Assembly: GCA_046046455.1 (NCBI GenBank)
Contig: JBJOJS010000116.1
Span: 8,202-72,201, forward strand
Origin: Actinomycetota bacterium
GTDB lineage: Bacteria > Actinomycetota > Actinomycetes > S36-B12
DNA length: 64,000 nt
Direction of reading: 5' to 3'
The notes below the pieces were generated by a model. That model saw only the letters and a program-made list of their open reading frames with translations, was not told where the DNA came from and searched no databases. Positions 1 to 64,000 of the stretch are shown one piece after another (position 1 is the first letter of the stretch; every line of letters begins with the position of its first letter). A program made the position numbers and the translations under genes.

Positions 1-680
1 GCACCGTGGGCGAGCCGCATCCCGGCGTGGAGGTGGTCCTCGCCGAGGGCACGGGCGAGATCCTCACCCGGCACCCCGGCACCTTCGCGGGCTACTGGGG
101 TAAGCCCGAAGCGACCGCCGAAACCATCGATGGCGACGGTTGGCTGCACACGGGCGACGTCGGTGAGTGGGTCGACGGTACGCACCTGAAGATCGTGGAC
201 CGGATCAAGGACATCATCATCACCGCGGGCGGCAAGAACATCTCGCCGTCTGAACTCGAGAATGCCCTCAAGGCGTCCCCCTTCATTCGCGAGGCGATCG
301 TCATCGGTGACCAGCGCCCCTACCTCACGGCACTGATCGGGATCGAGGAGGACACGGTCGGGCAATGGGCGCGGGCCAAGCGCATCCCCTACACCACCTA
401 CCGCGACCTCTCCGAGAAGGAAGAGGTCCTCCGGCTGGTCCAGGGCATCATCGCGAAGGTCAACGAGGCCACCGCTCGCGTTGAGAACATCCGCAAGTTC
501 CGGATGCTCACCAAGGCTCTCGACCACGAGGACGGCGAGCTCACGGCCACGCAGAAGGTCAAGCGCTCCGCCCTCACCACGACCTTCGGTCCACTGATCG
601 AGGACATGTACTCAGGGGCCGACCGGCTCCCGGGCGGCGACCAGAGCGACGTCATCGTCGTCGAGCATGCGGAGGCCTAG
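1..680 (+). CDS. Long-chain fatty acid-CoA ligase (AMP-binding), C-terminal part; 5' end lies outside the window
   Basis: Motifs GYW, DGWLHTGDVG, IVDRIKDIIITAGGKNISP, ELTATQKVKR. Confidence 0.9.
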   Translation, partial: TVGEPHPGVEVVLAEGTGEILTRHPGTFAGYWGKPEATAETIDGDGWLHTGDVGEWVDGTHLKIVDRIKDIIITAGGKNISPSELENALKASPFIREAIVIGDQRPYLTALIGIEEDTVGQWARAKRIPYTTYRDLSEKEEVLRLVQGIIAKVNEATARVENIRKFRMLTKALDHEDGELTATQKVKRSALTTTFGPLIEDMYSGADRLPGGDQSDVIVVEHAEA

Positions 681-683
681 GCC

Positions 684-1580
684 ATGGAGGAACTGATCTC
701 ATCCCTCGTCCGCGGCCTCGGCCTCGGTGGCCTGTACGCGCTGCTGGGCGTGTCCTTCGTCATCGTCTATCGGGCCACGGGTGTCATCAACTTCGCGACA
801 CCCGCCTTGATGATCCTGGGCGCCTTCTTCACCGGCTCCTTCGGCAACGCCATGGGGCTGCCCTTCTGGCTCTCGGTGCTCCTGGGCATGGCCGTGATGG
901 CGATCATCGGCATGATCATCGAGCGCATCGCCCTGCGGCCCATGGTGGGCAGACCTGCCTTCTCGGCCGCGACGGTCACCGTAGGTGTCTTCATCATCCT
1001 GCTGATCGTTGCTGGGCGACTCATCGGATCGGAGCTCCTCACGGTCAACGATCCCTTCGGGCTCAACACCATCGACGTCTTCGGAGCACGCCTCTTCACC
1101 GTCGACATCGCCCGCCTGGTCATCGCCCTCATCGCCATCGGGGTCGTCGGGCTCTTCCTCGCGCGCTCCCGCACCGGCCTCGCCATGCGCGCCACGGCGT
1201 TCGACCAGGAGACGAGCCTCGCCCAGGGCATCAACGTCGGCCGGATGTTCGGCCTGTCGTGGGGGATCGCGGCGGCGATGGCGGCTCTCGCCGGGGCATT
1301 GCTCACTGCCGGCAGCTCGGGCGTGGAAACGACGGTGGCGCTGGTGGCACTCAAGGCGTTGCCCGTGATCATCCTCGGCGGACTCGACTCGATCAAGGGT
1401 TCGGTCATCGCGGGGCTCATCATCGGTGTGGCCGAATCACTCACGCGCACGTACCAACCTGTCTACGCCCCCTGGCTGGGCGCCAACTTCGACGTGATCG
1501 TGCCGTACATCATCATGATCATCGTCCTCATGGTCCGGCCGTATGGCCTCTTCGGCACCAAGGAGGTGGTGCGGGTATGA
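684..1580 (+). CDS. Branched-chain amino acid (HAAT) ABC transporter permease, LivH-like
   Basis: YALLGVSFVIVYRATGVINFA, TGLAMRATAFD, ILGGLDSIKG; hydrophobic; GGAGG upstream. Confidence 0.9.
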   Translation: MEELISSLVRGLGLGGLYALLGVSFVIVYRATGVINFATPALMILGAFFTGSFGNAMGLPFWLSVLLGMAVMAIIGMIIERIALRPMVGRPAFSAATVTVGVFIILLIVAGRLIGSELLTVNDPFGLNTIDVFGARLFTVDIARLVIALIAIGVVGLFLARSRTGLAMRATAFDQETSLAQGINVGRMFGLSWGIAAAMAALAGALLTAGSSGVETTVALVALKALPVIILGGLDSIKGSVIAGLIIGVAESLTRTYQPVYAPWLGANFDVIVPYIIMIIVLMVRPYGLFGTKEVVRV

Positions 1581-2722
1581 CGACCGCGACCAAGGCATCG
1601 CTCCGCACCGTCAGGGGGCGCCCGCAGCTCTTCACGAGCTACGCGCGCGAGATGTCGATCTTCAACACCCGGGTCAAGCGCAACTGGGTCATCGCCGGGA
1701 TCATCGCCATGGCGATCATCCCCTTCTTCCTCCAGCGCGACATGGTCGCCCTGCTGACCACCGTCCTCATCTTCGCGATCGGTGGCATCGGACTCAACAT
1801 CCTGACCGGATACGCGGGACAGGTATCCCTCGGCCAGGCGTTCTTCATGGGCGTGGGTGCCTACACCGCGGCCGTCCTGGGCGGTGAGGCTCAGGGCGAT
1901 GTGATCGGGCTCGGCCTCGACATGGTCATCTGGCTTCCGCTCGCGGGACTCGTGCCCGCCCTCGTCGCGTTCGTGCTGGCGCCCCTCGCTGCGCGCGTAC
2001 GCGGCCTCTACCTCGCGATCCTCACCCTCGGCCTGGTCTTCATCGGCGAACACATCTTCAAGGAGGCCAAGCCCATCACCGGAGGGGCCGGGGTGGGGCG
2101 GGCGCCGGCAGATCCGGTCTTCCTCGGCTTCGACCTCTTCTCCAACCAGACGATCCTCGGCTACCGCATCGACCGCTTCACGATCTTCTACGTTGCCTGC
2201 CTGGTCATCTTCCTCATCATGGCGTTTGGCGCGCGCAACTTCGTGCGTTCGCGATTCGGACGCAATTTCGCGGCTGTCCGGGACCGCGATGTTGCCGCCG
2301 AAGTGATGGGGGTATCTCTTCTGCGCACCAAGTCACTCGCCTTCACGGTGTCGTCGTTCTATGCCGGGATCTCGGGTGCCCTGCTCTCCATCGTCATCGG
2401 ACGGATCTCACCGGAGACCTGGAACATCTTCCTGTCCATCGACTTCCTCGCGGTGGTCTTCATTGGCGGTCTGGCGACCATCAGCGGCTCGATCATGGGC
2501 GCCGTCTTCGTGGTGATGCTGCCCAAGCTCGTCAACACCATCACCGGATTCATCCCCGGATTCGGGGGCATCGGTGAAGGCGGTCTGCTCAATGTCTTCG
2601 AGCTGCAGACCATCATCTTCGGCCTGCTCATCATCCTCTTCCTCATCCTCGAGCCCAGAGGTCTCTACGGCCTCTGGCTCCGATTGCGCAATTACTTCAA
2701 GGCGTGGCCGTTCAGCTACTAG
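1577..2722 (+). CDS. HAAT ABC transporter permease, LivM-like
   Basis: GLNILTGYAGQVSLGQAFF, RGLYLAILTL, EPRGL; start moved to the ATG overlapping the upstream stop (ATGA at 1577-1580). Confidence 0.9.
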   Translation: MTTATKASLRTVRGRPQLFTSYAREMSIFNTRVKRNWVIAGIIAMAIIPFFLQRDMVALLTTVLIFAIGGIGLNILTGYAGQVSLGQAFFMGVGAYTAAVLGGEAQGDVIGLGLDMVIWLPLAGLVPALVAFVLAPLAARVRGLYLAILTLGLVFIGEHIFKEAKPITGGAGVGRAPADPVFLGFDLFSNQTILGYRIDRFTIFYVACLVIFLIMAFGARNFVRSRFGRNFAAVRDRDVAAEVMGVSLLRTKSLAFTVSSFYAGISGALLSIVIGRISPETWNIFLSIDFLAVVFIGGLATISGSIMGAVFVVMLPKLVNTITGFIPGFGGIGEGGLLNVFELQTIIFGLLIILFLILEPRGLYGLWLRLRNYFKAWPFSY

Positions 2723-2728
2723 TGAACG

Positions 2729-4327
2729 TCAACCATTGGCCTTCGATGCCGCATCCTGCTCGGCGTAGCGGTTGAGCAGATCGATCTCGCCCTGCCTGCC
2801 GGGGTAGCGGGTCCACACGATGAGGGCGCCGAACAGGCTCGCGGCGATGGCGGCGGCGTAGGCCCAGTTGGCGCCGCTGAGGAAGGCCTCCCGGGCGGCC
2901 GAGACGATCTGGCTCGCGTACTGGGGGTACTGCTCCGCAATCGATGCGGCGCTGACATAGGACAACTGCAGGGAGGCCTGGGTCTGCTCGGTGATCTGCT
3001 GGGCATCGCCGCTACTGGCGATGGCATTCGACATCGCCAGCGCATAGCCGGCGGTGAGCAGCGACCCGAGTACCGCCTGCATGACGGATCCACCGAGGTC
3101 GCGCTGGAGATCGGAGGTCCCGGACGCCATCCCCACACGAGTGACCGGCACGGAACTGGTCAGGGCGCGCGATGCCGGGGTGAGCGCGAGTCCCGTCCCC
3201 GCACCGACGCAGATGTAGGCGAGTGCGATCAGCCAGTAGGGCGTCTGCTCACCCCAACCGATGAGCATGACGATGAAGCCAGGAATGATGACGGCAAAGC
3301 CGAGGAGCAGGGTGTCGCGTGATCCGAGCTTCAGGACCAGCCGCCCGGAGAGTGGAGAGAAGAGCACCATCGCGATGGCCATCGGGACCACAGCGAGCCC
3401 CGCGTCCAGGGTCGAGTAGGCGAGGACGTTCTGCATGAACTGCTGGCCGACGAAGAGCGATCCCATGAGCGAGCCGAAGACGATCATGCCGCTCACCGCG
3501 GCGACCCAGAAGATGCGGCGCTTGGCGTAGAGAAGGTCGTAGAGCGGATTGGCCGCCCGTCGCTGGCGGATGATGAAGAGGACTCCCGTGATAAGGGCGA
3601 TGCCGATCAGCGCGAGGGACTGTCCCAGCATGCCGGGCGCCGACACCGTGCTGATGCCCATGACGAAGGTGCCGATCATGACCACCGACAGCACGCCTCC
3701 GAGATTGTCCACGGGTTGCGTGGACTCGTTGACATGCGCGGGGACGAAGACGAAGACCAGGACGAAGGCCAGCACGGCCGGCGGGACGGCGATAAGGAAG
3801 ACCGACCCCCACCAGAACGACTCCAGCAGCGCACCGGCGATGACCGGCCCAAGGATTGCTCCCCCACCGCTCAGGCCTGACCACAGCGCGATGGCGCGCA
3901 CGCGAGCTCGACCGGGTCCCCACAGCGCAGTGATGAGCGCAAGGGTCGTCGGATAGGCGAGGCCTGCCGCGATGCCGGTGAAGATGCGTCCCGCGATGAG
4001 GATGTCGATCGACGGTGCCCATGCCGAGACAGCGCTCGCGGGCAGCGTGAGTGCCATGCCCAGGAGCAGCATGAGCTTGCGGCCGTAGCGGTCACCGATG
4101 GCACCCAGGTAGAGCACCGACATGGCAAGGCCCAGCGTGCAGCCGATCGCGACGAGGTTGATCTGCGTCTGGCCCGCATCGAATGCCTTGCCGATATCCG
4201 GGAGAGCGACATTGGCGACACTGAGGTTGAGGTTGGCGACGATCGCCCCGAGGATCAGCGCCGTGAGCGCGAGACCCGCCCTCGCAGGAGCAGCCGGTGT
4301 TGCCGGTGTGGTGGCCGTGCTCGCCAT
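2729..4327 (-). CDS. MFS drug/H+ antiporter, DHA2 (14-TMS)-like
   Basis: Motif A GAIGDRYGRK, NVALPDI, GPVIAGALL; many TM segments; GGGGAGG RBS. Confidence 0.85.
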   Translation of the reverse strand: MASTATTPATPAAPARAGLALTALILGAIVANLNLSVANVALPDIGKAFDAGQTQINLVAIGCTLGLAMSVLYLGAIGDRYGRKLMLLLGMALTLPASAVSAWAPSIDILIAGRIFTGIAAGLAYPTTLALITALWGPGRARVRAIALWSGLSGGGAILGPVIAGALLESFWWGSVFLIAVPPAVLAFVLVFVFVPAHVNESTQPVDNLGGVLSVVMIGTFVMGISTVSAPGMLGQSLALIGIALITGVLFIIRQRRAANPLYDLLYAKRRIFWVAAVSGMIVFGSLMGSLFVGQQFMQNVLAYSTLDAGLAVVPMAIAMVLFSPLSGRLVLKLGSRDTLLLGFAVIIPGFIVMLIGWGEQTPYWLIALAYICVGAGTGLALTPASRALTSSVPVTRVGMASGTSDLQRDLGGSVMQAVLGSLLTAGYALAMSNAIASSGDAQQITEQTQASLQLSYVSAASIAEQYPQYASQIVSAAREAFLSGANWAYAAAIAASLFGALIVWTRYPGRQGEIDLLNRYAEQDAASKANG

Positions 4328-4378
4328 GCGATCCTCCCCTGGACAGCGGCATCCTGCCAGAGCCGGATAGCGGTCACG

Positions 4379-5257
4379 CTAGGAGAGGATGTCCTTGCGG
4401 TCGAAGCGCAGCACCGCAATCGCAGCAAGCACCGCGAACGTCACGAGGGCGTACGACGCCCCGATGGCCATGTCATCCCACGCGATCTGCTGCCCGAGCG
4501 CGTCAGCCCAGGAGCCGCCGTAGTCGGTCGGCAGGAATCGCCGGAGATTCCCTAGCGCATCGATGGCATCGATGATGTTGAGGACGATGACGATGACGAC
4601 TGCCGCGCCCACGGCTCCCAGGGGTACGTCGGTGAGCACGCTCATGAGGAAGGCGATGCCGGCGGGGATGAGGAGCTGTATCCCGATGTACGCCGAGACG
4701 ATTGCGAGTCGCTGCCATGAGGTCGCCACGTCGAAGGATCCGCCCAGGGGGCTGGTGAGGGGAGCCGAACCGAAGACCACGAGCGCGATGAGGAAGGACA
4801 CGGCGATGAGGATGATCAGGGTCACCAGCGTGAGGAGCAGGCCAACGATCATCTTGGCGCGCAGGAAGCGACGTCGGGGCACGGGTGCGGCCAGGAGATA
4901 GCGCATCGTAGACCAGGACGCCTCGCTCGCGACCGTGTCGCCGAGGAACATCGCCGCGATGATCGTCAGGAGGAATCCCGATGCGAAGAGCAGCATCGTC
5001 AGGGTGAAATTCCACGGACCCGCCGTGGCCAGGCCGACGAGGTCGAGGTCACCGTCGCCGAAGCCACGCGACTCGGGTCCCAGCTTGACGGCCGCGACCA
5101 CGATGAGGGGTAGGGCAACCGCAAGAGCGAAAGCCACGAGAGTGCGGCGGCGGCGCAGCTGCCGGATGAGCTCGACTCGGATGGTCAGGGTCTCGCGCGC
5201 AGCGTACGTCGGTGCTGAGGCGGGTGTCGTTGTGCTCACTGATCCACTCGTGCTCAT
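4379..5257 (-). CDS. ABC-2 type transporter permease
   Basis: GDTVASEASWSTMRYLL..PVPR..FLRAK, C-terminal FDRKDILS; overlaps the stop of the upstream ATPase fusion. Confidence 0.85.
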   Translation of the reverse strand: MSTSGSVSTTTPASAPTYAARETLTIRVELIRQLRRRRTLVAFALAVALPLIVVAAVKLGPESRGFGDGDLDLVGLATAGPWNFTLTMLLFASGFLLTIIAAMFLGDTVASEASWSTMRYLLAAPVPRRRFLRAKMIVGLLLTLVTLIILIAVSFLIALVVFGSAPLTSPLGGSFDVATSWQRLAIVSAYIGIQLLIPAGIAFLMSVLTDVPLGAVGAAVVIVIVLNIIDAIDALGNLRRFLPTDYGGSWADALGQQIAWDDMAIGASYALVTFAVLAAIAVLRFDRKDILS

Positions 5258-7725
5258 TGATCCACCGTGTGCCCTTCTCCGACGAGCTCGAGGAAGACGT
5301 CCTCGAGTCGCAGGCCACTGCGGCCAGCAAGGAGCTCCTGGACGGTCCCGGAGTAGATGAGATGGCCGTGGTTCATCACCACGACATGCGAGCAGGTCTG
5401 CTCGACCTCGCTGAGCAGGTGCGAGGACACGATGACGGTCCTACCCGCGGCGGCGTAGTCGTGCATGACCTGGCGCATCTCACGGATCTGCGGCGGATCG
5501 AGACCGTTGGTCGGCTCATCGAGCACGAGGAGGTCGGGCAGTCCGAGCATCGCCTGGGCGATGCCGAGTCGCTGGCGCATCCCCTGGCTGTAGGTGCGCA
5601 CCTTCCTCTCGATCGCGGAGCCGAGCCCTGCGATCTCGAGCACCTCGTCGAGATGAGGATCGCCGTCCTCGCGACCGCTCGCCCGCCAGAAGAGATCGAG
5701 GTTCTGGCGGCCGGTGAGATGGGGCAGGAAGCCGGGACCCTCGATGAAACTGCCGACCCGAGCGAGCACCGGCGCGCCGGGGCGCACATGCTGGCCGAAG
5801 ATCCAGGTGTCACCGCCGGTCGGGCGGATGAGACCCATGGCCATGCGCATCGTCGTCGTCTTGCCCGCCCCATTGGGGCCCAGGAGACCGAGCACGACCC
5901 CCGCCGGGACGTCGAAGCTGACCCCATCCACGGCCTTCAGGCCACCCCTGAACTCCTTGGCGAGATCGCGCGTGGCCAGGGGGACGGCGACGAGATCCGG
6001 GCGCGCTTCGCCCGCGCGATCCCGCGGACGCAGCAGCGCGACGATGAGCCAGATGAGAGCGGTGATGACGACAGCGCCGACGGGCCACACCCACGGCGGC
6101 GTGCCGACCGACGCCGTGGTCCCCTGCAGCGTCGGGAGCAGGATGGCTCCGTCCGCCGCCACCGTGTAGACGGCCGGACCCTCGGGCATGCGGTAGCCCT
6201 GGTCAGTCGTCGCGATCACGAGGGCAAGGCGGTCGCCGGCGGCCACCTCGGTCACGATGCCGGGCAGGTCGACGTCGACGGTCACCGGCTCGGAGCCGAG
6301 GTCCACGATCCGAATCGGTGCCACGAGTCCCTGGGGAAGCGTCTGACGTCCATTTGCGCTGACGATGCGCAGCGAGACGAAGAGGACCGCCTCGTCCACC
6401 GAGCGGTCGCTGCTCACGCTGAGTCGCGCGCGAGTGGAGCCGATGATGCGCATCGACTGATCAAGGGGCTCGGTGAAGAAGCCGGCGGTCTGACCGGGCA
6501 GGGGTACGGCGAGCAGGTCACCGGCCAGGCTGGCAAGGCCTCCCGCACCAGGAAGCGACGTGATGGCCGCGGGCGCGCCACCCGCCGGGGCGAGCACCTG
6601 CTGCGGCGGGGCGATGACCGGCATCTCGGTCGTGCCATCACCGAAGATGCCGGGGTACGTCGGAGCCGAGAGCACCTCGACCGTGCCCGGATCGCGATCG
6701 CTCAGTGCGGACGCCTCGACGAGCGACACCTCGAACTCATCCCCGACCGCGGGGCCTCCGCGCAGATGCTGGTCGAACCACGCCTGACTGAGCGCGCGTA
6801 GGCGGTCCGTCTCCGTGATGCCCCCGTCGTGGCCGCCCGCGTGCCAGACGACCTTCACCGGGGCGTTGACGATCTGCTCGGCGTTCGCATTGGCCTGCGA
6901 CAGCGGGAAGAGCGAGTCCGCCTGTCCCGCGCCTAGGAGGACCGGGGCCATGATGCGGTCGGTGATGCTGCGCGGCGACGACTGCTCCATGAGCGCCGAA
7001 GCCTCTGGCGAGACCACTCCCTGGGTCACGGCCTCGACGTACGCCGCGCACCACTCGGGAGTGAAGCGACCGCACTCGCTCACGGGCTGACCGGGCTCGA
7101 GTCCGAGGCCGGAGGAGAAGAAGAGCGAGGTCCACAGGCTCTTGAGGACACCGGGCTGTACGCCATCGACCGCGGACTGCGCGAAGAGCGACGTCTCGAG
7201 ATCGTTCCATGTGATGTCCGCGGTCACCGCGTCGATCCGCTCGTCGTAGCCGGCGAGCATCAGGGCGAGAGCTCCTCCGTACGAACCGCCACCGACACCG
7301 ACGATCGGGTCGCCGGGAGCTTCCGTGCTCACGCTGGCCAGGCTGCCGAGGTAGTCGACCAGGGCGCGAGCATCCGCCACCTCGAAGTCCGGCGAGTTCA
7401 TCGAGATCTGACCGGTGGACTTGCCGAAGCCTCGCGCGGTGTAGGCGAGGACGACATATCCCGCGTCGGCAAGGAGCTGCGCCTCCTCGGCGACCCCCTC
7501 CTTGCTGCCACCGAAGCCATGGGCGAGCAGGACCGCGGGAGCCGGGGTGACCTCGGGGATGTAGACATCGGCATCGAGCTGCACGGGCGTCGGGTCGGTC
7601 GCAGAAGTGGGTGCTCCCGAGAGCATCATCGCGACGGGCTCCACCTGTGCGCTCGCGGCGCTGGGCATCGCCAGTGACACGAGCGCGATCACTGCGGCAG
7701 CCGTGCCCCCCACCCATGCGCGCAT
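5254..7725 (-). CDS. Fusion protein: signal peptide + CocE/NonD (peptidase S15-like) hydrolase + TM helix + ABC ATP-binding domain
   Basis: HGFGGS, YTARGFG, nucleophile GGSYGG, DSLFP, GGHDGG; TM WVWPVGAVVITALIWLIVALL; Walker A GPNGAGKT, YSQGMRQR, LDEP, SSH; TATAGT lies 6 nt before ATG 7725. Confidence 0.85.
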   Translation of the reverse strand: MRAWVGGTAAAVIALVSLAMPSAASAQVEPVAMMLSGAPTSATDPTPVQLDADVYIPEVTPAPAVLLAHGFGGSKEGVAEEAQLLADAGYVVLAYTARGFGKSTGQISMNSPDFEVADARALVDYLGSLASVSTEAPGDPIVGVGGGSYGGALALMLAGYDERIDAVTADITWNDLETSLFAQSAVDGVQPGVLKSLWTSLFFSSGLGLEPGQPVSECGRFTPEWCAAYVEAVTQGVVSPEASALMEQSSPRSITDRIMAPVLLGAGQADSLFPLSQANANAEQIVNAPVKVVWHAGGHDGGITETDRLRALSQAWFDQHLRGGPAVGDEFEVSLVEASALSDRDPGTVEVLSAPTYPGIFGDGTTEMPVIAPPQQVLAPAGGAPAAITSLPGAGGLASLAGDLLAVPLPGQTAGFFTEPLDQSMRIIGSTRARLSVSSDRSVDEAVLFVSLRIVSANGRQTLPQGLVAPIRIVDLGSEPVTVDVDLPGIVTEVAAGDRLALVIATTDQGYRMPEGPAVYTVAADGAILLPTLQGTTASVGTPPWVWPVGAVVITALIWLIVALLRPRDRAGEARPDLVAVPLATRDLAKEFRGGLKAVDGVSFDVPAGVVLGLLGPNGAGKTTTMRMAMGLIRPTGGDTWIFGQHVRPGAPVLARVGSFIEGPGFLPHLTGRQNLDLFWRASGREDGDPHLDEVLEIAGLGSAIERKVRTYSQGMRQRLGIAQAMLGLPDLLVLDEPTNGLDPPQIREMRQVMHDYAAAGRTVIVSSHLLSEVEQTCSHVVVMNHGHLIYSGTVQELLAGRSGLRLEDVFLELVGEGHTVDQ

Positions 7726-7762
7726 CACATGACTATAGGTGTCCTGAGGGTGTGCGGCATCC

Positions 7763-8536
7763 CTAGCGCAGTTGCGCCGTGCGGTAGACACTGTCGATCG
7801 CTCCGACGAGGTCGTCGAACCAACCGATCTCCAGCAGGTGCGCACGCACGCGCTCGTTGAGGCCACCCTTGGTCTGATGCTCATGGGGCAGGTCGCCGCG
7901 ATCGGCATCCGGTGTAGCCCAGCCGACTGCGGCCAGTCCCTCGAGCTCGGCGCGGACGTACCGCGACGCGGTCGCGTCATCGATCCCCTGCGCGGTGATC
8001 CAGTCGATGAGGGCATTTTGCATCTCGTAGTACGTCGACATGAACGCCGAGGCGCAGCTCAGGGTGCGGATGCGCGACTCGTCCTCCAGGGTCACGACCT
8101 CCCCGAGGCCCTCGAGCGCCGCGACGACCTCCGGCAGGGGTGGGCTGATGACGAGCGGTCCACGACATAGGGCGATGGCGGGCAGCGGGATGAGCTGGCA
8201 CACGCGGGTCGCCGGGGCGACGAGCGGAGCGATGCCGCTGGGCGGCGTTCCCGCGATGAGGCTCGCAATGACCTGATCGTCTCGGAAGCGCAGACCGGCG
8301 AGGGCATCGTCGACCTGCTGAGGGCGCATGCCCAGGACCACGATGTCGCTAGCGTCGACGACGTCCTGATTGGAGTCCAGTCTCCGGCACTGGGCGAACT
8401 CCGCGACAAGCCGCTCGACGCGATCCGCGGAACGCGGCGAGAGCAGCAGGGAGTCCGCCGCACCCTGTCGAGTAGCCATGGCGCGCACCATGGCCTCCGA
8501 GATCGTGCCCACTCCGAGGAATCCGATGCTCGCCAT
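7763..8536 (-). CDS. Pyrroline-5-carboxylate reductase-like NAD(P)-binding oxidoreductase
   Basis: IGFLGVGTI Rossmann motif, NQDVVDASDIVVLGMRPQ, C-terminal QTKGGLNE; start trimmed to ATG 8536. Confidence 0.7.
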   Translation of the reverse strand: MASIGFLGVGTISEAMVRAMATRQGAADSLLLSPRSADRVERLVAEFAQCRRLDSNQDVVDASDIVVLGMRPQQVDDALAGLRFRDDQVIASLIAGTPPSGIAPLVAPATRVCQLIPLPAIALCRGPLVISPPLPEVVAALEGLGEVVTLEDESRIRTLSCASAFMSTYYEMQNALIDWITAQGIDDATASRYVRAELEGLAAVGWATPDADRGDLPHEHQTKGGLNERVRAHLLEIGWFDDLVGAIDSVYRTAQLR

Positions 8537-8584
8537 GCGCGCATCATGTCCCACTAGGCTCCGAGGCGACTCAAGGAGGGCAGC

Positions 8585-9430
8585 GTGACCGGATTCCTCG
8601 CCGACCTGACGGGCTCCTTCGCCACGTCCGCGGCACAGAACCCCACCGTCGCGGTCATGGAAGCGGCCTACGCGCACGCGGGGCTCGACATCCGCTACGT
8701 CAACTGCGAGGTCCCGCCGGAGCGTCTCGAGGACGCCGTGCGAGGAGCTATCGGCATGGGCTGGCTTGGATTCAATTGCTCGATTCCTCACAAGGTGGCG
8801 ATCCTGGACTACCTCGATGCGATGGCACCGTCCGCCGGCATCATCGGAGCGGTCAACTGCGTGGTCAACCGTGACGGCCATCTCACGGGAGAGAACACTG
8901 ACGGTCAGGGATTCGTGCGCTCGCTTCAGACCGTCATCGATCCCACCGGTCGCGACATGGTCGTCCTCGGCGCGGGAGGTGCCGCCCGCGCCATCGCCGT
9001 CGAGTCAGCTCTCGCCGGCGCTCGATCCATCACGATCGTCAACAGGACCGAGTCGCGCGGCGAGGAACTCGCCTCCCTGGTGAGCGATCGCACCCCCGCC
9101 ACTGGGCACTTCGTCCACTGGTCGGGGACGTACGCCGTACCCGACGGAGTCGACATCCTGGTCAACGCGACCTCCATCGGCTTCCATCCGAGCACCGACA
9201 CCCCCGATGTCGATGACGCAACCATCCGTCCCGGCATGGTGGTCGCCGATGTCGTCGCGAACCCTCCCGACACAGCCTTCCTCCAGCGTGCGAACACTCG
9301 GGGGGCCACGACGCTGCAGGGCCTCGGCATGCTCGTGAACCAGGCGCTCACCAACGCCCGACTGTGGACGGGTCGCGACCTCGATGCCGATGTCATGCGG
9401 CGGGCACTCGAGGAGAGCCTCGCCACCTGA
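8585..9430 (+). CDS. aroE: Shikimate dehydrogenase family protein
   Basis: GFNCSIPHK, IGAVNC, GENTDGQG, LGAGGAARAI, LVNATSIG, GLGMLVNQA; AGGAGG RBS. Confidence 0.85.
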   Translation: MTGFLADLTGSFATSAAQNPTVAVMEAAYAHAGLDIRYVNCEVPPERLEDAVRGAIGMGWLGFNCSIPHKVAILDYLDAMAPSAGIIGAVNCVVNRDGHLTGENTDGQGFVRSLQTVIDPTGRDMVVLGAGGAARAIAVESALAGARSITIVNRTESRGEELASLVSDRTPATGHFVHWSGTYAVPDGVDILVNATSIGFHPSTDTPDVDDATIRPGMVVADVVANPPDTAFLQRANTRGATTLQGLGMLVNQALTNARLWTGRDLDADVMRRALEESLAT

Positions 9431-9491
9431 GGGCGAGACACCCCGGGTCCATCTCCCGCGCGTCGACATCCGCGGTGGCTAGGGTCCGCCC

Positions 9492-9962
9492 ATGGGCATC
9501 TTCGTTCCCTTTGTCACCCTGGTCATCGCCTGGGTACTCACCCTGCTCGACGTCGCGGCTCCCGGTGGGACACCCGACGAATCGACGATGACATCCGCGA
9601 TGCGATGGCTGCTCTTCATCCCGGGCGGCTTCATGTTCCTTGCGAGCGGCGTGATGCACACGGTGTTCGCTAAGAGCACTGCCAAGAGCATCGGGTGGCA
9701 GACCAATGGGTTCCAGTACGAGATCGGCTTCGTATCGCTGGGACTCGGCCTCGCGGGCATCATCGCAGCGAACAGCTCCGAGCCCGCGTGGCTGCCCATC
9801 GCCGTGGCGCAGTCCGTCTTCCTCGTGCTCGCCGGCGTCAATCACGTGCGCGAGATGGTGCAGGTCAAGAACTTCGCACCCGGCAACACGGTCATCCTGC
9901 TCTACGACTTCGGCCTGCCCATCTCCTACCTCATCGCACTCCTCGCCATCAGCGGATCATGA
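9492..9962 (+). CDS. Uncharacterised integral membrane protein (DUF6790-like)
   Basis: About five hydrophobic segments; AKSIGW..NGFQYEIG and NFAPGN motifs; leaderless signature. Confidence 0.65.
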   Translation: MGIFVPFVTLVIAWVLTLLDVAAPGGTPDESTMTSAMRWLLFIPGGFMFLASGVMHTVFAKSTAKSIGWQTNGFQYEIGFVSLGLGLAGIIAANSSEPAWLPIAVAQSVFLVLAGVNHVREMVQVKNFAPGNTVILLYDFGLPISYLIALLAISGS

Positions 9963-10444
9963 GCGCGGGCGGTGAGCCCGAGCCCGAGCGCGGAGGTGCG
10001 CACACTTACCGCGGGGCAGTGAGATGGGAGTACTCCCCCGAGATGGACGGTGATCCCGATCCGGGCGAGATCGTGTGGACGTGGGTCGCCTTCGAGGAGG
10101 ACTCCCGCACGGGCAAGGACCGCCCGATGGCCATCCTGGGTCGCGCGGAGGATCACCGACTCGTCGGGTTGATGCTGTCGAGCCGCGATCACGCGGGTGA
10201 TCGGGACTGGCTCGCAATCGGATCCGGTCCCTGGGACCGCGAGGGTCGGCCGAGTTGGCTACGGCGCAATCGCCTGCTTGCCGTATCCGCCGACGCCGTG
10301 CGTCGCGAGGGAGCCGTCCTGCCGCGGGCGACGTACGACGCCGTCATCGCCGCCGTGGGCGCTCCTGCACCTGCGACCCCGGAGCCGCGCACATGGAGCC
10401 TGCGCGACGGGCTGCGCCGAATCCTCGGCCGTCCGCTGCCCTAG
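9959..10444 (+). CDS. Actinobacterial PemK/MazF-like protein
   Basis: YSPEMDGDPDPGEIVWTWVAFEED, GKDRP, LMLSS, IGSGPWDREGRPSW, VRREGAVL; ATGA overlap with the upstream gene. Confidence 0.75.
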   Translation: MSAGGEPEPERGGAHTYRGAVRWEYSPEMDGDPDPGEIVWTWVAFEEDSRTGKDRPMAILGRAEDHRLVGLMLSSRDHAGDRDWLAIGSGPWDREGRPSWLRRNRLLAVSADAVRREGAVLPRATYDAVIAAVGAPAPATPEPRTWSLRDGLRRILGRPLP

Positions 10445-10478
10445 CCGGTGACGCGCCCAGGGCTGGCACACTGGAGCC

Positions 10479-10673
10479 ATGGCCGACGACAAGGACACCC
10501 CCGCGGCGGACGCTCCCAGCGATGACCCAAAGGAGCGCTACCGCCAGGCGCTCGAGCGCAAGAAGGCTCAGGGTGGCCATCAAGGCCACGGTCAGGCGTC
10601 GTCAGGCAACTCGGCGAAGGGCTCGTCGGCCAAGGCCGGCGGCAAGCGGGAGTTTCGCCGCAAGAGCGGCTAG
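10479..10673 (+). CDS. Small basic protein, DUF5302-like
   Basis: KERYRQALERKK ... C-terminal REFRRKSG. Confidence 0.75.
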   Translation: MADDKDTPAADAPSDDPKERYRQALERKKAQGGHQGHGQASSGNSAKGSSAKAGGKREFRRKSG

Positions 10674-10697
10674 CAACCCTCGCTGCCCGCGGCGTAG

Positions 10698-10759
10698 GCC
10701 GAGTGTGCACTTGTGCACCTCCGACGGGCTCCTGTCAGCGGCACAAGTGCACACTCGGC
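10698..10759. repeat. Perfect 19-bp inverted repeat between convergent genes (REP-like or bidirectional terminator)
   Basis: GCCGAGTGTGCACTTGTGC (10698-10716) and GCACAAGTGCACACTCGGC (10741-10759). Confidence 0.85.
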
Positions 10760-10794
10760 ATATTCCGTGCCTCGCAGCATCGCCGAACGAGCGG

Positions 10795-12594
10795 CTAGTA
10801 GCCCTCGCTGCCGACGCCCTTGTGCACGGTGAAGAGATTGGTCGGGTCGTACTTCTTCTTCACACTGAGCAGGCGCGGATAGTTGCTGCCCCAGAACTCG
10901 GTCTGCCACCCCTCCTGGAAGTAGTTGCCCTCGTTCGAATACGAGCCACCACCCGGCGTCGCCCTGTGGACAAACGACGAAGCCGTCATCACGCCGTCGT
11001 ACTGAGCTTGCGACACGGCACGGTCGGGCTCGTGGCCCGCGATCCCGGGGTACTTGCTCTGCTTCCACGCACCGACGGTGATGAAGGCGACGTTGTCGAA
11101 GACCGCCGGATTGATGGAGGTGGTGAGGTCGCGCGCCTTTGCCTCGGGGTGCTCGCCGTACAGGGCCTTGTTGGTCTGCCACAGGATGAGCGAGGTGCGT
11201 GAGGCGTCGAAGAGTCCCTGGGCGAGGGTCCGCGCCTTGTCGCCCTGCGTCATCGACCACGGCACGCCGCGCCCGTCATAGGCGCCCCAGTACGCCGCGA
11301 CCTCGGCGGCATTGCCGGTCCACCAGAAGTAGCCCGCGGGCGCATTGCGGCGGTTGTCGAAGATCGCCTCGGTGACGGTGGGGTTCCAGCGATTGCGGAA
11401 GGGCTGGGAACTGAACTTCACGTCGACGGTGAAGTCCTCCGGGCGCGCGCGCAGGGGTGCGAGGAAGGGTTCCCACGCCGCCTGGGCTGCCTCGGTGGTG
11501 ATGTCGAGGAACGTCGTCCCGACCTGCATGACGTTGAGTCCCGTGTCGAACTTCTCCGCCATGGCGTAACCCTCGTTCAGGATGACACCCTCGCCCCAGA
11601 CGGGATCGATGAGCGTGGTCCCGGCGAACTCCACGTAGCGTTGGAGCAGCTCGAGGAAGGCCGCATCGGACTTGGCCGTGATCGGACCACCAATCCAGCC
11701 GGAGATGGTGGGTTCGGGATGCGCGAGGTAGGTCATGTGCGTGACGACGCCGAAGGTGCCGCCGCCGCCACCGCGCAACGCCCAGTAGAGGTCGGTGTTC
11801 TGATAGGCATTGGCCGTCACGATCTTGCCGTTCGCCAAGACGACGGTGAGTTCGAGGACTCCGGCAGCACCACTGCCGAATCGCTTGCTGAAGGAGCCGA
11901 AGCCTCCGCCGAGCGCGAATCCGCCGCACGCGCCCACGCTCGTGCATCCACCGCCCTGGATGTAGAGGCCGTTGGCCGAGGCGATCTTGTAGGCCTCGAG
12001 CCAGCGATTGCCCGCAGTGGTGGTCACGGCGTTCACCGGAGCAGTCCCCGGAGGGGCTCCCTTGGGCACGAAGGACTCCCTATGCACGGTGACCTGGCGC
12101 ATGTTGTGCGTCCAGATGAGGAGAGACCGCTCGTCACCGCAGGAGCGGCCGTAGTAGTCGTGACCCGTGCCTTTGACCACGAGCCGCACGCGATGCTTGC
12201 GCGCGAAGTCGATGCCTGCCTGGATGTCGGACGCACTCTCCGCGGCGACGGCGTACCCACTGGGTGTGGATGTCCATGCCTTGTACATGCCAGTCGACTG
12301 AGTGGCGCCAGCCTGCTCCTCGAGGTACCACGGGTTGCGGAACTTCGCGGGCACGGCCGCACCGGGCTTGAGATGGGCCCACGGCTGCTGCGGCCGGATC
12401 AGTCGCCTCCCCACCTTGCTGCGCAGCTCGTCCCACACCCTGGCATCGGGCCACTTCGTGTAGCCGCCGGACGATGCTGCGGGCGCGGCCTCGGCCGCAC
12501 CGGCCGGGAGGGCTGCGACGGCGGCAGCTCCCGCGGTTGCCCCGGCCGCGAGGCCGAGGAAGGTGCGACGACGCAGGTGCGGGGTTTCGGTCAT
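10795..12594 (-). CDS. Tat-exported FAD-binding oxidoreductase, berberine-bridge (BBE)-like
   Basis: Twin-arginine signal LRRRTFLG; KGTGHDYYGRS; LYWALRGGGGGTFGVVT; YSNE; FWGSNYPRLLSVKKKYDPTNLF. Confidence 0.85.
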   Translation of the reverse strand: MTETPHLRRRTFLGLAAGATAGAAAVAALPAGAAEAAPAASSGGYTKWPDARVWDELRSKVGRRLIRPQQPWAHLKPGAAVPAKFRNPWYLEEQAGATQSTGMYKAWTSTPSGYAVAAESASDIQAGIDFARKHRVRLVVKGTGHDYYGRSCGDERSLLIWTHNMRQVTVHRESFVPKGAPPGTAPVNAVTTTAGNRWLEAYKIASANGLYIQGGGCTSVGACGGFALGGGFGSFSKRFGSGAAGVLELTVVLANGKIVTANAYQNTDLYWALRGGGGGTFGVVTHMTYLAHPEPTISGWIGGPITAKSDAAFLELLQRYVEFAGTTLIDPVWGEGVILNEGYAMAEKFDTGLNVMQVGTTFLDITTEAAQAAWEPFLAPLRARPEDFTVDVKFSSQPFRNRWNPTVTEAIFDNRRNAPAGYFWWTGNAAEVAAYWGAYDGRGVPWSMTQGDKARTLAQGLFDASRTSLILWQTNKALYGEHPEAKARDLTTSINPAVFDNVAFITVGAWKQSKYPGIAGHEPDRAVSQAQYDGVMTASSFVHRATPGGGSYSNEGNYFQEGWQTEFWGSNYPRLLSVKKKYDPTNLFTVHKGVGSEGY

Positions 12595-12719
12595 GCGACG
12601 TGCATACCAGGGCGGAGCGGGTAGGTCGACACGTGCGCCGGGATAGACGGGGTAGCCCGACAAACCCGCCCCTCGCGTCTGGCACAGTGGGCGGCTCGTC
12701 GACCTGAGAGGGAGGTGCC

Positions 12720-13559
12720 ATGGGCGCCCTGCTCGCCCTGGTATCCAGCGTGGCCTGGGGCAGCGCCGACGTGGCCGGCGGACTCGGTGCGCGGCGGGTA
12801 GGCAGCGTCAGGGTCATCGCGGTCAACTATCCGGCCGGTGCGATCGTCCTCACGTTCTTCGCACTCCTCGTCGTCCCGGGGACCATCGACCAGACCGTCA
12901 TCCTCCTCTCGCTTGCGACCGCCGTGGTCGGCACGCTGGGCATGGTCCTGCTGTACGCCGCCCTCGCACTGGGACCGATGGGGATCGTTTCGCCTCTCAC
13001 CGCCATCGGCGGCGCCGCGGTCCCGGTCGCCGTCGGCATCGTGCGCGGTGAGCCGCTCACGGTGCCCTTCGTCATCGGTGCCGCACTCGCGGTCGTCGCG
13101 GTCGTCCTCGTCAGCCGCGAATCAGGGCCGCACGCCCGCATCACCCCTCGAGCGCTTCTGCTCTCCGCCGCGGCCGGCCTCGCGATCGGACTCTTCCTCA
13201 CCGCACTCGGGATCGCGCCCGAGGGATCCGGGGTCTGGGCGGCGACGCTGAGTCGATGGTGGTCGACCCTGGGCATGATCGCCGTCACCATCTACCTCTT
13301 CCGCCGTAGCGGCCGAGGGTCATGGCAGCCCTATCCGTGGGCCTTCGCTATCGGAGCCGGCGTGCTCGATGCCCTAGCCAACGGCTTGTTCCAGCTCGCC
13401 GCGCAGGATGGCGAACTCGCGGTCGTCGCCGTGATCGGGTCGCTCTACCCGGCCACCACGCTGCTCATCGCGCATTTCCTGCTCAAGGAGCGCATGTCTG
13501 CCGTGCAGTGGGGTGGCGTCGTGCTCGCACTGGGAGCGGTAGTCGCCCTCACCGTGTAG
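12720..13559 (+). CDS. EamA/DMT family transporter
   Basis: About ten TM segments; GPMGIVSP, SLYPATTLL...LKERM; GGAGG RBS. Confidence 0.85.
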   Translation: MGALLALVSSVAWGSADVAGGLGARRVGSVRVIAVNYPAGAIVLTFFALLVVPGTIDQTVILLSLATAVVGTLGMVLLYAALALGPMGIVSPLTAIGGAAVPVAVGIVRGEPLTVPFVIGAALAVVAVVLVSRESGPHARITPRALLLSAAAGLAIGLFLTALGIAPEGSGVWAATLSRWWSTLGMIAVTIYLFRRSGRGSWQPYPWAFAIGAGVLDALANGLFQLAAQDGELAVVAVIGSLYPATTLLIAHFLLKERMSAVQWGGVVLALGAVVALTV

Positions 13560-14670
13560 CGGCCAGCGCGGCGGCGCTGGCCTCAAGAATCGACTCGATA
13601 TCCGCGTCCTCGATCCCGCGGTGCGTCACCGCGCGTACCTGACCGTGCGGATAGGCCACCATTCCCACGCCGAGCTCCCGCAGCGCGGCGAGGTAGGCCG
13701 TCCGGCGAGCCGGACCCCCATCAACAGCGAACAGCACGAAGTTGGTCGCGACGCGATCAGGATCGAGTTGCGCCCCGTCGGGCTGCGCCAGGTGACCGGG
13801 CGAGACGATGCCGTCCTGCGCGCGCAGACCCTCGGCCAGCATCCGCGCACGCCGGTGGTCCTCTGCGAGGCGCTGCACCGTGCCGGCGGGACCGTCCTCG
13901 AGCGCGATGAGACCCGCAGCAGCGAGCACGCCGGCCTGCCGCAAGCCACCGCCGAGGAGCTTGCGCGCACGACGCGCGCGCCAGATGAAGTCCTGCGACC
14001 CGACCACGACACTCCCCACAGGAGCGCACAGCCCCTTGCTCAGGCAGAAGGTCGCGGAGTCCGCGTCACGCACGAGGTCGGCGACGGGCACATCGAGCGC
14101 CACCGCGGCATTGAACAGGCGGGCACCATCGACATGGATGGGGAGGTCAGCGGGCAGCGCCGCGCGAAGTCGCACCATGTAGTCGGGGGTGATCGGCCGA
14201 CTCATGGTGTGCGCATGGCAGTTCTCGACCACCACCAGGCTCGTGATGGGGCAGTGCGGGTCTCCGGAGTCCTGGATCGCGTCGAGTACGGCTTCGATCG
14301 GCATCTCGCCGTCGGAGGTCTCAGCGATAGGCCGCATTCCCGCCCCCGCGACCACGGCGTAATTGGCCGCCTCGTCGTTGAAGACGTGAGCCTCTGCTGG
14401 AGCGATGATCTCTCCCCCGCGCGGCACATGTGCCATCAGGCTGACGAGATTGCCCATGGTGCCCGAGGGGACGAAGAGTGCAGCCTCCTTGCCGAGAAGC
14501 TGCGCGGCGCGCGCCTCGAGGGCGAGGATCGTGGGGTCATCACCAAAGACGTCGTCGCCCACGGGTGCCTGCGCCATCGCCGACCGCATGGCCGGGGTGG
14601 GATGCGTGACCGTGTCGGAGCGCACGTCGATCCTGGGAGCCCGTGGCCACTGAGGCTCGCCGTACGACAT
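13549..14670 (-). CDS. ltaE: Low-specificity L-threonine aldolase
   Basis: DVRSDTVT, GDDVFGDDP, PSGTMGN, HVDGAR, CLSKGL (PLP lysine), RKLLGGG. Confidence 0.9.
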   Translation of the reverse strand: MSYGEPQWPRAPRIDVRSDTVTHPTPAMRSAMAQAPVGDDVFGDDPTILALEARAAQLLGKEAALFVPSGTMGNLVSLMAHVPRGGEIIAPAEAHVFNDEAANYAVVAGAGMRPIAETSDGEMPIEAVLDAIQDSGDPHCPITSLVVVENCHAHTMSRPITPDYMVRLRAALPADLPIHVDGARLFNAAVALDVPVADLVRDADSATFCLSKGLCAPVGSVVVGSQDFIWRARRARKLLGGGLRQAGVLAAAGLIALEDGPAGTVQRLAEDHRRARMLAEGLRAQDGIVSPGHLAQPDGAQLDPDRVATNFVLFAVDGGPARRTAYLAALRELGVGMVAYPHGQVRAVTHRGIEDADIESILEASAAALAATR

Positions 14671-14679
14671 GGCCCGACC

Positions 14680-16164
14680 CTAGTCGCAGACGGTTCCGGG
14701 CTCGGGGAGTGCACCGTCGATGAGGAATTCGTCGACCACCGCGTCGGTGCAGTCCGAGCCCTCGCGATAGGCCGTGTGCCCATCACCCTCGCGCACGAGC
14801 AGTACGGCGTCACCGAGCTGGGCGACGAGGACCTCTCCCCACTCGAACGGAGTCGCGGGATCGTGCGTCGTCGCGACGACAAGGATCGTCGGCGGCACAC
14901 CCACGGGCTCCGGGGGCGGCGACGCCGTCACCGAGGCGCAGGGCACGTTGCCCCATGCGAGGTACTCGCCGAGGAAAGGCGCCGCGGTCGCGAGACGATC
15001 GACGGATGCCTCGATGTCCGTCGGGGCCACTCGATCACGACACGAGATCGCATAGAACGCGTCGAACGCGTTGTCGCGATAGCTCCCATCGGATGCCCGG
15101 CCGATGCGCTCGTCGAGCATGCGCTGCAGCGGTGTGCCATCGCCAGCGACGAGCGAGGCGAGCGCATCTCGCAACTGCGGTCGATCGCTGACGCGGTAGA
15201 GCGACATGAGGATCGCGTAGGTCGCCGCAGCCTCCGTGAGCGGACGCTCCGGGTCTCCCGTGGGCGCCGGTGCGGCATCGAGACCCTCGAGCACCTCGCG
15301 CAGGCGGGCCAACCCGACCTCGGCATCCGGGTCTTCGCCCAGCGGGCAGTCCCCCTCTGCCGCGCAGTACTCCACGAAGCGGCGCAGTGAGTCCTCGAAG
15401 CCCCGGGCCTGCCCGAGGGTGAGTTCCTCCGCATCGAGATCGGCAGGAAGTGGCCCGTCGAGCACGAATCTGCCCACGCGTCCGGGGAAGAGTGCGGCGT
15501 ACGTCGCTCCGAGATGAGTGCCGTAGGACACACCGAGATAGTCGAGCCGCTCCTCTCCGAGAGCAGCGCGCAATACGTCGAGATCGCGGGCCGCATCCGC
15601 GGTCGACATGTGGTCGAGCAGCCCTTCGACAGGTGCGGTGCACTCCAGCAGTGCGCTCGCGCCCATGAGGGCATCGATCTCGGCCGGACTGTCGGGCGTG
15701 CCATCGATGGAGATGAGCCGATCGAATCCGGCATCATCCGAGCAGTCGACAGGTGCCGACTGACCGACTCCACGAGGATCGAAGCCGACGACGTCGAAGG
15801 CATCGTGCACCTCCTCGGTCACGATCGCACTTGTGGCGCGCGCGTACTCGAGGCCGCTCGACCCTGGTCCTCCGGGATTCACGACGAGTGACCCTCGGGC
15901 ATCACCGGTCGCTGGGCTGCGCAGCACGGCGATGTCCAGGGTTGCGCCATTCGGATCCGTGTAATCCACGGGCACGACCAGGCTGGCGCACTCGAAGCCG
16001 TCGCAGTCGGTCCAGGCGAGCTGCTGCTCGTAGAAGCGCGCAAGATCGGGTGCCGGTGGACTCGGAGTCGACGACGGTGTCGCCGGGGTCGCCGCTGGGG
16101 CCGCGCACGCGGCAAGGACGCCCATGAGCAGCGTCGCCCCGACGACCGGCACGCGAGACCCCAC
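14680..16164 (-). CDS. Lipoprotein alpha/beta hydrolase, TAP-like peptidase
   Basis: Lipobox LAAC, NPGGPG, FDPRGVG, GVSYG, HDPATP, GDGHT. Confidence 0.85.
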   Translation of the reverse strand: MGSRVPVVGATLLMGVLAACAAPAATPATPSSTPSPPAPDLARFYEQQLAWTDCDGFECASLVVPVDYTDPNGATLDIAVLRSPATGDARGSLVVNPGGPGSSGLEYARATSAIVTEEVHDAFDVVGFDPRGVGQSAPVDCSDDAGFDRLISIDGTPDSPAEIDALMGASALLECTAPVEGLLDHMSTADAARDLDVLRAALGEERLDYLGVSYGTHLGATYAALFPGRVGRFVLDGPLPADLDAEELTLGQARGFEDSLRRFVEYCAAEGDCPLGEDPDAEVGLARLREVLEGLDAAPAPTGDPERPLTEAAATYAILMSLYRVSDRPQLRDALASLVAGDGTPLQRMLDERIGRASDGSYRDNAFDAFYAISCRDRVAPTDIEASVDRLATAAPFLGEYLAWGNVPCASVTASPPPEPVGVPPTILVVATTHDPATPFEWGEVLVAQLGDAVLLVREGDGHTAYREGSDCTDAVVDEFLIDGALPEPGTVCD

Positions 16165-16230
16165 CCGGGGAGGCTACGTGCGCGATGGCCGCGGATGCCA
16201 TGCGGGGCATCCACGGCGTAACGTGGATGC

Positions 16231-17073
16231 ATGGCCAGCGACCGCGACCAGTTCGCCCGCGTCGTGCAGACGAGTATCGCGCGCGGCATGGATGTCGTGG
16301 ATGCCTGGCGCCTCGCCCGGTCCCAGCGGCCCAGTGCGCAGGCCCGCGCGCTCCAGGCGGAGGAGCAACGACGACTCGCCGAGCAGCAGCGGGCCCTGCG
16401 ACGACACCAGCGCCGCGCTCGGATGCTGGACAACGAGGTCACCGGCGGCACGGCGGTGGCCGGGGTCGCCGGCACCCTCGGCGTCCTCGACATCGTCCTG
16501 GAGAGCACCGCGTCGACCGCCGGCGTCTACGGGCCCGCGTGGGTGTGGGTCGTACTCGCCGCCGGCGGTGGAGTCGTCGCCGCCGTCGCGCGCCGCAAGC
16601 GTGCGCAGCTCCCACCCGCACCGCGCGTCGACGCGGTCACCCTCGCGCCCGTGGCCATTCCACCCGATGCCATCGGAGCGGAGCAGGCCCAGCGCCTCAC
16701 CTCACTGCGCCTGCAGCTCACGCAGGTCATCCCGGCAATAGAGCGACTCCATTCCGGCGCCGCTGCAGACCTACGCCGCGCTGACCTCGAGGCAGCACCG
16801 CAGTTGCACGCGCTGGTTGATCGACTCGTGGTGCTGCACGGCATCCGCATCGAGATGGCCGGCACGCAGGCGGAGGCGGCGGCGACCTCGGCGGCGGTCG
16901 AGGTCCGCGAACGACTCTCGACGGGATGCGCGACGTATGAGCGACTCATCACCGCGTCCGCGACGATGCTGGCCGCGCCGGATATTGCCCGCGGGACGGA
17001 CGAGGTACTCATGCCCGCCCTCGAGGGTCTTGCCGCCTACACGCACGGACTCAAGCGGGCCGCTAACTCCTAG
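16231..17073 (+). CDS. Membrane protein resembling phage-shock protein PspM (Rv2743c-like)
   Basis: Basic segment, two TM helices, Pro-rich linker, helical C-terminus RLSTGCATYERLITASATML...LAAYTHGL that recalls the PspM C-terminus. Confidence 0.6.
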   Translation: MASDRDQFARVVQTSIARGMDVVDAWRLARSQRPSAQARALQAEEQRRLAEQQRALRRHQRRARMLDNEVTGGTAVAGVAGTLGVLDIVLESTASTAGVYGPAWVWVVLAAGGGVVAAVARRKRAQLPPAPRVDAVTLAPVAIPPDAIGAEQAQRLTSLRLQLTQVIPAIERLHSGAAADLRRADLEAAPQLHALVDRLVVLHGIRIEMAGTQAEAAATSAAVEVRERLSTGCATYERLITASATMLAAPDIARGTDEVLMPALEGLAAYTHGLKRAANS

Positions 17074-18236
17074 CGGACCCGGACCAGCGGGTCCTTGACC
17101 TCGACCAGCATCGACTCGAGCACCAGGGGCAGCGCACCGTTGGCCTGCACGGCGAGACGCCCGCGCTCGATCGCATCGAGACGACGACCGGTGTCGGTGG
17201 CTGTGCTCGTAGCAGCCTCATGGGTCAACTGCGTGCGCATCTCGTCGTTGACCAGCGGCACTCCCGCATCGAGCTGCAGGACGAGGACGTCCCGGTAGTA
17301 GGTGAGCAGATCGACGAGTGCACGATCGAGTTGATCTCGGACGGCACGCTTGCGACGACTCGCCTGCATCTTGCGCAGTTCCTTCAGCGCACGGTCGGCC
17401 AGTTTGTCGAATCGTGCCTTGGTGACACCCTCCGCGCCAGCGCCATAGGCCCGCATGAGCGACTCCTCCTCGCCGGCATCGAGAGCGTCGGTGATGCTGG
17501 CGGCGTCCTCGGTCGCCATCGCGAGCAGTTCCTCTGCTGCGGCAAAGCACGAGGACAGGTCCCGCAGCCCATCCGGGATCCGCAGCACATCCTGGCGCCG
17601 GCGGCGCGCCTCATCGTCCGTCGCGAGCGCGCGCGCTCGGCCGATGTGCCCCTGGGAGGCGCGTGCGGCAAACGCGGCCATGGCCGGATCGACCCCGTAA
17701 CGGTCGCGTAGGGCATCGGCGACCTCCGCGGTCGACGGAGTGCGCAGATGCACCGACCGCGTCCGTGACCGGATCGTGGGGAGCACATCCTCGGGGCTCG
17801 GTGCGCACAGCAGCCACACCAGATGCGGTGGCGGCTCCTCGAGGACCTTCAGCAGGACATTGACGGCCTGCTCCGTGAGGCGATCAGCGTCCTCGATGAC
17901 CACGATGTGCCAGGGCGCATCAGCGGGCACCACTGCCGCCTTGACGACGAGGTCGCGCGCGTCCTCGACGCCGTAGCTCAGAGTCTCGGAGCGGACAAGA
18001 TCGACATCGGGATGCGAACCTGCGACCGCGGTGGTGCAGATCGAACAGGCACCGCACCCCTGATCAGGGCACTGGAGCGCAGCGGCAAAAGCCGCCGCAG
18101 CTGTAGAACGCCCCGACCCGGGCGGGCCGGTGATGAGCCACGCGTGCGTCATCGCCGCCGGATCCGCCGCGGCGTGGGCAAGCTCTTCGACGACCGCGTC
18201 CTGACCGATCAGGGAGTCCCAGACGCTCGGCGCCAT
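17070..18236 (-). CDS. holB: DNA polymerase III subunit delta'
   Basis: VWDSLIGQ, HAWLITGPPGSGRS, CxxC, HPDV, LLKVLEEPP, TIRSR; follows tmk. Confidence 0.93.
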   Translation of the reverse strand: MAPSVWDSLIGQDAVVEELAHAAADPAAMTHAWLITGPPGSGRSTAAAAFAAALQCPDQGCGACSICTTAVAGSHPDVDLVRSETLSYGVEDARDLVVKAAVVPADAPWHIVVIEDADRLTEQAVNVLLKVLEEPPPHLVWLLCAPSPEDVLPTIRSRTRSVHLRTPSTAEVADALRDRYGVDPAMAAFAARASQGHIGRARALATDDEARRRRQDVLRIPDGLRDLSSCFAAAEELLAMATEDAASITDALDAGEEESLMRAYGAGAEGVTKARFDKLADRALKELRKMQASRRKRAVRDQLDRALVDLLTYYRDVLVLQLDAGVPLVNDEMRTQLTHEAATSTATDTGRRLDAIERGRLAVQANGALPLVLESMLVEVKDPLVRVR

Positions 18237-18856
18237 CAGGCGTCGCCCACCAGCGCGCTCACGGCCACGGCGATCTCCACGGCGAGATCCTCGGCTGGCC
18301 GCGAGCCGTCGAGCACGAGGTAGCGGTCCGGAGTCGCTGCGGCGATGTCGAGAAAGGCCTGGCGCACCCGTGCATGCCACTCGAGTGGCTCGGACTCCAG
18401 GCGATCGGGGCCGACGACGCGCGCGAGCCCCAGCGCAGGATCGACGTCGAGCACGATGGTGAGGTCGGGCACGAGTCCACCGGTGGCCCACAGGCTCAAC
18501 TCCGCGACGCGCTCAGCACCGAGTCCGCGGGCGACCCCCTGGTAGGCGACAGACGAGTCGAGGAAGCGATCCGAGATGACGATCTCCCCCTGCTCCAGGG
18601 CGGGACGGATGACGCGAGCCGCGTGATCGCCGCGCGCAGCGGCGAAGAGCAATGCCTCTGCGCGATCATCGAGACCGGCGTTGGCGGGATCGAGAAGCAC
18701 CTCGCGGATGGCCTCGGCAACGGGGGTGCCTCCTGGCTCACGGGTGCGGCGCACCCGATGGCCGCGGGCTTCGAGGTAGTCGGCGAGTGCGCTCGACTGC
18801 GTCGACTTGCCCGCGCCCTCGCCGCCCTCGAAGACGATGAAGCACGCTGCGGTCAC
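18236..18856 (-). CDS. tmk: Thymidylate kinase
   Basis: FIVFEGGEGAGKST, TREPGGT, SDRFLDSSVAYQG, PDLT. Confidence 0.95.
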   Translation of the reverse strand: MTAACFIVFEGGEGAGKSTQSSALADYLEARGHRVRRTREPGGTPVAEAIREVLLDPANAGLDDRAEALLFAAARGDHAARVIRPALEQGEIVISDRFLDSSVAYQGVARGLGAERVAELSLWATGGLVPDLTIVLDVDPALGLARVVGPDRLESEPLEWHARVRQAFLDIAAATPDRYLVLDGSRPAEDLAVEIAVAVSALVGDA

Positions 18857-18875
18857 GCCCCGAGCCTACGGGTGA

Positions 18876-21635
18876 CTAGGCGTCGGCCGGCTGCGGCTGC
18901 TCCATGAGCGCCGCTGTCGTGAGGCTCGGCGCTGACGGCGCAGCCTTCTTGGCCGCCGTCTTCTTCGCCGCCGCCTTCTTCGCAGGAGCCTTCTTCGCCG
19001 CCGCCTTCTTCGCGGGAGCCTTCTTCGCAGGAGCCTTCTTGGCAGCCTTCTTGGCTGTCCGCTTCACCGGACCGCGGGCACGGCGATCGGCAAGCAGCTC
19101 GAAGGCTCGCGCAGGGTCGATGGTCTCGGGGTCGTCGTCACGACGAAGCGAGGCATTGGTTTCGCCGTCCGTCACATACGGACCGAAGCGGCCCTCCTTG
19201 AGCACCACCGGACGTCCCGACACGGGATCATCGCCGAGTTCCTTCAGCGGTGGGGCTGACGCAGCACCGCGCCTCTGCTTCGGCTGGGCGTAGAGGGCCA
19301 GCGCCTCCTCCACCGTCACCGTGAAGATGGACTCCTCGGTCGGCAGCGAGCGCGAATCCTTGGCCTTGAGGAGGTAGGGGCCGTAGCGGCCATTCTGCGC
19401 CGTGATCTCCACACCGTCAGCAGGGTCGACGCCGACCACACGCGGCAGCGAGATCAGACGGAGTGCATCCTCGAGCGTCACCGTGTCGAGCGACATCGAC
19501 TTGAGCAGGGAGCCGGTGCGCGGTTTCGCGGACTTGGGCGCGTCCTCCGAGAGCACCTCGGTCACGTAGGGGCCGTAGCGCCCTGACTTCGCCACGATCG
19601 CCAGCCCCGTCTCGGGATCGGTGCCGAGCTCACGCTCACCCGAAGGCTGCGACAGGAGTTCCTCCGCCTTCACTGCGGTGAGTTCATCGGGTGCGAGATC
19701 CTCGGGGATCGATGCCCGCTCCTCACCGCGCTCGACGAAGGCGCCGTAGCGACCGACGCGCACGACGGCGTCCGTGCCCTGGATCGGGAACGTCGACAGC
19801 ATGCGTGCATCGATGGCACCGAGATCGGTGGTGAGATCGAGTACGCCGCGGAAAGGACCCGTGTCGGTCTCGCCACCGCGCCAGAAGGTCTCGAGTTGCG
19901 CATCGCGACCGGCCTCGCCGTTGGCGATGGCATCGAGGTACTCCTCCATGCGCGCGGTGAAGCGGTAGTCGACGAGCTCGCTGAAGTGCTCCTCCAGGAG
20001 CCTGATGACGGCGAAGGCGAGGAAGGACGGCACGAGCGCCGAGCCCTTCTTCCAGACATAGCCACGATCGACGATGGTGCCCATGATCGCGGCGTACGTC
20101 GACGGGCGACCGATGCCGAGCTCCTCGAGCTTGGCGGTGAGGGACGCTTCGGTGAAACGCGCCGGCGGATTGGTCGAGTGCCCATCAGCCTCCATGTCAC
20201 TGGCCGTGAGCGTCTGACCCTCGCGCAGCACGGGCAGGACGCGCTCGGACTCGTCCTCGGAGTCCTCCTCGCGGGTGTCCTCGTAGGCGGCCTTGAAGCC
20301 GGCGAAGAGGGTGACCGTGCCGGAGGCTGTGAACTCGACGTCGCGGCCATCAGAGGCGACCGCTCCGATCGTTACCGTCGTGGTGGCGACACGTGCGTCG
20401 GCCATCTGCGAGGCGAGCGTGCGCTTCCAGATGAGGTCGTAGAGCGCGAACTCGTCAGCGCTCAGCTCGCGCTGCACTTCACCCGGGGTGCGGAAGGTGT
20501 CGCCGGCGGGGCGGATGGCCTCGTGCGCCTCCTGAGCATTCTTGACCTTGCGGTCATAGCGCCGCGGAGCATCGGCGACGTGGTCCTGTCCGTAGAGCTC
20601 GGCGGCCTGCGAGCGTGCGGCTGTGACCGCCGTCTCCGACAGCGTCGTCGAGTCGGTGCGCATGTAGGTGATGTAGCCGCGCTCGTAGAGGCCCTGGGCG
20701 ACGCGCATCGTGCGCTGGGCATTCCAGCGGAATCGCCGTGAAGCCTCCTGCTGCAGCGTCGATGTCATGAAGGGGGCCTTGGGGCTGCGCTTGCCCGGCT
20801 TCTCGATGACCGACCGGACGGTGTAGTCGACACCCTCGAGTGCGGTAGCCAGTGTGCGAGCCCCCGACTCATCGAGCACCACGCAGTCGCGACCGGTGAG
20901 CTGCCCCTGCTCGTTGAAGTCACGGCCGGTAGCGAGGCGCTTGCCTTCGACGAGGTTGAGTCGCGCAGCGAAGGAACCGGGATCAAAGGTCGCGGTGAGG
21001 TCCCAGTATGACGCGGAGACGAAGGCGATGCGCTCCCGTTCCCGATCGACGACGAGGCGCACCGCGACCGACTGCACACGTCCGGCCGAACGCGCATCAC
21101 GGCCGATCTTCTTCCACAGCACCTCGGATACGGGGTAGCCGTAGAGGCGGTCGACGATACGCCGCGTCTCCTGTGCGTCGACGAGCTTCATGTCGAGCTC
21201 GCGCGTCTGCTCCAACGCATCCGAGATGGCGTGCTCGGTGATCTCATGGAAGACCATGCGACGCACGGGGATCTTGGGCTTGAGCACCTCGAGCAGGTGC
21301 CACGCGATGGCCTCGCCCTCGCGGTCCTCGTCTGTCGCAAGGAGCAGCTCGGAGGCGCCCTTGAGTTCCTGCTTCAGCTCCGCGATAGTCGACTTCTTAT
21401 TGGCGTGGACGACGTAGAAGGGCGTGAAGCCCTCATCGGTATTGACGGCGTACTTGGACCACGACTCCTTGCGCAGCCCTTCAGGCAGCTCGGACGCCTT
21501 GCTGGCGAGATCGCGCACGTGGCCGACCGATGCCTTCACCCGGAAGTCCCGGGACCCCTGGCCATTGAGGTAGCCCTCGATGGTCTTGGCCTTCGCCGGC
21601 GACTCCACGATGACGAGCACGCGCTCCGCAGCCAC
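18876..21635 (-). CDS. topA: DNA topoisomerase I with actinobacterial C-terminal repeats and a Lys/Ala-rich tail
   Basis: IVESPAKAK, ATDEDREGEAI, SAGRVQS, ITYMRTD, AHEAIRP, GIGRPSTY; GTG start at 21635 after GGAG. Confidence 0.97.
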   Translation of the reverse strand: MAAERVLVIVESPAKAKTIEGYLNGQGSRDFRVKASVGHVRDLASKASELPEGLRKESWSKYAVNTDEGFTPFYVVHANKKSTIAELKQELKGASELLLATDEDREGEAIAWHLLEVLKPKIPVRRMVFHEITEHAISDALEQTRELDMKLVDAQETRRIVDRLYGYPVSEVLWKKIGRDARSAGRVQSVAVRLVVDRERERIAFVSASYWDLTATFDPGSFAARLNLVEGKRLATGRDFNEQGQLTGRDCVVLDESGARTLATALEGVDYTVRSVIEKPGKRSPKAPFMTSTLQQEASRRFRWNAQRTMRVAQGLYERGYITYMRTDSTTLSETAVTAARSQAAELYGQDHVADAPRRYDRKVKNAQEAHEAIRPAGDTFRTPGEVQRELSADEFALYDLIWKRTLASQMADARVATTTVTIGAVASDGRDVEFTASGTVTLFAGFKAAYEDTREEDSEDESERVLPVLREGQTLTASDMEADGHSTNPPARFTEASLTAKLEELGIGRPSTYAAIMGTIVDRGYVWKKGSALVPSFLAFAVIRLLEEHFSELVDYRFTARMEEYLDAIANGEAGRDAQLETFWRGGETDTGPFRGVLDLTTDLGAIDARMLSTFPIQGTDAVVRVGRYGAFVERGEERASIPEDLAPDELTAVKAEELLSQPSGERELGTDPETGLAIVAKSGRYGPYVTEVLSEDAPKSAKPRTGSLLKSMSLDTVTLEDALRLISLPRVVGVDPADGVEITAQNGRYGPYLLKAKDSRSLPTEESIFTVTVEEALALYAQPKQRRGAASAPPLKELGDDPVSGRPVVLKEGRFGPYVTDGETNASLRRDDDPETIDPARAFELLADRRARGPVKRTAKKAAKKAPAKKAPAKKAAAKKAPAKKAAAKKTAAKKAAPSAPSLTTAALMEQPQPADA

Positions 21636-21812
21636 TTCCGCTCCTGTCTTCCGCCTCTCGGCCTGGTGGGCCTGGCCCCTCCGTGGGACGGACGGGACCG
21701 ATGGGGAGTCTGCGCAGCCCCGGGGTGCCGCTGTCAAATACCGGCCCCCGTCGCCCCGGCCCACCCCCTACGGGGGTGAGCACCGGGACGGACGTTCCGC
21801 TATGCGGGAAGG

Positions 21813-24149
21813 CTAGGCGGAGGGGGCGTTGACCTGCTCCTCGCCCACCGCGATCGGGCGACGCTTGGAGATGACCACGGCCACGACCACGATGAGCGCA
21901 GCGCCGATGGCGATCGCCCAGCGCAGCGTGGTGTTGGCACCCTCGCCGATGCTCATCGCCACGACAGCGGGCGCGATGAGCAGTGCCACGAGGTTCATCA
22001 CCTTGATGAGCGGGTTGATGGCCGGGCCAGCGGTGTCCTTGAAGGGATCGCCGACGGTGTCGCCGATGACCGTGGCCGCGTGCGCCTCGGAGCCCTTGCC
22101 ACCGAAGTGACCGTCCTCGACGTACTTCTTGGCGTTGTCCCAGGCGCCACCGGAGTTGGAGAGGAAGACCGCCATGAGAACGCCGGTGGCGATGGTGCCC
22201 GCGAGGTAGGCACCCAGGGCACCCACGCCAAGGCCGAAGCCGACGGCGATCGGCGTGAGCACGGCGAGCAGGCCCGGCGTGATGAGCTCGCGCAGCGAAT
22301 CGCGCGTGACGATATCGACGACCTTGCCGTACTCCGGCTTCTCCGTGCCCTCCATGATGCCGGGGCGCTCGCGGAACTGTCGGCGCACCTCGAAGATGAC
22401 CGCGCCCGCCGCGCGGGACACGGCGTTGATGGCGAGGCCGGAGAAGAGGAAGACCACGGCCGCGCCGATGATCAGGCCGACGAGATTGGCCGGGTTGGCC
22501 ACGTCGAGCACGCCCGAGTACTGCAGCAGATCGGAGATGCTCTTGATCGATGCGCCCGCGGCGTCGCCCGCCTCCGCCGTGGCTCCCACAACCGCGTCGC
22601 GGAAGGAGCCGAAGAGCGCGGTCGCGGCGAGCACGGCCGTCGCGATGGCGATGCCCTTGGTGATGGCCTTGGTGGAGTTGCCCACCGCGTCGAGCCGCGT
22701 GAGCACGGCCGCGCCATCACCCTCGACGTCGCCCGACATCTCGGCGATGCCCTGGGCGTTGTCGGAGACGGGGCCGAAAGTGTCCATGGAGACGATGACG
22801 CCCACGGTGGTGAGCAGTCCGGTGCCGGCCAGTGCGATGGCGAAGAGGCCGAGGATGACCACACCGCCGCCGAGCAGGTAGGCGCCGTAGACGGCCGCGC
22901 CGATGACGAGCGCGGAGTAGACAGCGGACTCGAGGCCGACCGAGATGCCCGCGAGGATGACCGTCGCGGGGCCTGTGAGCGAGCTCTTCGCGACGTCGTC
23001 GACAGGGCGACGGTTGGTCTCCGTGAAGTACGCCGTGAGCTGCTGGATGACAGCCGCGAGCACGATGCCGATGAAGACCGAGCCGATGACGTAGAAGCGC
23101 GGATCGATCGGATCACCCTCGCCGAGTACCTCTGCCGCGAGGCCACCGAGGGAGGTGATCTCCGACCAGGACGCCGGGACGAAGACGTAGATGGCGGCGA
23201 TGACGAGGATCGCGGAGATCACCGCTGAGATGAAGAAGCCACGGTTGATGGCGCTCATGCCGGAGCGGTCGCTCGGACGCGGCGAGACGGCGAAGATGCC
23301 GATCACTGCGGTGATGACACCGATTGCGGGGATGACGAGCGGGAGCACGAGACCGAGCTCGCCGAAGGCCGCCTTGCCGAGGATGAGCGCAGCGACGAGC
23401 GTGACGGCGTACGACTCGAAGAGGTCGGCGGCCATGCCAGCACAGTCGCCGACGTTGTCGCCCACGTTGTCGGCGATGGTTGCGGCGTTGCGCGGATCGT
23501 CCTCGGGGATGCCTTGCTCGACCTTGCCCACGAGGTCGGCGCCGACGTCGGCCGCCTTGGTGAAGATGCCCCCGCCGACGCGCATGAACATCGCGAGCAG
23601 CGCGGCGCCGAAGCCGAAGCCCTCGAGCACCTTGGGCGCCTCACCCTTGTAGACGAGGACGACGATCGCGGCACCGAGGAGACCCAGGCCCACCGTGAAC
23701 ATGCCCGCCACGCCACCGGTGCGGAAGGCGATGCGCATGGCCTTCTGCTCTCCGGACTCGTTGGCTGCGGCGGCGACGCGCACGTTGCCGCGCACGGCGA
23801 GCCACATGCCCATGTATCCGGTGATGGCGGAGAAGACCGCGCCCACGAGGAAGAAGATGGAGCGGCCGATGCGCTCGTTCATCGTCTCCGCGGGGAGGAG
23901 GAAGAGGACGAAGAAGACGATCACCGCGAAGATCGCCAGCGTCTTGAACTGGCGGTTGAGATAGGCGGCGGCGCCCTCCTGGACCGCCGCGGCGATCTCC
24001 TTCATGCGCGAGGTGCCCTCGCTGGCCGACAGCACTTCGCGCACGAGCACGAATGCGACGAGCAGGGCGAGTACGGCGATGACGGCGACGACGACGACCG
24101 TGATGAAGTTGGTGCCGGTCAGGTCGATCGCGGCGGCAGCGGTGGTCAT
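21813..24149 (-). CDS. hppA: Membrane-bound pyrophosphatase, K+-independent H+-PPase type
   Basis: ADVGADLVGKVE, DNVGDNVGD, GDTVGDPFKD; GNSTKAITKG has Lys at the K+-dependence position. Confidence 0.93.
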   Translation of the reverse strand: MTTAAAAIDLTGTNFITVVVVAVIAVLALLVAFVLVREVLSASEGTSRMKEIAAAVQEGAAAYLNRQFKTLAIFAVIVFFVLFLLPAETMNERIGRSIFFLVGAVFSAITGYMGMWLAVRGNVRVAAAANESGEQKAMRIAFRTGGVAGMFTVGLGLLGAAIVVLVYKGEAPKVLEGFGFGAALLAMFMRVGGGIFTKAADVGADLVGKVEQGIPEDDPRNAATIADNVGDNVGDCAGMAADLFESYAVTLVAALILGKAAFGELGLVLPLVIPAIGVITAVIGIFAVSPRPSDRSGMSAINRGFFISAVISAILVIAAIYVFVPASWSEITSLGGLAAEVLGEGDPIDPRFYVIGSVFIGIVLAAVIQQLTAYFTETNRRPVDDVAKSSLTGPATVILAGISVGLESAVYSALVIGAAVYGAYLLGGGVVILGLFAIALAGTGLLTTVGVIVSMDTFGPVSDNAQGIAEMSGDVEGDGAAVLTRLDAVGNSTKAITKGIAIATAVLAATALFGSFRDAVVGATAEAGDAAGASIKSISDLLQYSGVLDVANPANLVGLIIGAAVVFLFSGLAINAVSRAAGAVIFEVRRQFRERPGIMEGTEKPEYGKVVDIVTRDSLRELITPGLLAVLTPIAVGFGLGVGALGAYLAGTIATGVLMAVFLSNSGGAWDNAKKYVEDGHFGGKGSEAHAATVIGDTVGDPFKDTAGPAINPLIKVMNLVALLIAPAVVAMSIGEGANTTLRWAIAIGAALIVVVAVVISKRRPIAVGEEQVNAPSA

Positions 24150-24295
24150 GGGACTCCCTGGTGGACGCGTCCGGGTGGGTGGGACCCCCCGGGATCAGGA
24201 ACGGCCCGTGTAACGGGCCGAAACTCCCCGGGATCTTACGCAGGGCTCCACACGGGGATCGATCGACCCCTGGGGCATCGTCAGCGGGCCCCGGG

Positions 24296-26629
24296 ATGAT
24301 GACCACCATGGAGGACGACCCCGGCACCGCGGCACTGGGCGCACTGGCGACCCGTCCAGCCGGACGCCGGGTCATCCGCCACCTGCCCGCTCGCGCAGGT
24401 GAGCGGGGAGAGTGGCCCGAGGGGACCCCCGCGCCCCTGCTCGAACGCCTTGCCGCCCGCGGCATCCGCGCACCGTGGTCGCATCAGGTCGAGGCCGCCA
24501 CCGCGGCCCTGCGCGGGGAGCACGTCGTCATCGCCACGGGCACGTCCTCGGGGAAGTCGCTGTCGATGTGGCTGCCGAGCCTCACGACACTGCTCAGCGA
24601 CGATCGCTCCTGCGTCCTCTACCTCTCCCCCACCAAGGCGCTTGCCCATGACCAGCTGGCGGCACTCACCGGGCTGGATGTCCCCGGTGTGCGCGCCGCG
24701 GCGTACGACGGGGATACGCCAGCGGACGAGCGCGGATGGGTGCGGGCGCATGCCAACTTCATCCTGACCAATCCCGACCTGGTGCATCGATCCCTGCTGC
24801 CGCGAGCATCCGCGTGGACACGCGTCCTGCGTCACCTGAGTTTCATCCTCGTCGACGAGGCTCACCACTACCGCGGGATGTTCGGCTCGCACGTCGCCAT
24901 GGTCATCCGTCGTCTGCGCCGGCTTGCCGCCCTGCACGGCAGCGATCCCGTCGTGATCAGCGCCTCCGCCACCATGGCCGCCCCGGGCGTGGCCGCCGCG
25001 CGGCTCATCGGAGCGCCGGTCACCCCCATCGAGGTCGACGGCTCCGCGCACGCACCCGTGACCGCAGTGCTGTGGGAGCCACCCGAGGCGGTGGGCATCG
25101 CACACCACGATCCCGACAAGGCCGCACCTCGCAGATCCACGCTCGCGGAGACCGCAGACGTCCTGGCCGACCTCGCGAGCTCGGGACGCCGCACGCTGGC
25201 CTTCGTGCGCTCGCGTCGCGGCGCAGAAGTGGTAGCGCAACTCGCTCGGGATGACCTGGCCGAAGCCGATCCCGAGTTGGCCGATGCCGTCGCGGCCTAC
25301 CGCGGCGGGTATCTCGCCGAGGAGCGCCGGGCACTCGAGGCGGATCTGCGCGACGGCCGCCTGCGCGCAGTCGCCACCACGAACGCCCTGGAACTCGGCA
25401 TCGACGTGAGTGGATTGGATGCCGTCGTCGTCGCCGGGTGGCCGGGCACACGGGCATCGCTCTGGCAGCAGTGGGGCCGCGCCGGGCGTGGTGACGACGA
25501 GGCCCTCGCCCTCCTCGTCGTACGTGAAGACCCACTCGATCGCTACGTGCTCGAGCATCCCGGTGTCGTCTTCGATGAGCCGGTGGAGTCGGTCGTCCTG
25601 GACCCTTCGAATCCCCACGTGCTTGGTCCGCACCTCGCAGCTGCCGCTGCCGAGCACCCCCTCACCGACGACGACGCCATCACGTGGTTCGGCACCTCCG
25701 CTCCCGGCTTGCTCGCGACACTCGCAGAGCAGGGCACGCTTCGCCACCGACGTACCGGCTACTACTGGACTCAGCGCTCCTCCGCAGCCGAGCGCATCGA
25801 TCTCCGAGGTGACGCGGCACCTCCCGTACGCCTTGTCGAGGAAGGCACCGGTCGGCTCCTTGGGACCGTCGAGGCAGCACGCGCACCCGCCACCGTGCAT
25901 CCCGGGGCCGTATACATCCATCAGGGCGTGAGCCACATCGTCACCGGTCTCGATCTCGAGGATTCGGTCGCGATCGTGCGGGTGGAGGACGTCGATCACA
26001 CCACCACGGCAGAGGAGATCGCCGACTACCGCATCCTCGGCGTGGATCGACGACGGTCCTGGGGTGCCGCGGAGATTGCACTCGGCGAAGTGGAGGTGAC
26101 ATCCCAGGTGGTCGGCTACGTCCGCCGACGCATCGGGAGCGGGGAGATCCTCGGCCGCGAGCCGCTCGACATGCCCGAGCGCACCCTGCGCACACGCGGC
26201 ACATGGTGGACGGTGAGCCCCGAACAGGTTGCCGACCTCGGGGCAGCAGAGATCGATCTCGGTGGTGCAGCACACGCCGCGGAGCACGCTGCGATCGGGC
26301 TCATGCCTCTCATCGCGACGTGCGACCGCTGGGACATCGGCGGCGTCTCGACGGAGTTGCACCCCGACACGGGTCGCTGCACCGTGGTCGTCTACGACGG
26401 CCACCCGGGCGGTGCAGGCTTCGCCGATCGAGGATTCGACTCCGCACGGCGGTGGTGGCAGGCCACACGCGATCACATCGCGTCGTGCACCTGCGCCACC
26501 GGCTGCCCGTCGTGTGTGCAGTCGCCCAAGTGCGGCAACGGCAACGAACCCCTCGATAAGAGGGGCGCGGTCCTCCTGCTCGATGCGCTTCTGGCTGGTG
26601 CGCCGCCGGAGGGGGAAGTGTCAGCCTGA
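24296..26629 (+). CDS. DEAH-box helicase with C-terminal DUF1998 Cys4 domain (Rv3649/SftH/MrfA-like)
   Basis: TGTSSGKS, DEAH, SAT, ALELGID, QQWGRAGR, CxC..GCPSC..SPKC; exact start uncertain (24296, 24299 or 24308). Confidence 0.9.
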   Translation: MMTTMEDDPGTAALGALATRPAGRRVIRHLPARAGERGEWPEGTPAPLLERLAARGIRAPWSHQVEAATAALRGEHVVIATGTSSGKSLSMWLPSLTTLLSDDRSCVLYLSPTKALAHDQLAALTGLDVPGVRAAAYDGDTPADERGWVRAHANFILTNPDLVHRSLLPRASAWTRVLRHLSFILVDEAHHYRGMFGSHVAMVIRRLRRLAALHGSDPVVISASATMAAPGVAAARLIGAPVTPIEVDGSAHAPVTAVLWEPPEAVGIAHHDPDKAAPRRSTLAETADVLADLASSGRRTLAFVRSRRGAEVVAQLARDDLAEADPELADAVAAYRGGYLAEERRALEADLRDGRLRAVATTNALELGIDVSGLDAVVVAGWPGTRASLWQQWGRAGRGDDEALALLVVREDPLDRYVLEHPGVVFDEPVESVVLDPSNPHVLGPHLAAAAAEHPLTDDDAITWFGTSAPGLLATLAEQGTLRHRRTGYYWTQRSSAAERIDLRGDAAPPVRLVEEGTGRLLGTVEAARAPATVHPGAVYIHQGVSHIVTGLDLEDSVAIVRVEDVDHTTTAEEIADYRILGVDRRRSWGAAEIALGEVEVTSQVVGYVRRRIGSGEILGREPLDMPERTLRTRGTWWTVSPEQVADLGAAEIDLGGAAHAAEHAAIGLMPLIATCDRWDIGGVSTELHPDTGRCTVVVYDGHPGGAGFADRGFDSARRWWQATRDHIASCTCATGCPSCVQSPKCGNGNEPLDKRGAVLLLDALLAGAPPEGEVSA

Positions 26630-26980
26630 CGCCAGCCCCGCCCGCGCCGACGCCACAAGCACCGGTGCCTCGTGTCCGCTCCACCGAGCGAGGCGCACCA
26701 GTAAGTCCGGAGGAGGCATGGCCACCGTCACCACCGCATCGATGCCGTCGGTGCGGCAGTCGACGCCGAAAGCACCCTGGGCACGCGCCACGCGCTCGGC
26801 ATCGGCGCAACCGTGGGACGCGGCGGCCAACGCAGCCAGGTCAGCGGCGACCGCGGCCCGCTGGTGACCGACGGCAACGGCGACGAGGCTCCCCACCACT
26901 GCACCGGACGCGAGCAGGATGAGACCGAGAGCGAGGCCCAGCACGGTGCCGACGCCACGGTCATCGCGCCAGCACATCAC
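26621..26980 (-). CDS. TadE-like pseudopilin (Rv3654c-like)
   Basis: DDRG + hydrophobic helix, AADLAALAAA, C-terminal ARAG; in the tad locus. Confidence 0.8.
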   Translation of the reverse strand: MMCWRDDRGVGTVLGLALGLILLASGAVVGSLVAVAVGHQRAAVAADLAALAAASHGCADAERVARAQGAFGVDCRTDGIDAVVTVAMPPPDLLVRLARWSGHEAPVLVASARAGLASG

Positions 26981-27387
26981 GGCGATCCCGCCTCATCAGT
27001 GATCACCTCATCAGTGATGACCTCGCCAGTGACGACATCCCACTCCGGCACGGCATGCGCCTCGGCGCGGACGGTGAGACGCCATCCAAGGAATCCCGCG
27101 AGCGGAGGCGACATCTGCTCGGAGGCCTCTGCTCGGATCAGGCCTTCCTGCTCGGTGAGCGCGACATCGACACCGGGCACGCGCGCGACATCGACGACGC
27201 CGCGCGCCGCCTGCCGCGCGGCCGTCTGGGCGACATCGAGGAGACGGACATAGGTCGCGCCCAACGACGTCACCCAGACGAGCAGCACGGTGACGGCCAG
27301 GAGCACCGGGATCACCAGCGCCGCCTCCACGACCACGCTGCCCCGATCGGAGCGCCGGGGGGATGACAGGTGGGTATCCAGGTGCAT
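26977..27387 (-). CDS. TadE-family minor pilin
   Basis: DRGSVVVEAALVIP prepilin-type motif; AARQAARG. Confidence 0.8.
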   Translation of the reverse strand: MHLDTHLSSPRRSDRGSVVVEAALVIPVLLAVTVLLVWVTSLGATYVRLLDVAQTAARQAARGVVDVARVPGVDVALTEQEGLIRAEASEQMSPPLAGFLGWRLTVRAEAHAVPEWDVVTGEVITDEVITDEAGSP

Positions 27388-27392
27388 GGCGG

Positions 27393-27605
27393 CTATCCGA
27401 AGATCGAGGAAATGGCGTTGGAGATGAGACCCCAGACGAGGTTGCGGGCCTCATCGGACATGAGCAGCTTGATGAGGAGACCGCCGAAGCTCGCCGCGGC
27501 GACCGTGCCGACGGCGTACTCCACGGTCGTCATCCCTGCATCCTCGCGACGGATGCGGGCGACGACGCGCGTGAGCGTGCGGGGCTTGAGTGCGGAAGTG
27601 GTCAT
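27393..27605 (-). CDS. Flp-like pilin (DUF4244)
   Basis: DAGMTTVEYAVGTVAAASFG; GGAGG upstream of ATG 27605. Confidence 0.85.
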   Translation of the reverse strand: MTTSALKPRTLTRVVARIRREDAGMTTVEYAVGTVAAASFGGLLIKLLMSDEARNLVWGLISNAISSIFG

Positions 27606-27768
27606 GCTGTGCCTCCAGACATGCCGGCGAGACGGCCGGTGCGTGCGACCCGGAGGATCGCGTCGCCACCGTGCGCCCCGCATCACCGCATCGACAGATC
27701 CATGAGCCGGGCTGTGGAAGGGTCATCCGGTGCGTCCCTGGGGATGAGGGCGTACGTACCCTGGTGAA

Positions 27769-28890
27769 GTGAAGCGGGGAATCGTGCAGGCGGTCATCGC
27801 CGCCGCTCTCGCAACGGGCGCCCTTCTCGCATCCACCGGATCCGCTCACGCCGAAGTCACGGAGTTGTGCCGCTTCGATGGCGAGAGGCTTCCCGAGATC
27901 AGCGGACTCGCCTACTCGACCCTCCACGAGGGGATCGTGTGGGCGCACAACGACTCGGGAGGAGGTGCGCGCCTCTACGCCATCGATATCGACGATTGCG
28001 CGATTCGTGCCGTACTCCGCGTCAAGGGCATCAAGGCGAGCGATCCGGAAGCCATCGCATCCGGAGCCGGTCCCACAGGGGCACCTGCGCTGTGGTGGGG
28101 GGATATCGGTGACAACACGTCGCAGCGCCGCTTCGTCGAGATCCACCAGATCCCCGAGCCCGCGACCCTAGGCAGCGCAAGCGTGACCCCCCAGACCTAT
28201 CGCGTGCGCCTCGACGACCGCCAGGACTCCGAGGCTCTACTCGCCGACGGCGATCGGCTGTGGCTCATCGGCAAGGGACTGCTCGGCGGCAACGTGTGGC
28301 GCCTTCCCCAGCCTCTGAGACCCGACAGGATCGCGCGAGCGCGCGTGGTGGGCACCGAGGAGGCACTGGTCACTGACGCAGCGATGCGTCCCGGCGGCGG
28401 CTACGCCGTACGCGACTACTCGGAAGTCCGCATCTACTCCGGGCTGCCGCCGGGAGACCTCGTGTCACGGATGCCACTGCCGGAGCAAGTGCAGGGCGAG
28501 GCCATGACGTGGACGCCCGACGGGACAGCGCTCATCATCGCGAGCGAGGGAGATGATCGGCTCCTCCGCGTGCCCGTGGACGCACCCGTCGAGGGTCCAG
28601 TTGGGGACCAGGGCGCCGCCACGCCTGCCGCACCGGCGACACCTCCGACGCCCACGCCCTCCGCACCCACTGGCTCGGCGAGTCCGACGCCGGTGCCCAC
28701 GACCCCAGTGCCCACGACCCCAGTGCCCACGACGCCGGGCGATGCGTCACCCAGCCCGGTGGCCGCGGCACTCGAGCCTGTCGATCGCGTAGGCAGCTTG
28801 GCCGTGCTCGCACTCGTCATCGGTGCCGGCGTCTTCATCGTCTCAGCGGCCGCTGTCGCTGTTGTCGCTCGCGTGCGCTCCCGGCACTAG
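27769..28890 (+). CDS. Secreted, C-terminally anchored protein (probable beta-propeller plus Pro/Thr linker), function unknown
   Basis: Signal peptide ending AHA; ISGLA, HNDSG, GDIGDN, QGEAM; TTPVP repeats; terminal TM helix and basic tail. Confidence 0.7.
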   Translation: MKRGIVQAVIAAALATGALLASTGSAHAEVTELCRFDGERLPEISGLAYSTLHEGIVWAHNDSGGGARLYAIDIDDCAIRAVLRVKGIKASDPEAIASGAGPTGAPALWWGDIGDNTSQRRFVEIHQIPEPATLGSASVTPQTYRVRLDDRQDSEALLADGDRLWLIGKGLLGGNVWRLPQPLRPDRIARARVVGTEEALVTDAAMRPGGGYAVRDYSEVRIYSGLPPGDLVSRMPLPEQVQGEAMTWTPDGTALIIASEGDDRLLRVPVDAPVEGPVGDQGAATPAAPATPPTPTPSAPTGSASPTPVPTTPVPTTPVPTTPGDASPSPVAAALEPVDRVGSLAVLALVIGAGVFIVSAAAVAVVARVRSRH

Positions 28891-28900
28891 CGCGGGCCCA

Positions 28901-29590
28901 TTACTGCAGGAGCGGCAGCGCCAGGCTCGCAACGACGGGCACGATGCCGATGAGCAGGAACGCGGGGAGGAAGCATGCTGCCAGCGGCGCGACCGATCTC
29001 ACACCGGACGCACGCGCCGTCGCCTCCGCGCGGGCACGCGCCTCATCGCGTTGGTCATCGGCCACGGCGGCCAGCAGCACAGCCAGGGGTGCACCGGTCT
29101 CGGCGGATCGGGCCGCGGCGCGGGCAAGTGGTCGCAGTGGTGGATCGACGCCCAGGGCGGACCATGCATGCGCGGGATCAGCGCCGAGGTCGAGAGCGCC
29201 CGTAAGTCTCGACAACGGCGAAGCGATGGGCTCGCCCAGGGCATGCCCCACCGCGCGCGCCGCCGACATCGGAGTGGCACCCGAGGCGAGGCAGGCAGCG
29301 AGCAGGTCGGCGGCCAGGGGAGCCTGGCGTTCGAGTGCCTGCCGGCGAAGGCGCTGGGCCCGTGACTCCAGGCGGCCAAGGAGGCGCGGAGCGGCGAGAG
29401 CGACGAGGATGCCCGCGGCGATGCCGACCATGCCGCCGACAACGATCGCAACGGCGACACCCAGGGCCGCACCGACCATCACGAGTGCCACCGAACGCGG
29501 GAGCCGAGACGTGGCATGGCGATGTCTGCGGGCGGGTCGCACCGCGAGCCACGCGGCGAGACCTGCTGCGACGGCGGACAGGAGGATCAC
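28901..29590 (-). CDS. TadC-like type II secretion system F family protein
   Basis: DLLAACLASGA, RSAETGAP, PLAACFLPAF; GTGA overlap with the tadB-like stop. Confidence 0.8.
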   Translation of the reverse strand: MILLSAVAAGLAAWLAVRPARRHRHATSRLPRSVALVMVGAALGVAVAIVVGGMVGIAAGILVALAAPRLLGRLESRAQRLRRQALERQAPLAADLLAACLASGATPMSAARAVGHALGEPIASPLSRLTGALDLGADPAHAWSALGVDPPLRPLARAAARSAETGAPLAVLLAAVADDQRDEARARAEATARASGVRSVAPLAACFLPAFLLIGIVPVVASLALPLLQ

Positions 29591-30267
29591 AGGAGGTGCT
29601 CCGTGCGCGTGACGATGCGCGATGCCCACGTGAGACCGGCAGCGACGAGCAAGAGCCCCAGCACCAGGCAGGCGAGGCCCAGACCGGTGCCCAGCAACCA
29701 GCCGAGGGGGTCGCCACCCACGGCGATGCCGAGGAGCAGCCCCAGCGCCGGGAGGAGAGCGAGCATGCGCGCGGTCGCCCTCGGCGCCGCGAGGTGCGCC
29801 TCGAGCTGACGGCGCACCTCCTCAGCGCGACGGTCCTGCGTCACCAGCCGATCGAGGGAGTCCGCCAGGCCGGCGCCCTGCGTTGACGCGACACTCCAGC
29901 AGGCCGCAGCGGATGCGAGAAGGGGTTGGGACGACCCTCGCGCATCGTCACGCAGGGCATCGGCGACGTCGCCTCCCCACCGCGTCGCCGCCAGGGTGCG
30001 CGGGGCGATCGTGCCGTCGCGATCGGCGAGGGCACGGGCCAGGGCTCGATCCGGAGGTTGACCCGCACGGATGTCGGCGACGACCTCGGCCAGGGTGTCG
30101 CGCAGCTCTCCGCGCACGCGCGTGCGGCGGCGCCGAGAGAAGAGTCGATGGCGTAGCGCCGAGATCAGCGTGGGTGCCAGCTCTCGCAGTGCCGAATGAC
30201 GGCGTGGTGGACGAACCGTCAGGAAAGCCGCCAGAGCGGCCAGGCATGCCGCGACGATCACGACCAC
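29587..30267 (-). CDS. TadB-like type II secretion system F family protein
   Basis: [41 protein letters not shown]. Confidence 0.8.
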
Positions 30268-31424
30268 GACGGCACCTCAACGCCCGAGACACGGATGAGC
30301 TCGGCGAGCATGCTCGCTCCCTCAGCCGCCACGAGCCGGTCATCGCGTCGCACGAGAGCGGGCACCGTGACCGCCCGGCTCGATGGCGACGCATGCACGA
30401 CATGGATCTCGCTCACCACGCGCGGCGAGCGCTGCAGGTGGATCACGGCATGGACCCCCGCCGCGATGAGGGCGTGCACGGCATCGCGCGGCAGTCCGGC
30501 CATGAGTCCCAGGGCCTCAAGGCGCGCGGGTACGTCGGACGGCGAATTAGCGTGGACCGTGCCGCAGCCACCCTCATGGCCCGTGTTCATCGCGGCGAGG
30601 AGATCAACGACCTCGGCTCCACGCACCTCACCGACCACCAGGCGGTCGGGGCGCATGCGCAGGGCCTGACGGACCAGGTCGCGAAGGGTGACCTGGCCCG
30701 CACCCTCAAGGTTGGCCGGACGTGCCTCCAGGCGAACCACGTGCGGATGACGCGGCCTCAACTCGGCCGAGTCCTCGACGAGCAGGATGCGCTGAGCCGG
30801 GTCGACGATCTCCAACAGCGTGGCGAGGAGGGTCGTCTTGCCCGACCCGGTGCCGCCGCTCACGAGGAAGGCGAGGCGGGCATCGATCATGGCGCGGAGC
30901 CACAGTGCGCCGCACGCGTCGATCGTCCCGAGCCGGACGAGATCATCGAGGCCGAATCCGCCGCGATGGGGGATGCGCAGAGAGACGAGTGCGCAGTCGG
31001 AGGCGATCGGAGGAATCACCGCGTGCACGCGCGTGCCATCCGCGAGGCGGGCATCGACATAGGGTGACGCTTCATCGAGGCGTCGCCCGGCAAGAGAGGC
31101 AAGACGCTGCGCGAGGCGCATGACGGCGCCTGCATCCGCGAAGGTGACGGCGACTCGCTCGAGACCGCGCCCTCGATCGATCCAGACATCACTCGGACCA
31201 TTGACGAGGACATCCGTGACGTGCTGATCGAGGAGGAGGGGCTGAAGGGGCCCGAGGCCGCCCATGTCGTCGCGCAGGGAGCCGACGAGCTCGAGGAGCG
31301 ATTCGTCCCCGAGCACAACGCCCTGATCGCGCAGGGCTGCGGCGACGCGGGCGGAGTCGGGGACGCGGGTGACGCCTTCGTCCACGAGCCTGCGCCGGAC
31401 ACGCTCGACGAGCGCGGCACTCAT
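30258..31424 (-). CDS. tadA: TadA/CpaF pilus assembly ATPase
   Basis: [46 protein letters not shown] overlap with ssd. Confidence 0.9.
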
Positions 31425-32458
31425 GCCAGCACTCCTGGGGCCAGGGCGCCAAGGATCTCGCGGGCGCATCGTCGCGCCGTCGAGCGCGGAGTGAGGTAGG
31501 CGTGATCACCCGGGGCGAGCACCCTCTCGTGGCGGAACGCCGCGAGCACGGGCACCTGCCACTCCGTCTCCTCTGCAGAGCACCAGACTCCGGAGTCGCG
31601 AGGACCGGTGCGAGCGACGACGGCCACCCGCGTGCATACCTCTTGGATGCCGTCGATGATCGCGGGGACTCGGGCTGCGCTGGCCGGATGAGGACCGACG
31701 ACGACAAGGACCGCGTCACTCCGGGACCATGCCATCCGCGTCGGCTCGCTGTCGCATCGTGGCGTATCGACGATGGTGCAGGCGAAGCCGCGCGCGGCCG
31801 ACTCGAGGACCGAGCCGAGCGCATCACCGTGGACGGCGTAGCGGGTGCCGGGTGTCCCGGTCAGCACGTGAACGCCGTGAACGCTCGGCAATGCACTACG
31901 CAGAGAGCCCGGCGGTATCCGACCGCGAGTATCGGCGAGGTCAGGCCAGCGCACACCTCCGTCGACGGGGATCGCGGGGCCATAGGGATCGATGTCGACG
32001 AGGAGTCCGCGTGCCTCGCGCGCCAGGATCGCCGCGAGGGTCGAGGCTCCTGCTCCTCCCACGGCGGCGACACAGGAGATCACCGGTCCACCCACGAGCG
32101 ATGCGTCACCGGACTCGGCGAGCCGGTCCACGACCCACCTGCCCGCGTCAGGCAGTTCGGCAACGTGCTCGGCTCCGAGGGCAACCGCACCCTGCCAGGT
32201 AGACGCGGGAGTGGGGCCAGCCATGCCATGCGAGCCACGACGTACGACGACCACGCAGTCGCGGCGCGGGAGGGCACGCGACGTGGCCGCGGCCAGGACG
32301 TCGTCGCCCACGAAGACCAGGGGTGCACGCGACCATGCTGATGCACTGGGCTCGCCCTGGACCGTCATCTCGACGCCGGCCGCGGCGGCAAGCCGCACCA
32401 CATCGTCGAGGAGAAGCGGATCTGAGGTGATGAGCAAGGGTCGGGGATTCTCGGTCAT
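31421..32458 (-). CDS. ssd: Septum site-determining protein Ssd / CpaE-like
   Basis: LLDDVVRLAAAAG, GAEHVAELP, deviant Walker A GGAGAST, GVRWPDL; first gene of the tad operon. Confidence 0.8.
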   Translation of the reverse strand: MTENPRPLLITSDPLLLDDVVRLAAAAGVEMTVQGEPSASAWSRAPLVFVGDDVLAAATSRALPRRDCVVVVRRGSHGMAGPTPASTWQGAVALGAEHVAELPDAGRWVVDRLAESGDASLVGGPVISCVAAVGGAGASTLAAILAREARGLLVDIDPYGPAIPVDGGVRWPDLADTRGRIPPGSLRSALPSVHGVHVLTGTPGTRYAVHGDALGSVLESAARGFACTIVDTPRCDSEPTRMAWSRSDAVLVVVGPHPASAARVPAIIDGIQEVCTRVAVVARTGPRDSGVWCSAEETEWQVPVLAAFRHERVLAPGDHAYLTPRSTARRCAREILGALAPGVLA

Positions 32459-32566
32459 CCCGGCAGCGTCATCCGACGCCGCGGGCTCGTCACGAACGCG
32501 AGCCAGGCTGGGGATAACGGCGCCGCAAGCGCCCTGTGGACACGTGGGGAGGGGTACCGTGCCCCT

Positions 32567-33358
32567 GTGACGCGCTCCGCGGCGTTCTTCGACCTGGACA
32601 AGACGATCCTCGCGACGTCCAGTGCGCTCGCCTTCACCCGGCCGTTCTATCGGGGTGGGCTCATCGGCCGCAGCGATGTCATCCGCAGTGCATATGCACA
32701 GTTCATCTTCCTGGCCTCAGGGGCCGATCACGATCAGATGGAGACGATGCGGCGCTACATGTCAGCCCTCGTGACGGGATGGGATGTCGCGAAGGTGCGG
32801 GAGATCGTGGCGGAGACGATCGATGAGATCATCGACCCCGCCATCTACGACGAGGCGCTCGTCCTTATCGAAGAGCACCGCGCCGCCGGTCGGGACATCG
32901 TCATCATCTCGTCCTCCGGCACGGAGGTCGTCGAGCCGATCGGTGAGCGACTCGGCGTCGACGTCGCTGTGGGCACGCAGTTGGTCGTCGAGGATGGCCG
33001 CTACACCGGCGAGATCCTTTTCTACGCATACGGCGAGGGAAAGGCGCAGGCGATGAGGGATCTGGCTACCGAACGCGGATATGACCTGACGGAGTCCTAC
33101 GCCTACACCGACTCGGTCACCGACCTGCCCATGCTCGATACCGTCGGCCATCCGACCGCCGTCAATCCCGATGCGGAGTTGCGTCGCATCGCCGCCGCGC
33201 GCGAATGGCCGATTCTCGACTTCGCGCGTCCTGTCTCGATGCGCAGCCGACTCCCCATCGAGAAGCGCCAGGCGGTTGCCGCAGGAGCGGCGGCAGCGGC
33301 CGTGAGCGCCGTCGCACTCGGGCTCGCGTGGTACGCACGCCACCGCAGGATCGCCTGA
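32567..33358 (+). CDS. HAD-IB family hydrolase (Rv3661-like)
   Basis: AAFFDLDKT, AYTDSVTDLPML, VNPD; C-terminal TM helix; divergent from ssd. Confidence 0.9.
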   Translation: MTRSAAFFDLDKTILATSSALAFTRPFYRGGLIGRSDVIRSAYAQFIFLASGADHDQMETMRRYMSALVTGWDVAKVREIVAETIDEIIDPAIYDEALVLIEEHRAAGRDIVIISSSGTEVVEPIGERLGVDVAVGTQLVVEDGRYTGEILFYAYGEGKAQAMRDLATERGYDLTESYAYTDSVTDLPMLDTVGHPTAVNPDAELRRIAAAREWPILDFARPVSMRSRLPIEKRQAVAAGAAAAAVSAVALGLAWYARHRRIA

Positions 33359-34341
33359 TGGCCAAGGCCACGCGCAGTCAGCGCATCCTGCTCATCGGGC
33401 TGCTCACCATCGCACTGATGGCACCCCCCGTCCTGCTCGGCATCAGCGGACAGTTCGGCCTCGCGTCGGTCTTCGTCTACGGCGGGGTCATCGCCATCAT
33501 CGCGGTGTTCTACGACATGCGCCTCGCCGTGATCGTCTCCGTCCTGGCCGGAATCGCGGGGGCCATCGCGATCCTCCTGAACCCGTACCCTCTCGCAGGC
33601 GCTGCGTTCTTCGGGATCCTCACCGGCGTGTGCGCGCTGACCGCCAAGCGCGGCATCCACAGTCCGGTGCTCATGGTCCCGGTCTTCGTGAGTTTCCTGC
33701 TCGTCGCACCTCCATCGGTGCCACCGCTGTCGACGGTGCCCGCAGCACTCATGTGCGGAGCCGTCTTGCTGCTCGGTGGGCTCTGGGCCACGGGAAGCGC
33801 ACGTGTACTGCTGGGTCGCCCGGCTTCCGAGATCGCGCGCAAGGAGTTGGACACACCCGCTGCCGCCATCTACGGGGTGACGATGGGAGTGATCCTGGGC
33901 GTCGCCGCCTGGGGTGTCCTCACCTACGCGAAGTACCACGAGGGCGCATGGCTCCTGCTGACCCTCATCATCCTTCTGCAGCCGAGCCCACACGACACCT
34001 TCACCAAGTCCCTTCAGCGACTCGGTGGCACGCTGGCCGGCTGTCTCATCGCGCTCGCGCTCATCCTGATCAATGTCGAGACGACCCTCGCTCTGGTCAT
34101 CGGAGGTGTCCTCATCTTCGGAGCACTGACTCTGCGCTACGCCCTCAAGCGTCCCTACTGGGAGTACGTCACCGTCCTCACCCCCGCGGTGATCCTGCTG
34201 AGTTCAACCGGCGCGGATCGCATCCGCGTGGCCGAGGATCGTGCCGCCTTCACACTCATCGCCACAACCGTGGCGCTCATCGTCGCCGTGGCGGTCAAGG
34301 CAGTCCTCGTCCGAAGGGCGCACCACAGGGAATCGACCTAG
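33358..34341 (+). CDS. FUSC-like integral membrane protein
   Basis: WLLLTLIILLQP, KSLQRLGGTLAG, EDRAAFTLI; TGATG overlap with the upstream gene. Confidence 0.7.
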   Translation: MAKATRSQRILLIGLLTIALMAPPVLLGISGQFGLASVFVYGGVIAIIAVFYDMRLAVIVSVLAGIAGAIAILLNPYPLAGAAFFGILTGVCALTAKRGIHSPVLMVPVFVSFLLVAPPSVPPLSTVPAALMCGAVLLLGGLWATGSARVLLGRPASEIARKELDTPAAAIYGVTMGVILGVAAWGVLTYAKYHEGAWLLLTLIILLQPSPHDTFTKSLQRLGGTLAGCLIALALILINVETTLALVIGGVLIFGALTLRYALKRPYWEYVTVLTPAVILLSSTGADRIRVAEDRAAFTLIATTVALIVAVAVKAVLVRRAHHREST

Positions 34342-34350
34342 CCTGCGCCT

Positions 34351-35286
34351 ATGGAGTCCGCGGGCGAAGTGCTCGACCATGGTCACGCGCGCGAGCCCCG
34401 GGGGCGCGCACTGGGCATCGTGGCGACAGCAGTGCTCGCTGGCGGCCTTGCTCTCGCGGCAATCGTCGCGGGCATGACGTGGTGGTCGGCACGACCGCCC
34501 ACCTCGGAGCGACTCGAGATCGTGGACGCCACACTGCTCGCGGAGGCACCCGTGACTGTCGTGGCCCAGCCTCCCGTGGGCGCTCTCGCAACACCCGCCG
34601 GCGCTTCGCTACCCGGCGTCACCATGCGTCTCACTGTCGGAGGCGAGCCGGGCGACAGCGTGGATGTCACGACCTCACTGACGGACTCCCTCGTCTACGT
34701 GAAGCCGCAGCCCGCGGTCACCATTCCCTCCGGGGCCTACGCCGAGATCGATGTCACGGTCGCTCCGGTCGACTGCGCACTCGCGCGCGAGGGCACGGAT
34801 CTCGATGAGGCCGGCTATCGCTGGCGCAGGCCGTTCGGCATCGAGATCATCACCACGGACGCAGGCACGCCGGTGCCCATGAGCGAGGCAGCCCAGTCTT
34901 CGCTGCGCGAGGCGCTCACGCAGGCGTGCGACCAGGCAGGCTCTCCACCGACGCTGACCGTCACTGCTGCGCGCAGGGGAGGGGAGCCCCCCCTCGAGAC
35001 CGTCGGGATCGTGGTCGATGTCGAGGGTGTCTCGGCCGATCGCCTCGTGCTCACACCACTCGACGGGCCAGGGCTGCGCGGACTCGGGGCCGCCGACAGG
35101 CGCACGAGCGCAGGTATCCCGCTCCTGTGGCTGGTGTCCCCTCGGGCCGAGCACAACGAGGACGTGTCCACGGCGTACACGCAGGTCTTCGTTATCCGCG
35201 GCGGTACGGCGTACCCCTGGATCATCGGCACTCCCCTCACCGATGACCTGCCCGAGATGACGCCGCTCACGACATCGATCCGGTAG
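34351..35286 (+). CDS. Hypothetical membrane-anchored protein, paralog 1
   Basis: N-terminal TM helix; collinear similarity to the next ORF; leaderless signature. Confidence 0.7.
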   Translation: MESAGEVLDHGHAREPRGRALGIVATAVLAGGLALAAIVAGMTWWSARPPTSERLEIVDATLLAEAPVTVVAQPPVGALATPAGASLPGVTMRLTVGGEPGDSVDVTTSLTDSLVYVKPQPAVTIPSGAYAEIDVTVAPVDCALAREGTDLDEAGYRWRRPFGIEIITTDAGTPVPMSEAAQSSLREALTQACDQAGSPPTLTVTAARRGGEPPLETVGIVVDVEGVSADRLVLTPLDGPGLRGLGAADRRTSAGIPLLWLVSPRAEHNEDVSTAYTQVFVIRGGTAYPWIIGTPLTDDLPEMTPLTTSIR

Positions 35287-35293
35287 CTGCGCC

Positions 35294-36226
35294 GTGGACG
35301 TCCTCGAAGCAGGCTCCCCGGCGCCAGGATCTGGGGATACGCCGCGCCGCATCGTGCGACTGCTCGCAGCGCTCGCCGTCGTCACACTCGCCGGCGCGAT
35401 GATCGTCGCGGCCACGCGATGGTGGACCGACGAGTCCACGGGGTCGGATCGCCTCGAGATCACCGGCCTCGAGCCAATCGGCCCCTTCGCGGTCAGCGGC
35501 GATGATCTACCCGAAGGCTGGCCCGCGGGCATCGTCTCCCCTGCTCTTCTGCTGCGCGCTGACGTCAACGGCGACCCACGTCGCGTCTCAGCCGTGCAGC
35601 CAGTAGGCGAGTCCACTGCCTACGCCGCCACGGGTGTGCAAGAGGCCGTGATCCCCGCGGATGGGCGCATCGAAATCGACCTCGTGGTGACACCGGCGGA
35701 CTGCGGCGTCGCGCACACCGCCGACCTCGAGGGACCCCTTGTCGACGCTGCGGGAATGCCGGTCCCCATGTCCTCTGCCGCATCAGAGGCACTCGCACAC
35801 GCACTGGAGTCGCTCTGCGACACAGGAGGTTCGGCACCCGTCATCTCCACGGCGGGAGCCCGCATCGATGTGTTCTTCCGCGACCGCACCCTCGTCATGC
35901 GGATGCGTGTGCCTACCACCGCGGACCGAGTGGTGCTTCAGCCACTCGAGTCGACGGGCTTCCGGGGATCTCGCGATGCGGAGGCGACAATCGAAGGCGG
36001 CATGGCGACGGCGCGCCTGCGCTGGCTCGTCTCCCCCGCAGAGGCAGCGGGCCTTGGGTCGCCCCGGGTGGGCGTACGGGCATTCACGATGGTCGGGGGC
36101 CGGGCGTACCCGTGGGTCCTTGACCTTCGCGTCCCCGACGTCCGTGTCGTGGCATCCCCGCCACGCAATGACGGCGTGGACCTCGCCGAGGTAGCACCGC
36201 GGCCCACGGGTGACGTCACGCGGTGA
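35294..36226 (+). CDS. Hypothetical membrane-anchored protein, paralog 2
   Basis: N-terminal TM helix; shares PxDC, PVPMS, ADRxVLxPL, WLVSP, GGxAYPW with paralog 1. Confidence 0.7.
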   Translation: MDVLEAGSPAPGSGDTPRRIVRLLAALAVVTLAGAMIVAATRWWTDESTGSDRLEITGLEPIGPFAVSGDDLPEGWPAGIVSPALLLRADVNGDPRRVSAVQPVGESTAYAATGVQEAVIPADGRIEIDLVVTPADCGVAHTADLEGPLVDAAGMPVPMSSAASEALAHALESLCDTGGSAPVISTAGARIDVFFRDRTLVMRMRVPTTADRVVLQPLESTGFRGSRDAEATIEGGMATARLRWLVSPAEAAGLGSPRVGVRAFTMVGGRAYPWVLDLRVPDVRVVASPPRNDGVDLAEVAPRPTGDVTR

Positions 36227-36255
36227 TGTCAGCGGTGCGATGTCACGGAGTGATG

Positions 36256-37035
36256 TCAGCGGTGCGGTGCATCGGCCGAAGCACCGAATCCGATGGCCGA
36301 CGCGTTCCACCGGATCCAGTCGGCGACTCCGGTGGGTTCGCCTGATCGATAGCCGCGAAGGGCGGTGACGTAGGAGCTGCGACCCAGGGAGAGCATCCCC
36401 GCCTCGGGACAGCCGAGCAGATCCGGATCCACACCGCGCGACGCGACGACGAGCCGCACGGTTGCTCGCGCGATGAGTCCCGAGCCCCAGCGGAAGGGCT
36501 GCACCGCCATGAGTTCGCCGTGTGCGATCGCCGCGACCAGGATCGCGGGGGCCGTGGTGGGGCGAGTGAGGACATCGGCCAAGCCGACGAGTCGATCCGA
36601 CACCTGACCCCATGGGAGGGGAGCACCGGAGTGAAGTGCATCGACGACCTCGTCCTGCTGGCGAGGTCGACCCAGCGCACCTTCGTCCTCGAATCCGCGT
36701 GCGGCGATGGCGTGCAGGTGCGCCAGCACTTGCAGCGGCGCCCGGCTCCACGCATCGACCTGACCGGGGATCGCGGACGTCACGGCCAGCGATGCGGCAA
36801 CGGCGCGACCGAGGGGAGAGTCATCGAGACCCGCGCGCACGATGTCGAGGGTCACGTCAGCGCCCTCGAGAGCGGCCGAGTCCCGGGCACCGGTCAGAGC
36901 CGAGGCCGCGACGATCTCTGCGGCGCGCGCGCGCACGCCGCGATCCCAGAGAAGGCGATCGACCTCGGCGCGGGCCGCATCGCAGGCCTCGCCGACGCCC
37001 GGTAGACCGGCGAGTGTGGCGAGGGGATCGCTCAG
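36256..37035 (-). CDS. Fic-fold protein with a degenerate motif (Rv3662c-like)
   Basis: [48 protein letters not shown]; synteny; start uncertain, CTG proposed. Confidence 0.75.
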
Positions 37036-38279
37036 TAGGACTGCACCCCCTGGGCCACGAGCTGCTGCAGGACCGCGGGGTCCTGGGCCTCGAGCCACTT
37101 CACGAGCTGGGCATTGGACACGAACTTCAGATCGGGGTACTTGGCTGCCGCATCGAGCACGTAGCGAGTAATGGCGTTCTGATAAGCGCCGCACACCCAG
37201 GTGTTGAAGTGGTTGCCGAAGAAGAACGGGGCGCGATTGCCGTTGTAGAGAGCGTCGGTCGCAGCCATGAGCGAGTCGTACGTCGACTGCTCGATGCGAT
37301 CGCAGGTGGCTTGGTCGGCTTCTTGCTGACAGTCGTTCTGCGCGCAGAGGAAGTTGTAGTCCATCGACAGGTTGGAGCGGTCATAGCCGACGACCTTCAT
37401 CGTCTGCAGGGGGAAGTCCCACAGGCCGTACTCGTTCTTCACCGGCCACTGGAGGGATCCGGGATTCGATGCGTCGTAGGTGAAGCCGTTCTCGGCGAAG
37501 ATCGGATACATCACGTCGCGCTGACCCTCGAGGCAGGGTGTGCGAGCTCCCTGGATCACGCTGTGGTTGAAGGGCAGCGGGTCGGGGTCGGTGATGCCGT
37601 TGTTGGCGGCCCAGTTGTCCATGAATCCGACGTCCTGGGCGAACTCGCTCTGCCACTCCTCGGGCCCCCAGGAGTTAACCGCACCGTCATTGGGCTCGCA
37701 CCAGTGGCCGAGGAAGTGCGTGCCGATCTCGTGACCGCGCTCGTAGGCCTCCTTGTAGTTGGCGACACGACCGACGACCTCCTGCGGGTCATCCGCGAAG
37801 CCGATCGCGCTCGAGCCCGCCTCGCGGCCCGGGGTCTCGTAGAGGAACTTCTGGTCCTCGGGAAGCAGGCAGAGCCCGGAGATGAAGAACGTGAAGAACG
37901 CGTCGACCTGAGCCGCGGTATCCAGGTAGTGGCGCATGATGTCGAGACTGCAGGAGCCATCGAAGGAAATCGTGACGAACTGCGGCGGCTTCTCGCCCGG
38001 TGCGAGCTTCTCGACAGGGAAGTCCGGTTGCGGCAGGTTGACCGCGGAAACCCCGCCGCCCTCGCCCATGACCTCGCCGATCGCCGCGGAGGACGAGTCG
38101 GTCGGGAGAGGCTCGGCGGTGGAGGACTCGGGAGCCGGCCCGTCGGTGGGGTCGGTGGGAGCAGGAGTCGAGGAGTCCGCGGTCGGCGTCGACGAGGAGC
38201 CCGGCAGCACGGCGCCCATGACGAGGCCGAGGGCAGCCGCCAGGGCGAGCAGGAGCGGGACGAGCACGCGGGGACGCAC
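37032..38279 (-). CDS. Secreted polysaccharide deacetylase-like (CE4/NodB fold) protein
   Basis: Signal or TM segment, Ser/Thr/Pro linker, [36 protein letters not shown]. Confidence 0.7.
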
Positions 38280-38398
38280 GCGGACCTCCAGGGGCTATCG
38301 GTCGGGGGCACCGACCTCCCCATCCTGACGCATGGAGGGTCCCCGAGGCTCCCTGTGACGCGCGGGAAGCGTCCGCGCCGCCCTCATGGGGCGACTAC

Positions 38399-38414
38399 CG
38401 TGGCCCATGTCACA
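38399..38414. promoter_or_regulatory. Possible CRP/GlxR site upstream of acs
   Basis: CGTGG-N6-TCACA versus consensus TGTGA-N6-TCACA. Confidence 0.35.
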
Positions 38415-38450
38415 TGCGGCGTCCTGAGCCGCGCGCCCCGAGGAGGAGAC

Positions 38451-40415
38451 GTGTCCGACGACGCCCTGGCCAATCTGCTTCAGGAGGACCGCACCTTCCC
38501 GCCGAGCCCCGCGTTCGCGGCCCAGGCCAACGCGCAGGCGTCGATGTACGACGAGGCTGCGGCGGATCGACTGGCCTTCTGGGCGGAGCAGGCCCGGCGC
38601 CTGGACTGGGCTGAGCCCTGGACCGAGGTGCTCGACTGGAGCAACGCGCCCTTCGCGCGGTGGTTCGTCGACGGGAACCTGAACGTCGCCTACAACTGCG
38701 TCGACCGGCATGTCGAGTCGGGTCACGGCGACCAGATCGCTCTGCACTTCGAGGGCGAGCCGGGTGACACTCGCGACATCACCTACGCCGAACTCCAGCG
38801 CGAGGTGAGCAAGGCAGCCCACGCCCTCACGGAACTCGGCGTCACAGCTGGCGACCGCGTCGCGATCTACATGCCGATGATCCCCGAGGCGGTCGTGGCC
38901 ATGCTCGCGTGCGCGCGCATCGGCGCTCCCCATTCCGTCGTCTTCGCGGGATTCTCCGCGGAAGCTTTGCGCTCCCGCATCGACGACGCCCAGGCCAAGC
39001 TCGTCATCACCGCTGACGGCCAGAACCGCCGCGGTGCAGCCATGCCCCTCAAGCCTGCGGTCGATGAGGCGATCGAGCAGACGCCAAGCGTGTCCCACGT
39101 CCTCGTCGTACGCCGCACGGGTGGCGACGTCACCATGCGGGAGGGCCGGGACGTCTGGTGGCACGATCTCGTGGACCGCCAGTCCGACGTACACGACCCG
39201 CAGTCCTTCGACAGCGAGCACCCGCTCTTCATCCTCTACACGTCCGGCACCACCGGGAAGCCAAAGGGCATCCTGCATACGAGCGGTGGCTACCTCACGC
39301 AGACGGCATTCACGCACGCGAATGTATTCGATCTCAAGCCCGACACCGACATCTACTGGTGCACGGCCGACATCGGCTGGGTGACCGGCCACAGCTACAT
39401 CGTCTACGGGCCGCTCGCTAACCGCGTGACGCAGGTCATCTACGAAGGCACGCCAGACACTCCCCACAAGGGGCGCTTCTGGGAGATCGTTGAGAAGTAC
39501 GGCGTGACGATCTTCTACACGGCACCCACCGCTATCCGCACCTTCATGAAGTGGGGTACGGAGTATCCCCAGCAGCATGACCTGTCATCGCTACGCCTGC
39601 TCGGCACCGTTGGTGAGCCCATCAATCCCGAGGCATGGATGTGGTACCGCGACGTCATCGGGGGCGACGAGTGCCCCATCGTCGACACCTGGTGGCAGAC
39701 CGAGACGGGCGCCATCATGATCAGCCCTCTGCCCGGTGTGACCGCCACGAAGCCCGGCTCGGCCATGCGCCCGCTGCCGGGCATCGGTGCGGCTGTCGTC
39801 GATGACGAGGGACGGCCGGTCGAACTCGGCCACGGGGGCTACCTCGTGCTCACCGAGCCGTGGCCGTCGATGCTGCGAGGCATCTGGGGTGACAACCAGC
39901 GGTACGTCGACACGTACTGGTCGCGATGGCCGCAGTACTACTTCGCGGGCGACGGCGCGAAGATCGACTTCGATGGAGCGCTCTGGCTGCTCGGCCGCGT
40001 CGATGACGTGATGAATGTGTCCGGTCACCGCATCTCCACCACGGAGGTCGAGTCCGCTCTCGTCTCGCATCCCACGGTCGCCGAGGCCGCTGTCGTCGGT
40101 GCGGCTGACGACGTTACGGGGCAGGGCATCGTCGCCTTCGTCATCCTGCGCGGTGGCGTCGAGGAGGGCGCCGATGGGAGCGAGTACATCACGGCGCTGC
40201 GCAATCACGTCGCACATGAGATCGGCCCCATCGCCAAGCCGCGACAGATCATGATCGTGTCGGAACTGCCCAAGACCCGCTCCGGCAAGATCATGCGTCG
40301 GCTCCTGCGTGACGTGGCGGAGAATAGGTCCCTCGGCGATGTGACGACGCTGGCTGATCCCCACGTCATGCAGCTGATCTCCACCGGACTGCAGACGGGC
40401 AGCGGCGAGGATTAG
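38451..40415 (+). CDS. acs: Acetyl-CoA synthetase
   Basis: [38 protein letters not shown] then GTG at 38451. Confidence 0.97.
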
Positions 40416-40444
40416 CCCACGCTTCACGCACTGCGCGATACAGG

Positions 40445-40510
40445 TAACCTGTAGAGCGGTGTGCCGGGAAGCCTGGTCGGCGTTTCCTCGACCGACCCTG
40501 GAGGCCCCCG
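40445..40510 (+). promoter_or_regulatory. Putative -10 element (TAACCT) and structured nhaA leader, candidate cis-regulatory RNA
   Basis: TAACCT 40445-40450; GTGCCGGGAAGCCTGGTCGGC followed by CCGACC next to the GGAGG RBS. Confidence 0.4.
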
Positions 40511-41860
40511 ATGGCTCACCCCGATGGGAACTCATCTTTGGATGACGCCGCGCCCCAACTCTTCGATAGACCACCTCTCGGTGAACGCATCTGGCTGCTG
40601 CGCGCCTTGCGTGGAGAGACCATTGGCGGAGTCCTCCTGCTCGTCGCTGCCGTCATCGCCATCGCGTGGGCGAACTCCCCCTGGGGCGACTCCTACTTCG
40701 CGCTCGGCGCGATCACGGTGGGGCCCGAGGCACTGGGACTCAATCTCAGCCTGGCCACGTGGGCAGCGGATGGACTGCTCGCGGTCTTCTTCTTCGTCGC
40801 GGGGCTCGAACTCAAGCACGAGCTGACGCACGGCACGTTGTCGAAGCCGGCGCAGGCGGCAGTGCCGATCGCTGCAGCTATCGGCGGCATGGCGGTGCCG
40901 GCGATCATCTTCGTCACGATCGTCGCGGCGTCAGGGGAGCCGGGTGGCCTGCGCGGATGGGCCGTGCCCATGGCCACCGACATCGCGTTCGCGCTCGCCG
41001 TACTCGCCGTCGTCGGACGCATGCTCCCGGTCGCACTGCGGGCGTTCCTCCTCACGCTCGCCGTCGTCGATGACCTCGGTGCCATCACGATCATCGCGAT
41101 CTTCTACTCCAAGGGGTTCTCACTTCCGTTCTTCCTCTTGGCGGTAGCCCTCCTGGGCGTCTACTGGTTCCTTCAGAGGCGCCGGGTGCGCAGCCCCGTG
41201 ATCTACGTGCCCCTCGCCCTCGTCATCTGGTGGGCGACACATGAGAGCGGGATCCACGCCACCGTCGCCGGAGTGGCCATGGCACTGCTCACGAGGTCGA
41301 GCACCGATCCGGGAGAGGTCGAGTCACCGGTGGACCGGCTGCAGCGCATGCTCCTGCCGCTCAGCGCCGGACTGTGCGTGCCGCTCTTCGCCTTCTTCGC
41401 CGCAGGCGTCGACCTGCGCAGCACCGGACTCGTGACGGCGTTGAGCAGCCCCGTCGCCATCGGCATCATGGCCGGACTCATCCTGGGCAAGCCCATCGGT
41501 GTCGTGGGCACAGCGTGGCTGATGGCCCGCTTCACGCGCGCCCGGCTCAACCCCGCCATCGGGTGGCGGGACGTCTTGGCCGTGGGCCTCCTCGCCGGAA
41601 TCGGCTTCACCGTCGCCCTGCTCATCACGGAGTTGGCCTATTCGGACAACGAAGGGCTACTCGACAGCGCCAAGGTGGCGGTCTTCTCGGCCTCGGTGAT
41701 CTCGGCCCTCATCGCCTCGGTGATGCTCCTGACCCGCAACCGGCACTACCGCCGAGCGGCGGCCATCGAGGAGGCGGACGTCGACGGGGACGGCATTCCT
41801 GACGTCTATCAGCGTGGTGCTGACGGGGAAGCCGGCGCGCCGCCCCAGGGGACCCACTAG
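40511..41860 (+). CDS. nhaA: Na+/H+ antiporter NhaA
   Basis: FFFVAGLELK, GWAVPMATDIAF, LAVVDDLGAI, SGIHAT, GIGFT. Confidence 0.95.
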   Translation: MAHPDGNSSLDDAAPQLFDRPPLGERIWLLRALRGETIGGVLLLVAAVIAIAWANSPWGDSYFALGAITVGPEALGLNLSLATWAADGLLAVFFFVAGLELKHELTHGTLSKPAQAAVPIAAAIGGMAVPAIIFVTIVAASGEPGGLRGWAVPMATDIAFALAVLAVVGRMLPVALRAFLLTLAVVDDLGAITIIAIFYSKGFSLPFFLLAVALLGVYWFLQRRRVRSPVIYVPLALVIWWATHESGIHATVAGVAMALLTRSSTDPGEVESPVDRLQRMLLPLSAGLCVPLFAFFAAGVDLRSTGLVTALSSPVAIGIMAGLILGKPIGVVGTAWLMARFTRARLNPAIGWRDVLAVGLLAGIGFTVALLITELAYSDNEGLLDSAKVAVFSASVISALIASVMLLTRNRHYRRAAAIEEADVDGDGIPDVYQRGADGEAGAPPQGTH

Positions 41861-41892
41861 CCTTCCTGCGACGGACAGCGAAGGAGACGACC

Positions 41893-42339
41893 ATGCCCGA
41901 TATGACTCCCCCGGGAGAGGCCTCGATCAAGGCCCTGGTCGCTGCTGCCGTTGCCGATCTCCAGCGACTGGTCAAGGCGCAGATCGCCCTTGCCAAACTC
42001 GAGCTTCAGCAAACGGGGCGCGCCGCGGGCAAGACCGGCATCTTCATCGTGACGGCGCTGTCCATGGCTGCGCTCGGCGGCATCTTTCTCCTCGTCACAC
42101 TTGCCTACGTACTTGTCGCACTCGGACTTCCCGTATGGGCGGGCTTCGGGATCGTGACCCTGCTGCTCTTCATCGCTGCCGCCATCCTCGGTCTGCTCGG
42201 CAAGAAGGAGTCGGCCAAGATCAAGGGACCCGACCGCACGATCGCGCAGATCGAGCAGACCAAGGCGACCCTGCAGTCGGCCGTCGAACAGGCCACGGAC
42301 TTCCCGACCGCGGAGTCGCGCGCCCTGCCCGAGCGCTGA
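41893..42339 (+). CDS. Holin-superfamily two-TM membrane protein (Rv3669-like, core chromosomal gene)
   Basis: LVKAQIALAKLEL, two TM helices, GPDRTI; AAGGAG RBS. Confidence 0.75.
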   Translation: MPDMTPPGEASIKALVAAAVADLQRLVKAQIALAKLELQQTGRAAGKTGIFIVTALSMAALGGIFLLVTLAYVLVALGLPVWAGFGIVTLLLFIAAAILGLLGKKESAKIKGPDRTIAQIEQTKATLQSAVEQATDFPTAESRALPER

Positions 42340-42346
42340 CACGGGC

Positions 42347-43267
42347 GTGCTCCTCGATCCCGAAGACGTCATCCGCGAGCCCGGCCCCTGGGCTCACCGA
42401 GACGTCTCCGCCAACGGAGCGCGCTTCCACATCGTCGAGGCAGGCGAGGGTCCGCTCGTCGTACTCCTGCATGGCTTCCCGACCCTGTGGTGGTCGTGGC
42501 GCCGCCAATTGCGCTCCTTCGCCGAAGCGGGTTACCGGGTGGTCGCCATGGACCTGCGGGGCTACGGAGGCTCAGACCACACGCCTCACGGCTACGACCC
42601 CACGACGCTGTCTCGTGACGTGGCCGGGGTCATCCGCAGCCTCGGTGAGCCTTCCGCAACCGTCATCGGCCACGGCTGGGGCGGCCTGATCGCCTGGAGC
42701 ATGGCGATCCTCGACCCCGACGTGGTCGATGCCATCGTGCCCGTCTCCATGCCCCATCCGCGGAGATTCCGCGCGGCGATCGTGCGTGATGCGATCCAGC
42801 GTCGTCAGGCGCTCTACGCCGTGGGCTTCCAGTGGCCCTTCCTCCCCGAGCGCTCGCTCATGGCGGATGACTGCTCGCGAGTGGGCGAGATCCTCGAGTC
42901 GTGGTCCGCGACACCCGGCTGGCCAGACGCGGAGACATCACTGGCCTACCGGTCGGCATTCTCGCTGTGGCCGACCGCGCACTGCGCGGTGGAGTATCAC
43001 CGCTGGGCACTGCGATCCCTCGTGCGCACTGACGGCATCCGCTACTCGCACCGGATGGAAACGCCGATCGAGGTGCCTGTGCTGCACATCCACGGCGCGC
43101 AGGATCCCTCCGTGCTCCTGCGCAGCGCTGAGGGCTCGGGCGAGTGGGTCGCGGGCCCCTACGACTTCCACATCATCGACTCCGTGGGCCACTTCCCCCA
43201 TGAGGAGGCACCTGAGGTCTTCGATCCGATCGTGCTGAAGTGGCTCGCCGGCCTGCCGCGTGCGTGA
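42347..43267 (+). CDS. Alpha/beta hydrolase, epoxide hydrolase-like (Rv3670-like)
   Basis: LLHGFP, DLRGYGGSD, GHGWGG, GHFPHEE. Confidence 0.85.
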   Translation: MLLDPEDVIREPGPWAHRDVSANGARFHIVEAGEGPLVVLLHGFPTLWWSWRRQLRSFAEAGYRVVAMDLRGYGGSDHTPHGYDPTTLSRDVAGVIRSLGEPSATVIGHGWGGLIAWSMAILDPDVVDAIVPVSMPHPRRFRAAIVRDAIQRRQALYAVGFQWPFLPERSLMADDCSRVGEILESWSATPGWPDAETSLAYRSAFSLWPTAHCAVEYHRWALRSLVRTDGIRYSHRMETPIEVPVLHIHGAQDPSVLLRSAEGSGEWVAGPYDFHIIDSVGHFPHEEAPEVFDPIVLKWLAGLPRA

Positions 43268-43632
43268 TGCGACCGCGCGACCGGTTGGGGCGACCGCTGG
43301 CCTGGGACGCGGTCGGCTTCCCCGGTGTGGAGCAGCGCGATCGCATCACGTCTGATGCCGCCGTATCTGAGGCTGTCGACTACCTCGAGCGCGGGCTGCC
43401 CTTCCACGCGCACGAGGTGCTCGAGATGCGCTGGCGTTGCTGTCCCGTCGAGGAGCGACCGCTGTGGCGTGGACTCGCGCAGGCCGCTGCGGGTGTCACG
43501 CACGCCGCACGCGGCAATCCCGTCGGTGCCGAGCGCCTCATCGCCCGCGGGCGCACGAGCATCGAGGAGTACGCCGGATCCCTGGACGCGGCGACGCGTG
43601 ATCTGGTGGCTCAGCTCACCCAGGTCGACTGA
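43267..43632 (+). CDS. DUF309 family protein
   Basis: RPRDRLGRPL, PFHAHEVLE.RW, LWRGLAQ, RGNPVGA. Confidence 0.8.
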   Translation: MRPRDRLGRPLAWDAVGFPGVEQRDRITSDAAVSEAVDYLERGLPFHAHEVLEMRWRCCPVEERPLWRGLAQAAAGVTHAARGNPVGAERLIARGRTSIEEYAGSLDAATRDLVAQLTQVD

Positions 43633-43669
43633 CAGGCCAACCTGGCGGGTGCGACAGCGATGTAGCGCC

Positions 43670-43718
43670 CAACTTCGAGCGGAGAAGGTAGGAAAACGAC
43701 CTTCTCCGCTCGGAATTC
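43670..43718. repeat. 49-nt palindromic element, copy A
   Basis: Perfect 14-bp arms CGAGCGGAGAAGGT / ACCTTCTCCGCTCG. Confidence 0.8.
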
Positions 43719-43767
43719 ATCTACCGCACGCCGACTGACCATGCGCTCGTCGCAAGGATGCGCGTGA

Positions 43768-44949
43768 TCACCGGCAGCGTCCGGTGTCGACGGACTCGAG
43801 GGCAACGGCGCCGATCCGAGCAAGCGGCGTGGCCTGCTCAGCGGTGATGGCGTAGCCGGTCTCCTCCTCGCCGAGTCCCGCGGCGAAGACGACGCCGTAG
43901 ACGCGCCCATTGGGGGCGAGCAGGGGACCCCCGGAGTTGCCCGGGACCACGGTGCCCCTGAAGGAGTACACATCGCGCACGACTCCCGATCGCCCGTAGA
44001 TGTCCTCGCCGCGGGCATCGATGCGATCGCGGATGCGCGCCGCCCCCGCCTGGAGGTCGCCGCCTCCGGGGAAGCCGGCGACAACCGCGCCGTCACCGGT
44101 CTCCGCGGGCCGCGTAGCGAAGGCGAGCGGTGGAGCGGGGAGTCCCTCAACACGGAGCACGGCCAGGTCGATACGCGCGTCGATGGCTACCACCGTCGCC
44201 GGGTAGCTCGCCGGATCCCCCGGGATGCGCACGCTGGGCTGATCCGAGCCAGCGATGACGTGCGCATTGGTCAGGATGCGATCGGGTGCGTAGGCGAAGC
44301 CCGAACCAGTGACCACGGCATCGCAGGCAACCGCGGTGACCTTCACGAGTGACGGCCAGGAGGCACGCACCGCCGGATCTCGGAGGAGGCGCTCATTGGG
44401 CGCGGGCACCTGCGGTCCGGCGTACTGCCCCAGGCCGGAGAACACCCGGGGTAGGCCCGACGCGTCGACGGCATTGCGCAGGCCGGAGAAGAGATCGCGC
44501 GCCTGGTCGGGAACGGCGGAGTCCAGTGTCCGCAGCAGCAGCGACGAGCGGACCTCCCGCGCGACCGACAGGCTCGGCACGAGACCGACGGCCATGGCGA
44601 TGATCCACAGCACCACAGCGAGGGCGACCACGTTGAGGGCCGCTCCCGCGGCGCTATCGACGACCTGGACACCCTTCGCTGTCATGGCCGACCGCAGCCG
44701 ACGGCCCAGGAGGGACGCGAGCGTCTGGCCGACGAGCGCCGCGAGGAGGATCGCCGTGGCGAGCAGGAGTGGACCGAGTGCTCCCGGGAGATCGCGACCT
44801 TCGAAGGCCCGGGGCAGCAGCAGCGCGGCAGCGAGGGCGCCCACCAGGAAGCCCCCGAAGGACAGCAATCCCGCTACGAAGCCCTGACGCCATCCGGTCC
44901 ACGCGAAGACGACGAGCGCCGCGAGGACGATGGCGTCGACGAGGTTCAC
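43768..44949 (-). CDS. marP: MarP-family membrane serine protease
   Basis: N-terminal TM domain (GWRQGF), GSGF, TNAHV, DLAVL, GNSGGPL; GTGA overlap with the upstream gene. Confidence 0.88.
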   Translation of the reverse strand: MNLVDAIVLAALVVFAWTGWRQGFVAGLLSFGGFLVGALAAALLLPRAFEGRDLPGALGPLLLATAILLAALVGQTLASLLGRRLRSAMTAKGVQVVDSAAGAALNVVALAVVLWIIAMAVGLVPSLSVAREVRSSLLLRTLDSAVPDQARDLFSGLRNAVDASGLPRVFSGLGQYAGPQVPAPNERLLRDPAVRASWPSLVKVTAVACDAVVTGSGFAYAPDRILTNAHVIAGSDQPSVRIPGDPASYPATVVAIDARIDLAVLRVEGLPAPPLAFATRPAETGDGAVVAGFPGGGDLQAGAARIRDRIDARGEDIYGRSGVVRDVYSFRGTVVPGNSGGPLLAPNGRVYGVVFAAGLGEEETGYAITAEQATPLARIGAVALESVDTGRCR

Positions 44950-45623
44950 AGGTCGGCGTCCTCGGTGAGATCGACGATGCGATCGGGATCCCACGGTCGC
45001 GCCCAGCCTGCGAGGTCGAGCAGGCCGCTGATGAGGCCCGCGGTGAATCCCCACACGACGAGACCGGCCACGTCGAATCCCATGCCGACGTACCCCGACG
45101 GATGCCGCACGCGCATCCGGCGGGCGGGATCGGCGAGTTGGTCGATGGGCACGCGGTGGACGCTTGCCACCTCCGTGGGATCGGCGACGCGCACCGGCGA
45201 CGGCTCTCGCCACCACGCGAGTACGGGCGTCACGATGAAGTCGCTCACCGGGACCCAGAGGTCAGGCAATAGTGCGAAGGGCTCCACGCCGGCGGGGTCG
45301 AGCGCGGTCTCCTCCTGGGCTTCGCGCAGGGCCGCCTCGATCGGTCCGCGGTCACCCGGCTCCAGCGCCCCGCCCGGGAAGGCAGGCTGCCCCGCGTGCG
45401 AGCGCATGTCGTGAGCGCGCTCGATCAGCAGCAGGTCCGGGCCGTGATCTCCTTCGCCGAGAAGCATGAGGACGGCGGATGGGCGGCCACCGGTGGGCGG
45501 GGGAAGGAAGCGGGTGAGATCCGATCCCCTCACGCCTTCGGTCGCTCGGGCCACGGGGCGCAGCCAGTCGGGCAGGTCAACGCCGGGGAGAGCCGCCCCG
45601 ATATCAGGATCGCGGCCGATCAT
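44946..45623 (-). CDS. Nudix CoA pyrophosphatase
   Basis: [30 protein letters not shown] overlap with nth. Confidence 0.88.
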
Positions 45624-46279
45624 GCTCGGACTCCGTCGCGAGCGGGAGCTCCAGCGAATGACGGGCACAGTGATGCGAGCGGGCATGTATCGCAGGCCGG
45701 CTTGCGGGCATGGCACACGCGTCGTCCGTGCAGGATCATGCGGTGGGACAGGTCGGTCCACTCGGACGGCGGGAAGAGGCCCATGAGATCGGCCTCGACC
45801 TTGTCGGGCACGGTCTGCTCCGTCCAGCCGAAGCGCCGGGCCAGCCTGCCGACATGGGTGTCCACGGTGATGCCCGGGATGTCGAAGGCATTGCCGAGGA
45901 CGACGTTGGCCGTCTTGCGGCCCACCCCGGGCAGTGCCACGAGTTCCTCGAGCGTGCCGGGCACCTGACCGCCGTGGCGCTCGCACAGGACCTGGGCAAG
46001 TCCCTGGATGCTCGCGGCCTTGGACCGGTAGAGGCCGATCGACTGGATGAGGGACTCCAGCTCTGCCCGGTCGGCGCCGGCGTACGCGGCGGCATCGGGG
46101 TAGCGCGCGAAGAGTGCCGGGGTCACGGCATTGACGCGCTCATCGGTGCTCTGTGCCGAGAGGACCGTCGCGACGAGGAGCTCCAGCGGGGTGGTGTAGT
46201 CGAGCTCGGTGTCGGCCTCCGGATACGCCTCGGCCAGGACGCGGCCCATGCGGCGGGCCAAGCGGGCGGCATCGGGCAC
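45620..46279 (-). CDS. nth: Endonuclease III
   Basis: LSAQSTD, Hh[18 protein letters not shown], Cys4 cluster C-x6-C-x2-C-x5-C. Confidence 0.95.
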
Positions 46280-46333
46280 CCGGCCAGGGTACGTCGCGGA
46301 GCACTCTCAGCCCTCAGGGCTGGAGCAAAGGGG

Positions 46334-46382
46334 GTTCTTTGCCCGGAAACCGCTACCGGGTGACGCTTTCCGGGCAAAGAAG
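46334..46382. repeat. Palindromic element, copy D, between divergent nth and crp
   Basis: Perfect 15-bp arms TTCTTTGCCCGGAAA / TTTCCGGGCAAAGAA. Confidence 0.75.
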
Positions 46383-46463
46383 TCGCGATGAACGTTGCGG
46401 CACATCTCCTCCCTGCACGGGCACCACACGCACCCATACGTCAGACTGTGACGAGGAGGTTCC

Positions 46464-47138
46464 GTGGACGACGCACTCATGCAGGCACCGCTCTTCTCGG
46501 CACTCGATGCCGAGGCTGCCGCGGCGCTGCGCGCCTCGATGGCCGAGAAGCGCGTGCCCCGCGCGGGCGTGATCTTCTCCGAGGGTGAACCGGGCGACCG
46601 GATGTACGTCATCCTCGACGGCAAGGTCAAGCTCGGTCAGACCTCCCCCGACGGCAGGGAGTCCCTGCTCGCCGTGCTGGGGCCGGGCGAGGTCTTCGGC
46701 GAACTCTCGCTCTTCGATCCCGGTCCGCGCACCGCGACCGCCACGGCCGTGACCGACACGGTCGTCGTGGGACTCGGCCATGCCGACCTGCGCCCCTGGC
46801 TCACCGGTCGCCCCGAGGTCGCCGAAGCTCTCCTCCAGGCACTGGCTCAGCGGCTGCGTCGTACGAATGAGGCCCTCGCCGATTTGGTCTTCTCCGACGT
46901 GCCCGGTCGTGTCGCCAAGCAGCTGCTGGAGCTCGCCGACAAGTTCGGTCAGCCGGGGCCCGACGGCGTGCTCGTGCACCACGACCTCACGCAGGAGGAG
47001 CTCGCGCAACTCGTGGGAGCGTCACGCGAGACCGTCAATAAGGCACTGGCGGACTTCACCGGCCGCGGCTGGATCGAGGTCGATCAGCGCCAGGTGCTGC
47101 TCATGGACATGGAGCGCCTCGCGCGGCGAGCCCGCTGA
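46464..47138 (+). CDS. crp: Crp/GlxR family cAMP receptor protein
   Basis: FGELSLFDPGPRT, DVPGRVAK, HTH LTQEELAQLVGASRETVNKAL; AGGAGG RBS. Confidence 0.95.
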   Translation: MDDALMQAPLFSALDAEAAAALRASMAEKRVPRAGVIFSEGEPGDRMYVILDGKVKLGQTSPDGRESLLAVLGPGEVFGELSLFDPGPRTATATAVTDTVVVGLGHADLRPWLTGRPEVAEALLQALAQRLRRTNEALADLVFSDVPGRVAKQLLELADKFGQPGPDGVLVHHDLTQEELAQLVGASRETVNKALADFTGRGWIEVDQRQVLLMDMERLARRAR

Positions 47139-47163
47139 GCGAGTGGAGCGCCTCGCGCGCCAC

Positions 47164-47212
47164 GAACGTCGAGCTGAGCAGGTCGAAAAGTGACCTCATG
47201 CGCTCGAAGTTC
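47164..47212. repeat. 49-nt palindromic element, copy B
   Basis: GAACGTCGAGC ... GCTCGAAGTTC with inner AGGTC/GACCT; 36 of 49 positions identical to copy A without gaps. Confidence 0.75.
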
Positions 47213-47267
47213 CCCGTGATGAAGGCTTTTCCGTTCCGATAAGCCTCGATAACCGGGACGTCGACTC

Positions 47268-48074
47268 TCAGCCGCGGCCGTCGAGGTAGGCGAGCTGAGC
47301 ACGCGTGCTCAGAAGGGCCGCCCAGCGCACCGCTTCGGGAATGTCGTCGTACACCGCATCGACGACCTCCTCGGGTGTGCTCGCTCCCTCAGCGACCGCT
47401 GTGCGCACCTGATCGAGGCGGGCATGACGATGGTCCAGATAGGCATCGATCACGCCGACAGGATCTCGGAGCACAGGGCCGTGGCCGGGCAGGATCGCGA
47501 TCGCCTCGCTCGCCTCCGCACGCAGGCGCAACGCCGCGAGGGAGTCGAGGTAGTCGCCGAGGTGGCCGTCAGGCCACGCCACGACTGTGGTGCCCCTTCC
47601 GAGGACCGTGTCGCCGGTGAGAAGTGCACCGTCGCGCGGCAGATGGAAGCTCAGGCAGTCTGAGGTGTGCCCGGGTGTGGCGATCACGTGGATCTCGTCG
47701 GTGCCGGCGACCACGACATCACCCGCACTGAGTCCCTCGCCTCCCAGGACATGTCCGGGATCGAGCGCGCGCACGGGCGCTCCCGTCATCTCGTGAAGAC
47801 GGCGGGCACCCTCCGCGTGATCGGGATGCCCGTGGGTCAGCAGGATCTGCACGACGCGCCCCTCGGCCGCGTCCACGATCGCACGCAGGTGGGACTCGTC
47901 ATCGGGGCCAGGATCGATGATGACCATGACGTCGCCCGGCTGGCCGACGAGCCAGGTGTTGGTGCCATCGAGGGTCATCGGGCTCGGGTTGGGTGCCAGG
48001 AGGCAGGTCACCGTCGCACTGAACGCGCCCCCAGTCCACTGTTCGTCGGATCCGATGACGGGCAGGCCGCTCAT
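47268..48074 (-). CDS. Metallo-beta-lactamase fold hydrolase
   Basis: NPSPMTLDGTN, THGHPDH, TPGHT, TGDTVLG, PGHG. Confidence 0.9.
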   Translation of the reverse strand: MSGLPVIGSDEQWTGGAFSATVTCLLAPNPSPMTLDGTNTWLVGQPGDVMVIIDPGPDDESHLRAIVDAAEGRVVQILLTHGHPDHAEGARRLHEMTGAPVRALDPGHVLGGEGLSAGDVVVAGTDEIHVIATPGHTSDCLSFHLPRDGALLTGDTVLGRGTTVVAWPDGHLGDYLDSLAALRLRAEASEAIAILPGHGPVLRDPVGVIDAYLDHRHARLDQVRTAVAEGASTPEEVVDAVYDDIPEAVRWAALLSTRAQLAYLDGRG

Positions 48075-48931
48075 GCGCCAGCCACCTCGGATCCGGCCGG
48101 CTCAGCCGGCAGGCGTACGACGACCGAGCCATCGCGTACGTCGATCACGTCCCAGGCGATGGCACCGTCATCGTCGAAGCGCGGGCGCGGCATGAGAGGG
48201 CGCACGTCGCGATCCGCCGCACTCGCGATGACGCTCGCCACATCCGGCAGCGCGGCCAGGTCCGCAAGCGTGGCGACAGTCGGGGGCAGCATGGGCAGGC
48301 GACCGCGCGCGTAATCACCGAGGGCCACGGACGGGGATGTCCACACGACCTGATCGGCCTCACCACTCACATCGCGGGCACGCTGACCGGGGGGCACGGC
48401 CGCCACGAAGAAGCGCACGTCGTACCTCTTGGACTCCACCTCGGGAGTGACCCAATGCGTCCACAGCGGGAGCAGTCCGGGATCGATGCGCAGGCGGCGA
48501 CGTGCGAGCACCTGCGCGAGAGCGGGGCTCGACTCGGTCACAGCCGCGCGATCGTCCTCCCAGCCATCGTCCTCCTCAGGCACGCGACCCGAGTCATCGA
48601 CGGCGAGGAGTACGCCGGTCTCCTCGAAGACCTCGCGCACGGCACCGACGATGAGGCCGCGCGCCTGGCGATCCGACGCCGTCATGCGCCGAGGGTCCAC
48701 GGGCAGCCCGGTCCAAGGAAGGTCCATGTCCGCATCGGAATCGTCGATGCGGCCTCCAGGGAAGACGTACATCCCCGCGGCGAAGGCCATGGTCGCCGCG
48801 CGGCGCATGAGGTAGGTCTCGAGCACGTCGGCGTCGCGCAGGAGCACGACTGTGGAGGCATCCCGCACGGGAGGCGGTTGCCACTCTCCGGCGAGAAGAG
48901 CGCGGGCGCGCTCTCTCACCTCGGGCGGCAT
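48071..48931 (-). CDS. Nudix hydrolase
   Basis: ASTVVLLRD, VFPGG, VREVFEETG, HWVTP, RYDVRFF, MLPPT. Confidence 0.88.
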   Translation of the reverse strand: MPPEVRERARALLAGEWQPPPVRDASTVVLLRDADVLETYLMRRAATMAFAAGMYVFPGGRIDDSDADMDLPWTGLPVDPRRMTASDRQARGLIVGAVREVFEETGVLLAVDDSGRVPEEDDGWEDDRAAVTESSPALAQVLARRRLRIDPGLLPLWTHWVTPEVESKRYDVRFFVAAVPPGQRARDVSGEADQVVWTSPSVALGDYARGRLPMLPPTVATLADLAALPDVASVIASAADRDVRPLMPRPRFDDDGAIAWDVIDVRDGSVVVRLPAEPAGSEVAGA

Positions 48932-48942
48932 GCGGGGGATGC

Positions 48943-49404
48943 TCAGTCGGCGACCTCCAGCACCATCTCCACCTCGACGGGGGCGTTGATGGGCAGGCCG
49001 GCGACCCCGACGGCAGAGCGAGCGTGACGGCCGGCATCGCCGAACACCTCGAGGAGCAGCTCACTCGCACCGTTGATGACAGCGGGCTGGGCTGTGAAGC
49101 CGGGAGCGCTGGCCACGAAGCCCACCACCTTCACGACGCGGGTCACGCGATCGAGCGACCCGATGACCGACTGTGCGGCGGCGAGGGCATTGATCGCGCA
49201 CTGGCGCGCACAGTCCTTGGCCACCTCGGGATCGACGTCGGAGCCCACGAGGCCCTCGGCGATCATCACGCCGTCGCGCATGGGTAACTGCCCCGACGTG
49301 TAGACGTGGCGGCCGGTGACGACCGCGGGCACGTACGCCGCGACGGGAGGCACCACCTCGGGGATGACGATCCCGAGCTCGGCGAGGCGTGCGGTGTGAG
49401 ACAT
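48943..49404 (-). CDS. RidA/YjgF family protein
   Basis: AAYVPAV, TSGQLP, NGASELL, HARSAVGV..LP..APVEVE; start ATG 49404. Confidence 0.9.
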   Translation of the reverse strand: MSHTARLAELGIVIPEVVPPVAAYVPAVVTGRHVYTSGQLPMRDGVMIAEGLVGSDVDPEVAKDCARQCAINALAAAQSVIGSLDRVTRVVKVVGFVASAPGFTAQPAVINGASELLLEVFGDAGRHARSAVGVAGLPINAPVEVEMVLEVAD

Positions 49405-49562
49405 CACTGCTCCTTGGGGCGCTTGAGGTAGGCGACGACGTTCTCGGCATTGGGGCCCGGGACGACCTGCACGAGCTCCCAGCCGTCCTCCCCCCACGTG
49501 TCGAGGATCTGCTTGGTCGCGTGAATGAGCAGGGGCACGGTCGCGTATTCCCACCGGGTCAT
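49404..49562 (-). CDS. DUF4177 small protein (52 aa; below the ORF-track cutoff)
   Basis: Manual translation MTRWEYATVPLLIHATKQILDTWGEDGWELVQVVPGPNAENVVAYLKRPKEQ; leaderless signature. Confidence 0.88.
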   Translation of the reverse strand: MTRWEYATVPLLIHATKQILDTWGEDGWELVQVVPGPNAENVVAYLKRPKEQ

Positions 49563-49632
49563 GGCCCGACCCTAGTACGGCGTACCGCGAGGACAACCGG
49601 GGTGATCCTGTCCGGCGGACTAGGCTCGGGCG

Positions 49633-50607
49633 GTGCCCTCGACCGACTGGCCCGACGTGCTCCTGCACGTGGTTTCCGGCAAGGGTGGCACGGGCAAGAC
49701 CACGGTGGCTGCCGCGCTGGCTCTGGCGCTCGCACGCGACGGGCGCCACGTGATGCTCATGGAGGTCGAGGGGCGTCAGGGTCTTGCCCAACTCTTCGAC
49801 ACTCCACCGCTGCCCTACGAGGAGCGCAAGCTGGCCTCGGCTCCCGGAGGTGGTGAGGTCTGGGGACTCGCCGTGGATCCCGAGGAGGCGCTGCTCGAGT
49901 ACCTCGAGCTCTTCTACAACCTTCGCCGGGCAGGTGGCGTGCTGCGCCGCATGGGTGCCATGGAGTTCGTCACCACCATCGCTCCCGGCCTACGCGACGT
50001 GCTCCTCACCGGCAAAGCCGTCGAGCTCGTCCGTCGCCGCGACAAGAAGCATGCCCGCGCGTACGACGCGATCGTGCTCGACGCACCCCCCACGGGACGC
50101 ATCACGCGCTTCCTCAACGTCAACACCGAGATCGCCGGCGTCGCCAAGGTCGGCCCGATCCGCAATCAGGCGGACGGTGTGATGGCCGTGCTGCGCTCGG
50201 ACAAGACCGCGGTGCATCTCACGACGCTACTCGAGGAGATGCCGGTGCAGGAGACCGCCGACGGTGTGGCCGAGCTCGAGGACGCTGCTCTCCCCGTCGG
50301 CGGGATCGTCGTCAACATGACGCGGCCTCCGCTTCTGCCCTCGATGGCTGCACTTACGTCGGTGGACGCCACCTCCCTCGAGGGATCACTGCGCACCGCA
50401 GGGATCGATGCGTCCTCGCGCGTCGTCGAGGCACTCCGGGCCGAGGGCGCTGACCATGCGGCACGCGTCGCACTCGAGGAGACCGAGCGCGCACGCATCG
50501 CCGCACTGGGGCGTCCTGTCTACGAGCTCCCGTTCCTCGCAGGCGGGATTGACCTCGCCGCGCTCTACGAGTTGGCCGACATGCTCCACGAGCAGGGCAT
50601 GGCCTGA
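49633..50607 (+). CDS. ArsA/Get3-family ATPase (Rv3679-like)
   Basis: SGKGGTGKTT, TIAPGLRDVLLTGK, DAPPTGR, LEEMPVQET. Confidence 0.88.
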   Translation: MPSTDWPDVLLHVVSGKGGTGKTTVAAALALALARDGRHVMLMEVEGRQGLAQLFDTPPLPYEERKLASAPGGGEVWGLAVDPEEALLEYLELFYNLRRAGGVLRRMGAMEFVTTIAPGLRDVLLTGKAVELVRRRDKKHARAYDAIVLDAPPTGRITRFLNVNTEIAGVAKVGPIRNQADGVMAVLRSDKTAVHLTTLLEEMPVQETADGVAELEDAALPVGGIVVNMTRPPLLPSMAALTSVDATSLEGSLRTAGIDASSRVVEALRAEGADHAARVALEETERARIAALGRPVYELPFLAGGIDLAALYELADMLHEQGMA

Positions 50608-51752
50608 TGCCCACGGCCCCCGCACTCGATATCGATGCGCTGCTGCGCGATCCCGCGACGCGGACCATCGTGTGCTGCGGCTCGGGCGGCGTCGGCAAGA
50701 CCACTACAGCGGCTGCGCTGGGACTGCGCGCAGCGGAGATGGGACGACGCGTGTGCGTCCTCACCATCGATCCCGCACGCCGTCTCGCGCAGGCCATGGG
50801 CCTGAACGAGCTGGACAACACTCCCCGTCCAGTGATCGGTGTCGACGGCGACGGCTCGCTCAGCGCGATGATGCTCGACATGAAGCGGACCTTTGACGAG
50901 GTCGTCGAGTCCCATTCCGACCCCGATCGCGCCCAGGCCATCCTCGACAACCCGTTCTACCAAGCGCTCTCGTCGTCGTTCGCCGGCACGCAGGAATACA
51001 TGGCCATGGAGAAGCTCGGCCAATTGCGCACCGAGGCCGATCGCGACGGCACCTGGGACCTCATCGTCGTCGACACTCCCCCCTCGCGCTCCGCGCTGGA
51101 CTTCCTCGACGCGCCGGACCGACTGGGCACCTTCCTGGACGGCCGCTTCATCAAGATCCTCACCGCGCCGGCCCGTGGGGCCGGGCGTGGGATCGGCAAG
51201 ATCCTCGGCGCGGGACTGGGCATCTTCTCCGGGGTGCTCACCAAGATCCTCGGTGCTCAGTTGCTCACCGACCTCGCTGCCTTCGTGGGCGCTGTCGACA
51301 CGATGTTCGGTGGCTTCCGGGAGCGTGCGGAGGCGACGTACGCGCTCCTCAAGGATCCGGGCACGTCGTTCATCGTCGTCGCTGCCCCCGAGCGCGACGC
51401 GCTGCGCGAGGCCTCGTACTTCGTCGATCGCTTGGAGCAGGACGGCATGCCGCTCGCGGGTCTGGTCCTCAATCGCGTGCAGGAGGTCCGCGCGCCCGAG
51501 CTGAGCGTCGAGGAGGCCATGGCGGGCATGCAGCGCCTGCAGGGCGACGACCCCGCTGCCGCAGCGCTCCTGCGCCTACACGCCGATCGGCTGCGCAATT
51601 CCGAGCGCCAGGCGCGGCTCGCGCGAAGGTTCACCGCGGCGCATCCGGGAGTGCCGGTCACGGAGGTCTACGCGCTGGCCGAGGACGTGCACGATCTCGA
51701 GGGTCTCCGCGAGGTGGGCGCGCTGCTCGCCTCCGCCCAGCCGAATCCCTAG
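50607..51752 (+). CDS. ArsA/Get3-family ATPase (Rv3680-like)
   Basis: CCGSGGVGKTT, TIDPARRLA, EYMAMEKL, VDTPPSRSALDFLDAP. Confidence 0.9.
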   Translation: MPTAPALDIDALLRDPATRTIVCCGSGGVGKTTTAAALGLRAAEMGRRVCVLTIDPARRLAQAMGLNELDNTPRPVIGVDGDGSLSAMMLDMKRTFDEVVESHSDPDRAQAILDNPFYQALSSSFAGTQEYMAMEKLGQLRTEADRDGTWDLIVVDTPPSRSALDFLDAPDRLGTFLDGRFIKILTAPARGAGRGIGKILGAGLGIFSGVLTKILGAQLLTDLAAFVGAVDTMFGGFRERAEATYALLKDPGTSFIVVAAPERDALREASYFVDRLEQDGMPLAGLVLNRVQEVRAPELSVEEAMAGMQRLQGDDPAAAALLRLHADRLRNSERQARLARRFTAAHPGVPVTEVYALAEDVHDLEGLREVGALLASAQPNP

Positions 51753-51776
51753 GCAATCGTGCGCGCGCGGTGTGTC

Positions 51777-51825
51777 GAACTTCGGGACGAAAGTGGCCCT
51801 CCGCGGTGCTTTCGTCCCTAAGTTC
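51777..51825. repeat. 49-nt palindromic element, copy C
   Basis: GAACTTCGGGACGAAAG / CTTTCGTCCCTAAGTTC, one mismatch. Confidence 0.8.
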
Positions 51826-51891
51826 GGGGGCGGTGCGCTTCGGGGGGGTGCTCTGTGGGGGGGGTGCTCTGTGGGACTGGTGCGGTGGGGT

Positions 51892-52200
51892 CTACGACGC
51901 GCGGAAGACGTCGATGCCGACCGCGCGCTCGTACTCATCGCGCGCCGTCTGGAGCAACTGGCGCCACGAGGTGACCTGGGGGCGACGTCGCAGGAGTGCG
52001 CGACGCTCGCGCTCGGTCATACCGCCCCACACGCCGAACTCGACTCGGTTGTCGAGGGCATCGGCAAGGCATTCGGTGCGCACCTGGCAGCCCTGGCAGA
52101 TGACCTTGGCACGGTTCTGGGCAGCGCCTTGGACGAAGAGGGCATCGGGGTCGGATGTGCGGCAGGCCGCCCGCGCGGTCCACTCCGTCGACCAGGTCAT
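51892..52200 (-). CDS. whiB4: WhiB-family Fe-S regulator, WhiB4/WblA type
   Basis: Four Cys, DPDALFVQGAAQNRAK, EFGVWGGMTERERR; divergent from the PBP gene. Confidence 0.9.
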   Translation of the reverse strand: MTWSTEWTARAACRTSDPDALFVQGAAQNRAKVICQGCQVRTECLADALDNRVEFGVWGGMTERERRALLRRRPQVTSWRQLLQTARDEYERAVGIDVFRAS

Positions 52201-52428
52201 CCCTCACCTTCCCGCCGCCCCGTCCGGCACGGCTTTCCCTCGGGTCCCAGTGGCTTCACCAGTGGGGCGGGACGCTACGCCGCTCCTCCGTGGTGAGACA
52301 GGTCCCTATGACCCTAACCTAGTTAGTTCTTTTGGGCCATACTCTCCCGAGATACTGACCTCTTCGAGACGAGACTCCCGCCACGCACTCGCCTACCCTG
52401 GTACGGCACGTCTTCCCTGAGGAGTCCC

Positions 52429-54759
52429 GTGAGCGAGCCACTCACGCCCCCCGAGCCCACCCGGGCCCGCGGTGCGGCGGCGCGACCCCTGGCCGCGCTC
52501 GGTCGCCTCGGTGTCTTCCTCCTCGTGGCGCTGGTCGCCGGTGCCGTCGCCGCCGCCATGGTGCTTCCCGTCGCCGCCGCTACCGGACTTCTCACACGCG
52601 GCGCCATCGACAGTTTCGAGTCACTGCCGTCCCAACTCGACGCACCCGACCTTCCTGAGCGCTCGGTGATCCTCGCGGCCGACGGCTCGGTGATGGCCAC
52701 CATCTACTACCAGAACCGCGTGGAGGTGCCGCTGAGCGCAGTCGCACCGGTGATGCGCCAGGCCATCGTCGCCGTCGAGGACGCGCGCTTCCTCGACCAT
52801 CCCGGCATCGACCTGCGCGGCACGATGCGTGCGATCGTCGCCAACAGCACCCAGTCGAGTGGCACGCAGGGCGGCTCGACGATCACGCAGCAGTACGTCA
52901 AGAACCTCCTCATCGCAAGTGCCACCAATGAGGAGGAGCTCGAGGCCGCACGCGCACGTACGCCCTCCCGCAAGCTCCGCGAGATCCGCTATGCCCTCGC
53001 GCTCGAGCGCCGCTACTCCAAGGAGGAGATCCTCGAGCGCTACCTGAACATCGTTTACTTCGGGGCCGGCGCCTACGGTGTGGAGGCCGCGGCCCGCCGG
53101 TACTTCTCCAAGCCCGCCTCGGAACTCAATCTCGTCGAGAGCGCCACGCTCGCAGGCATCGTGCAGCAGCCGACGGCCTTCGACCCCACACGCAACCCCG
53201 AACTCGCCGAGCAGCGCCGTGACCTGGTCCTCGGCGAGATGGCGGAGGCGGGCTTCATCACCCCGGTCGAGGCGAGCGCAGCGGCTCGCGTCTCCCTTGA
53301 GGGGGTCCTCGATCCCTCCATCCAGCCCAATGGATGCACCTCGTCGTACGCACCGTATTTCTGCGACTTCGTCATCCGCATGATCAAGGCCGACCCTGCC
53401 TTCGGCGAGACCCTCGTCGAGCGCGAAGCACTCCTACGCCGGGGTGGGCTCACGATCCGCACGACGCTCGATCCGGACGTGCAAGACGCGGCCATGAAGT
53501 CCGTGACGTCGTACATCCCGATCAAGGATCCAAGTCAGCGCGCCGCCGCGATCACTCTCGTCGAGCCAGGGACCGGCAACGTCATCGCCATGGCTCAAAA
53601 TCGCGAGTGGGGCCTCAAGGGCCGGGGCAAGACCACCTACAACTACAACGTGGATGCGGGCTTCGGCGGCACGATCGGCATGCAGGCAGGATCCACCTTC
53701 AAGGTCTTCACCCTGGCGGCAGCACTGGAGCAGGGCTTCTCGCCCATGGAGGGCATCGACTCGCCCAACCCGAAGACCTTCGAGAACTTCGTCAACTGCA
53801 CCGACGGAACGAAGTTCCAGCCGGTGACCGTGCGTAACTCCGGGTCAGCGGGCTTCCTCAACATGTTCCAGGCGACGGCTTTCTCCACCAACACCTACTT
53901 CGTCACGCTCGCGGAGCGCTTCGGGCTGTGTCGACAGGCCGAAATCGCTGAGGAGATGGGGGTGCGCCTGGCTACGGGCGATCCGCTGCTGCGGGTGCCG
54001 ACGTTCTCACTGGGCACCATGGAGGTCTCTCCCCTCTCCATGGCGGGCGCGTACGCCGCGTTCGCGAATCACGGCACCTACTGCCAGCCACGCGTCGTGC
54101 TGGAGATCACCGATCGCTACGGAAACAACCTCGATGTCCCGGATCCCCGATGCCGGGAGGTCATCTCGCGCAACGTGGCCGACGCCGTGACCGGTGTGCT
54201 CACCAATGTCATCGACGGACCCTTCGAGGGGCGCACCGGTGGACTCATGTCGCTGCCCGACCGCCCTGCCGCGGGGAAGACCGGCAGTACCAATGAGAAC
54301 GCTGCCATCTGGTTTGCCGGCTACACCCCGCAGATCGCCGCTGCCGTCTGGGTGGGCGATCCGCGTGGCGGCTTCGCCTACCCCATGACCGACGTGACCA
54401 TCAATGGCACGTACTACTCCTACGTCACCGGCGGGCAGATTCCCGGTCCGATCTGGCGCGAGACGATGATGGCCGCACACGCCAACCTTGCGCCGCAGGC
54501 ATTCGAATTGCTCAACGAGTGGGGTATCGGGCCGGTGCGCGGCGTCGGCCCCTCGCCTGTCTACATCCCCTTCGCCCTGCCGCAGCCGGAGGAGCCCCAG
54601 GAGCCGAAGCCGGAGGAGAGTCAGAAGCCGAAGCCGACGCCCGGTCCGGGTCCGGGTCCGCAGCCGAGTCCGCAGCCGACACCGGAACCGACGCCTGAGC
54701 CGAGTCCGACACCGGAGCCGACGCCTGAGCCGAGTCCGGAACCCACCGAACCGGGTTAG
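52429..54759 (+). CDS. Class A penicillin-binding protein (PonA2-like) with a Pro-rich tail
   Basis: EDARF, QGGSTITQQ, YLNIVYFG; STFK, STN, KTG. Confidence 0.92.
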   Translation: MSEPLTPPEPTRARGAAARPLAALGRLGVFLLVALVAGAVAAAMVLPVAAATGLLTRGAIDSFESLPSQLDAPDLPERSVILAADGSVMATIYYQNRVEVPLSAVAPVMRQAIVAVEDARFLDHPGIDLRGTMRAIVANSTQSSGTQGGSTITQQYVKNLLIASATNEEELEAARARTPSRKLREIRYALALERRYSKEEILERYLNIVYFGAGAYGVEAAARRYFSKPASELNLVESATLAGIVQQPTAFDPTRNPELAEQRRDLVLGEMAEAGFITPVEASAAARVSLEGVLDPSIQPNGCTSSYAPYFCDFVIRMIKADPAFGETLVEREALLRRGGLTIRTTLDPDVQDAAMKSVTSYIPIKDPSQRAAAITLVEPGTGNVIAMAQNREWGLKGRGKTTYNYNVDAGFGGTIGMQAGSTFKVFTLAAALEQGFSPMEGIDSPNPKTFENFVNCTDGTKFQPVTVRNSGSAGFLNMFQATAFSTNTYFVTLAERFGLCRQAEIAEEMGVRLATGDPLLRVPTFSLGTMEVSPLSMAGAYAAFANHGTYCQPRVVLEITDRYGNNLDVPDPRCREVISRNVADAVTGVLTNVIDGPFEGRTGGLMSLPDRPAAGKTGSTNENAAIWFAGYTPQIAAAVWVGDPRGGFAYPMTDVTINGTYYSYVTGGQIPGPIWRETMMAAHANLAPQAFELLNEWGIGPVRGVGPSPVYIPFALPQPEEPQEPKPEESQKPKPTPGPGPGPQPSPQPTPEPTPEPSPTPEPTPEPSPEPTEPG

Positions 54760-54766
54760 CCCCTAC

Positions 54767-55228
54767 CTAGGCGAGAGCGGCCTTCACCAGTGCCGCGACC
54801 TGGCCACCATCGGCGCGGCCGCGCGTCAGCGGCGTGACGACCTTCATGACGGCACCCATCGCCGCCGGGCCCGTCTTGCCGTCCGCGGCCGCGGCCGCCA
54901 CCGCGTCAGCCACGATGCTCTTGATCTCGTCCTCGGTGAGCTGCTCGGGCAGGTAGCGCTGCAGCACGCTGAGTTCGGCACGCTCACGGTCGGCGCGATC
55001 GCCTGCCCCTGCGCCGTCGAAGGATTCAGCGGCCTCACGCCGCTTCTTGGCCTCGCTCGTGAGTACGACGACAACTTCGTCATCGCTGAGCTGGCGGGCC
55101 TCCTTGCCCGAGACCTCGGCGTTCGTGATGGCGGAGAGCGCCATGCGTAGTGTCGCCATCGTGAGCTCATCCTGGGCACGGATGGCAGCGGTGAGGTCGG
55201 ACTGCAGCTGATCCTTGAGAGCACTCAT
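54767..55228 (-). CDS. GatB/YqeY domain protein
   Basis: LKDQLQSDL, EAKKRRE, YLPEQL, MGAVM, GRADG. Confidence 0.9.
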   Translation of the reverse strand: MSALKDQLQSDLTAAIRAQDELTMATLRMALSAITNAEVSGKEARQLSDDEVVVVLTSEAKKRREAAESFDGAGAGDRADRERAELSVLQRYLPEQLTEDEIKSIVADAVAAAAADGKTGPAAMGAVMKVVTPLTRGRADGGQVAALVKAALA

Positions 55229-55269
55229 GGGGTCATCCTCGCCTACGGGCCGAGTGGGACACTCGTACG

Positions 55270-56190
55270 GTGACTTCGAAGCGTACGGCGCTCCTGGGTG
55301 GTGCCCTCGTCGGTGCTGCCAGCCTCGCCTACGCGCGCTGGGAGGCGGCGTCGTACCGCCTGCGCAGAATCGAGGTCCCCGTCCTGGATACGGGCCAGGC
55401 ACCGCTGCGCGTGCTGCACCTCAGCGACCTGCACATGACCCCGCGCCGTCACCGCCTGCAGAAGTGGGTGGCGTCCCTCGCGGAGCTACGACCCGATCTC
55501 GTGATCGTCACCGGAGACTTCCTCGCGCACGAGGAAGCCGTCGCACCCGTTGTCGATTCGCTGGCGCCGCTGCTCGACACCCCGGGCGCCTTCGTGCTCG
55601 GCAGCAACGATTACTTCGCCCCACGACCGATCAACCCCTTGTCCTATCTCGCCGGTCCCTCGGGCCTGGATCCGATGCGCCCCGAGCTACCGTGGCCGGA
55701 CCTGGTGGCGCAACTCACCGCTGCCGGCTGGGAGCACCTGCCGAATGAGCGCCGCACGCTCACGGCGGGCGAGCGCGTGATCGAGTTGCGCGGTGTCGAC
55801 GACCCGCACATCGAGCGCGACGACTACGCGATGGTGGCAGGGTCGCCGGATCCGGGCGCCGACCTCACCATCGGCGTCGCCCATGCGCCCTACCTACGCG
55901 TCCTCGACGCCATGGCCGCCGACGGCGTCGATCTCGCGCTCGCCGGCCACACGCACGGTGGCCAGGTGCGCATCCCGGGCTTCGGTGCGCTCGTCACCAA
56001 CTGCGACCTCGACCGCTCGAGGGCGCGCGGCCTGTCCGCCCATGGCCGTCCGCTCATGGAGTTCGCGCCCCACGACGCCCCGGACATGGCGCTGCACGTG
56101 TCAGCCGGCTTGGGCACGTCGCCATATGCCCCGATCCGCTTCGCGTGCCCACCGGAGGCCACGCTGCTCACGCTCACCGCAGGGGGATAG
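55270..56190 (+). CDS. Metallophosphoesterase (Rv3683-like)
   Basis: SDLH, TGDF, GSND, AGHTHGGQ, SAGLG. Confidence 0.9.
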   Translation: MTSKRTALLGGALVGAASLAYARWEAASYRLRRIEVPVLDTGQAPLRVLHLSDLHMTPRRHRLQKWVASLAELRPDLVIVTGDFLAHEEAVAPVVDSLAPLLDTPGAFVLGSNDYFAPRPINPLSYLAGPSGLDPMRPELPWPDLVAQLTAAGWEHLPNERRTLTAGERVIELRGVDDPHIERDDYAMVAGSPDPGADLTIGVAHAPYLRVLDAMAADGVDLALAGHTHGGQVRIPGFGALVTNCDLDRSRARGLSAHGRPLMEFAPHDAPDMALHVSAGLGTSPYAPIRFACPPEATLLTLTAGG

Positions 56191-56206
56191 ACTCCTCCGG
56201 CTCCCT

Positions 56207-56280
<74 letters not shown>

Positions 56281-56285
56281 CGCTG

Positions 56286-56319
56286 ATGGGGACTCAGGGC
56301 TCAGGCCCTGGGTCCCCAT
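56286..56319. terminator. Hairpin downstream of tRNA-Pro
   Basis: ATGGGGACTCAGGGC-TCAG-GCCCTGGGTCCCCAT. Confidence 0.7.
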
Positions 56320-57806
56320 TGTCTTGAGGCCTGTGGCACGAACGCGCAGGTGATGTCCCCTGGGCGTCGCAACGACACGAGATACGCCGTCACTGCGCGA
56401 TTGACGCATCTCGACGGAGTCGCTCCGTAGAGCACGTGCGCCGTGCCTGTGTAGGAGATGAGGGACGAACTCCGGAAGAAGGTGGCCATGGTGCGCGCCC
56501 ACACCGATGGGGTAGCCGGGTCGCCCGATGCGTTGAGCACCACCGCGCCATGAGGCAGGCTGATCGGACGCGTCACTGGGGGCATCGGATGAGCGAATGC
56601 TGGCAGCCCCGCGCAATTGCCGGCAAAGACAGCCGTCAATTCGCCCGCAAGCGGGGTGCCGATCTTCGCACTCGATGCGGCCCACATTCCCACATCATCG
56701 GCCGTCGGGCGGTCGGCGTAGTCGGCGCAATTGACGAAACGGAGCGTGTATAGGCGACCGTAGTCGAACTCCACCGCGGACACGATATTGCGGCGTTGCA
56801 ATGGGGGACGGAAGAGCGCATCGAAGGCTTCATTGACCAACCTGGTGATATCAGGAAAGGCCGCTTGATCTCGGGCCGACTGAAACAGCGCGAAGAGGAA
56901 CTCCCATCGGGTGACTTCATTGCCTATGTCGTCACGGTAGGTGCGATGGTCGAGCGCACGAATGACCCTGTACATCCGGGCAGCGGTTCTCTTGCTGAGC
57001 AGGGAGCCAAGCACCGCGACCGTCTGCGCGTGGCCGGCCCCCATGCCTGCTGAGATCTGGCCGATCGAGCTATTGGGCTCCACCGATCCATCCAAGAGAA
57101 GGGTGCGAATGCGAGCGGGATACAACTGCGCATAGAGCAGACCCACGCGGGTCCCGTAGCTCATCCCCCAGAAGGTCCATCGCCGCACATCCAGGGCTTG
57201 CCGCAACGCCTCCAGATCACGTACGACGTATTGCGTGCCCAAGTAGGGAGCGAGCGCGGTGTTGGCTTCCAGGCAGGCTGCATTTGCCGCTGCGCTGGCG
57301 GTGAGATGCTCCGAGGCGAAACCCCGCCAGTCGACGGCACCGGTAGCGGGGAGTTCCGGAGGCTTCGGAGGGGCTGGGCATCCCGAGAGGAACGGCCCGC
57401 TCTTGCCCACACCCCGGGGATCCCACAGCACGATGTCAAAGCGCCTCTTGATGCGAGCCGGCACTGACGCCATGAGCGCATCGGCGATCCGCAGAGAGGC
57501 GCCTCCCGGCCCTCCTGGATTGAGGGTGAGGGTCCCTAAGCGGCGGTCGCTTGCCCGATGAACCGCGAACTCGATGGCGAAGGTGTCGGGATTCGACGTG
57601 TCGAACCAGTTACGCGGAACTGTCAGCGTGCCGCACTCCCATGCAGCGAGCGCCCGGTCGCATGCGTGCCACTGCGGACGCATAGGTGAAGTGCCGGGTG
57701 GCATCTCCCTGGGCGAGTTGGACGCAGCGACGTGAGCCGGTGGCCCACCAAGGCAAAGGACCAGGGCAATGAAGCTCAGCGCCGCAGCGGCCAACCGAAT
57801 CGCCAT
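56301..57806 (-). CDS. Secreted TAP-like alpha/beta hydrolase, second copy, atypical composition
   Basis: Signal peptide, NPGGPG, WDPRGVG, GMSYG, GDPATP, GTAH; leaderless signature. Confidence 0.82.
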   Translation of the reverse strand: MAIRLAAAALSFIALVLCLGGPPAHVAASNSPREMPPGTSPMRPQWHACDRALAAWECGTLTVPRNWFDTSNPDTFAIEFAVHRASDRRLGTLTLNPGGPGGASLRIADALMASVPARIKRRFDIVLWDPRGVGKSGPFLSGCPAPPKPPELPATGAVDWRGFASEHLTASAAANAACLEANTALAPYLGTQYVVRDLEALRQALDVRRWTFWGMSYGTRVGLLYAQLYPARIRTLLLDGSVEPNSSIGQISAGMGAGHAQTVAVLGSLLSKRTAARMYRVIRALDHRTYRDDIGNEVTRWEFLFALFQSARDQAAFPDITRLVNEAFDALFRPPLQRRNIVSAVEFDYGRLYTLRFVNCADYADRPTADDVGMWAASSAKIGTPLAGELTAVFAGNCAGLPAFAHPMPPVTRPISLPHGAVVLNASGDPATPSVWARTMATFFRSSSLISYTGTAHVLYGATPSRCVNRAVTAYLVSLRRPGDITCAFVPQASRQWGPRA

Positions 57807-57873
57807 AGCGGGAGGCTAGACGAACGTGCTGCGGGTGAGCGACGACGTCAGGAGCAGTCCATGCGCACGGTGT

Positions 57874-60197
<2,324 letters not shown>

Positions 60198-60321
60198 ATC
60201 GGCTCCTGGACAGCACACCGGCCGCCCCCGACGGGGCGGGCACCAACGGCGGAAGCATCAGTCTATCGACCAGTGAGGGACTCGCGACTTGCGGCCTCAC
60301 GCGGGCACCCGCTCGTCCCTG

Positions 60322-60921
60322 CTAGCCGTCGACGCGGCGCCGACCGGCGAAGGCGCGGCCAAGGGTGACCTCGTCGGCGTACTCCAGATCGCCGCCGACC
60401 GGAAGCCCGCTCGCCAGGCGCGTCACCTCGAGGCCGAGGGGCGCGAGCATGCGCGCGAGGTACGTCGCCGTCGCCTCCCCCTCGAGATTGGGATCGGTCG
60501 CGATGATCACCTCGGTGATTTGGCCGTCGGCAAGGCGCTGCATGAGTTCACGGATCCGCAGGTCGTCCGGACCGACGCCATCAATGGGGCTGATGGCTCC
60601 GCCGAGCACGTGGTAGCGGCCGCGGTATTCGGCGGTCCGCTCGATGGCGATGACGTCACGTGACTCCTCGACGACGCACAGCGAATGGGGATCTCGGCGC
60701 GGGTCGCGGCAGATCCGGCACTGCTCCTCCTCCGTCACGTGCCCGCAGGTGGTGCAGAAGCGCGCGCGCTCCTTGACGGTCACGAGCACCTCCGCGAGGC
60801 GGCGTACATCGGCCGGCTCGGCCTGGAGGATGTGGAACGCCAGTCGCTGAGCGCTCTTGGGGCCGATGCCCGGGAGGCGGCCGAGCTCGTCGATGAGGTC
60901 GGCCATCACGCCGTCGTACAT
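60322..60921 (-). CDS. recR: Recombination protein RecR
   Basis: [12 protein letters not shown]4 zinc finger, [20 protein letters not shown]. Confidence 0.97.
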
Positions 60922-60922
60922 C

Positions 60923-62701
60923 TCAGCCCTGCTCGATCTCGCCGATGACGGTGGCTCCGAGCTCGCGCATGGCGAGCGCCTCGCCGCTCACGTCATCGTC
61001 GCTGTCGGAGTCATCCAGGCTGGGCTCGTCCGAGGGAGGATCGGCGATCGGAGTGGGTGCTGACCCTGTGGCGACGACATCGACCTGCACATCGACGTGC
61101 ATGACGTCGATGATCACTTGGCGCAGGCGCTCCGCGTGACCGCTCGCCCGCGCATTGCGCACCTTGCTCTCCTCGGGGACCCCGACGGCGAGGACTCCCG
61201 CGTCGAGGGAGAGCGGACGCGAGTCGCTGAAGACCATCCAGGCGACACGCGACATCGACTTGAGTCCCTCGAGGATCGCGGGCCACATGGTGGTGACATC
61301 CGCAAGGCTCGGCGTGGAGTCCGGGGCAGCCGGAGCCGGCTCAGGGGCCGACGTCGGAGCGGGCTCGGTCGCAGCAGCCTTGCTGGGAAGGACCGCGGAC
61401 ACTCGCGGAGGTGGCGGCGGCACCGCGGCCGGACGGGCGGGTGCTTCCGCCGCTGCGGGAGCGGCCTCGGGTTCCGGCGCTCGCCGCGGCTCGGGTGCGG
61501 ACGGGCGCGGAGTCGCCGCGCGAGGTGCTGCGGCAGGCATCGCAGGCGCTCCCCGCTCGAGTCGATCGAGACGCACGGCGAGCCCAGCGGGCGAGGCATC
61601 GGACGAAGGCAGCAGCAGGCGCGCGGCAAGCAACTCGAGGTGCAAACGCGGAGCAGTCGCGCCCCGGAGTTGCGTGAGCCCATCGCTCACCAGGTCTGCC
61701 GCGCGCGACAACTCGGCAAGCGTGAGACCGGCCACCTGCCTGCGCATGACCTCGATCTCGGAGTCAGGAGCGTCGAGGATCGCGAGCGCCTCATCTCCCG
61801 GGATGGCGGCGAGGACGATCAGATCCCGCAATCGCTGGAGCAGGTCAGTCGCGAAGCGCCGCGGATCGTGCCCCGCATCGATCACGCGATCGATGACGGT
61901 GAAGAGTCGCGCTCCCTCTCCGGAGGCGATGGCATCGACGGTGTCGTCGAGAAGCGCGGAATCGGTCACACCGAGCTGGGCCGAGACGTCGTCGTGGGTC
62001 AGGCCCTCCGGGCCCGAGCCGGCGATGAGCTGTCCCAGGATCGAGAGCGCATCGCGCACGCTGCCCGCGGCACTGCGAGCCACCAGCGCGAGGGCCGCGG
62101 GATCGGCCGGCACCCCCTCGGCCTCGCAGACGGTGGCGAGGTGCTGCTGCAGCACGCGGGTGGGCACAAGACGGAAGGCATAGTTGAAGGTGCGCGATCG
62201 GATCGTGGGGATGACCTTGTCGGCCTCGGTGGTCGCGAAGATGAAGCGCACGTGGTCGGGCGGCTCCTCGACGAGCTTGAGCAGCGCGTTGAAGCCCGCA
62301 TTGGTGACCATGTGGGCCTCGTCGACGATGTACACCTTGTACCGCGAGGACACGGGCGCGAACATCGCGCGTTCGCGCAACTCGCGGGTGTCGTCGACAC
62401 CGCCGTGGCTTGCCGCATCGAGCTCGATGACGTCAATGGAGCCGGGGCCGTTGGGCGCGAGATCGATGCAGCTCTGGCACTCACCGCAGGGATCCGGTGT
62501 GGGTCCCTGCGCGCAGTTGAGCGAGCGGGCGAGGATGCGGGCAGTCGAGGTCTTGCCGCAGCCTCGCGGGCCCGACAGCAGATAGGCGTGGTGCATGCGG
62601 TCGCTGGCGAGTGCTCGGGAGAGGGGCTCGGTGACGTGCTCCTGGCCGACGACATCAGCCAGACGCCCCGGCCGGTAGGTGCGGTAGAGGGCCGTGGACA
62701 C
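60923..62701 (-). CDS. dnaX: DNA polymerase III subunit gamma/tau
   Basis: [30 protein letters not shown]. Confidence 0.96.
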
Positions 62702-62732
62702 CCGGTCACCCTAGTCCGGGGATGGGACATGA

Positions 62733-62822
62733 GGGGACCCCCCGCACACCCGACAGAGCCTGCCTGCCCTTGCTGCCTTCCGGCCCTGGGGGATTCAGCA
62801 GGGTGCCGCCGCGCGGGGGGTC
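62733..62822 (-). ncRNA. ffs: Signal recognition particle RNA (small 4.5S type)
   Basis: Minus strand carries helix-8 motif CAGGGCCGGAAGGCAGCA inside a long hairpin closed by GACCCCCCGC/GCGGGGGGTC; TAGACT -10 at 62834-62829; upstream of dnaX. Confidence 0.92.
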
Positions 62823-62859
62823 GGGACGAGTCTACGCCGCGCTTCCCGGGGCCTCGATG

Positions 62860-62896
62860 CGCGAAGCCCGGGCGGATAGACCGCCCGGGCTTCGCG
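62860..62896. terminator. Perfect 16-bp hairpin downstream of tRNA-Ser
   Basis: CGCGAAGCCCGGGCGG-ATAGA-CCGCCCGGGCTTCGCG. Confidence 0.75.
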
Positions 62897-62901
62897 GAGC
62901 G

Positions 62902-62986
62902 CGGAGGATAGGGGATTTGAACCCCTGAGGGATTGCTCCCAACACGCTTTCCAAGCGTGCGCCCTAGGCCACTAGGCGAATCCTCC
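62902..62986 (-). tRNA. tRNA-Ser (anticodon GGA); CCA not encoded
   Basis: GGAGGAT acceptor stem; CACGC-TTGGAAA-GCGTG anticodon arm; long variable arm; GGTTCAAATCC. Confidence 0.97.
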
Positions 62987-63022
62987 GCCGACGAGGGTAC
63001 CCAAAGCCCTCGGCGGACCGAA

Positions 63023-63091
63023 TCCGGATGATCCGTCGCGCCCGGATGACTCCCGATCACCCCGGATGGCATCCGATCACAGTGAGATCAC
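63023..63091. repeat. Imperfect ~20-bp direct repeats in the tRNA-Ser / LytR intergenic region
   Basis: CCCGGATGACTCCCGATCAC (63041), CCCGGATGGCATCCGATCAC (63061), partial copy at 63023. Confidence 0.65.
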
Positions 63092-63197
63092 GCACCGCGT
63101 CGTGCCACGACTCAGCGTCCGCAGCAACCTAGACTGACGGGACCGCACGGGTGGCGCCGAAGCTTCCCGCAGCGACGACATCAGGAGGAAGGACTCG

Positions 63198-63875
63198 ATG
63201 AGCGTTCCCAGCGGCGGCCCGAGGCCCAGCGCCCGTCATCGGCGCAAGCAGAGCCCCGTCGTGGCCATCGTGCTCGTCGCCATCGGCATGGTCATCCTCT
63301 TCGGTGCCGGCTACGGCCTGTCGCGCATCATCCAAGGCTCCGGGTCCTCGGATGCGGGAAGCACCAGTGCACCCACCGACGGCTCGGCGACAAGCGGAGC
63401 CCCTGAGCCGGAGCCGTGCGTCACGGTGACCGTCACCCCTGGAGCCGGCCTGCCGAGTGCCGCCCAGGTGACGACCAACGTCTACAACGCCACCGACCGA
63501 GCCGGCCTGGCCGCTTCGACGGCGGAGGAACTCCAGGTGCGCGGCTTCGTCATCGGCGTAGTCGACAACGACCCCCTCGCCAAGACGATCACCGCCGTCG
63601 CGGAGATCCGCCACGGTCCGTCCGGCGAGCAGGCGGCTCGACTCATGGCGTTCTACATCCCCGGCGCAGAGCTCGTCGACGACGGTCGCACCGATGCGAC
63701 GATCGACACGGTGCTCGGTGCGGCGTACACCGCCGTGGCTCCGCAGTCGGAGGTCGACACCGCACTCGCAGCGCCATCGCCCTCGCCCAGCGGCCCGGGC
63801 TGCTCACCCACCGCGGTGCCGACCAGCCAGTCGACCGCACCCACCGGTGAGAGCCCGAGCCCCGCAGCCTCCTGA
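63198..63875 (+). CDS. Membrane-anchored LytR C-terminal domain protein
   Basis: TM helix, NVYNATDRAGLA, RGFVIGVVDND, IDTVLG; AGGAGG RBS. Confidence 0.85.
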   Translation: MSVPSGGPRPSARHRRKQSPVVAIVLVAIGMVILFGAGYGLSRIIQGSGSSDAGSTSAPTDGSATSGAPEPEPCVTVTVTPGAGLPSAAQVTTNVYNATDRAGLAASTAEELQVRGFVIGVVDNDPLAKTITAVAEIRHGPSGEQAARLMAFYIPGAELVDDGRTDATIDTVLGAAYTAVAPQSEVDTALAAPSPSPSGPGCSPTAVPTSQSTAPTGESPSPAAS

Positions 63876-63882
63876 GGCTGCG

Positions 63883-64000
63883 CTAGAGCGCGACGAGGCG
63901 CCCGAGTTCGATGACGCGGTCGGCGGGTAGGCCGTAGTACCGCTGCACATCCGTGGCATTGCGCTGCATCAGGGCGAAGATCTCCGTGGCGACCCAGCGC
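63883..64000 (-). CDS. kup: C-terminus of a KUP/HAK/KT potassium transporter (partial)
   Basis: Manual translation ...EIFALMQRNATDVQRYYGLPADRVIELGRLVAL* resembles the Kup C-terminal motif. Confidence 0.7.
   Translation of the reverse strand, partial: RWVATEIFALMQRNATDVQRYYGLPADRVIELGRLVAL

Follow-up and report, generated by a model that had tools for sequence, protein, structure and literature searches.

The window analysed here is a stretch of 64,000 nucleotides of the genome of an uncultured actinobacterium (G000; contig JBJOJS010000116.1), and four palindromes of 49 nt, named A to D, lie within 8.2 kb of it (Table 1). Elements A, B and C are located between convergent genes, and D between nth and a divergent gene of the Crp/Fnr family. 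We recomputed the following features of the preliminary description and found them correct: the coordinates, these gene contexts, the gap-free 49-nt register with G8, GA at positions 13-14 and C42 in all four elements, CTT at 4-6 and AAG at 44-46 in three of the four each, and the identity of A and B at 36 of 49 positions. Watson-Crick pairs within the outer 24 positions numbered 18 in A, 20 in D, 16 in B and 18 in C. An Rfam search gave no match at the four sites. The clustering of the four copies was mild (18 of 3000 random placements). Elements A, D and B are each spanned by contigs of run X2, and C is bridged only by X1, possibly the source run.

Table 1 Palindromic elements in the window (positions are those of the window).
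Element	Position	Strand	Description
A	43670..43718	none	49-bp palindrome, C19-cassette subtype
D	46334..46382	none	49-bp palindrome, orphan subtype (13 copies)
B	47164..47212	none	49-bp palindrome, C19 subtype
C	51777..51825	none	49-bp palindrome, subtype of C26 cassette

The elements had been described as a dispersed, REP-like family of fixed length, distinct from terminators and tied to an enzyme encoded elsewhere, and the genome-wide scan agreed with this by uncovering both the further copies and the length peak that such a family should show. When the end motif was combined with arm symmetry, 23 sites matched at 49 nt; lengths of 47, 48 and 50 nt gave no match, and no remaining length between 30 and 70 nt gave more than five. 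A combined profile and symmetry score placed 49 copies above 26 and 52 above 22, whereas the reversed genome never scored higher than 17.6; this count is a lower bound, at least two copies (C87:104682 and C142:19117) being missed, and the family has about 50 members. All but one of the 49 scored copies are intergenic. Their ends are symmetric, with no GTAG/CGTC tag in the profile or in flank composition, and sharing of flanks among copies was at chance level except for one pair (C2:34806 and C73:7065) that is alike on both sides. An identity as MITEs (miniature transposable elements with inverted repeats) was considered and rejected, as target-site duplications around single copies were not above chance: apart from one of the 49, direct repeats in the flanks did not exceed those of mismatched controls in length.

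Of the intergenic copies, 48 in all, 20 are found between convergent genes, a type of junction that makes up 15% of the total. This enrichment, and the fact that actinobacterial terminators often lack U-tracts, would suit ordinary intrinsic terminators or RNA-stabilising hairpins. However, none of the 49 copies has the appearance of a terminator (a hairpin at the 3′ end of a gene, followed by a U-tract), and no terminator-like site was found at 43000-52500 of the window, where 1.3 were expected, in line with the earlier remark that simple termination does not explain the elements. Six copies sit between divergent genes, G-T showed no strand-related excess over A-C in tandem contexts (31 versus 28), and fixed length, sequence subtypes, absence from most orthologous junctions and the bracketing of one gene family are likewise at odds with termination. 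As a primary explanation it is largely refuted and extremely improbable, although a side effect of the copies on transcripts is possible.

The bracketed gene family provides a candidate partner. Four paralogous nuclease genes of G000 each lie between two 49-nt copies of their own subtype, about 1.05-1.14 kb apart, and the subtype clusters of dispersed copies include these cassette-flanking copies. Elements A and B match the C19 cassette, with A identical at 35 of 49 positions to both flanking copies (at most 27 to others) and B at 35-37, and C matches the C26 cassette (39-40 of 49). The four elements are thus one family, as previously described, but fall into three subtypes with different partner genes. 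No partner gene of the D subtype was found in G000; a D-type cassette is present in the congeneric genome G184 (C368). Element D matches both copies around that gene at 39 of 49 positions and any G000 cassette at 32 or fewer, and all 13 D-type copies are nearer to the G184 cassette than to any in G000. The G184 cassette occupies the locus of the C65 cassette of G000 (flanks 86% and 80%, proteins 58%). Judged by sequence, an orphan subtype whose apparent cognate cassette resides in a relative is what an enzyme-repeat partnership predicts. A conserved nuclease or HUH/RAYT-like gene had been named as something to look for beside copies; the nuclease was found, but Y1_Tnp (PF01797) had no match in G000, which is 94.8% complete. 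Two GIY-YIG matches in the genome both lie in frames of more than 600 aa away from copies, and no Ssn-type single-domain GIY-YIG gene flanked by a repeat was found in it.

The association extends beyond G000. A repeat pair up- and downstream of the gene was detected at 75 of 102 homologous loci, compared with 1 of 84 control positions, and the register recurs family-wide, position 8 being G in 86% of cases (44 loci outside the genus set) against 32% of 77 control palindromes. Some findings count against the interpretation given below. In the wide set of flanking palindromes, 26 of 126 are even-centred. Other paralogs carry palindromes of 37-78 nt instead, and three of 12 (C83, C34 and C73) show no clear pair. 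The GAAC-type pattern is missing in six of 13 same-family genomes with a close nuclease, and three genomes without a close nuclease have a single GAAC-type match each, one of them a good palindrome. From the end of the upstream copy to the likely start codon the distance is about 60 bp or more, and this copy therefore may not overlap the core promoter, unlike the abiE operator. Downstream of the nuclease gene there is only the second palindrome, followed by host genes, and the AbiEii toxin profile (PF08843) had no match in G000. At least 529 AbiEi_4 plus DUF559 relatives were confirmed in actinobacteria; phages gave no match and plasmids gave three, to the nuclease domain only.

The bracketed genes encode proteins of roughly 300 aa with AbiEi_4 and DUF559/MTES_1575 domains, and the PADLOC AbiEi profile matched residues 6-187 in 16 of 18 members. 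In the structure model used (pLDDT 86; a single-sequence fold with pLDDT 46 was set aside), residues 2-198 resemble AbiEi 6y8q (Z 8.8, rmsd 6.7, 177 residues aligned), and residues 201-308 gave Z scores of 13.9 to 3hrl, 12.8 to I-Bth0305I and 11.0 to Vsr. Residues E206, D239, E250, D252, H257 and D266 are invariant in all 18 members. The modelled protein is a full AbiEi-fold DNA-binding part fused to a predicted Vsr/DUF559-type nuclease domain. Correlations that might reveal a protein-DNA code were 0.13-0.20 overall, with no peak at the predicted recognition helix, and partial correlations (at most 0.26) peaked outside that helix.

The operator of AbiEi is a perfect 11-bp repeat separated by N27, 49 bp in total (PMC3985639), and is bound by two monomers (PMC7319586), according to the parts of these papers considered. 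The copies have the same layout of symmetric outer 11 bp and 49 bp in total (11-N27-11; 23-N3-23), with an arm symmetry of 0.87 at positions 1-11 and 0.61 at 12-23; the match is one of geometry, not of sequence, and the agreement of 49 with 49 could be a coincidence. To the preliminary description the divergent stems had looked like covariation. The stems do differ and yet pair, but mostly by differences between subtypes and not by compensation within them: symmetric deviations in the inner arms within subtypes number 23, where about 29 would be expected. This lack of compensatory change favours double-stranded binding sites over folded hairpins, and the symmetry is better read, as far as sequence can indicate, as two protein half-sites in duplex DNA than as stem covariation.

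Alternatively, the protein might recognise a folded single-stranded hairpin and cut incoming or replicating single-stranded DNA, as SsnA does at NTS, thereby modulating gene transfer. With DNA parameters, all four elements form hairpins of -11 to -20 kcal/mol; distorted DNA is where Vsr-type domains cut, and the outer arms of the C26 subtype changed symmetrically above chance (8 versus 2.6). The repeat-gene-repeat layout also resembles NTS-ssnA-NTS as presented in part of PMC11893778. However, the inner arms do not follow this pattern, a hairpin reader would not need a total length fixed to the base, and the N-terminal fold is that of a known binder of duplex inverted repeats. We consider recognition of a hairpin unlikely.

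Presence of the 49-bp copies at orthologous junctions is patchy, and sites are not conserved between congeneric species. The 49-nt element was found in none of 11 relatives with both anchors at the junction of A and was missing in 16 anchored relatives at that of B; the D site was filled only in G005 among 15, and the C site in G002 and G007 among 17, with an 11-nt spacer in G005, G008 and G018. Among orthologous loci, some had a swapped cassette, some an inverted one, some just one remaining palindrome and some no cassette. Solo and empty forms of the C19 locus are present among relatives, the solo form in G012 being one that could reflect assembly collapse or a binning error, and five or six cassettes there are inverted, possibly by one event. 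The gene resides at this locus in about 20 genomes and its protein tree largely tracks the species tree, suggesting that movement is rare. The C14 cassette gene shows 96.6-97.4% identity across three other species, against mostly 84-91% for flanking genes, a high identity bounded by the cassette. Contigs of four runs gave no empty, skip, inverted or circular forms of the window elements and the C19 cassette; contigs drop rare variants, so this check cannot show absence. The RNA run X4 contains 0.07 of the words and is uninformative on expression. Relatives at 74-84% identity are too distant for clean insertion junctions. The proposal that the elements are spread by an enzyme encoded elsewhere agrees with the co-occurring partner and the patchy presence, but the spread itself we infer, and the partner is not a RAYT.

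These data also bear on two other explanations. The proteins may have been domesticated, as regulators or as factors that organise the chromosome, with the copies serving as regulon operators not spread by the nuclease, as the long residence at the C19 locus would allow. AbiEi is an autorepressor (PMC7319586, PMC3985639; in the parts considered), and a DnaA-box-like motif is found upstream of most of the genes (81 motif calls at 114 loci versus 8 at 104 controls). Nevertheless, no promoter is expected between convergent genes, where many copies lie, the sites are not conserved between congeners, catalytic-type residues are invariant and each gene has a second copy downstream, which make this explanation quite unlikely. 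Miniature non-autonomous elements could instead be moved by an unrelated transposase or recombinase, with the nuclease gene targeting them or hitch-hiking. REP sequences are known targets of insertion sequences (PMC1525189, in part), and the genome contains one IS110 gene. This gene (C6:51050) lies on another contig than the window and not near a copy, however, and the lack of Y1_Tnp and of target duplications, as well as the tracking of a different nuclease paralog by each subtype, render such movement very improbable.

We think it fairly likely, from these sequence comparisons, that the 49-bp palindromes are duplex binding sites of the AbiEi-fold plus Vsr-like proteins and that the enzyme spreads them. 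Each half-site would be occupied by one of two protein copies, in the manner of AbiEi on its operator, and this would account for the constant length and for the outer 11 bp being the more symmetric part. A nick or cut made by the nuclease domains, at the site or close to it, would then be mended by host recombination. Recombination passing through the sites would leave cassettes in solo, inverted or swapped form, and now and then a fragment carrying a site would be captured illegitimately, founding a new single copy. When a cassette is replaced, its copies would remain as orphans, as may be the case for D. Such a system would be a selfish, partly domesticated partnership of enzyme and repeat, working like REP/RAYT and Ssn/SRM. 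More tentatively, and as a possibility that we would not yet favour, it may represent an undescribed, widespread actinobacterial selfish element that combines an antitoxin fold, a 49-bp operator and a homing-endonuclease-like domain and, by cutting at the operators that belong to it, inverts, excises and replaces cassettes at shared loci and seeds private copies through the genome, each paralog rewriting its address.

AbiEi_4 plus DUF559 genes are common in actinobacteria without known function and are now tied to a candidate substrate. A precise and cheap test is possible with a 49-bp site for each paralog, the genome itself supplying natural controls of the non-cognate kind. If true, the proposed partnership would account for where a class of intergenic palindromes in actinobacteria comes from, bring a third type of enzyme, after RAYT and Ssn, into the partnerships of repeat and enzyme, and point to a route from a toxin-antitoxin autoregulation module to a mobile element; if the nucleases do cut their operators, they would form a natural library with long, distinct recognition sites. 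In the full text of the papers searched, mostly open-access ones, no link of this protein family to flanking palindromes was found. DUF559 genes, perhaps not of the same family, are over-represented among programmed inversions that were predicted (odds ratio 14.3; PMC9881135, in part). Stem-loop families of mycobacteria, some of which may be relatives, are listed in the part of PMC2267715 considered, with neither a sequence nor a partner given; that of PMC11602168 contains nothing relevant.

The following comparisons draw on parts of the papers cited. As in REP/RAYT systems (REPtrons and TIRtrons), intergenic palindromes are dispersed, a single-copy enzyme gene lies between repeats of its own type, a genome has several enzyme-repeat pairs, and the gene is mostly vertical with some transfer (PMC3116915, PMC3733652). 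Unlike those systems, there is no HUH/Y1 enzyme and no GTAG/CGTC tag here, the unit is one fully symmetric 49-bp site and not a tagged REP or doublet, and copies number in tens, not hundreds. The GIY-YIG nuclease Ssn with NTS/SRM also shows a repeat-nuclease gene-repeat order, dispersed copies and many private enzyme-repeat pairs; however, Ssn is a small single-domain enzyme cutting single strands at an oriented 28-nt hairpin (PMC11893778), whereas the present protein is larger, with two folds, and its palindrome is non-oriented and length-fixed. The AbiE type IV toxin-antitoxin system shares the AbiEi fold (wHTH and C-terminal domain; PMC3985639, PMC7319586) and, in geometry only, the 49-bp inverted-repeat site upstream of the gene with its outer 11 bp most symmetric (PMC3985639). 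It differs in that a nuclease domain is fused here and no AbiEii toxin gene was found, and in that the sites flank the gene on both sides, are dispersed genome-wide and are unrelated to the operator in sequence. Finally, I-Bth0305I (EDxHD) and Vsr share the catalytic-domain fold and a comparable E-x-D...H...D set, and in I-Bth0305I a DNA-binding domain is likewise tethered to the nuclease (PMC3239194), with signs of allele replacement at one locus in our case. In contrast to I-Bth0305I, the AbiEi fold replaces the NUMOD repeats, no intron or intein is involved, and insertion does not destroy the presumed site, which persists on either side of the gene.

The genome of the Actinomycetota bacterium (G000; 2.95-Mb assembly, 94.8% complete, present in freshwater metagenome runs) contains a family of 49-nt palindromes, to which elements A to D belong (Table). 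What the preliminary description had stated about the positions of these four was correct on re-check, as was their proposed fixed length: when the end motif was sought together with symmetric arms at every total length from 30 to 70 nt, 23 matches measured 49 nt, none measured 47, 48 or 50 nt, and no other length had more than five. An iterated search with a profile and symmetry score recovered 49 copies with scores over 26 and a further three with scores over 22, against a maximum of 17.6 in the reversed genome. According to a purpose-built gene caller (2770 genes), 48 of the 49 copies are intergenic, lying at tandem (22), convergent (20) or divergent (6) junctions; convergent junctions make up 15% of all junctions in G000 versus 20 of these 48. 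No copy has a U-tract (0/49), as had been noted for the first four, and G-T and A-C mismatches on the transcribed strand are equal (31 versus 28).

Table. Palindromes and other features in the window (G000:C31:8202-72201).
Feature	Position	Remark
Palindrome of another family	10690-10767	78 nt; matches the pair around the C114 paralog
A	43670-43718	C19 subtype
D	46334-46382	D-type
B	47164-47212	C19 subtype
Remnant arm of a further family	47241-47262	Adjoins B; like G000:C40:32929-32986 and C106 flanks; related sequence at the B junction in G002, G005 and G008
C	51777-51825	C26 subtype
G-rich unit in short tandem repeat	51826-51880	Immediately follows C
tRNA gene	56207-56280	Ordinary
Small SRP RNA gene	62730-62825	Ordinary
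tRNA gene	62902-62986	Ordinary

The copies had been supposed to spread by an enzyme encoded elsewhere, and candidate genes bracketed by copies were indeed found. The DUF559 profile matched G000 in eight places, which tblastn extended to 12 nuclease paralogs, 11 of them also matched by AbiEi_4. Four paralogs, named after their contigs C65, C14, C19 and C26 (mutual protein identity 42-58%), each lie between two 49-nt copies, an arrangement termed a cassette. On clustering, the flanking pairs fell within sequence subtypes, with 16 copies grouping with C26, 8 with C19 and 13 with C65 and C14, while the 13 copies of the D-type cluster include no flanking pair of any G000 nuclease. Paralogs C102, C68, C106, C114 and C2 each lie between paired palindromes of other types (about 37-78 nt), which have roughly 4-13 matching places each in G000. 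No clear palindrome pair was found around C83, C34 and C73, the last with a split frame. Besides the 49-nt family, G000 has at least five other dispersed palindrome families, every one of which corresponds to what flanks a particular nuclease paralog; two of them are 64 nt long with about 12 matching places each.

An alignment-based structure model of the nuclease protein (pLDDT 86) predicts an AbiEi-like part at residues 2-198 (6y8q: Z 8.8, rmsd 6.7, 177 aligned; Rv2827c: Z 6.7) and a Vsr-like part at residues 201-308 (3hrl: Z 13.9; I-Bth0305I: Z 12.8; Vsr: Z 11.0). PADLOC AbiEi profiles span residues 6-187. E206, D239, E250, D252, H257 and D266 are invariant in all 18 members, comparable to the EDxHD set of PMC3239194. 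The nuclease domain is conserved (66-88% pairwise identity), whereas the DNA-binding part diverges (31-74%). An AbiE toxin-antitoxin pair was rejected, since no AbiEii toxin was found in G000.

As given in PMC3985639, the AbiEi operator is a perfect 11-bp inverted repeat with 27-base separation that extends to 23-N3-23, i.e. 49 bp; two monomers bind it, according to PMC7319586. The G000 copies are alike in length and repeat layout but differ in sequence. They are more symmetric over positions 1-11 (0.87) than over positions 12-23 (0.61). The stem covariation first described holds across all copies at positions 2, 3, 9, 10 and 11 (0.90-0.98 versus 0.39-0.58 shuffled), but not in the inner arms within subtypes, where 23 symmetric changes versus about 29 expected represent no excess; in the outer arms only the C26 subtype shows an excess (8 versus 2.6). 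Such a distribution is as would be expected of two half-sites under protein preference, and less so of a hairpin under base pairing. An Ssn-like reader of the single strand is accordingly a minor candidate, which we consider unlikely. A search for a code relating recognition helix to half-site gave none.

Among the matches listed, named closest relatives of the G000 proteins carry Nanopelagicales or Actinomycetota labels. In all, 108 homologous loci were examined, a few of them duplicates, including Mycobacteriaceae, Micromonosporaceae and Jatrophihabitantaceae records; a repeat common to both flanks occurred in 75 of the 102 with enough flank versus 1 of 84 control positions. After duplicate removal, 114 loci yielded 126 flanking palindromes that passed the filter, of which 100 are odd-centred, with symmetry dropping beyond 24 bases from the centre. 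Position 8 is G in 88% and position 5 is T in 72% of the odd-centred ones, neither base having been used in selection, though kin among the loci are not independent. At 44 loci outside the genus set the values are 86% and 58%, versus 32% and 18% in 77 other G000 palindromes. Among 71 family genomes, 11 have the GAAC-type pattern, 13 a close nuclease and seven both, and every genome with at least four GAAC-type copies has the nuclease gene. We regard the palindrome-nuclease association as practically certain. Between upstream palindrome and start, CTGTGGAY occurs forward at 65 and reverse at 16 of 114 loci (controls: 2 and 6 of 104), including the C26, C65, C14 and C19 cassettes; we take this motif to resemble a DnaA box.

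Comparison of the four window junctions in 18 congeneric genomes showed patchy occupancy: A and B occur in G000 only, D is shared with G005, and C with G002 and G007. Palindromes of other families occupy the same junctions in several relatives. At the convergent junction of A (L021-L039), G006, G007, G008 and G017 have unrelated palindromes and most other relatives 15 nt or less; junctions of this kind gain such elements repeatedly. Filled alleles exceed the nearest empty ones by about 74-78 nt, so that part of the flank may travel with the 49-nt site, although the relatives are 74-84% identical and the junctions not clean.

The C19 cassette stands in one orientation in 14 genomes and in the opposite in five, and its palindrome sequences differ by protein clade. 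Since the inverted cassettes examined form one clade, they may reflect a single event. In a probable sixth, G011:C133 (L048), a stretch of roughly 200 bp from the end of one host gene lies inverted on either side of the cassette, a suspect duplication that is either an assembly artefact or an inversion trace. The C26 cassette also occurs inverted, in G015. A clean empty C19 site exists in G010, and its sequence recurs as a 20-bp repeat flanking the G003 cassette. G012 has a single palindrome with the outer flanks of the G016 cassette, as would follow recombination between two copies; given the mostly 95-100% identity of the two regions, assembly collapse or binning may be the cause instead. 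At the C14 locus, G000 and three other species share 96.6-97.4% identity in the cassette gene and mostly 84-91% in the flanking genes, the step falling at the palindromes. The C19 protein tree otherwise largely tracks that of the species, apart from G004 and G002, which are misplaced. No empty, inverted or circular forms were seen in contigs of four runs.

A missing D partner was predicted beforehand, and a search of 29 genomes of the genus found, in G184, a nuclease gene bracketed by a pair of D-type copies. This cassette lies where G000 has its C65 cassette (the flanks are 86% and 80% identical, the proteins 58%), and each of the 13 D-type copies in G000 is closer to it than to any G000 cassette. 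The best reading of these copies is therefore that they are orphans, left after their cassette was replaced. Alternatively, the partner gene may exist in G000 and have been left unassembled.

Direct observation covers the palindrome family, its partner genes and their pairing by subtype, as well as the patchily occupied sites and the swapped, inverted, solo and empty alleles. Behind them, two protein copies would likely bind the 49-bp duplex, the nuclease could plausibly cut at or near the site, and sites could plausibly spread through repair and recombination. We lean towards this whole chain; a regulatory or structural role of the proteins or copies seems even less probable than single-strand reading. 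The system is real, and the literature searched contains no description of a palindrome-bracketed nuclease family. Its mode of working would resemble that of REP/RAYT and Ssn/SRM, but the enzyme here is different, which places the system in neither.
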